NCBI RefSeq assembly: GCF_000284455.1
Contig: NC_017039.1
Span: 720,001 to 752,000 of the forward strand
Length of the DNA: 32,000 bases
Direction: 5' to 3'
From: Synechocystis sp. PCC 6803 substr. PCC-P
GTDB taxonomy: Bacteria; Cyanobacteriota; Cyanobacteriia; Cyanobacteriales; Microcystaceae
Shown: piece by piece, positions 1 to 32,000 of the stretch
How positions within the stretch are numbered: the stretch's first letter is position 1
How the letters are laid out: every line of letters starts with the position of its first letter
Translations under genes and position numbers: made by a program
The notes under the pieces: generated by a model
The model's database searches: none
What the model was told of the DNA's origin: nothing
The model's input: the letters and a program-made list of their open reading frames with translations, nothing else

Positions 1-1349
1 CTAAAGTCAGGGGCGATATTAAGTCTCGTAACTGTGCCATCGGGATTTAAACGAATTAGATCAACGCTGGCTTTATCCGCCCGAATCGGGTCAAAGGAAC
101 CGGCGGCCAAAATTGCTTGGTTTAAGGTGGAATTAGGCTGTAGCTGGATAGCACCACCTCGTCGCACTTCCCCCACAACGTTAACAGTGATGGAGCGGGG
201 TGAAAAATTGGCAGTGGCAATGGCCTCAAATTCATCTGGTGACACTTCTTTAGCCTGGGGAACTGTAATGACGTCGCCGTTTTGGAGGATAACGTCTTTA
301 TCTAGGTTGCCTTCGTCTAAGAGTTCCCAAAGATTGACCACAATCAACTCAAAGTTCCCGTCCCGATTTTCTCGCCGCACTTCCACATTGCGAATATCTG
401 CTTGGGATTTAATACCACCGGCTTCTTGGATTGCTTGGGTCAGGCGCACCGGCTGGGTATTTTCTACGTTGGCACGACTGCTAGTTGCGGCTGTGCTGCT
501 GTTGTCACCACTCACTTCGGTGATACTAGAGGCTCTAATGGCAGGGGAAATTTTGTAAGAACCAGGGCGAAAAATTTCCCCAATCACCGCCACGTTAATT
601 TCTTGCTCAAAACGAATACCAAAATTTGCGTCGGCTAATTGTCGCACTTCCCTCGGATCTGTGGCAGTTTTGCTTGGGATAACCACAATATCACCATCTC
701 TTAGGGTGACGTTTTGACGGGAATTTCCTTTCTGTAGCAGTTCCCACAGGTTGATGCTGTAGTTTTCTTGTTGATTACCCTTTTGCCGCCGCAGCTGCAC
801 CCGACTGATGTCTGATACTGGGGTGAGACCGCCAGCCTGTTGAATTACTTGGGTGAGGGTAGGAAATTTCTGCCCGCCTTCGATCGCCAGGGCGTAGGCG
901 CCGGGGGAATTGACCTCACCGGAAAGGGTGATGCTTAGGGGGCGAGGGACAGTCAGAATGGCAGTGACCAAGGGACGGCGAATATATTTTGCGTACTGGC
1001 TAACTAAAATTTGGTTTAGTTCTGGGATGGTTAGGCCGGCAACTCTGACAGTGCCAATGAGGGGAAAACCCACTGTGCCGTCCACTAAAACTTGATATTC
1101 TCCCGATAACCCTTCCACCTGCAGCACATCGACCCGGAGGCGATCGCCGGGGCCGAGGGTGTATTCACTCTCTGGAGGCAGGATAGAGGGAGCGTTTTGG
1201 GGACTGGTCTGCGGTAATAGACTAGGGGAAGGACTACCAATTTGAGCAAATGCTTCCTGTGTCCACAGACCTAAACAGGCCATGGTGGTTACCAGCACTG
1301 CACCACCGAGTTTAGAAGGGAAGGATTGACTAGGATTCATAGCATTCAT
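1..1349 (-). CDS. wza: Polysaccharide export protein, Wza/GumB-like; 3' end runs off the window start
   Basis: Absent from the ORF track because there is no stop in the window. My reverse-strand translation from ATG at 1349 (alternative ATG at 1340) stays open to base 1. It gives MNAMNPSQSFPSKLGGAVLVTTMACLGLWTQEAFAQ (signal peptide). The Poly_export motif follows: YTLGPGDRLRVDVLQVEGLSGEYQVLVDGTVGFPLIGTVRVAGLTIPELNQIL...SGEVNSPGAY. Repeated SLBB-like segments come after it (NLWELLQKGN..DGDIVVIP; NLWELLDEGN..NGDVITVP). Confidence 0.85.
   Translation of the reverse strand, partial: MNAMNPSQSFPSKLGGAVLVTTMACLGLWTQEAFAQIGSPSPSLLPQTSPQNAPSILPPESEYTLGPGDRLRVDVLQVEGLSGEYQVLVDGTVGFPLIGTVRVAGLTIPELNQILVSQYAKYIRRPLVTAILTVPRPLSITLSGEVNSPGAYALAIEGGQKFPTLTQVIQQAGGLTPVSDISRVQLRRQKGNQQENYSINLWELLQKGNSRQNVTLRDGDIVVIPSKTATDPREVRQLADANFGIRFEQEINVAVIGEIFRPGSYKISPAIRASSITEVSGDNSSTAATSSRANVENTQPVRLTQAIQEAGGIKSQADIRNVEVRRENRDGNFELIVVNLWELLDEGNLDKDVILQNGDVITVPQAKEVSPDEFEAIATANFSPRSITVNVVGEVRRGGAIQLQPNSTLNQAILAAGSFDPIRADKASVDLIRLNPDGTVTRLNIAPDF
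1140..1147. repeat. HIP1 octamer GCGATCGC (one example of many)
   Basis: Exact GCGATCGC. By eye I count about 30 exact copies across the window, for example at 1871, 2208, 2771, 4990, 10201, 11975, 20281 and 27177, plus many one-off variants. This is roughly one per kb. Confidence 0.9.
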
Positions 1350-1530
1350 CAAATGGAGAAAAGCCAAAAGTTAAAGATCTGACTGGACTAAAAGAAAGGA
1401 TTATGTTCCTTTTGGTTTCCAAGTTCAAGGCCACCAGATTATCCCCATAGCCTGGGCACATTGTAGACGGATATCATATGTTCAGGTAGGCACTGTAAAA
1501 ATTTTGTTCAGCTTTTGGTTAACTTTTCCC

Positions 1531-1794
1531 ATGGCCCGCAAGCAAAAATTTCCCCATCTCCTCGGTTCCAAATGGACAGCCCAACAAAAAACCTGGGGTT
1601 GGCGACACTTCCAAGTGGTCAATCGACGGCAGGAGGGTCAGTGGGTTTTTGCGGAAATGGTGGCCAGTTGCGATCCGAAAGTGCGGTTTTGGCTCAATGC
1701 CCAACAACTTAAAGATGATCTGCTCTGGCGCTCGGGCTGGCAACCCCTCCAGGCCATGGAAAGGGATGAGGAAGATCAGATAGCGCTAAAATAA
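1531..1794 (+). CDS. Small Trp-rich conserved protein (TIGR02450-like, from memory)
   Basis: ORF 1504..1794. I prefer the internal ATG at 1531 (MARKQKFPHLLGSKWTAQQKTWGWRHFQV...) over the TTG at 1504. The SKWTA...W.HF.V pattern and multiple Trp fit the Trp-rich family. Confidence 0.6.
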   Translation: MARKQKFPHLLGSKWTAQQKTWGWRHFQVVNRRQEGQWVFAEMVASCDPKVRFWLNAQQLKDDLLWRSGWQPLQAMERDEEDQIALK

Positions 1795-1825
1795 CCTCCG
1801 AGTCATTAATCCTCCCCCCATAACC

Positions 1826-2581
1826 ATGTCCCTCCCCGTTCCCTCCACCATTGATGAGGCCATCTCCGAGGCGATCGCCGCCACCCAAAGGGCCTTAGAT
1901 GATGGCTACCGTCGTATCCAGGTGGAATTGGCGGTGCCAGAAATTGCCCTCCAAGCCCAAGCTATTGCCTTAGAATTTAGCCAATTATTTGCTGATCAAG
2001 GATTGGGACTACGGATAATTTTTCCCGATACTGGAGCGGCGGCCCTGGCAAAAAGAGACTGGGGCGAAGTTCCTTTTCAAATTGGAGATTTAGGTAGTCG
2101 CTACACCCCCATTGGCCGCAAAATTGCTGAATCTGACCAAGTATTTTTGGTGGTCTCCCCTTCTGCGGTGGAAGTGCAAAGTGTGGAAAAACTCTGTGAA
2201 TTGGCCGGCGATCGCCCGGTGGTTTTGCTCATTCCCCAACTAGAAGATGTGTCCATTGTGGGCATTGGCTATGCGGCCCGGCAACTGCGACAACGGTTTT
2301 TGAGCACCCTGTTTAGCGCTTACTATTTCCGTCCCCTAGATGGGGCAGTAGTGTTACGCTCCCACCCTTCCAGGTGGCAAGTATTGCTAGAAAAGGGGGA
2401 AGAATACGAACTTTTAACGGAATTGCCTGAAAAGCCAGCGGGGGAAGCCCTGGAAAGACTATTGATAGAAGGCACTAATGCCAATCCCCAGGCGGCCAGC
2501 TCGGAAGGTGCCAGCTCTAGTCCTAAACGAGGAGGCATCATGGCCAATTTAAACCGTTTTCTCAAAGCTCTCAGCCAATAG
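1826..2581 (+). CDS. DUF1995-type conserved cyanobacterial/plastid protein
   Basis: 251-aa ORF with ATG start. The N-terminal pattern (P.TIDEAI.EA..A...AL.DGYRR.QVEL) recalls DUF1995. No catalytic motif recognised. Confidence 0.6.
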   Translation: MSLPVPSTIDEAISEAIAATQRALDDGYRRIQVELAVPEIALQAQAIALEFSQLFADQGLGLRIIFPDTGAAALAKRDWGEVPFQIGDLGSRYTPIGRKIAESDQVFLVVSPSAVEVQSVEKLCELAGDRPVVLLIPQLEDVSIVGIGYAARQLRQRFLSTLFSAYYFRPLDGAVVLRSHPSRWQVLLEKGEEYELLTELPEKPAGEALERLLIEGTNANPQAASSEGASSSPKRGGIMANLNRFLKALSQ

Positions 2582-2671
2582 TTCGGCTAGAAGTTCACCC
2601 CAACGATTTAAACTATATGGGGTTGACCATTAATGATTAAAAAAATCCAAAATTTTAAGTAGAGTTGGTTC

Positions 2672-3964
2672 GTGTTAGACCTCAAGCAAATTCGTGAAAA
2701 TCCCACCGCTATTCAAAATCGCCTCAATCAAAGAGGGGGCGGGGCAAGTTATGATCTCGAACCCATTTTGGCGATCGCCGCTGAGCAAAAAGCCAAGGAA
2801 AGCGAACGAACTGTACTGCAAAGTCGTAGCAATGAAATCGGCAAATTAATTGGCCAAAAAATTGGTCAGGGAGCCGATCCTAAAGGGGAAGAAATTCAAA
2901 CTTTACGGGAAGAAGGTAATAGTTTAAAAATCCAGTTAGCAGATTTAGAACCCCAGGAAAAAGATCTTAAAGAGCAGTTGCAAAAGCTGTTACTAGAACT
3001 GCCCAATTTGCCTTGTGAAACCACTCCCATAGGAGCGAGTGAAGCTGATAACATCGAAGTAAAACGTTGGGGAGATCAATACTTAAAAGCAGAAACAGTA
3101 GGAATTTTACCCCATTGGGAAATCGGTGAAAAATTAGGCATTATTGACAGTGAGCGGGGAGTTAAAGTAGCCCAGAGTCGTTTTATTTCCCTCATGAAAG
3201 CTGGAGCTGCCTTGGAAAGGGCTCTGATTAACTTTATGCTGGAACGTCACATTGGCGTGGGCTACCAGGAGATTATGCCTCCCATTTTAGTTAACAGCGA
3301 TTCCCTGCTGGGCACAGGGCAATTACCCAAATTTGCTGAGGAAAGTTTTCAATGTCGGGGGGATGACCTCTGGCTTATTCCCACCGCCGAAGTGCCAGTG
3401 ACTAACCTTTATCGAGACGAAGTTTTAGACTTAGAACAACTCCCCATTAAACATTGTGCTTACACTCCCTGTTTTCGGCGGGAAGCTGGTAGTTACGGCC
3501 GGGATACCAAAGGGTTGATTCGTTTACATCAGTTCAATAAAGTCGAATTAGTTAAATTAGTTAAACCAGAGGAATCCGCCGCTGAACACCAAGCCCTAGT
3601 TGCGGATGCAGAAGCTATTCTCCAAGCCCTAGAATTACCCTATCGAGTGGTGGAATTATGTACCGGTGATTTAGGTTTTGGAGCGGCTAAATGCTACGAC
3701 TTGGAAGTTTGGTTACCATCGGCTAACACCTACCGGGAAATTTCCAGTTGTTCTAACTTCCACGATTTCCAAGCCCGTCGGGCCAACATTCGCTACAAGG
3801 AAAAGGGCAAAAAAGGCACCCAATTTGTTCACACTCTCAACGGTTCCGGTTTGGCGATCGGGCGCACCATGGCGGCAATTTTAGAAAATTATTACGAACC
3901 CAGCAGCGGTCAGGTTAAAGTTCCCGTCGTCCTGCAGGATTTCCTCAAACGGGATTATCTTTAA
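2672..3964 (+). CDS. serS: Seryl-tRNA synthetase
   Basis: 430 aa with GTG start. [12 protein letters not shown]-terminus and a coiled-coil arm. Class II motifs are present: [28 protein letters not shown] and [19 protein letters not shown]. Confidence 0.95.
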
Positions 3965-3994
3965 ACCCATCACTGCATCAAATCGTTACTTTGC

Positions 3995-4033
3995 CCAAAC
4001 AAAAACGGTGGTTTATCAACGGATAACCCACCG
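3995..4033 (-). terminator. Rho-independent terminator candidate ending the cpc operon transcript (hairpin also lies 42 nt past the serS stop)
   Basis: Plus-strand arms 4006..4017 and 4022..4033 (cggtggtttatc / gataacccaccg, 11 of 12 bp, 4-nt loop). On the minus-strand RNA the hairpin is followed by uuuuuguuuggg. On the plus strand it is followed by ccaacaaac, with no U-run. Confidence 0.55.
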
Positions 4034-4195
4034 CCAACAAACTTTCACTAATAATGAACTAAATGGACTGACTCGATGGCTATTCTAGTTTGGAGTTCAA
4101 TCAAAAAAAGAGATTAGTCATTGTTATGGTTAGTTAATGCTTTTGAGTAAGTAAGGTATTTTACACTCAGCTCAAATAGTAATTAACAAAATAGC

Positions 4196-4447
4196 CTAGT
4201 TTTGTTCGTTGCTGTCAGCTTGATAGGGACGAATGTTAACAATAGTTCCCCCCAGACGGGAAATGCGGCGCATCTCATCATTCATACGGGCATAGGGAAC
4301 TTTGATAAACACACTACCGCTGCGACGAATATCGTGGGCACTGTTTTCATTGGCATCGGTCTGGCGGAGTCCACTGACTTCATAGACAAAGACACGGTTA
4401 GCCGCCTGGGTATTGGAATAGCCCACCAAAGAAGATTGACCTAACAT
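4196..4447 (-). CDS. cpcD: Phycocyanin rod-capping linker CpcD
   Basis: 83 aa consisting of a CpcD domain only (RVFVYEVSGLRQ...FIKVPYARMNDEMRRISRLGGTIVNIRP). Last gene of the cpc cluster, with an AGGAG Shine-Dalgarno upstream. Confidence 0.95.
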   Translation of the reverse strand: MLGQSSLVGYSNTQAANRVFVYEVSGLRQTDANENSAHDIRRSGSVFIKVPYARMNDEMRRISRLGGTIVNIRPYQADSNEQN

Positions 4448-4507
4448 GGCGATTCTAAAAACTCCTGAACACTAAAGTTTTAATTTGCTAATTAGCAAAA
4501 TCATCTA

Positions 4508-4573
4508 CAAAGACAAAAAGAGAAGCGACCCCAAGTTATTCCCCAAAGGGAAAATAAAGTCAAGCCACTTCTC
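4508..4573 (-). terminator. Terminator-like or attenuator hairpin between cpcC1 and cpcD
   Basis: Minus-strand RNA: GAGAAGUGG (rc of 4565..4573) pairs with UCGCUUCUC (rc of 4519..4527), including two G-U pairs, around a 36-nt interior. It is followed by uuuuugucuuug. The large loop makes this non-canonical. Confidence 0.35.
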
Positions 4574-4593
4574 CTCCTGAACTAAACAGAAAT

Positions 4594-5469
4594 CTAGCTC
4601 AAGCTAGCCGGGGTAATACTAGCAACCTTACCCCCCAAACGATTGATTTGTTGTAAGGTCTGGTTGAGTTGTTCAAAGGGAACAATTACCGCCTTATTGC
4701 TCCGACGCACTTTGGGATAACCGGGCGCAGAAATGGCTGTAATTTCCACCCGGAACAGCTTACTTGCTTGACCAAAGGGAACCGTACCACCCAACGCTTT
4801 TGCTGGGGTATTGCCGGCCCGAGAAGGACGATAGGCCCAACCAGCATTACTGCCACTGGGGCCCACGATCGCCGAAACAGTATTTTGTCCCAACTCCGTT
4901 GCCAGACGACTAGAACTGCGCTCTAACTGGGAACGGTCACTGTTAGCATAACCACGGTAAAGACGGAACATGCGGGTAAATCCCACAGTGCGATCGCCTA
5001 CCTGATTATTAAAACGATAATAGGGAACAATATTTTCCCCAAAGTTCTCTTGGTATTCGACCGAATCAATGTAAGAATCGATATCCGCATCAAAACCCTG
5101 ATTTTCATAGAGATCGAGATGGAAAATCACCTCATCTTCACTGAAAGGAGCACGACCCAACAGATGTTTGTAGTTGAGTTCAATGACCCGGGTTTGGAAG
5201 TTGTTATAAAGGAATTTCTTCTTATAAAGTTCCGACTTGGCCACGGTACGGACAAATTCCCGCACACTAATAGAACCATTGGTCAAAAGAGACTCGGCAC
5301 CCTTGAGGCGCTCAGAATCCATAATGTAATCGTTGCCTAAAACCTGACGATATACAGCCCGAATCACCATTTTGGCATCATCAAGGCTAAAGTCAGGGCG
5401 TAACTCCACAGGACGGGACTCATTATAGGGAGCCACCCCCAATCTGGAGGCTGCGGTTGTAATTGCCAC
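4594..5469 (-). CDS. cpcC1: Phycocyanin-associated rod linker, 33 kDa type (CpcC1)
   Basis: 291 aa. PBS-linker domain ([17 protein letters not shown]...[12 protein letters not shown]) plus a C-terminal CpcD-like domain (LFRVEITA...[23 protein letters not shown]). Confidence 0.95.
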
Positions 5470-5514
5470 TAAATAATCTCCTTTTACTAACTAGGTTGAC
5501 AAAAAATCCTGATT

Positions 5515-6336
5515 CTAGGCAAGGGAAATCATTGTGACCGTATCTCCTTGGCGATTGATTTGTTGCAACTTGGCAGACAAATTATCGTAGGAAACTAGAT
5601 ACTCCGCTTTACCACGGCGCACTCGGGTGCCACGACCGGGGGCCGCCCCTTGAATCACTTGCAAACGATACATTTGGTTACGACTACCCGCCGAAGTTCC
5701 CCGCAAACTCTCGGCCGTAGAACCGGCATACACCGGAGAAGCTGTATTGCGAGCCAACTCCCGCGTCAATCGAGAACGGGAACCATTTCCCTGGGAACGA
5801 TCACTGGTAGCGTAGCCCCGATACACCTGGAAAGAACGGCTGAAACCAACGGTTTTTTGATTCCGCTGGGTAGCAAAGCCGCGGAAATAAGGTACAACCC
5901 AATCTCCAAAGTTTTCCGTGTATTCTACGGAGTCAATATAGGAATTGATCTCCGCTTCATAGCCCCCCTGGTGATAAAGATCGGTGTGGAAAGCAATTTC
6001 CGACTGATCGTAGGGAGCCCGTCCCAGTAAATGCTTATAATTAAGCTCGATAAAACGATTTTGTGGGTTGGAATGGAAAAACTTCTGCCGGTACACTTCC
6101 GACAGAGCCACAGCCCGAACAAAATCCCTTACCGAAATCTCCCTGCCCCGGAGCAAAGATTCTGCACTGGTCAGTCGTTCCTGGGACATGAGATGATCGT
6201 TGCCCAAAACTTGACGGTAAACCGCCAGGATAACGGCATCCACCTCTTCCTCTGTACTCCGGGAACGAAGCTCGAGGGGAATAGCCTCATCCACGGCCAC
6301 AATGCCCAGACGCTGGGCCGAAACTAAACTAGTCAT
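5515..6336 (-). CDS. cpcC2: Phycocyanin-associated rod linker, 30 kDa type (CpcC2)
   Basis: 273 aa, paralogous to cpcC1. It has the same PBS-linker domain plus CpcD-like domain layout (MYRLQVIQ...[25 protein letters not shown]). Confidence 0.95.
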
Positions 6337-6374
6337 TTTGTTCTCCTAGATAAGTGTCAATAAATACGACAAGA

Positions 6375-6429
6375 CCTGGAAAAGCGGAATATTGTCAACC
6401 AGTTGTTAACACTTTCCCACCCTTCCAGG
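6375..6429 (-). promoter_or_regulatory. Strand-specific intercistronic stem-loop between cpcA and cpcC2
   Basis: Arms at 6375..6387 and 6417..6429. In the minus-strand (mRNA-sense) RNA, CCUGGAAGGGUGG pairs with CCGCUUUUCCAGG at all 13 positions, three of them G-U. On the plus-strand RNA those three become A-C mismatches. Confidence 0.5.
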
Positions 6430-6450
6430 CCAGCTAGAATTAAAAACTGA

Positions 6451-6939
6451 CTAGCTCAGAGCATTGATGGCGTAATCGAGGTAGGAATTAGCTTCGTCAC
6501 GGGCATCGCCACTCAAGCCGTGGTTAGCTTTGATGTATTTCAGAGCTTCAACATACCAGCTGGGGGAGAGGTCAAAGGTGCGGTTGATTTCATCAATACC
6601 GGCGATCAAGTACTCATCCAAAGGACCGGTACCACCAGCAACTAAGCAGTAGGTAACGATGCGGAGGTAGTAGCCGATGTCCCGGGCACACTTGTCTTTA
6701 CCCCGTTGATCCGCAGCAAAGTTGTTGCCTTGGGTTTGGGTGGTGTAGGGGAATTTGTTATAAACGGCTTGGGCAGCACCATTTACCAAGCTCTGGGCAT
6801 TGTCGGTCAGAGCTTTAGCGGCTTGCAAACCAGCATTAGCTTGACGTAGACGACCGAAAGCAATTTGCAATTCGGTGCTGCTCAGAAAGCGACCTTGAGA
6901 GTCAGCGGTGGAAACGGCTTCAGTTAAAGGGGTTTTCAT
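6451..6939 (-). CDS. cpcA: C-phycocyanin alpha subunit
   Basis: 162 aa. [25 protein letters not shown] start and the chromophore Cys in [11 protein letters not shown]. Confidence 0.98.
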
Positions 6940-7049
6940 TGTTCTGGTATCTCCCGTTAGAATGTGAAAATTTTCCTAGATATGTCAGCTTTAAGCTGGA
7001 TTTTCTCGGGTATGGAACCTGAGTAAAGTTGGTTTTTAAAATAACCAGA

Positions 7050-7568
7050 CTAGGCTACGGCAGCAGCGGCGCGGTCGAAGTAACCAGCGATTTCAGCAAC
7101 GATAGCACTGCAATCACCACGGGTGATGCCATTGGGATCGTTAACGATGTCCAGGGCAGCTTCTTTCATTTTTTGAACGCCAGCAGCTACGGAAGCACCG
7201 GGAACACCCAGGGCAACGTAGGTTTCACGGAGACCGTTCAAGCAACGATCTTCTAGAACGGAAGCGTCGCCGGTGAAGGTTGCGTAGGTAACATAGCGGA
7301 GGATGATTTCCATGTCACGCAAACAAGCAGCCATACGACGGCTGGTGTAGGCGTTTCCACCGGGTTGGATTAATTGGGGCTGTTCGGCGAACAAAGCACG
7401 AGCAGCGTTGGAAACGATAGCGGAAGCATTACCGGTGATGCGGTTAACAGAATCAATCCGTTTGTTGCCTTCAGCAACGGTAGCGCTCAAAGCATCTAAC
7501 TGAGAACCAGAGAGGTACTCGCCGCGAGCATCAGCTTGGGAAACAACCCGAGTGAATACGTCGAACAT
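7050..7568 (-). CDS. cpcB: C-phycocyanin beta subunit
   Basis: 172 aa. [27 protein letters not shown] start and chromophore Cys residues in [10 protein letters not shown] and GDCSAIV. Confidence 0.98.
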
Positions 7569-8128
7569 TGAATTAATCTCCTACTTGACTTTATGAGTTG
7601 GGATTTTCTTAAACACAATTCCCCCGGATAAACTGAGGGAGTCCAAAGTAATGACCCTAGAGTTATTGTTACTGATCTCCATTAACTTTCGTTAACTACC
7701 CGGGGATTTATGAGAGATATTACCTAAATAAATCCAGGGAGAAACACGGAGGCAGCGACAAGGGCCACCGGGATGCTCAAACAGCTCAGCGCCTAGGCTT
7801 GAATGCTTTTGCAATCCCACAGTTAACTTTATACAACGGTGATGGGACTTATGTCTGTTACATCTTGTTAATTTTATTCCTGCTTTTTTGTTAAGTAATG
7901 TTGCAGGGGATTCTCAGATTGTCCTGGATTGGGAAGGGAAGACAACCAGTTTCGTTCAGCTTATGTTTTAGGGCTAAAATTATGCAATTGATGTTCGGTG
8001 CGAACTTTTCTCGTTTTTTTAGTTTCCAGTGGGGTAGGGAAGACTGTTGCCTAGGGAACCACAGCCTACTTTCCTTTTTGAGCTTTTTATCCCACCATTT
8101 TGATATTCAGGGACTCTTCTCTACAGGT
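7569..8128 (-). promoter_or_regulatory. cpcB upstream region: long leader plus promoter (equivalent to the strong Pcpc560 fragment used in engineering)
   Basis: The reverse complement of 8128 down to 7569 starts acctgtagagaagagtccctgaatatc. This matches my memory of the published 560-bp cpcB promoter fragment. A -10-like TATAAA lies on the minus strand at 7828..7833, implying a leader of about 250 nt. An AGGAGA Shine-Dalgarno lies just before the ATG. Confidence 0.7.
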
Positions 8129-8270
8129 GGGTATAGATTTGTTAAGTTTATTTTATAACGAAGTCGGGATCGTCTTTGATTTGCCTTGCTAATGGGCTAA
8201 ATAACTTCATCAGGAGCCATAAACCTTCTCTTCATGGGATTTAGCCCAAGCAACGTCCCTGTGGTTTGTC

Positions 8271-8286
8271 TGTGATCTAAATCACC
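8271..8286. promoter_or_regulatory. CRP-family (cAMP receptor protein) binding-site candidate
   Basis: TGTGATCTAAATCACC matches TGTGA-N6-TCACA at 9 of 10 positions. A further TGTGA half-site lies at 8294..8298. Confidence 0.3.
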
Positions 8287-8372
8287 TGGTTAATGTGATA
8301 GTTTCTCTGGTGGAAAGACTGGCCATGGCAAAGACTGGATGTAGTTAGTGACATTCAAGTCTTTTTTTAGTC

Positions 8373-8591
8373 ATGTTTGATTGTACTGTTGATTGTTTTA
8401 GTCTACCCGATGATCTGGCCCTCAAGCGGAAAATTACCGACCTGGAAAAATTATTAAATTGTGCATCCAATAAGCCGGTGGTTGACCACGAAACTAGGGC
8501 TGAAATTGTTCACTCCGTGGCCAGCCGCATGGGAAGAGTGGCCTATGTCCGTCGCCTATCGATGGGACGGGTCAGGCAAAAGCGTGGTTGA
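8373..8591 (+). CDS. Possible small ORF (72 aa), unknown
   Basis: ATG ORF in an otherwise empty 630-bp gap. No Shine-Dalgarno, no recognisable motif, some rare codons (AGG, AGA, CTA), and an alternative overlapping ORF at 8461..8676. Confidence 0.25.
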   Translation: MFDCTVDCFSLPDDLALKRKITDLEKLLNCASNKPVVDHETRAEIVHSVASRMGRVAYVRRLSMGRVRQKRG

Positions 8592-8761
8592 GGCGTTTAC
8601 TTGGACGGAGAACTCCCTTTTTTTCCACTTGACTGGTCAATATTTGGCTAAACACTTCCATGTTAGCGGGGACTGACATTCCTTTTCCCTTTCCCTAACC
8701 TGGATGTAGTGGGGCAAGATTTTCCCACAACCAATATCCGCAATCAGGTGAGGAAATTAGG

Positions 8762-9586
8762 ATGTTTAATAGTTTTTCGTTCCCTAAGCTGCATTGGCAA
8801 GCCCGCCGCTCCACAGCTTTATTGACTACCGTTCTCTTGATGGGAGGGTTGGTTGGTAGTTTTACTAATCCGGTGGAAGCTCGTCCCCGTCCCAACCGTG
8901 GCAATGCCGCCCAAAATTCTAACCGATGGAATAACAATAATGCCTATCCCGGCGCTCCTCGGTCTAGCTATAACATAGGTCAACTCTACAATGTGGAAGT
9001 GCCGGCCCAAACGATGATTCCTGTGGCGGTTGACCAAGGACAAATCACATTGAGAAGGGGAGAAACCAGGGCGGCCAGTCTCCGCACCACTACGGCCCTC
9101 CGTCAATCCGATGGTGTTACGATTATTCCTGCTGGCAGTGAAATTATTGGTCAGTTTCGCCCGATCGCCAATGGTAATGCGATGCAATTTGTGGCCCAAC
9201 AATTGGTGCTCAATAATGGCGAATATTTACCGATTAATGCCCGTTCCCGTGAGCTTGTCGGTTTTCAAACGGTCAATAAGGGGGCGAGTGCTTCCGATGT
9301 GATTATGGGGACTTTGGCTGGGGCCGGCACGGCAACAATCATTTCCGGTACCACCGGCGATCGCCGTATTACACCTCTGGAAGTGCTTGGGGGAGCCGCG
9401 GCGGGGGCCTTGGCCGGTTGGGGTCTGCCCACCGCAGGGATTGTTGGCGGTGGCTCGGAAGAATTGTTAACCGTTTCCAGCCGAGATTTGACCCTAATGT
9501 TGCAATCTCCCCTCCGCATCGGTAATGGCCAAGGACAAACGGTGCCCACTAATAACAATAGTAACTGGCGTAATGCTAGTTGGTAG
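8762..9586 (+). CDS. Secreted protein with C-terminal glycine-zipper region, unknown function
   Basis: 274 aa with a GAGGA Shine-Dalgarno before the ATG. Signal-peptide-like RRSTALLTTVLLMGGLVGSFTNPVEA. Asn-rich termini. Gly/Ala zipper GTLAGAGTATIISGTTG...GGAAAGALAGWGLPTAGIVGGG. Confidence 0.7.
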   Translation: MFNSFSFPKLHWQARRSTALLTTVLLMGGLVGSFTNPVEARPRPNRGNAAQNSNRWNNNNAYPGAPRSSYNIGQLYNVEVPAQTMIPVAVDQGQITLRRGETRAASLRTTTALRQSDGVTIIPAGSEIIGQFRPIANGNAMQFVAQQLVLNNGEYLPINARSRELVGFQTVNKGASASDVIMGTLAGAGTATIISGTTGDRRITPLEVLGGAAAGALAGWGLPTAGIVGGGSEELLTVSSRDLTLMLQSPLRIGNGQGQTVPTNNNSNWRNASW

Positions 9587-9625
9587 ATAGTGGATAGCGC
9601 CAAACCAGATAACCTCGTATGGATT

Positions 9626-9655
9626 GTCACTTTTGAAATATAAAGTGACTTTTTT
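9626..9655 (+). terminator. Rho-independent terminator after the Gly-zipper protein gene
   Basis: Perfect 8-bp stem gtcacttt (9626..9633) / aaagtgac (9642..9649) with an 8-nt loop, followed by tttttt at 9650..9655. Confidence 0.75.
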
Positions 9656-9772
9656 GTCAATGAAATTTAAAATTTCTTAAAATTAATTGGGTAAACAGTA
9701 ACATTTGTGACGGTCTACTCCGGTTAAATCCCCTAACGTAGCTTCTAATTCATTCACTAGGAATAAATACTC

Positions 9773-9973
9773 ATGAGTGTTTTCCCCGCAGAAACCTGTC
9801 CCGTGTGTGGCGTCACCATTGAAAATGGCTCCAAGGTGGTTTTTTCCTCTGGGCCGGCGGGAACGAGGGCCCGGCTCTGGGCCAGGGTCTGCAATTTTGC
9901 CCGTAACACCAGTTGCATCAATCAAGATGAAGCGGCGATCGGTAATGTTTCCAGCCGGGATTATTACGACTAG
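9773..9973 (+). CDS. Conserved 66-aa four-cysteine miniprotein, unknown function
   Basis: ATG start. CPVCG plus two distal Cys residues (ARVCNFARNTSCINQ) suggest a small metal-binding fold. The overlapping minus-strand ORF 9683..9925 looks spurious. Confidence 0.6.
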   Translation: MSVFPAETCPVCGVTIENGSKVVFSSGPAGTRARLWARVCNFARNTSCINQDEAAIGNVSSRDYYD

Positions 9974-10209
9974 TATTTTTATGTCTAGACTGTTTTTGCT
10001 CGACTAAATTAAGTCAAATTTTGCCCAGTTTTCCCATGTTTATGTCTGGCTTTGGCCAAAGGGGAGCTGGGCTCTCGCTTGAATATTAATCTTGCTTATT
10101 GTTGGGGCTGTGGTAAATCCGACTAGGCATGGGCTTCAGTTATCCACTAGGGCAGAAGGATTTAATGGAAGCGGTGTGAGTGTGGGCAATTTAAATTTTG
10201 GCGATCGCC

Positions 10210-11775
10210 TCACAATCCTGAAACCTCCTTGTTAAAGGATGGTTTAACCTGGGACAATTTCGCCTCAATTTTAGGTTTAAGCCGGTCTAACTCCTGCTTA
10301 AGTAACCGTTTAGTCACCTGGGGTTTACCACCGGGCATGGATTGACTAGTTTGGGCCCACTCCTTGAGCAACTTACACTGATTGGGGGCAACGGTAGCGG
10401 TCAACATATGCTGACAGCGAGTGGGATTTTCCAACGCAAAAAACAGCAACCAATAGGTACCGGATTCCCCCAACATCTGGGCAAAACTCTGACCCGACCT
10501 AGTCTTTAAATCCAAATAACAGGGCAACCAGCGGGGACCATATTCCCGATGGTAGAGCACCGTAATCCACAGCACCATGGGATGGGGAGAAGTCATCAGT
10601 AAAAATTGGTTGTAGCGGATGCTGGACATCCGGGTGAGGATATCCTCTTGATTCAACATCACCCACAAACTAGCCAATTTTCCTTCAGCGGCGTTGAGCA
10701 CATAGGGAAAAACAATTTTCTGTTTTGGTTTATCGGAGGGCCACTCTAACTGCTTACAGAGTTCACTCACCAGCGGCAACCGCGTTTCTGGGACGATTCC
10801 CGGGCCCCGCTGGGCCACCACCGTTGCTTCCATATCCGTGTTGAGTAAATGGGGAGCAATCTGGGTTTTCTCGGTGTCGGAAATGGGGGGAGCTTTGATT
10901 TCCGCTTCAATGGCATCGATCGCCCGGATAATCACATCCACCGATTGGGGACGACCTTTGGGGCTTTTGGCCAGGCAGTTCATCACCAAGGCTTCGAGGG
11001 AAGCGGGGATTTTATAACGGGCGGAAAAGGGATGGGGCTTAGTGTGATGATGGGCTTCATACCAACCCCCAAAGGAAGAATTGTCTGGGAACAGGGGCAT
11101 TTCCCCCGTTAGCATTTCGTACATCATCACCCCCAGACTGTAAATGTCCGAACGGCTATCTAACTCTTTGCCCTCCATTTGCTCTGGGGAACAATAGGCA
11201 AGGGTACCCATAAAAGCTTGGGTTTTCGACTCCTCTGCTGCTTGTACTAATTTGGCGATACCAAAATCGAGAATTTTAACCAGTTCCCCCAGGGCGGGGT
11301 CTTCCACCAACAGTACGTTGCTGGGCTTGATATCCCGGTGGACAACGGGGCAGGCTTCCCCTTGGTAAATAATTCCTTTATGGGCACAATCCAAGCCAAA
11401 GCAAATTTGCCTAGCTATTTTTAAAAAGCGCTCTACTTTGAGGGGACGGTATTTAATCACGTCACTAATGTTTTCCCCTTGGAGGTATTCCATCACGTAG
11501 AAGGGAATTTCCTTTTCGTCCAGGCCGTAATCCCGCACCCGCACAATGTGGATACTTTTTTCCCCCAGTAGGGCCGAAATAGTGGCTTCCCGTTCAAACC
11601 GTTCCTTCATGCGGGGATTGAGCAAGGCTTGGGAAAGGAATTTGACTGCGACGGTGACTCCCCCAAGGAGCTTATCTTCCGCTCGGTAGACTTGACCCAT
11701 AGCTCCACTACCCACCAACTCAACCAGTTGATAGCGATTGGCCAATAGACGGCGGTGACGGGAGTCAGGGGTCAT
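10210..11775 (-). CDS. spkA: Hanks-type Ser/Thr protein kinase SpkA, uninterrupted 521-aa form
   Basis: Kinase motifs: GSGAMGQVY, VAVKF, HRDIKPSNVLL, DFGIAK, YCSPEQ. A C-terminal region of about 230 aa has no motif I recognise. Position between the cpc operon and the aspartoacylase-like gene matches sll1574/sll1575 from memory. Confidence 0.9.
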   Translation of the reverse strand: MTPDSRHRRLLANRYQLVELVGSGAMGQVYRAEDKLLGGVTVAVKFLSQALLNPRMKERFEREATISALLGEKSIHIVRVRDYGLDEKEIPFYVMEYLQGENISDVIKYRPLKVERFLKIARQICFGLDCAHKGIIYQGEACPVVHRDIKPSNVLLVEDPALGELVKILDFGIAKLVQAAEESKTQAFMGTLAYCSPEQMEGKELDSRSDIYSLGVMMYEMLTGEMPLFPDNSSFGGWYEAHHHTKPHPFSARYKIPASLEALVMNCLAKSPKGRPQSVDVIIRAIDAIEAEIKAPPISDTEKTQIAPHLLNTDMEATVVAQRGPGIVPETRLPLVSELCKQLEWPSDKPKQKIVFPYVLNAAEGKLASLWVMLNQEDILTRMSSIRYNQFLLMTSPHPMVLWITVLYHREYGPRWLPCYLDLKTRSGQSFAQMLGESGTYWLLFFALENPTRCQHMLTATVAPNQCKLLKEWAQTSQSMPGGKPQVTKRLLKQELDRLKPKIEAKLSQVKPSFNKEVSGL

Positions 11776-11848
11776 AGCGCAAATATCTCAGCGACGAGCG
11801 GTGACGTTAATTTTTTGAGCAACAAGCAATCAATATCGATCCCTAGCC

Positions 11849-12292
11849 TCAACCCTGTCTTTCCAGGGTGGCTTCCATTGTACTGGTCAAGGAGTGGCCG
11901 GTGAGCATCCCACTAGCTAAATAATAACGACGATCATTGAAGCGGTAAAAGGTTTCAAAGCCACTCTGCCGTTGGCGATCGCCTAGGACCCAATAGCGCT
12001 GAACAATGGCATGGTTAGAGAGCCAGCCTTCCCCTTCTACTCTCCCTAGTTGACTGTGTTGCAAAACGTAGGTGTATTGGGACTCTCCGCCATTGAGACG
12101 CCCCCGATACTGACAGGATATATCTTGGTGACTACTACCAGGAAAACTAAACTTGGTCACCATGGTAAACCAATCTTCCTGATTCCAAGCTATCAGGGCA
12201 CCTCCCTTGATTTCCAGGGGAGATTGATTGCGCTCCTGCCAAAAGCCCTCTAGATGCCATCGGCCTGGCTCCAATAGGAAAGTGTGGGCCAA
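11849..12292 (-). CDS. Hypothetical soluble protein, 147 aa
   Basis: ORF with an apparent TTG start, so the start is uncertain. No recognisable motif. Same strand as spkA, 73 nt upstream of it. Confidence 0.55.
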   Translation of the reverse strand: MAHTFLLEPGRWHLEGFWQERNQSPLEIKGGALIAWNQEDWFTMVTKFSFPGSSHQDISCQYRGRLNGGESQYTYVLQHSQLGRVEGEGWLSNHAIVQRYWVLGDRQRQSGFETFYRFNDRRYYLASGMLTGHSLTSTMEATLERQG

Positions 12293-12518
12293 AGTGTTTT
12301 TCTCCGGTTCCGTGCAATTCCATTGTCCCTAATTCTGGCAGTGAGCTCAGGAAATATCACAAAAAATCCACACCACAATTGCCACTATTTAGTTTAGTGA
12401 TGGGGAGTCTAGTCAAAAAACAGTAAAAACAATGACATTGTTGTTCTAGAACAGTAGTCAAAGTTACAATATAAGGACATTTTATTGGATTCTAAGTTTT
12501 TATAGGACTACGTGGGGA

Positions 12519-13385
12519 ATGGTAAATTCAGCAGTTCGCTCCCTGGCCATTGTGGGGGGAGTGCATGGTAATGAAAGGACGGGGGTGGAGGTGGTGCGTC
12601 GCTGGCAACAGAAAGATTTTGCTCGATATTTTCCGGCATTGAAGTGTCACTATTTCTTGGCTAATCCCCGGGCGATCGCCGCCAATCGTAGATATATTAA
12701 CCAGGACTTAAACCGTTGTTTTCGGCCCCAGGACCGCAAAAACCCCTATCTAATGGGCTATGAGCAGTTGCGGGCTCGGCAGTTGGCCCATCAAATTTCC
12801 CTGGCGGGGATTGATTTCATTGTGGATTTGCACACCACCACTGCGGCCATGGGCACAACTTTGATTTTAAACTGCCCCCATCCCCTGCTCCTCAACCTAG
12901 CGGCTTATCTCAGCGCCCAGGATGAGGAAATTCGAGTGTTGCAGTATTCTCCCCAAAAGGATTTACCCTACATTCGTGGCCTGTGTGAATTAGGCTTAAC
13001 CATCGAACTAGGCCCCGTCCCCCAGGGGGTCTATGACCCAACGGCGATCGCCAAAACCCAACGGACCTTGGCCCGAATTCTAGCCTATCTCCAGGCCTCG
13101 ACCTCCGGTAATGTTCCAGCGGCGGATAACTGCACTGTTTATCAGCAGATAGACACTATTGATTATCCCAGGGATGAACAAGGACAGATTGTGGCGGAAA
13201 TTGCGCCCCACATCCGGGATTACCAGGCGATTAAACCAGGCACACCATTGTTTTACCATCGCCGGGGTAATGTTACGCCTTACCAGGGAGCTGCGACGGT
13301 TTACCCCGTATTTATTGGTGAAGCGGCCTATGTGGAAAAGGGCATTGCCATGGCGTTAACCCAGCGCAAAACCATTGCCATTTGA
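12519..13385 (+). CDS. Succinylglutamate desuccinylase/aspartoacylase family zinc hydrolase
   Basis: 288 aa. N-terminal [10 protein letters not shown] zinc-site motif and DLHTTTA, typical of the AstE/AspA family. Confidence 0.8.
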
Positions 13386-13392
13386 CGGACTG

Positions 13393-13407
13393 ATGATCAT
13401 TGATCAT
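13393..13407. promoter_or_regulatory. Perfect 15-bp palindrome, operator candidate
   Basis: ATGATCA-T-TGATCAT: 7-bp arms with a 1-nt spacer. It lies in the 140-bp gap between the aspartoacylase-like stop and the epimerase start. It cannot fold as an RNA hairpin, so it is a DNA-level signal if functional. Confidence 0.3.
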
Positions 13408-13525
13408 GCAATCACCGGGTTGATAAGGTCGACAAAATAGAAAGAAATCTTCCGGGCGATCGATAAAGTGGGGAATTTGAGCTAACCTTTGATGGCACTA
13501 TGTGGAGGTCAATCACTGGATAGCC

Positions 13526-14533
13526 ATGGCGGATTGTTTTTTTGTCACTGGGGGCACGGGCTTTGTCGGGGCTAATTTGGTCCGCCATCTGTTGGAGCAG
13601 GGTTATCAGGTGCGGGCGTTGGTGCGGGCTTCCAGCCGTCCCGATAATTTGCAAAATTTACCCATAGATTGGGTCGTGGGAGATTTGAATGATGGGGATC
13701 TTCACCAACAAATGCAAGGCTGTCAGGGTCTCTTCCATGTGGCGGCCCACTATTCCCTTTGGCAAAAAGACCGGGAAGCTCTTTACCGCAGTAATGTTTT
13801 AGGCACGAGAAATATCCTGGCCTGTGCCCAAAAAGCAGGCATTGAACGCACTGTCTACACCAGTTCCGTGGCGGCGATCGGCGTTAAAGGGGACGGTCAA
13901 AGGGCGGACGAAAGTTATCAAAGTCCAGTGGAAAAGTTAATTGGAGCCTATAAACAGTCCAAATATTGGGCGGAACAGGAGGCATTGACAGCGGCCCAGC
14001 AAGGCCAAGACATTGTCATTGTTAATCCCAGCACTCCCATTGGCCCCTGGGATATTAAACCTACTCCCACGGGAGAAATAATTCTGCGCTTTCTGCGGCG
14101 ACAAATGCCAGCCTACGTTAACACTGGCTTGAATTTAATCGATGTGCGGGATGTGGCGGCGGGGCATCTCCTGGCTTGGCAACGGGGAAAAACTGCTCTG
14201 ACCAGAGGCGATCGCTATATTTTGGGCCATGAAAATATCAGTCTTCAAGGGATTTTGGCCCATCTATCTACCATTACGGGGTTACCCGCCCCGAAAAATA
14301 CGGTTCCCCTTTGGTTACCCTTGACCTTTGCCTGGGTGGAAGAAAAAGTTCTGGCTCCCCTGGGGCGATCGCCTTCGGTGCCCATGGATGGGGTTAAAAT
14401 GTCCGCCCAGGAGATGTATTACGATGCTAGTAAAGCGGTGCAGGAATTGGGGCTACCCCAGTCCTCTATCAAACAGGCTTTGGCAGATGCGGTGCATTGG
14501 TTCCAAAACCATGGCTACGTTAAGACCCAATAA
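13526..14533 (+). CDS. NAD-dependent epimerase/dehydratase family protein (dihydroflavonol-4-reductase-like / hopanoid-associated sugar epimerase-like)
   Basis: ORF 13502..14533. I prefer the ATG at 13526 (MADCFFVTGGTGFVGANLV Rossmann motif) over the GTG at 13502. YKQSK catalytic Y-x3-K is present. Confidence 0.85.
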   Translation: MADCFFVTGGTGFVGANLVRHLLEQGYQVRALVRASSRPDNLQNLPIDWVVGDLNDGDLHQQMQGCQGLFHVAAHYSLWQKDREALYRSNVLGTRNILACAQKAGIERTVYTSSVAAIGVKGDGQRADESYQSPVEKLIGAYKQSKYWAEQEALTAAQQGQDIVIVNPSTPIGPWDIKPTPTGEIILRFLRRQMPAYVNTGLNLIDVRDVAAGHLLAWQRGKTALTRGDRYILGHENISLQGILAHLSTITGLPAPKNTVPLWLPLTFAWVEEKVLAPLGRSPSVPMDGVKMSAQEMYYDASKAVQELGLPQSSIKQALADAVHWFQNHGYVKTQ

Positions 14534-14539
14534 TTCTAA

Positions 14540-14649
14540 GAACGTGTTTGGAAAGTTTTATTCTGCCCCCCAAATCCCCCAATACTGGGGGACTTTCACT
14601 CAGTTTCCCCCCAAATTTTGGGGGCCAGGGGGGCTTTTAAAACAGGCTC
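14540..14649 (+). mobile_element. MITE-like element, copy A (110 bp)
   Basis: TIRs are GAACGTGTTT (14540..14549) and AAACAGGCTC (14640..14649, rc GAGCCTGTTT). They are flanked by TAA at 14537..14539 and 14650..14652. The interior holds G/C hairpins: cccccaatactggggg, ccccccaaattttggggg, and an outer gcccccc/ggggggc clamp followed by tttt. Near-identical to copy C apart from a 14-nt indel. Confidence 0.8.
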
Positions 14650-14765
14650 TAAGTCCCTTGTCGTTGCACTGGAACGGAGAAGATTTTCCTGTAGTTCCAG
14701 ATGATGCGTCGCTATCATCCCATCTGAATTCAACCCATACTTGATTCCAATTTTTATCATTTTCC

Positions 14766-14960
14766 ATGACTATTCAACTAACTGTACCCACCATTGCCTG
14801 TGAAGCCTGTGCCGAAGCTGTGACCAAAGCCGTGCAAAATGAGGATGCCCAAGCAACGGTGCAAGTGGATTTAACCAGCAAAAAAGTCACCATCACCAGT
14901 GCTCTGGGGGAAGAACAACTACGAACGGCGATCGCCTCGGCGGGCCATGAAGTTGAGTGA
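14766..14960 (+). CDS. atx1: Copper metallochaperone Atx1
   Basis: 64 aa. MTIQLTVPTIACEACAEAVTKAV carries the CxxC metal site on a ferredoxin-like HMA fold. It matches the Synechocystis Atx1 sequence as I remember it. Confidence 0.9.
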   Translation: MTIQLTVPTIACEACAEAVTKAVQNEDAQATVQVDLTSKKVTITSALGEEQLRTAIASAGHEVE

Positions 14961-15085
14961 AGTGTAACAGAGGTCGAGACAGTGACGATTTTTCGTTCCG
15001 GCTGTTCTGGTTTGCATTTATAGCCTAACCCTCTACAATCGAGGGAGTATTTTGCAACCCGTATGTGTGTGTGAGGCTCTGAACA

Positions 15086-16321
15086 ATGCAGTCCCAATCG
15101 AGGATAAAAGACCTGAAACGTAAGCCTGGTCAAGGTGCCAATCTCTACAATCTGTCTTTGGGCGGGCTGATCATTATCGGTGGTTTGGTTTGGTCTTTAC
15201 CCGGTAGCACCACTGGCAATTTGGAAATTGAACAATCTGCCCCCGCTCCCGTCACCCCAGCCGCTCCCCCAGCTCCGGTGAAAGCTACGGCCCCCGTGCC
15301 AGTCCAATCGACTCCGGACTCCAAGCCAGCAGCGCCTAGATTACCTGCTCCCACTATTGCACCCATTTCTAGCCAGCCAGCCCAAATACGCCAGGGTTTG
15401 CAAAAAAATAGTTACATTGATGCGGCTCCCCAGGGTACAGCGGCGGCCCCCAATCTGCCCACCCGGACAGAAGTGGAGTTCGTTCCCCGTTCTGGGCAAC
15501 AGGCTCCCCTCAATACCCGTTATCCCGCCGCCAATCGCAGTGCTAACCGTGCCCCCGTGGCCCGTCAGCAATCTAGTCCGGTTAATCCCCCCAAGGCGAT
15601 CACCCCCCGTCGGCAGAGCATCAATGCCCGTAATGCGGCTCCCGGTAACAATTCTGTTTCTCCCCTCAATCCTCTAAATATTCAGCCTAAAATCAGTTCC
15701 CTGGCGATCGGGCAACCAGTGGGGTCCAATCAGGTTTTCAGCCTTGATCCTATGGCCAATCGGGGTATTCAAATCGCCCTAGCTCCTTTACCGGAATACA
15801 GTAGGGCCACGGGTTTGTACTCTACCCAAGGTCAGCCCAACCAAGGGACTGATCTGATGTTCCCCGTTGCCGGCGTTAACCCCATTACCTCCGCCTTTGG
15901 TTGGCGAATTCACCCCATCAGTGGCCAAGGGCGTATGCACAATGGCACCGACATCGGCGCTCCCATGGGCACTCCTGTACTGGCCGCCTATGACGGAATA
16001 GTAGCAGCGGCCCAATGGTCCGGCGGCTATGGCTTAATGGTTACCCTACGCCACTTAGATGGAACCCAGGAATCTCGTTATGCTCACCTATCAGAAGCTT
16101 TTGTAGAAAGTGGACAACAGGTGACTCAGGGTGAAGTGATCGGTCGAGTTGGTAGCACAGGCTTCTCCACTGGGCCTCATTTGCACTTTGAATGGCGACA
16201 CCTAACCAATGATGGTTGGGTTGCAGTGGATGCAGGCCCCCATTTGGAAGCCGCTTTGGCTAATTTGATGGCGGCCCAAAAATATGCCCAATCCCAAGCT
16301 GACTCCCAGCCCCAAAGTTAA
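15086..16321 (+). CDS. Membrane-anchored M23 (LytM-type) peptidoglycan endopeptidase with Pro/Ala/Gln-rich linker
   Basis: 411 aa. N-terminal TM segment (LSLGGLIIIGGLVWSL), a low-complexity Pro-rich region of about 200 aa, and a C-terminal M23 domain with HNGTDI and GPHLHFEW. Confidence 0.85.
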   Translation: MQSQSRIKDLKRKPGQGANLYNLSLGGLIIIGGLVWSLPGSTTGNLEIEQSAPAPVTPAAPPAPVKATAPVPVQSTPDSKPAAPRLPAPTIAPISSQPAQIRQGLQKNSYIDAAPQGTAAAPNLPTRTEVEFVPRSGQQAPLNTRYPAANRSANRAPVARQQSSPVNPPKAITPRRQSINARNAAPGNNSVSPLNPLNIQPKISSLAIGQPVGSNQVFSLDPMANRGIQIALAPLPEYSRATGLYSTQGQPNQGTDLMFPVAGVNPITSAFGWRIHPISGQGRMHNGTDIGAPMGTPVLAAYDGIVAAAQWSGGYGLMVTLRHLDGTQESRYAHLSEAFVESGQQVTQGEVIGRVGSTGFSTGPHLHFEWRHLTNDGWVAVDAGPHLEAALANLMAAQKYAQSQADSQPQS

Positions 16322-16372
16322 ACGACGGATATCTATAATTAAACAACCGATGGATTTCCCATTGTTTCAATT

Positions 16373-16405
16373 CCCTGAGTGCATCCAACTCGGGGATTTT
16401 TTATT
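16373..16405 (+). terminator. Rho-independent terminator after the M23 peptidase gene
   Basis: Stem ccctgagt (16373..16380) / actcgggg (16388..16395), 8 bp including one G-U, with a 7-nt loop. Followed by a-tttttt-attt. Confidence 0.65.
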
Positions 16406-16535
16406 TGACTATGGCAACAGCCTAGACAATTCCAACAAAATGTAATCAATGTCAATTTCCCCTACCTAAGTCGACAGAAAAAACTCCGTCGGTCATCTCG
16501 TCTTAGTTTACATTGGGGTAATTGTTCAATCACGA

Positions 16536-18909
<2,374 letters not shown>

Positions 18910-19009
18910 AGGGGAAGGCAAAATACAGGGAGTTCTTGCTTGGATTCTACCCCGATCGCCTAAAAAGTCTGAAAAATCCGGCCAAAAATGCTGTCAATTT
19001 AGTCCAAAT

Positions 19010-19714
19010 TTAAATATCCCCCTCTAAACAATAGGATTCGTAGAGATTGAGATACTCCATGGCGTTTTGCACTGCTTGGGGGCGTAAATTACGCTTTTCC
19101 GGAGGAAAATTGGCCAACACATTGGCCGGTTCTAGATAAAGGGCACACCAAGAAATACCAAACCAGGCTTGCCCCGTCACCAGGGAGCGGACAAATTGCA
19201 CTGTGAAATTCTCCGGCAGGGCGTAGGCCGCCTTAGACATTAGTTGCACTGGGGTTGATCGCCAAAGGTCATTGCCACCCTGGGTACTGAGGGGGCCAAG
19301 AGTTTGATAATCGTCCAGGGCCAGGAGGTAACCGACAATGAATAATTCTTCCGGGGTCAAATCCCCCAAATCCATATGGGTAGGGGGTTTGTCATTTTTT
19401 CTGGCCAGGGCCACGAGGAACTGTTCGGCGTTGTTGCTGCCGTCAATATTCCAGCCCAAGGCATTAATCACTGCGGCCTTTTCCCCCAAGGGGCGATCGC
19501 CAAGGAGAAAATCTACAATGAGGGGAGACATAATCCGATACTGCTGGGCCCATTCCACGGCGGCAATGTCGGAGTAAGCTCCAGCTAAATCCGTGGAAGT
19601 CAGGGGACTATCGGCCCGGCTGGCCAGGGGGTCTAAAGCTAGAATGGAGAGCCCCGCCAGACCCAAGCTGGTAATCCAGGAGGCAACCTTTTTTGGCAAT
19701 AAATGCGTCTGCAT
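19010..19714 (-). CDS. Secreted hypothetical protein
   Basis: ORF 19010..19741. I prefer the ATG at 19714, giving MQTHLLPKKVASWITSLGLAGLSILALDPLASRA, a signal peptide. No recognised domain. Confidence 0.65.
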   Translation of the reverse strand: MQTHLLPKKVASWITSLGLAGLSILALDPLASRADSPLTSTDLAGAYSDIAAVEWAQQYRIMSPLIVDFLLGDRPLGEKAAVINALGWNIDGSNNAEQFLVALARKNDKPPTHMDLGDLTPEELFIVGYLLALDDYQTLGPLSTQGGNDLWRSTPVQLMSKAAYALPENFTVQFVRSLVTGQAWFGISWCALYLEPANVLANFPPEKRNLRPQAVQNAMEYLNLYESYCLEGDI

Positions 19715-19782
19715 AGAAATACCTGATTCTGATTTCACCACTGTATCGGTCTAAAATTGGACTGCTTTTGCCCTAATTTGCC

Positions 19783-22032
19783 ATGGCTACCCGTTCCCGC
19801 AAAGCCCCTTCTGCCCCTAAAAAAAGTCAAACTAACCTTTCCCAGGGTGGCAACAGCCAAAAGGTAGCCCTCAAAAAAGGCTCCAGGGTGGCCAAAATTC
19901 GTCTGCAGGAATCGGGCAAAAATTCCCAATCCCGGCGGGTATTTCCCCTCCTTGGCGATCGTTATTTTCTCGGCCGCAGTTCCAGTTGTGATATTCAACT
20001 GCAAAATCCCCTCGTGAGTCAGACCCATTGTTCCCTGCGGCGGGACCCTGACCATCCTAACCAGTTTTTTATTCGAGATGAAGGCTCTAGCAACGGCATT
20101 TATCTGCAACGTCGCCGCCTAAAAAGCTATCGTCTGCAGCATGGTGATGAAATTACCCTGGGGCCACCGGAATTGGTGGATGTGCCCAAACTTGTTTATT
20201 TCAACCCGCCGCCATTGTGGTTAAAGGGAATGCGCACTTTTTTTTCCACTGGTATTCTGTTTTTTCTCATCATCACCGGGGCGATCGCCTGGCAATGGAG
20301 CAAAATTCCCGTTAAACCCATGCCCAGTGGCGTGACGGGGCCAGTTAAGGTTTATGCCGGGGACGGGGTGACGGAAATCAATCCGGTTAAGCAAGAAATT
20401 CACCGGGAATTTGATAATTTAAGTGATTTTTCGCCCTATTTACCCCAAGCGGTCATTGCTTCGGAAGATACTCGCTTTTACTGGCATTTTGGCGTTGATC
20501 CCTACGGTTTGGGCCGAGCGATTTACATTAACCTCCAGGACAGGGATGTGAAACAGGGAGCCAGCACCCTTACTCAACAGTTGGCCCGCAGTTTGTTCAG
20601 TGAAGTAGGGCGGGAAAATACGGCGGGGCGTAAAATTCGGGAAATGTTTGTCGCCCTCAAGTTGGAAGCGGTGTATAGCAAAGACGACATTTTAAAAGCC
20701 TATTTGAATCGAGTTTACCTAGGGGCTGGTAATTACGGCTTTGAAGATGCGGCCCAGTTTTATTTCGACAAATCTGCCCAGGATTTGGATGTGGGGGAAG
20801 CGGCCACCCTAGTGGCAATGTTGCCAGCTCCCAATCTTTACAACCCCGTGCAGGATTATCAAACCTCCGTACAATTGCGGAATCGGGTTATTGAGCGCAT
20901 GGCCATGTTGGGCATGATTGACGAACAGGAAGCCAACCGGGCTAGGCGATCGCGCATTCAGGTCAGTCCCAAGGCTACCCAAACCCTTTCCCAACGGCAG
21001 GCTCCCTACTTTTACGGTTACATTTTTGGCGAATTAAACCATTTACTAGGCGAAGATGTGGCCAAAGAAGGCAATTTTGTCGTGGAAACTAGCCTTAACT
21101 TAAAAATGCAGGCCCTAGCGGAAAAAAGCTTACAAAAATTCCTCACCACGGAGGGAAAAAAGTATGCGGTTTCCCAGGGGGCAGTGGTTACCCTGGACAG
21201 TCGTACCGGGGCAGTTTTGGCCATGGTGGGGGGCAAAAGTTACCGGGAAAGTCAATTTAATCGGGCGAGCCAAGCCCAACGGCAACCAGGCTCAACGTTC
21301 AAGCTTTTTGCCTACACAGCGGCGATCGCCAAGGGAGTGAGCACTAATCAGGCTTTTGAGTGTGGCCCTTTCACCTGGCAGGGTCAAAACTACAAGCCCT
21401 GTGAACGGAGCGGGGCAGCCCCGGCCATTACCTTTGCGGAAGGTTTTGCCCAATCGGAAAATGTGGTGGCCCTACGGGTGGCCCAAACGGTGGGCTTAGA
21501 CGAAATTATTGCCCTGGCTAAGGATTTTGGCGTTAACTCTTCCCTGGTGAAAGAACCAGGTTTGGTGCTGGGGCAGAGTGAAGCTAGGGTGCTGGAGATG
21601 ACCGGAGCCTACGGGGCGATCGCCAATGGAGGTGTTTGGAACCGGCCCCACGGCATTGTTAACATCCGGGATGGGGGGGATTGTCCCGATCCAGAGCAAC
21701 TAAAAAGCTGTCGGGAAGTTTATCAGGTCAGCCAGGATGGCCGGGGACAAAAACAGGTGGTTTCTCCGGCGATCGCCGCCACCATGACCCAACTTTTACA
21801 AGCCGCTGTGACCAATGGCACAGGCAAAGCTGCGGACATTGGCTACGGAACCGCGGGCAAAACCGGCACCACGGATAAAGCAGTGGATTTATGGTTTATT
21901 GGCTTTCTGCCCCAAAAAAATCTGGTCACCGGCATTTGGTTAGGCAATGACGACAGTAGTCCCACCCAAGGCAGTAGTGGTCTGGCCGCTACCCTTTGGG
22001 GTCAATATATGCGACAAATTGCTTCCTTGTAG
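19783..22032 (+). CDS. Class A penicillin-binding protein (GT51 transglycosylase + transpeptidase) with N-terminal cytoplasmic FHA domain
   Basis: 749 aa. FHA signature: LGRSSSCDIQL..VSQTHCSL..IRDEGSSNGIYL..GDEITLG. TM segment: FFSTGILFFLIITGAIAWQW. GT51 motifs: EDTRFYWHFG, GASTLTQQLAR, RKIREM. Transpeptidase motifs: STFK, SEN, KTGT. Confidence 0.9.
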   Translation: MATRSRKAPSAPKKSQTNLSQGGNSQKVALKKGSRVAKIRLQESGKNSQSRRVFPLLGDRYFLGRSSSCDIQLQNPLVSQTHCSLRRDPDHPNQFFIRDEGSSNGIYLQRRRLKSYRLQHGDEITLGPPELVDVPKLVYFNPPPLWLKGMRTFFSTGILFFLIITGAIAWQWSKIPVKPMPSGVTGPVKVYAGDGVTEINPVKQEIHREFDNLSDFSPYLPQAVIASEDTRFYWHFGVDPYGLGRAIYINLQDRDVKQGASTLTQQLARSLFSEVGRENTAGRKIREMFVALKLEAVYSKDDILKAYLNRVYLGAGNYGFEDAAQFYFDKSAQDLDVGEAATLVAMLPAPNLYNPVQDYQTSVQLRNRVIERMAMLGMIDEQEANRARRSRIQVSPKATQTLSQRQAPYFYGYIFGELNHLLGEDVAKEGNFVVETSLNLKMQALAEKSLQKFLTTEGKKYAVSQGAVVTLDSRTGAVLAMVGGKSYRESQFNRASQAQRQPGSTFKLFAYTAAIAKGVSTNQAFECGPFTWQGQNYKPCERSGAAPAITFAEGFAQSENVVALRVAQTVGLDEIIALAKDFGVNSSLVKEPGLVLGQSEARVLEMTGAYGAIANGGVWNRPHGIVNIRDGGDCPDPEQLKSCREVYQVSQDGRGQKQVVSPAIAATMTQLLQAAVTNGTGKAADIGYGTAGKTGTTDKAVDLWFIGFLPQKNLVTGIWLGNDDSSPTQGSSGLAATLWGQYMRQIASL

Positions 22033-22050
22033 TTAACTGGGTTGATCAAA

Positions 22051-22181
22051 AAGCTTGTTTAAAAAGTCATGGTCCGCCCCCTAAATCGACCCACTAAAGC
22101 TCCGGCTCTGGCAAGTTTGGGGGAATTTGAACACTGTTCCCCCCAGAGTTGGGGGGCTAGGGGGGCTTTTAAAACACGTTC
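22051..22181 (+). mobile_element. MITE-like element, copy B (131 bp, variant)
   Basis: Right TIR AAACACGTTC (22172..22181, rc GAACGTGTTT) followed by TAA at 22182..22184. Left TIR is degenerate, AAGCTTGTTT (22051..22060), preceded by AAA. It shares the core ccgccccctaaatcgacccactaaagctccgg and aggggggcttttaaaaca with copy C. The middle section differs (ccccccagagttgggggg hairpin). Confidence 0.7.
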
Positions 22182-22789
22182 TAAACCTTGGCCAGGATGA
22201 AAACATTGCCTTCATTACCACGGCTGATGCGTAAATCTTCGTCTAAATAGGTGATTTCTAGCCAAGCGGCATTGTCCCGACCGGGCAAATTAAAATCCGC
22301 TGGCAGAAAGCGTTTGCCCGTGGAAATTTGTTGGATGAATTTTAAAGGAGATTGATAATTGAGGATTTTTTGTAGGCCGAGAATGGAACGCTCAAATTTG
22401 ACTTCAATGCGTTTGTCGGAAACAGGGATAAAGGAAGCCACCACGGACACTAAACTTTCCAAGAAAGGGATGCCTTCAATTTCCGCCAAATTTACCACCC
22501 TTGACCCCGCCACGTCTATGTACTGATAAATTTGCCCTAATTGCAAAAGGGGAAGGCGATTCAAGCCCAAAATACTTTGGCTGCTGGTGTAGAGGAGTCG
22601 CCAATTACCATCCAGCAAATTTTTCTCCTGGAGTGGTTTGGGATGGGGATTATAGTCTTCCAATTTTTCCACCGCAGAAAGGATGGCCACCCGGTCCCGA
22701 TCTGATGCCAATAGCCCCCGGTTTTTGCCGGCGATCGCCTCTAGGAGATTGGTTTTAAAATCCATATTGGCATCCATACTATTGGGCAC
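22181..22789 (-). CDS. Fibrillin / plastid lipid-associated protein (PAP) family
   Basis: 202-aa ORF with a GTG start; alternative ATGs at 22777 and 22765. PAP_fibrillin-like pattern: KTNLLEAIAGKNRGLLASDRDRVAILSAVEKLE...GNWRLLYTSS. The stop TAG (22181..22183) spans the MITE junction. Confidence 0.8.
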   Translation of the reverse strand: MPNSMDANMDFKTNLLEAIAGKNRGLLASDRDRVAILSAVEKLEDYNPHPKPLQEKNLLDGNWRLLYTSSQSILGLNRLPLLQLGQIYQYIDVAGSRVVNLAEIEGIPFLESLVSVVASFIPVSDKRIEVKFERSILGLQKILNYQSPLKFIQQISTGKRFLPADFNLPGRDNAAWLEITYLDEDLRISRGNEGNVFILAKV

Positions 22790-22880
22790 GCTAAATCCGT
22801 TAAAAATTTTATTGGGTAGTTACACCAATTATCCCATGTTGGCCGGGACTGGCGATCGGGATTCCCAGAGCATAAAGAAC

Positions 22881-24734
22881 CTAGGCTGATTGCAACCAAT
22901 TGAGGGTTTCAGGAAAACGGGGAATGGACTGAATTAATTTTTTGGTGTAAGCGCTCTGGGGATTTTCGATAATTTCCTGGGCCGTATTGATGGGTTCCGC
23001 CAGTTGCCCCCGGTTCATCACCATAATGCGATCGCCCATGAAACGAACAACGCTCAAATCATGGGAAATAAAAATATAGGTCAGTTGTAAATCCCGTTGT
23101 AATTCCTTCAGCAGATTTAATACCTGGGCTTGCACCGACACATCCAGGGCAGAAACGGACTCGTCACAAATGATAAAACGGGGATTGAGCGCCAAGGCCC
23201 GAGCAATGCAAATCCGTTGCCGTTGGCCCCCAGACAATTCGTGGGGATAGCGGTTAAACCATTGGGGACTAATACCCACCCGTTCCAACAGTTCCGCCAC
23301 CCGTTGCCGTTGCTGCTTAGTGGATTGTTTAGGCTCGTGAATAATCAGTGGCTCTTGGATGGCCCGACCAATGGTCATGCGGGGATTAAGGGAATTGTAG
23401 GGATTTTGGAAAATAATTTGCATTTCCCGCCGTAAACGTCGCCATTGTTGGGATTTTTCCGGTAAAGCAGCCACATTTTGTCCATCAAAGATAATTCGAC
23501 CCGTTTGAATGGGAGTTAAGCGCAATAAAGCCCGAGCTAAGGTGGATTTACCGCAACCGGATTCCCCCACTAACCCCAGGGTTTCCCCCGGATAAACCTG
23601 GAAGGAAACATCATTAACTGCTTTGAAAACGGATTTTTTCCCAAATAGTCCCCCCTGCCCGTAACTAACGGTTAGGTTTTGCACTTCCAGCAGAGGGGGT
23701 TTGGCTTGCAATTGAGCCAGGCGATCGCTTTCCTGGGCCGGAGTAATAACTTGATAACTGGGAGGCGGACCATCAGCATTGAGAAAATCCCCCACCGTGG
23801 GCAAATGGTCTAACTGTATTTCCAAGCGAGGACGACAGGCCAATAAACCTTTGGTGTAGGGATGTTGAGGACTATGCAAAATCTGTTCCTTTAGCCCCTG
23901 CTCAACAATTTCCCCCCGGTACATCACCGCCACCCGGTCCGCAATTTCGTTAATCACCCCCAAATCATGGGAAATAAAAATTAGGGACATTTCCTGATGT
24001 TGTTTGCACAAATCCCGCAGGAGCCGCAAAATTTCCGCCTGCACTGTCACATCCAAAGCAGTGGTTGGTTCATCGGCAATGAGTAGTCGGGGATTGGCGG
24101 AAATGGCCATGGCAATCATCACCCGTTGCAGTTGGCCGCCGGATAGTTCATGGGGATAACGTTTGAGAAAACTTTGTTTCCGCTGTTGGATATAACTAGC
24201 TAAATTTTGGGTTACTTTGCCCCTAGGCTGGGCCTGTTCTTGGGCTAAAAATTCTTCTTCCAGCACTTCATCTTTGGGCAATACCCTCACTTCCTGCAAA
24301 AGGGCGATCGCCTGGTTTTGAGCTTCTTCCTGGGTAACGTTTTGGTGGAGGCGAATTGCTTCAATAATTTGAAAGCCAATGGTATAAACCGGATTAAGGG
24401 AACTCATTGGCTCCTGGAAAATCATGGCAATTTTGCCGCCCCGGTACTGACGCTTGTCCCCCTCTGGCAGAGCAACTAGGTTGACAGGGGAACTCTGGGC
24501 CTGGGCAAAAAAATCAATTTCACTGCTAGGTTCCACCCAGCCTGGCTTGGGCACCAACCCCATAATGCCCAGGGAAGTGACGGATTTACCGGAACCAGAT
24601 TCCCCCACAATGCCGAGGATTTCCCCCCGCTCTAACTCAAAATCAACCCCTTTGACGGCCAACAATTTTTCCCTGGTATCAGCATCGGGGAAAGCAATTT
24701 CCAGTTGACGCACAGCCAAAATCAGGTCATTCAT
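22881..24734 (-). CDS. ABC transporter ATP-binding protein with two fused ATPase domains (Dpp/Opp D-F type)
   Basis: ORF 22881..24833 has a GTG start. I prefer the ATG at 24734 (MNDLILAVRQLEIAF). Two Walker A motifs (GESGSGKS, GESGCGKS), two LSGGQ signatures and two Walker B motifs. No permease or binding-protein gene is adjacent. Confidence 0.85.
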   Translation of the reverse strand: MNDLILAVRQLEIAFPDADTREKLLAVKGVDFELERGEILGIVGESGSGKSVTSLGIMGLVPKPGWVEPSSEIDFFAQAQSSPVNLVALPEGDKRQYRGGKIAMIFQEPMSSLNPVYTIGFQIIEAIRLHQNVTQEEAQNQAIALLQEVRVLPKDEVLEEEFLAQEQAQPRGKVTQNLASYIQQRKQSFLKRYPHELSGGQLQRVMIAMAISANPRLLIADEPTTALDVTVQAEILRLLRDLCKQHQEMSLIFISHDLGVINEIADRVAVMYRGEIVEQGLKEQILHSPQHPYTKGLLACRPRLEIQLDHLPTVGDFLNADGPPPSYQVITPAQESDRLAQLQAKPPLLEVQNLTVSYGQGGLFGKKSVFKAVNDVSFQVYPGETLGLVGESGCGKSTLARALLRLTPIQTGRIIFDGQNVAALPEKSQQWRRLRREMQIIFQNPYNSLNPRMTIGRAIQEPLIIHEPKQSTKQQRQRVAELLERVGISPQWFNRYPHELSGGQRQRICIARALALNPRFIICDESVSALDVSVQAQVLNLLKELQRDLQLTYIFISHDLSVVRFMGDRIMVMNRGQLAEPINTAQEIIENPQSAYTKKLIQSIPRFPETLNWLQSA

Positions 24735-24910
24735 AGATGTTTGGAGACGGGGAAAGTCGCTAACGGCAGGTGGTGACAGTTCTTTTGCAGGGACATCATC
24801 AAAACAGACAAAATGTGTCCTAAGATTCGCCACTCAAACTCTAGCAAACAGAGCCGCAAAAACCACGGTAGCGTCAATTTCCCCTTACCTCCATCGACAT
24901 ACCTTAACCT

Positions 24911-25387
24911 TTAATCGGACTCCACCGGGACAAAATCCAAATGGTTAAATAGGGTGGTGACAAAGCTAAACAGTAAAAATGGCAACGAAAGCACCAAGAC
25001 CAGACCCACTGTGGCTAGGGCATAGACCGGCCGGGTACTACTGGCCAGGGCCAAGGCGGATGCGAGGGAAAGGAAAATTACAATTAGCCAGACAATGATT
25101 TGGCCATAAATATCCCCAAAGGATAGGGTACAGACCATGCGATATTTGGGTAAGTCTCTTTCCATCATTGAAAAATCCTCTGTTGTGTATGGGGAAACGT
25201 CAACCCCTGCCAGGGCTAATAACATTGACCAATGGTCAAAGCGGCAATTGGCCAAAATTCTAAAGGATATTTCCGTTAATGATGTTAAGTTTTGAGACAG
25301 GGTTAATTGGGGATTAAATTTTGTCCCTGCCCCAAAGCCCAAAACCATTGTTGTTATTATGCTGGGAGTCCATGCGGCGATCGCCAA
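24911..25387 (-). CDS. Hypothetical membrane protein
   Basis: 158-aa ORF with an apparent TTG start; start uncertain, internal ATG at 25348. Two clear C-terminal TM spans (IIVWLIVIFLSLASALALA, ALATVGLVLVLSLPFLLFSFV). Confidence 0.5.
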   Translation of the reverse strand: MAIAAWTPSIITTMVLGFGAGTKFNPQLTLSQNLTSLTEISFRILANCRFDHWSMLLALAGVDVSPYTTEDFSMMERDLPKYRMVCTLSFGDIYGQIIVWLIVIFLSLASALALASSTRPVYALATVGLVLVLSLPFLLFSFVTTLFNHLDFVPVESD

Positions 25388-25439
25388 AGGTTTGTCCTAG
25401 AGTTCTTGAATCTTAAAAATTTCTCCATTCTCCATTTCC

Positions 25440-26225
25440 ATGAAACGACGAAAATTTATTCGTACCGCTGGAGCCGGGTTGCTGGCCGTTGCTGGAGTCC
25501 AAATTGGCGATCGACTCAGACCAGCCACCGCCCAAGCTAGCTCTGGTTTACAGGTGGAGTGGTTGGGCCATAGCGCTTTCCTCTTTTCGGCTAACGGTTT
25601 CCGGATCTTGGCTAATCCTTTCCGGGCCATCGGTTGCACTAAGGGATTTCGTTTGCCCAAGGTGCAGGCAGATTTAGTCCTCATTAGCTCCCAACTGTGG
25701 GATGAAGGGGCAGCGGAGAATTTACCGGGAAACCCGAGAATTTTGTTTGAACCGGGCAGTTACGACATTGGCGGCATCCAATTCCAGGGCATCAGTGCGC
25801 CCCACGATCGCCTGGGAGGAAGAAGATTTGGCCAAAATGTGGTCTGGCGTTGGAGTCAGGGAGGAATTCGGATAGTACATATGGGGGGAGCCGCTTCTCC
25901 CATCACCGAAGAACAAAAAATCCTTTTGGGCAGCCCCGACCTAGCCCTAATTCCCGTGGGGGGCGGGCCCAAAAATTACGACGCCGCCGAAGCCAAGGCC
26001 GCCATGGCCATACTCAATCCCCGCATGGTAGTGCCCACCCAATACGCCACCCCCGCCGCTGACCGGGGCAACTGTGACCTCCAGACCCTGCAACCGTTTT
26101 TGGATTTGGTGGAAGGCATGAATGTCCAACGCATCAATGGCAATAGCCTTTCCCTCCGGGCCAATAATCTCCCGGCGGAAGGGACCCTAATCCGCATCTT
26201 CAGTGAACAAGGATTGTTGGTTTAG
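25440..26225 (+). CDS. Tat-exported MBL-fold (Lactamase_B_3 / UlaG-like) hydrolase-family protein
   Basis: 261 aa. Twin-arginine signal MKRRKFIRTAGAGLLAVAGV...ATAQA. The VEWLGHSAFLFSANGFRILANPF start is typical of this MBL-fold subgroup. Confidence 0.7.
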   Translation: MKRRKFIRTAGAGLLAVAGVQIGDRLRPATAQASSGLQVEWLGHSAFLFSANGFRILANPFRAIGCTKGFRLPKVQADLVLISSQLWDEGAAENLPGNPRILFEPGSYDIGGIQFQGISAPHDRLGGRRFGQNVVWRWSQGGIRIVHMGGAASPITEEQKILLGSPDLALIPVGGGPKNYDAAEAKAAMAILNPRMVVPTQYATPAADRGNCDLQTLQPFLDLVEGMNVQRINGNSLSLRANNLPAEGTLIRIFSEQGLLV

Positions 26226-26280
26226 GGAGCTTTGGTAAACCTTCAAAGAAGGAGCTCGGACTTTTTAGCAGACTTTCTAA

Positions 26281-26404
26281 GAGCCTGTTTTAAAAGCCCC
26301 CCTGACCCCCCAAATTTTGGGGGAAACTGAGTGAAAGTCCCCCATATTGCCGGAGCTTTAGTGGGTCGATTTAGGGGGCGGAATAAAACTTTCCAAACAC
26401 GTTC
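26281..26404 (-). mobile_element. MITE-like element, copy C (124 bp, inverted relative to copy A)
   Basis: Plus-strand GAGCCTGTTT (26281..26290) and AAACACGTTC (26395..26404). They are flanked by TAA at 26278..26280 and 26405..26407. The reverse complement aligns base-for-base with copy A except for a 14-nt extra segment and a few substitutions. Confidence 0.8.
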
Positions 26405-27120
26405 TAAAGGGAACTTTGGGCCGCTTTTCGTTGCTCCGCTAGATAAGTAAATACGGACTTATCGCCAATATCTGGGTCAAGGGGTTGCATTACCTTTCTG
26501 GCCACAAAGATGAGAAATAGAACGCTGGCTGAGACCAGTCCCCCTTTGGCCACGGTCAACGGCAATATTCCGGCCAAATGTCCCAACAGTAACAACGGAA
26601 TAATGGCGGTTAGAAATTTAGTTTCCAAACGATTAAAACAAAATGCTTCCTTGAAGAAAATTCCCGTCAGGGCGGCAAAAGTAAAGCCGATCCCAAGAAT
26701 GGTCCAGGGTTGATCATAGACTGTAGTCACTAGAATCCCTGGGTAGGCAAAACTGAAATAGAGGGCCGCCGTGGTACCGATCGCCCAAAAAATTTGCAAA
26801 GTGCGGTGGAGCACCGCTAGGTAAATGTGAATGGTCCAGAGACTCAACCCCAAACCCCCGGTCATCAGCCAAAAACAAGCCGTGGCTAGGTGAAAGTTAA
26901 CTGCCAAAGGCTGAAAAGGTTGGGCTAAAGCTAGGGCCACCCCCAAACTAAATCCCCCGGCCGCCAAAGCTAGCCCCGTGCGGTAGAGAATTACTTCCCG
27001 GCGATCGTGGTCATTGACGGTGAAGGGGCCAAATTGCCCTTGGTAGGTGGGGTTAACAGAGGTACTTTCTCGCATAATCGTTGCTCCAGAATCAGCACAG
27101 TTCAGACCATTTTCAGCCAT
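26404..27120 (-). CDS. Conserved cyanobacterial multi-pass membrane protein (DUF2301-like, tentative)
   Basis: 238 aa with ATG start. About six hydrophobic spans follow a soluble N-terminus (PTYQGQFGPFTVNDHDRREVILYRTG). The stop TAG (26404..26406) spans the MITE junction. Confidence 0.7.
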   Translation of the reverse strand: MAENGLNCADSGATIMRESTSVNPTYQGQFGPFTVNDHDRREVILYRTGLALAAGGFSLGVALALAQPFQPLAVNFHLATACFWLMTGGLGLSLWTIHIYLAVLHRTLQIFWAIGTTAALYFSFAYPGILVTTVYDQPWTILGIGFTFAALTGIFFKEAFCFNRLETKFLTAIIPLLLLGHLAGILPLTVAKGGLVSASVLFLIFVARKVMQPLDPDIGDKSVFTYLAEQRKAAQSSL

Positions 27121-27334
27121 GGATAACCATTAATCCTAATTATCCCAGGCCTCCCCCTCCATCAGGGGATTTTATGGCGATCGCCATTGCTATTGGTACC
27201 AAAACAAGGATAGAATCTATGCAATCTAAAACTTAAATTACATAACTAAAGGTAAATGATTGCCAAACTATTATTCGGGCCTGATTGGTCTGGGTTTGTG
27301 CTGGTCTAAACGAATAAATAAGGAGGAGCGGGCC

Positions 27335-27679
27335 ATGGTCGCCCTAGAGGCTTGTATTTTTGTGACTGTGATCATCGGCTTTTTAGGTCTGATTTATAAA
27401 TCTAATGTGTTTATGAAAATCATTGCCATGGACGTGATGGGCACTGGAGTCATTGCCTACTATTGCCTGATCGCTTCCCGCACTGGCTTTCTTACTCCTA
27501 TTGTCACTAGCCAGGAATCCACCATTCCCTATGCCGATCCCGTTCCCCAAGCAGTTATCCTCACAGCCATTGTGATTGGTCTATCGATTCAGGCGTTGAT
27601 GTTGGTGGCCACCATGAAACTGGCCCGGGAAAATCCCACCCTAGAAGTAAAGGCGATTGAAAAACAGTACTGGCCATGA
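27335..27679 (+). CDS. mrpC: Mrp antiporter subunit C (NuoK/4L-like), copy 1
   Basis: ORF 27260..27679. I prefer the ATG at 27335, preceded by AGGAGG at 27321..27326. Three TM spans and a C-terminal KLARENPTLEV pattern. The stop overlaps the next start (ATGA at 27676). Confidence 0.85.
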   Translation: MVALEACIFVTVIIGFLGLIYKSNVFMKIIAMDVMGTGVIAYYCLIASRTGFLTPIVTSQESTIPYADPVPQAVILTAIVIGLSIQALMLVATMKLARENPTLEVKAIEKQYWP

Positions 27680-29139
27680 CCCTATTTGCAGTTTCAGCGG
27701 AATTTAATGCGGCGCCCTGGGCCACGGTGGTCATTTGCTTGGCTTTGATGGCGGGCTTCACTGGCTATTTATTGCCTGCCACCATTCGTTTTTTGACTTT
27801 GGCCGTCTGTTTTGGCACTGGATTTTTAGCCTATTTGGGATTTTCTTTGCCGGAAGCCCAGTCTTGGTATTTGTTAGACAGTTTTGGCGTTGTTTTTCAA
27901 CTGGATGCCCTATCGGGTTATTTCCTCTTGACCAATGCCCTGGTGACTTTGGCGGTGTTGGTCTATTGCTGGAATACCGGCCGCTCAGCCTTTTTTTATG
28001 CCCAACTGATCATTCTCCACGCTAGCCTTAATTCCGCTTTTCTTTGTGCGGATTTTATGAGTCTTTATGTGGCCCTGGAAGTGGTGGCGATCGCCGCTTT
28101 TTGCCTGATGACCTATCCTAGGGAACCCCGAATTATTTGGCTGGGACTGCGCTATCTACTGCTGAGCAACACTGCCATGTTGTTTTATTTAATCGGGGTA
28201 GCACTGGTTTATAAAACTAATCAATCCTTTGCTTTTAGCGGTTTAACCCAAGCTCCCCCAGAGGCGATCGCCCTGATATTTTTGGGATTGTTGACCAAAG
28301 GGGGCATTTTTTTGGCGGGACTGTGGTTGCCCCAAACCCATGGGGAAGCGGCCACACCAGTTTCGGCCATGCTATCAGGGGCAGTGGTTAAAGCAGGAGC
28401 TTTGCCCCTATTGCGCTGTGCTTTATTGTCCGATCAACTACTATTATTAGTACAAATTTTGGGGGTAGCCACGGCGTTATTTGGAGTGGTCTATGCCATG
28501 CTGGCCAAGGACAGTAAGCGAATGTTAGCATTTCACACCGTTTCCCAAATGGGCTTTGTGTTGGCGGCCCCCATTGCTGGCGGTTTTTATGCTCTCAGCC
28601 ACGGTTTAGTGAAATCTAGCCTCTTCCTGTTGGCGGGGAATTTGCCCAGTCGGGACTTCAAAGTTCTGAAGAAAACTCCCATTGCCGCTGGTTTTTGGGT
28701 TCCCCTGCTTCTGGCCAGTTCTTCCATTGCCGGTTTTCCCCTACTGGCGGGCTTTGAAGCGAAAACCCTGACCCTCAAAGGATTGCCCCCCTGGTTGGCG
28801 ATCGCCTTAAACATTGCCGCGGTGGGTACAGCCATTTCCTTTTCCAAATTCGTTTTCCTGAAACCAACCTTTGTCGGTAAAACCTATCCCCTGGGCTTAG
28901 GCCTAGCGTTGGTGGTGTTACTCGGCGGTTTGGCCGTGGGTAATGTGGTTTACTGGCAAGCCTTTACCCCCAGTAATTTAATCAAAGCTACCCTGACCTG
29001 CGTGGTGGGGGCAGGACTATATTGGGTCGTGGTCAAAAGGCTAACCCTAAAACTGCCCGATGAAGGAGAACAGGTTGACCATCTGCTCGGCATGATGAGC
29101 ATCAGTTTAACCATTCTCTTTGCCTGGATTTTAGTATGA
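27676..29139 (+). CDS. mrpD: Mrp antiporter subunit D (NuoN/ND2-like), copy 1; legacy name ndhD5 from memory
   Basis: 487 aa, polytopic. Antiporter-like family residues: TM5 Glu (YVALEVV), TM7 Lys (LLTKGG), WLPQTHGEAATPVSAMLSGAVVKAG. Confidence 0.85.
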   Translation: MTLFAVSAEFNAAPWATVVICLALMAGFTGYLLPATIRFLTLAVCFGTGFLAYLGFSLPEAQSWYLLDSFGVVFQLDALSGYFLLTNALVTLAVLVYCWNTGRSAFFYAQLIILHASLNSAFLCADFMSLYVALEVVAIAAFCLMTYPREPRIIWLGLRYLLLSNTAMLFYLIGVALVYKTNQSFAFSGLTQAPPEAIALIFLGLLTKGGIFLAGLWLPQTHGEAATPVSAMLSGAVVKAGALPLLRCALLSDQLLLLVQILGVATALFGVVYAMLAKDSKRMLAFHTVSQMGFVLAAPIAGGFYALSHGLVKSSLFLLAGNLPSRDFKVLKKTPIAAGFWVPLLLASSSIAGFPLLAGFEAKTLTLKGLPPWLAIALNIAAVGTAISFSKFVFLKPTFVGKTYPLGLGLALVVLLGGLAVGNVVYWQAFTPSNLIKATLTCVVGAGLYWVVVKRLTLKLPDEGEQVDHLLGMMSISLTILFAWILV

Positions 29140-29250
29140 CTACTTTTGCCACTACTACAACTCAGACTCTGGGGTTTAGCCATCCCATTGGGCAAAGAAC
29201 GATGGCATTTGATAACCTGGGGAGATTAATCAAACTGAGGGAGGTGGGTA

Positions 29251-29601
29251 ATGTTAGGGCCAGAAGCCTGTATTTTCGCAGCCGTAATGATTGGTTTTTT
29301 AGGCTTAATTTATAAGCGTAATTTACTGATGAAAATAGTGGCTATGGATGTAATTAGCACCGGAGTAATTGCCTATTATTGTCTCGTTGCTGCCCGCACC
29401 GGAATCACTACCCCCATTGTGGGAGCGGAAGTTTCCTCTGACCCCATACAATACGCCGATCCCTTGCCCCAGGCAGTCATTCTCACAGCCATTGTTATTG
29501 GCTTCTCTACCCAAATTTTAATGTTGGTCATTGCCATGAAGTTAGCCAAGGAAAACCCCACTTTAGAAATTGCCGCCATCGAAAGGGAATATTGGTCTTA
29601 A
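29251..29601 (+). CDS. mrpC: Mrp antiporter subunit C, copy 2
   Basis: 116 aa with a GGAGG Shine-Dalgarno upstream. My hand alignment to copy 1 gives 80 identical of about 116 positions. Confidence 0.85.
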   Translation: MLGPEACIFAAVMIGFLGLIYKRNLLMKIVAMDVISTGVIAYYCLVAARTGITTPIVGAEVSSDPIQYADPLPQAVILTAIVIGFSTQILMLVIAMKLAKENPTLEIAAIEREYWS

Positions 29602-29650
29602 TCGAAGTTAATTTATTGTTTAACATCAGGCTTTTAAACCCATTTTTTCC

Positions 29651-31138
29651 ATGAATTTTCCCACGGCGATCGCCCCTAACAATTTATTAATTGCCATCGT
29701 CGCCCTCCTGGTCTTGGCACTGATGGGAGCCTTTGGGGGCTATCTGTTTCGTCCCCTGGTGCGGCCCTCGGCCCTACTGATGACCCTGGGCACCATTCTC
29801 TTGGCAGCGGTGGGTTTTGCCCTCCCCAATGCCCAGCAATGGCAGTTAATGGATAGGTTTGGCATTCTCTTGCAGTTGGACAATTTAGGGAGTTACTTTC
29901 TGCTTACCAATGGTTTAGTTACCCTAGCGGTGTTACTTTACTGTTGGGCTTCCCCAAGGACAACCTTTTTTTATGTCCAATTAATGGTACTCCACGTTAG
30001 TCTCAATGCTGCTTTTTTATCTACGGATTTAATCAGTTTATACGTCTGTTTAGAGGTGGTGGGTTTATCTTCCTTTTTATTAATTATTTACCCCCGCCAG
30101 GCCGCCAGCAGTTGGATTGGGTTGCGTTATTTGTTTGTTACCAACACGGCCTTGTTGTTTTATTTAATCGGGGTGATGTTGGTTTATCAGGCCACTAACT
30201 CCCTGGATTTCCAAGGTTTAGCCACTGCCCCCTACGAGGCGATCGCCCTTATTTTTTTAGGACTGTTAATTAAGGGGGAAATTTTTCTTTCTGGGTTATG
30301 GTCACCCCAAACCAGTAGCATTGCCAGTGCTCCTGTGGCGGCCCTGTTGTCGGGCATTGTGGTTAAAGCGGGAATTTTACCCCTGTTGCGCTTTGCTTCC
30401 CTGTCGGAAAGATTGGCCATGATGGTGTGGGGTCTGGCCATTGCCACCGCTCTGTTGGGCATGGGCTTGGGCATGTTTGCCAGGGATAGTCGGCGCATTT
30501 TGGCCTACAGCACCATTTCCCAAATGGGTTTTATTTTGGTAGCCCCGGCGGTGGGGGGATTGTATGCGTTGACCCATGGCTTAGCTAAGGCTTGCCTATT
30601 TTTGTTGGTGGGCAGTCTGCCGGAACGAGATTTGGATAAACTCCAGGCCCAACCTATTTCCTACAAATTATGGTTGCCCATGGTATTGGCCAGTTCCTCT
30701 ATCATTGGCTTACCCATCCTGGCGGGCTTTGAAGCTAAAACCCTGACCCTGGAGACCCTCAGCCTCAATGAACTGCCCTGGACGGGAATTTTAATGAACT
30801 TGGCGGGGGTGGGCACAGCAATTATTTTGGCCAAATTTATTTTCCTCATCCCTAGCTTTGACAAGAATGTTGACCTGGACAAATCCCCCTGGGGCCTGTT
30901 TTTAGCGGTGCTTCTTCTGCTGGGGGCTTTAACCTTGGGCAATGTCATTTATCCCGAAGCTTTTTCCATGGAGAACGGCATCAAAGCCACCGCTAGTTTT
31001 CTGCTGGGTTCAGCCATTTACTGGTGGGGTTTGCGGAAAATTCCTTGGCAACCACCTGATTGGGGGGAACGCTTGGATCATCTGATCGGCACCATGGCCA
31101 TAATGTTGATGTTACTTTTCAGCTCGGTATTAATATGA
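29651..31138 (+). CDS. mrpD: Mrp antiporter subunit D, copy 2; legacy name ndhD6 from memory
   Basis: 495 aa. Collinear with copy 1 with no indel over the first 230 residues or so. 44 of 70 positions were identical in a stretch I aligned by hand. It keeps the TM5 Glu and the TM7/TM8 Lys residues. Confidence 0.85.
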   Translation: MNFPTAIAPNNLLIAIVALLVLALMGAFGGYLFRPLVRPSALLMTLGTILLAAVGFALPNAQQWQLMDRFGILLQLDNLGSYFLLTNGLVTLAVLLYCWASPRTTFFYVQLMVLHVSLNAAFLSTDLISLYVCLEVVGLSSFLLIIYPRQAASSWIGLRYLFVTNTALLFYLIGVMLVYQATNSLDFQGLATAPYEAIALIFLGLLIKGEIFLSGLWSPQTSSIASAPVAALLSGIVVKAGILPLLRFASLSERLAMMVWGLAIATALLGMGLGMFARDSRRILAYSTISQMGFILVAPAVGGLYALTHGLAKACLFLLVGSLPERDLDKLQAQPISYKLWLPMVLASSSIIGLPILAGFEAKTLTLETLSLNELPWTGILMNLAGVGTAIILAKFIFLIPSFDKNVDLDKSPWGLFLAVLLLLGALTLGNVIYPEAFSMENGIKATASFLLGSAIYWWGLRKIPWQPPDWGERLDHLIGTMAIMLMLLFSSVLI

Positions 31139-31527
31139 CTGGACTCCTTGATATTGGTTTACGGCTGGGCATTTGGTTTTTGTTAACGGGCAATCTCCGT
31201 CCGGGCAATATTCTCATCGGCCTGATCGTGGCCCTGTTAATTCCCCGTCGACCCATACCTCCCTATGTTTTGCGGGATGGGCTGAGGGTATTTAAGGAAA
31301 TTCTGCTGGCCATTCCCCAGGCTTACATCGAAGCTTGGCAAATGATTCTCCAGCCCCACACCAGAACGTGGGTTGAACGGCAGGAATTTTCCCCCCAACG
31401 AACTAGGGGGCTAATTTTTCTGGATATTTTCCTAATTACCTTTACCCCCAAAACCCTGGTGCTGAAATACCACGAAGAGGGATGGTACGAAATTCATTAT
31501 CTTGGCCCCAAGAAGGAAGAAAAATGA
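31135..31527 (+). CDS. mrpE: Mrp antiporter subunit E
   Basis: ORF 31060..31527. I prefer the ATG at 31135, which overlaps the mrpD2 stop (ATGA). MTGLLDIGLRLGIWFLLTGNL...IGLIVALLIP is MnhE-like. Confidence 0.75.
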   Translation: MTGLLDIGLRLGIWFLLTGNLRPGNILIGLIVALLIPRRPIPPYVLRDGLRVFKEILLAIPQAYIEAWQMILQPHTRTWVERQEFSPQRTRGLIFLDIFLITFTPKTLVLKYHEEGWYEIHYLGPKKEEK

Positions 31528-31775
31528 CTGTTCTACTCTGGACTATGTTACTGGCGGTGTTTATTCCGCTCTTGGCCACCCTGCAACGGGGCAATATTTG
31601 GGTGAAAATGCTCTCCTTTGCCAGTGTTGCCACTAAAACATCAATCATCATTTTGGTGGTGTCGGTGTTGCGGGACGATTGGATGATTGGCATGGTGGGG
31701 GTTTTAATTCTCAGTGCCGGTAATGCGGCTTTGATGCTTTTGGCCCAATTAATTCGCCGGATGGAGGCCCTATGA
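31524..31775 (+). CDS. mrpF: Mrp antiporter subunit F
   Basis: ORF 31482..31775. I prefer the ATG at 31524, which overlaps the mrpE stop (ATGA). 83 aa with three TM spans, MnhF-like. Confidence 0.75.
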   Translation: MTVLLWTMLLAVFIPLLATLQRGNIWVKMLSFASVATKTSIIILVVSVLRDDWMIGMVGVLILSAGNAALMLLAQLIRRMEAL

Positions 31776-32000
31776 TCACCACCATCATTAACTGGCTGAC
31801 TAACGGTTTTCTGGCCATGGGCATTCTTTTTTGGCTCTTTGGTACTTTTCCCCTACTTCAAAGTCGGCGATCGGTCATTACTAAACTCCATCTGCTAACG
31901 GTGTCGGACACCCTCGGCTCCATGGCGATCGTGGTGGGGCTATTTCTGAAACTGCCCCGGGAATGGCCCCTCCTGCTCTTAGCTATCATTTGTCTTTGTC
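31772..32000 (+). CDS. mrpG: Mrp antiporter subunit G (5' part; runs off the window end)
   Basis: My own translation from ATG at 31772, which overlaps the mrpF stop (ATGA): MITTIINWLTNGFLAMGILFWLFGTFPLLQSRRSVITKLHLLTVSDTLGSMAIVVG... This is MnhG-like and stays open to the window end. Confidence 0.75.
   Translation, partial: MITTIINWLTNGFLAMGILFWLFGTFPLLQSRRSVITKLHLLTVSDTLGSMAIVVGLFLKLPREWPLLLLAIICLC

Follow-up and report, generated by a model that had tools for sequence, protein, structure and literature searches.

Three related repeats, A, B and C, in the window (the whole stretch of 32,000 nucleotides of Synechocystis sp. PCC 6803 that was analysed) are very probably non-coding MITEs that carry 16-nt terminal inverted repeats (TIRs) near-identical to the ends of an 871-bp IS of the IS5 family, and that borrow the transposase of this IS. 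The repeats are short and non-coding, have inverted ends and a flanking TNA duplication, occur as dispersed copies, are missing from empty sites in relatives and have their ends in common with an autonomous IS, all of which speaks in favour of the non-autonomous transposons that a sequence-only reading of the window had proposed.

All three elements were found where that reading had placed them: A at 14540..14649 on the plus strand (110 bp), B at 22051..22181 on the plus strand (131 bp) and C at 26281..26404 on the minus strand (124 bp), hence inverted relative to A. Congruent with the claim that A and the reverse complement of C agree except for a 14-nt indel, 104 of 109 aligned bases are the same (95.4%), and the indel of 14-15 nt (ACTAAAGCTCCGGC) is carried by C, the long form, while A represents the short form without this 14-nt module. 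Identity of B to A and C amounts to 79-84%. The middle of B had been described as a different module, and the family as modular, a view that we abandon as most of this middle agrees in sequence, save for small indels and substitutions; as judged from this alignment, B is a decayed older copy and not a differently built one.

A and C begin with GAACGTGTTT... and end with ...AAACAGGCTC. The inverted ends had been given as 10 bp long; they are indeed inverted, but the repeat measures 16 nt (GAACGTGTTTGGAAAG versus GAGCCTGTTTTAAAAG), with 12 of 16 positions matching within one element for each of A, B and C and with GARCNTGTTTNNAAAG as the consensus of the family. In A, the left TIR occupies 14540..14555 on the plus strand (GAACGTGTTTGGAAAG) and the right TIR 14634..14649 on the minus strand (GAGCCTGTTTTAAAAG when read on that strand). 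TAA is present on both sides of A (14537..14539 and 14650..14652) and on both plus-strand sides of C (26278..26280 and 26405..26407), as had been noticed before, and B has the two unequal ends ascribed to it, i.e. an intact right end with TAA at 22182-22184, and a decayed left end (AAGCTTGTTT) with AAA at 22048-22050. Two occurrences of the 24-nt left end were counted in the window versus 0 expected (100 shuffles), and a 17-nt core near the right end, GGGGGGCTTTTAAAACA, is found three times without mismatch. The window is moreover abundant in GCGATCGC repeats.

The elements have no coding capacity: all three are far shorter than the ~600 bp taken as the limit, the indels among the copies would disrupt any reading frame, and the sole ORF across A (window 14328-14744, plus strand) is a mechanical, out-of-frame read-through. 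Such mechanical ORFs, of 66-138 aa, run through other MITE copies as well (L098 and L026) and could pass for small genes with gene callers. Elsewhere in the window, two paralogous genes with the Pfam domain Proton_antipo_M (27676-29139 and 29651-31138) are ~70-78% identical in DNA over several stretches, each being preceded by a small gene with an Oxidored_q2 domain.

Empty sites in relatives and the fold of the repeat

Mobility predicts relatives in which the element is missing and a single trinucleotide is retained, and such sites, suggested earlier as a check, were recovered for both A and C. Window 21599-29132 has a collinear counterpart in an 8-kb block of S. salina LEGE 00031 (L039), and the alignment of the two skips from window position 26280 to 26404, so that S. 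salina reads GCAGATTTCC-TAA-AGGGAAC where PCC 6803 reads GCAGACTTTC-TAA-[C]-TAA-AGGGAAC. For the A site, the upstream epimerase gene served as query in a protein search, which led to orthologues with 93-95% identity and from these to the respective contigs. A is missing from three relatives, S. salina LEGE 06155 and two Synechocystis-like assemblies, the latter two carrying AATAAGTCCAAGTCCC at the position of AATAATTCTAA-[A]-TAAGTCCC in PCC 6803. Using the same upstream gene as query in metagenomes gave no empty A site, the relatives recovered there having at most 81% protein identity and no conserved downstream synteny.

Considering that A and C are absent from S. salina, they were inserted after the PCC 6803 lineage split from S. 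salina. B, on the other hand, is shared with S. salina LEGE 00031, where it occupies the corresponding site with 93% identity, and has one end decayed, pointing to an insertion older than this split. In the two Synechocystis-like assemblies, the B site (L210 13241-13357 and L211 12568-12684, equivalent to window 22033-22184) is taken by another filler of ~97 bp that is rich in G/C runs and ends at the same TAAACC junction; BLAST of this filler against all copies returned only matches of 12-24 nt at chance level.

We also considered that the repeat may be a conserved structural or regulatory element residing immobile at fixed sites, in the form of REP-like DNA or of a structured RNA (a terminator or stabiliser, for example). 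A folds into nested G/C-rich hairpins of -45 to -48 kcal/mol (z-scores of -2.5 and -3.6), all three elements are located at gene 3' ends, and the identity of B between PCC 6803 and S. salina LEGE 00031 exceeds that of the flanking coding DNA (84-89%), with two other intergenic stretches at 66-80%. Constraint, gene conversion between the copies or mere chance may each account for this high conservation of B. The stems are kept in a consensus fold of 18 diverse copies with almost no covariation (a term of -0.67 kcal/mol), which is uninformative here since the stems consist of invariant C and G runs. Rfam covariance models at gathering score gave 0 matches in the whole window, and scans for terminator and promoter consensus sequences around A found nothing. 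Thus, the structure alone gives no evidence of a cellular function. As a substitute for mobility, the structural explanation is refuted by the precise empty sites of A and C, by TNA duplications that match at dozens of unrelated sites and by ends held in common with a transposase-encoding IS, and we regard it as highly improbable.

Further copies and the target-site duplication

The MITE family extends well beyond the window. BLAST against plasmids returned full-length copies on pSYSA and pSYSM of PCC 6803, both flanked TTA/TTA. One scan of species-representative genomes with the pattern AGGGGGGCTTTTMAAACA gave 116 loci, none of them from PCC 6803 in spite of the three exact matches to this pattern in the window, and ~30 of them chance matches in unrelated bacteria; the remaining loci are cyanobacterial, with ~60 in the MAG 'Synechococcaceae RL_1_2' and ~35 in the uncultured cyanobacterium MAG MFD09964 (both counted from the hit list), six in Synechocystis salina LEGE 00031, and others in Snowella, a Xenococcaceae MAG and an unclassified MAG. 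The repeat is thus dispersed and multicopy, with three copies in the window, two on PCC 6803 plasmids and dozens in each of two MAGs. Copies fall into length classes of 109-110, 124 and 129-131 bp, and the short and long forms, as defined by the module separating A from C, are both present in PCC 6803, S. salina and MFD09964.

Several copies deserve mention in their own right. The pSYSA copy (L001 3003-3112) lies upstream, at a distance of ~100 bp, of a gene whose annotation is that of a CRISPR-associated protein of the TIGR03985 family. Plasmid pSYLC of PCC 6714 has a short relative of the family between kdpB and kdpA (L003 ~1994-2066), ~70 bp in size, with a single hairpin and diverged ends (AAGGATGTCTGAAAAG ... 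CTTCTGAAACTCCTC). In the RL_1_2 MAG, a composite of MITE pieces is found (L118 5666-6005), where a complete copy adjoins the internal TAAATCC of a second, partial copy; this second copy is in turn split at CTAGG by ~125 bp of a further repeat, which is also present in L005.

To the search for further copies with the same ends and flanks, which had been put forward along with the initial observation, other cyanobacterial genomes and the Synechocystis plasmids contributed 88 two-ended candidates, the ends of which were placed by script; 76 copies were kept for flank statistics following removal of doubtful cases. Identical 3-bp flanks are seen in 56 of these 76, as compared with 23.5 ± 3.6 (maximum 40 in 10,000 trials) when right flanks were shuffled among copies. 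The matching flanks are all T-N-A, i.e. TTA/TTA (27 copies), TAA/TAA (21), TCA/TCA (6) and TGA/TGA (2). Where TNA is present on both sides, the middle base is the same in 56 of 61 copies, demonstrating a true target-site duplication. Roughly a quarter of the copies do not have matching flanks, which is compatible with decay. The target is wider than the TAA deduced from the window, approximately C-TNA-G, with C at -1 in 62% and G at +1 in 66% of copies; the 3-bp length of the proposed duplication is maintained.

Synechocystis has IS630-family elements such as ISY100, which duplicate TA, and the MITEs could in principle derive from a Tc1/IS630-type transposon of this kind, the third base being duplicated in appearance only. 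TTA and TAA both contain TA, and IS630-family elements are named in the titles of PCC 6803 resequencing papers. Eight copies are however flanked by TCA/TCA or TGA/TGA, without TA, which excludes a duplication of the IS630 type. Moreover, a TA duplication would put the two ends out of register by one base and does not account for the shared middle base, and the ends match those of an IS5-family element at 14 of 16 positions. With a duplication of 3 bp that includes TCA and TGA, we consider an IS630/Tc1-mariner origin barely credible. Finally, a longer inverted repeat, TWAGARC...GYTCTWA, with the flanks as its outermost bases and no target duplication, is conceivable for a single copy because TTA and TAA are mutual reverse complements (giving a 19-nt repeat), but it predicts opposite TTA/TAA pairs, of which the flank table holds only three against 48 pairs with the same trinucleotide (TTA or TAA) on either side, and as the empty sites retain exactly one trinucleotide it is refuted, leaving next to no room for this reading.

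A probable partner of the IS5 family

Regarding the origin of the transposase, a full-length IS with the same TIRs, the existence of which would strengthen the transposon interpretation, was indeed identified. On pSYSM (L120 38789-39659), an 871-bp element surrounds an annotated IS5-family transposase, has the ends GAGCGTGTTTGAAAAG / GAAAGTGTTTGAAAAG and is flanked TTA/TTA; we take it to be the IS5S of Cassier-Chauvat et al. 1997. The same IS occurs in PCC 6714, in Synechocystis sp. B12 and on the PCC 6803 chromosome, the chromosomal copy (CP129343.1, L217 ~660-1530, flanks TAA/TAA) encoding an intact DDE transposase of 261 aa (L217 727-1512). CP129343.1, a PCC 6803-type chromosome of 3.57 Mb, contains the window sequence identically, so that the MITEs and the intact IS belong to the same assembly. 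The pSYSM copy (L120 38853-39644) has an in-frame TAG where relatives have Trp (DSQ*QLVEP), and the copy on pSYLA of PCC 6714 (L122 371-1155) is frameshifted. Based on these lesions, the pSYSM and PCC 6714 copies are probably inactive, unlike the chromosomal copy of PCC 6803. Plasmids of Synechocystis sp. B12 hold intact copies, also of 261 aa, and TTA/TTA is seen at four of the five sites of the B12 and PCC 6714 set; across the Synechocystis sites, five of six are flanked TTA/TTA or TAA/TAA.

Two IS copies stand head to tail with one trinucleotide (TTA or TAA) between them on a B12 plasmid (L123 1-1180) and again in PCC 6803 (L217 660-2410, ~2.2225 Mb). The second of the tandem copies in PCC 6803 is a 74%-identical variant, in which an internal deletion removes the RWVVERTF region of the transposase.

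Comparison of the ends gives 14 of 16 matches between MITE and IS, with the left TIR of A matching either IS end to this extent and the right TIR matching the IS left end GAGCGTGTTTGAAAAG. Over 24 nt, the left end of A agrees with the right end of the IS at 20 positions, and the likeness stops after 16-24 nt. Only these terminal nucleotides are common to both, and the MITE is not a simple deletion derivative of the IS. The two have in addition the 3-bp TNA duplication and the host genomes in common, and differ in that the MITE is gene-less, 110-131 bp long and filled with G/C-run hairpins unrelated to the IS interior. In two related IS clades from other cyanobacteria (~72% protein identity), the ends are conserved and TNA duplications were seen at six out of seven different sites; the IS measure 871, 865 and 891 bp in length.

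The sequence-only reading had pointed to IS5 subgroups with T-N-A duplications, and this proved right. The transposase matches the NCBIfam profile NF033580 (transpos_IS5_3) with 201.5 bits (cut-off 110), as well as Pfam DUF4096 and DDE_Tnp_1. Elements of the IS1031 type are ~850-950 bp in size in ISfinder terms and carry inverted repeats of ~16-17 nt starting with GA(A/G)C; the Synechocystis IS has both this size and such repeats. Within the IS5 family, it is likewise the IS1031 subgroup that is distinguished by making 3-bp TNA duplications exclusively (PMC12016507, PMC1676026). Judged by sequence features, the partner IS fits this subgroup. One member, ISLrh, is 857 bp long with the inverted repeat GAACCTGTCTAGTATCT and a TNA target (PMC12016507; PMC1676026); ISLrh and the Synechocystis IS agree in length class, in duplicating TNA exclusively (3 bp) and in their GAAC/GAGC...TGT ends, whereas ISLrh has two ORFs with a -1 frameshift and the Synechocystis IS a single 261-aa ORF.

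Partner elements were also sought close to the MITEs of other genomes. A tblastn search with the transposase against all loci of the analysis returned the Synechocystis IS copies only, and a partner IS was not found in the 8-kb MITE blocks of the two most MITE-rich MAGs. Cases in which the end motif recurs in inverted orientation within 0.4-3 kb near MITEs were assessed as further candidates and rejected: all seven are two MITEs bracketing ordinary genes, among them a transporter, ribosomal proteins L21/L27 and a hypothetical gene.

From the common ends and the common duplication, we infer that this transposase mobilises the MITE. The 261-aa DDE protein would bind the 16-nt MITE ends in trans, excise or copy the element and insert it at T-N-A, with C-TNA-G preferred. 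Staggered cuts, presumably 3 nt apart, would then be repaired into the 3-bp direct duplication.

Gene ends and known systems

The target preference has a consequence for genes that end at the insertion site. Since G is the first base of the element and C the last, CTNAG is restored on either side when the element enters a CTNAG site, and a gene whose TAG or TAA stop is hit thus remains intact. Two such cases are present in the window. The TAG stop of a 202-aa gene (22181..22183, minus strand), the homologue of which in L210/L211 carries a Pfam PAP_fibrillin domain, is composed of the terminal base of B and the TA of its flank. Analogously, the TAG stop of a DUF2301 gene (26404..26406, minus strand) is formed by the terminal G of C and the TA of the duplication, and at the empty C site in S. 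salina the same stop of the DUF2301 gene is native. Among the 76 copies, ten adjoin the stop codon of an ORF with a length of 80 codons or more, versus 1.3% of unoccupied CTNAG sites. This excess is descriptive, and selection against insertions inside genes would produce the same bias. A more speculative proposal, to which we assign a rather low probability, is that the family is a near-neutral 'stop-codon hitch-hiker' at gene ends, and that some of its old copies, B for instance, have been adopted as hairpin terminators or as stabilisers of RNA where genes converge. It is also a possibility that the family is still active in PCC 6803, given the intact transposase in this strain and the 95% identity of A and C.

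The MITE family represents a clean but ordinary case that leaves the understanding of MITEs and IS5-family elements unchanged. Its value is rather for Synechocystis sp. PCC 6803, a main model cyanobacterium, substrains of which are known to diverge via IS movement. With defined ends, the C-TNA-G target and a partner transposase, annotators can mask these repeats, and the family accounts for odd intergenic hairpins and spurious ORFs. The target furthermore predicts possible new insertion places, stop codons included, and A and C can serve as presence/absence markers that set PCC 6803 apart from S. salina and further relatives.

A description of a Synechocystis MITE family with these ends was not found in the accessible literature. 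Lin et al. reportedly surveyed MITEs in 17 cyanobacterial genomes with MUST in 2011, and the family may already be catalogued there. Among eukaryotes, the Tourist-like MITEs of plants are mobilised by PIF/Harbinger elements, the transposases of which are distantly related to IS5. They resemble the present family in their 3-bp TWA/TNA duplication and differ by their eukaryotic hosts, by unrelated ends and by the need for a second, Myb-like protein. Closer to hand, MITEs are well known in cyanobacteria (PMC2779907, PMC3184786, PMC10969869). Nezha of Anabaena/Nostoc and MaeMITEa-h of Microcystis are, like A, B and C, short, non-coding, multicopy and strongly folding, and they too have IS-like inverted ends, direct duplications and empty sites in sister species, whereas their sequence, partner IS and host are different (PMC3184786, PMC2779907).

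Follow-up and report, generated by a model that had tools for sequence, protein, structure and literature searches.

MITEs with T-N-A target duplications at gene 3' ends of Synechocystis sp. PCC 6803 and their junctions with stop codons

Insertion sequences of the IS1031 group (IS5 family), such as IS1031A of Komagataeibacter and ISLrh of Lacticaseibacillus, prefer the target 5'-TNA-3' and produce exclusively 3-bp repeats (PMC12016507). The same exclusive 3-bp T-N-A duplication is found in the MITE family described here, and the TIR of ISLrh (GAACCTGTCT...; PMC12016507) starts, like the ends of this family, with GA(A/G)C.TGT. Tourist-like MITEs such as mPing offer a further likeness, as they are short TIR elements with a 3-bp TAA or TTA duplication that are mobilized in trans. 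The PIF/Harbinger transposase is related to IS5. Tourist and mPing (PIF/Harbinger) belong to eukaryotes and depend on two proteins, ORF1 and TPase; we liken them to the present family in mode of action, not in membership. Precise excision of mPing restores the empty site (PMC2836001). QMITE1 and QMITE2 of Coxiella burnetii and other bacterial MITEs known from gene 3' ends are located mainly in 3' UTRs and intergenic DNA, and overlaps of 1 to 3 bp with the C-terminal ends of functional genes have been described (PMC5896051; review PMC10969869). These MITEs have other parents and variable duplications of 7 to 11 nt, and a stop-like target does not systematically give rise to their overlaps.

We analyzed a stretch of 32,000 nt from Synechocystis sp. 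PCC 6803 (the window), which holds exactly three copies of one MITE of 110 to 131 bp, a count on which reading of the sequence, a TIR pattern search and a family HMM agreed. The TIR pattern matched six times in the window (1.28 matches expected; none of 100 shuffles reached six), and the HMM, run over the whole window, detected no copies or fragments beyond the three, designated A, B and C:

14537-14539 and 14650-14652: left and right TAA duplications of copy A, target ttcTAAgtc (C-TAA-G)
14540-14649, plus strand: MITE copy A, 110 bp, TIRs GAACGTGTTTGGAAAG and GAGCCTGTTTTAAAAG, nhmmer E value 5e-28
22048-22050 and 22182-22184: duplications of copy B, the left one decayed (AAA for the expected TAA), the right one intact (TAA)
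22051-22181, plus strand: MITE copy B, 131 bp, left TIR decayed (AAGCTTG...)
26278-26280 and 26405-26407: TAA duplications of copy C
26281-26404, minus strand: MITE copy C, 124 bp

All six ends carry the 16-nt TIR GARCNTGTTTNRAAAG, one of them with a single mismatch, and the flanks are TAA/TAA for copies A and C and AAA/TAA (decayed) for copy B. The copies are small, non-coding and multicopy, with TIRs at both ends; compared with insertion sequences of the IS1031 group they are short (110 to 131 bp) and without coding capacity, and their interior is rich in C and G runs. The preliminary description of this region had taken them for MITEs with a 3-bp duplication, and the TIRs, the TAA flanks and the 3-bp flanks of the wider family all confirm this. 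An Rfam scan of the whole window gave no family above threshold. The HIP1 octamer GCGATCGC is abundant in the window, and exact matches to the protein of its HMA-domain gene locate it on the PCC 6803 chromosome (AP012277.1 and CP129343.1, at about 733-736 kb). Another repeat, in direct orientation, links 27700-28800 with 29700-30750 (70 to 78% identity, constant spacing of 1975 nt) and corresponds to two tandem paralogous Proton_antipo_M-type genes.

The genes next to the three copies, and the stop codons found at the junctions, are as follows:

13502-14533, plus strand: NAD-dependent epimerase/dehydratase gene (PF01370, E value 4.5e-34), own stop TAA at 14531-14533
14766-14960, plus strand: HMA-domain (Atx1-like) gene of 64 aa, 3' of copy A
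19783-22032, plus strand: penicillin-binding protein (PBP) gene with FHA, transglycosylase and transpeptidase domains, stop TAG at 22030-22032
22181-22789, minus strand: PAP/fibrillin gene (PF04755, E value 3e-71), ending ...AAG GTT TAG
22181-22183, minus strand: TAG stop of the fibrillin gene, its G being the last base of the element (22181) and its TA coming from the duplication
25440-26225, plus strand: Lactamase_B_3 gene, facing the DUF2301 gene in convergent orientation across a spacer that holds copy C
26404-27120, minus strand: DUF2301 membrane-protein gene (PF10063, E value 4e-56), ending ...CTT TAG
26404-26406, minus strand: TAG stop of the DUF2301 gene, formed by the terminal G of the TIR and the TA of the duplication

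The PBP and fibrillin genes are convergent, and the PBP stop lies 15 nt ahead of the decayed flank of copy B. On the minus strand the junctions read ..GTT TAG AACGTG.. for the fibrillin gene and ..CTT TAG AACGTG.. for the DUF2301 gene, and the earlier claim that both TAG codons are rebuilt from the TA of the duplication and the G of the TIR holds as written. Copy A begins just past the end of the epimerase gene, with its duplication 3 nt downstream of the gene's own TAA. The duplicated TAA at 14537-14539 does provide, as had been claimed, a second in-frame stop one codon on, but it is not the actual stop of any gene. Two Logan short-read contigs with the HMA gene (L202 and L203) start some 120 to 145 nt upstream of this gene, roughly at copy A; if the break is at the repeat, the element would be underrepresented in short-read assemblies.

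Relatives of PCC 6803 allowed us to compare occupied and empty sites. The genome GCA_015207935.1, which resembles Synechocystis salina, is collinear with the window from 16.3 to 29.1 kb, and its DUF2301 protein is 92% identical. Copy C is missing from this genome, in which the site reads ...agttcc CTT TAG gaaatctgcc with exactly one TTA, and a metagenome contig (L110, 94% identity) carries copy C at the same site as the window, a presence/absence polymorphism with an intact empty site. The empty allele implies that the TAG of the DUF2301 gene and the TTA target existed without the element, and the proposal that this copy entered a pre-existing in-frame TTAG stop is thereby supported. In the metagenome contig (copy at 3217-3340) the gene-side TIR is GAGCCTG, compared with GAACGTG in the window. 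With these two changes it mirrors the opposite end perfectly, which may have come about by conversion (between the ends or between copies) or by a second insertion into this site. In Synechocystis PCC 6714 (CP007542.1; L107 3160-3230), the DUF2301 orthologue is four codons shorter and has TAA as its stop; 17 nt past it is a degenerate MITE-like remnant (GAGGGTGTTCAAAAAGCCCCC...), and the next gene is unlike that of PCC 6803.

Copy B, with the same decayed AAA flank, is shared by the S. salina-like genome (contig L198) and by a contig of 98% identity (L103); among these close relatives, both of which carry the insertion, no empty allele was found. Since the S. salina-like genome has copy B and lacks copy C, B is the older of the two. 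Fibrillin orthologues with 87% and 79% identity, located in other genomic contexts, have no element and stop at the same codon position (AK-x-stop), as TGA, indicating that the stop already lay at this position before copy B arrived. That this stop was originally TAG is suggested by a single base, the G following the decayed flank of copy B.

To delimit the family, the TIR pattern was searched in one genome per species, which yielded 102 blocks and about 34 complete copies delimited by paired TIRs. The census comprised about 48 family copies, mostly from the cyanobacterial MAG MFD09964.bin.2.150 and from S. salina and not from the PCC 6803 chromosome. Altogether, related genomes and plasmids contained more than 45 copies, with a burst in one MAG, where 18 copies share at least 96% identity with the consensus; further copies are located on plasmids of PCC 6803 (pSYSA and pSYSM), PCC 6714, PCC 7338, Synechocystis sp. 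B12 and Picosynechococcus. A scan of metagenomes for the TIR pattern retrieved 85 loci, nearly all of them chance matches or distant families, with few family copies but with autonomous insertion sequences. Short elements of 138 to 237 bp with GAGC.TGTTT..AAAG termini and T-N-A duplications were also seen (L006/L124, L059/L123/L147, L118, L141 and L111/L160) in contigs labelled Dehalococcoidia or Gottesmanbacteria and in unassigned metagenome contigs; these appear to be IS1031-type MITEs with near-identical ends across distant phyla.

Identical 3-bp flanks were present in 26 of 34 family copies and were always T-N-A, with no other matching triplet: TAA in 14, TTA in 7, TCA in 3 and TGA in 2. 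Position -1 is C in 58% of the symmetrized sites, mirrored by G after the duplication, from which a preferred target yC|TWA|Gr can be derived for the family, although 4 of the 26 sites have neither the C before nor the G after. TTAG, which had been given as the target, is therefore too narrow a description, given the TGA and TCA duplications and the four sites without either flank.

A likely source of transposase is located in the same organism. On plasmid pSYSM of PCC 6803, positions 38789-39659 (NC_005229.1; L204 231-1101) contain an 871-bp insertion sequence with an annotated IS5 family transposase (WP_223211235.1), flanked by a TTA duplication and bounded by TIRs GAGCGTGTTTGAAAAG and GAAAGTGTTTGAAAAG, the same as the MITE ends; a MITE copy is found about 3.5 kb away on the same plasmid, at 43192-43296. 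Three more autonomous elements combine the same TIR with a T-N-A duplication (L135, 871 bp; L137, 859 bp; L170, 924 bp with two ORFs), and their transposases match Pfam DDE_Tnp_1 and DUF4096 and NCBIfam transpos_IS5_3 (E value 1e-70). The L137 protein is 51% identical over 97% to annotated IS1031A-family transposases (tblastn). The parent elements resemble the IS1031 group in size (857 to 924 bp), in having one ORF or two frameshifted ORFs, in the DDE_Tnp_1 and DUF4096 domains and in the 51% identity to IS1031A-family proteins. Because the ends are shared, the duplication is T-N-A, the IS5 elements measure 859 to 924 bp and the IS1031 rule is obeyed, the window copies are, judged by sequence, non-autonomous MITEs of the IS5 family, probably derived from an IS1031-type element. 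The pSYSM insertion sequence is probably their autonomous partner, which would mobilize them in trans. We found no name or description of this Synechocystis MITE family in the literature, where the TIR sequence strings matched unrelated primers only; the family is new and apparently unnamed, and it behaves as IS5-type elements are known to do.

The preliminary description had further suggested that a target preference for TTAG, placing an in-frame stop at each junction, steers the element to gene 3' ends. We evaluated this with a census in which genes were long ORFs (a crude rule) and a copy was taken to coincide with a stop when the stop was the duplication itself (TAA or TGA) or was composed of the duplicated TA and the terminal G. 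Junctions were scored on the occupied sequence, as removing the element with its right duplication misclassifies copies with a decayed left flank (copy B of the window, L023 and L042). By this measure 7 of the 34 copies with paired TIRs coincide with a stop (L004, L023, L042, L082, L035 and copies B and C of the window). Without the window copies, 5 of 31 (16%) do so, or 6 of about 45 (13%) when 20 extra single ends, equivalent to about 14 elements, are included. Pfam matches confirm as true genes the four ORFs of 269 to 982 codons at junctions outside the window, which encode YlmH/S4, AcrB, a histidine kinase and a radical-SAM protein.

As a null expectation, every T-N-A site in the same loci was classified, and we took the share of gene-sparing sites that overlap a stop with the protein preserved. 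This share was as follows:

all T-N-A sites: 7%
YTNAR or CTNAG sites: 8 to 9%
CTWAG sites: 13%
sites weighted by the flank profile of the non-stop copies: 12%

Across counting schemes, then, only 13 to 21% of the copies coincide with a stop, against 7 to 13% expected, and the excess outside the window (13 to 16%) is not significant (binomial P of 0.06 to 0.38). In the window alone, 5 to 6% of the gene-sparing T-N-A sites overlap a stop, and two out of three copies doing so has a P of about 0.01, calculated post hoc. On the scale of this census of relatives, stop junctions fall within what T-N-A insertion predicts, and copies occur at non-TTAG sites and in no special relation to stops, so the stop-directed steering that had been suggested is not upheld in its strong form. 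One of the copies (L042 1013-1137, in MAG MFD09964.bin.2.150) is placed just past an orthologue of the window PBP gene, in opposite orientation to the copy in the window; the gene on the far side encodes a radical-SAM protein, its TAG once more formed at the junction, and the element marks the exact point at which synteny with the window is lost. This could be either an independent insertion beside the PBP orthologue or a rearrangement at the MITE. The ...KVI* end of the neighboring gene might suggest a fibrillin orthologue, which was rejected because Pfam identifies the gene as radical SAM; the site is thus not the locus of copy B.

The position of the copies relative to genes was not random. 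Observed numbers and those expected from profile-weighted sites were the following:

at a stop codon: 7 of 34 observed, 4.0 expected
0 to 30 nt downstream of a stop: 8 of 34 observed, 5.7 expected
31 to 60 nt downstream of a stop: 8 of 34 observed, 3.6 expected
more than 60 nt downstream of a stop: 10 of 34 observed, 13 expected
divergent spacer: 1 of 34 observed, 7.8 expected

The clustering at gene 3' ends that had been noticed in the window is seen in the census as well, with 23 of 34 copies (68%) at a stop or at most 60 nt downstream versus about 39% expected, and 1 of 32 in divergent spacers versus 23 to 27% (P of 5e-4). Genes contain 74 to 79% of the T-N-A sites, and no copy (0 of 34) lies inside a predicted gene, the genes having been called on the occupied sequence. 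The enrichment is about 1.7-fold across the first 60 nt past genes, and the stop class shares it equally, with nothing extra. Among the young copies, the 18 in one MAG with at least 96% identity to the consensus, 2 (11%) are at stops and 11 are within 60 nt; among the older ones 5 of 16 are at stops. A retention filter would be expected to raise the share in older copies in this way, although the numbers are small. The 3' bias fits an insertion preference or survival after selection alike.

In our view, with a probability of about 80%, we are dealing with an IS5-derived MITE of the ordinary kind: stop triplets happen to fall within its target, and selection filters out its harmful insertions. 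A DDE transposase acting in trans would bind the TIRs (GARCNTGTTTNRAAAG) and insert the element at 5'-TNA-3', by preference at yC|TWA|Gr, with 3-nt staggered cuts that would give rise to the T-N-A duplication. On one strand such a triplet may itself be TAA or TGA, and the other strand, given the preferred flanking G, reads T-TAG, so that natural stop codons would be a regular subset of the targets. The duplication would restore the first two or three nucleotides of the stop and the invariant terminal G of the element would give the third, making TAG, so the protein would remain unchanged. Insertions at stops or in short 3' spacers would be harmless and persist, and those in genes or promoters would be lost. 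The two junction stops of the window would then very probably be a by-product of target chemistry and purifying selection, with no stop-seeking mechanism involved. Some observations sit less comfortably with passive retention, namely a pooled rate (17 to 21%) numerically above the null, the window P of about 0.01 and a 3' bias already visible in young copies (11 of 18), which is also compatible with an insertion preference.

Some of these observations would also speak for an active mechanism, in which the transposase recognizes TTAG or some property of gene 3' ends, be it the stop context, the DNA of terminators or the topology of convergent transcription, and stops act as safe havens. The concentration of 23 of 34 copies within 60 nt, the near absence from divergent spacers (1 of 32 against 23 to 27%), the bias among 18 near-identical young copies and the window P could all be explained in this way, as could L042 if it is an independent insertion, in opposite orientation, beside the orthologous PBP gene end. 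However, stop junctions (13 to 21%) are not significantly above the 7 to 13% expected, their 1.7-fold excess is just that of the whole zone from 0 to 60 nt, TGA and TCA are also duplicated and 4 of 26 sites are without C or G flanks. In addition, on pSYSA the copies occupy a spacer between divergent genes, and unrelated elements of the IS1031 group obey the same T-N-A rule (PMC12016507). We consider active targeting decidedly unlikely. Far less credible still is pure coincidence, that is, insertion anywhere with two copies abutting stops by luck, which the small sample of three copies in the window might suggest. T-N-A in all 26 copies with matching flanks and the enrichment of C and G at -1 and +1 are at odds with it, as is the empty allele, which shows entry exactly into the TTA of CTT-TAG; coincidence without target specificity is refuted by the duplication census.

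The retention of copies could also be positive, if those at 3' ends were kept for a host function (as 3'-UTR stabilizer, terminator of convergent genes or sRNA) and not merely for being harmless. The main reason for considering this is the conservation of copy B, compared below with the S. salina-like genome, together with that of copy C:

copy B, 22051-22181 versus 14828-14958 of contig L198 (S. salina-like): 93.8% identity
right half of copy B, PCC 6803 versus the S. salina-like genome: 96% identity
coding sequences flanking copy B, same comparison: 87.5 to 88.5% identity
third codon positions of the genes flanking copy B: about 70% identity
other intergenic spacers between genes, same comparison: 60 to 100% identity
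copy C, window versus contig L110: 94.3% identity
third codon positions, window versus contig L110: 83% identity

A neutral relic would not be expected to be as conserved as copy B, in which constraint (exaptation), gene conversion or some mutational effect confined to this region could be at work. Copy C likewise exceeds the third positions around it, and the element contains C-run and G-run hairpins. Yet the conservation could also stem from gene conversion or from a locally low mutation rate, and the structural evidence does not point to a functional RNA. When copies B and C were folded with their flanks, B was no better than shuffled sequences (z of 0.02) and C only weakly better (z of -1.75), a scan of 14000-27500 for terminators and promoters found no terminator-like site inside any copy, and Rfam gave no match. 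An intrinsic terminator or a REP-like structured RNA was rejected on these grounds. The three orthologues of copy B are too few for an analysis of covariation. We thus regard it as unlikely that 3'-end copies are kept for a host function, and equally so that some of them have been domesticated, with copy B under selection as part of a 3' UTR, as a terminator or as an RNA element, and the 3' concentration of the family reflecting functional retention or a real preference for gene ends.

The conservation of copy B is nevertheless the sole lead of wider interest, as it would mean, if true, that a MITE has been exapted to serve at the 3' end of genes. As a whole, the results reveal no new targeting mechanism, and they name a probable autonomous partner on pSYSM. 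They also provide a worked example, complete with an empty allele, of a T-N-A transposon landing on a stop codon and leaving the protein unchanged. For the annotation of PCC 6803, a much-used model, they indicate that several gene ends and short convergent spacers hold an IS5-derived MITE, and that the last base of some stop codons of this organism belongs to a mobile element.
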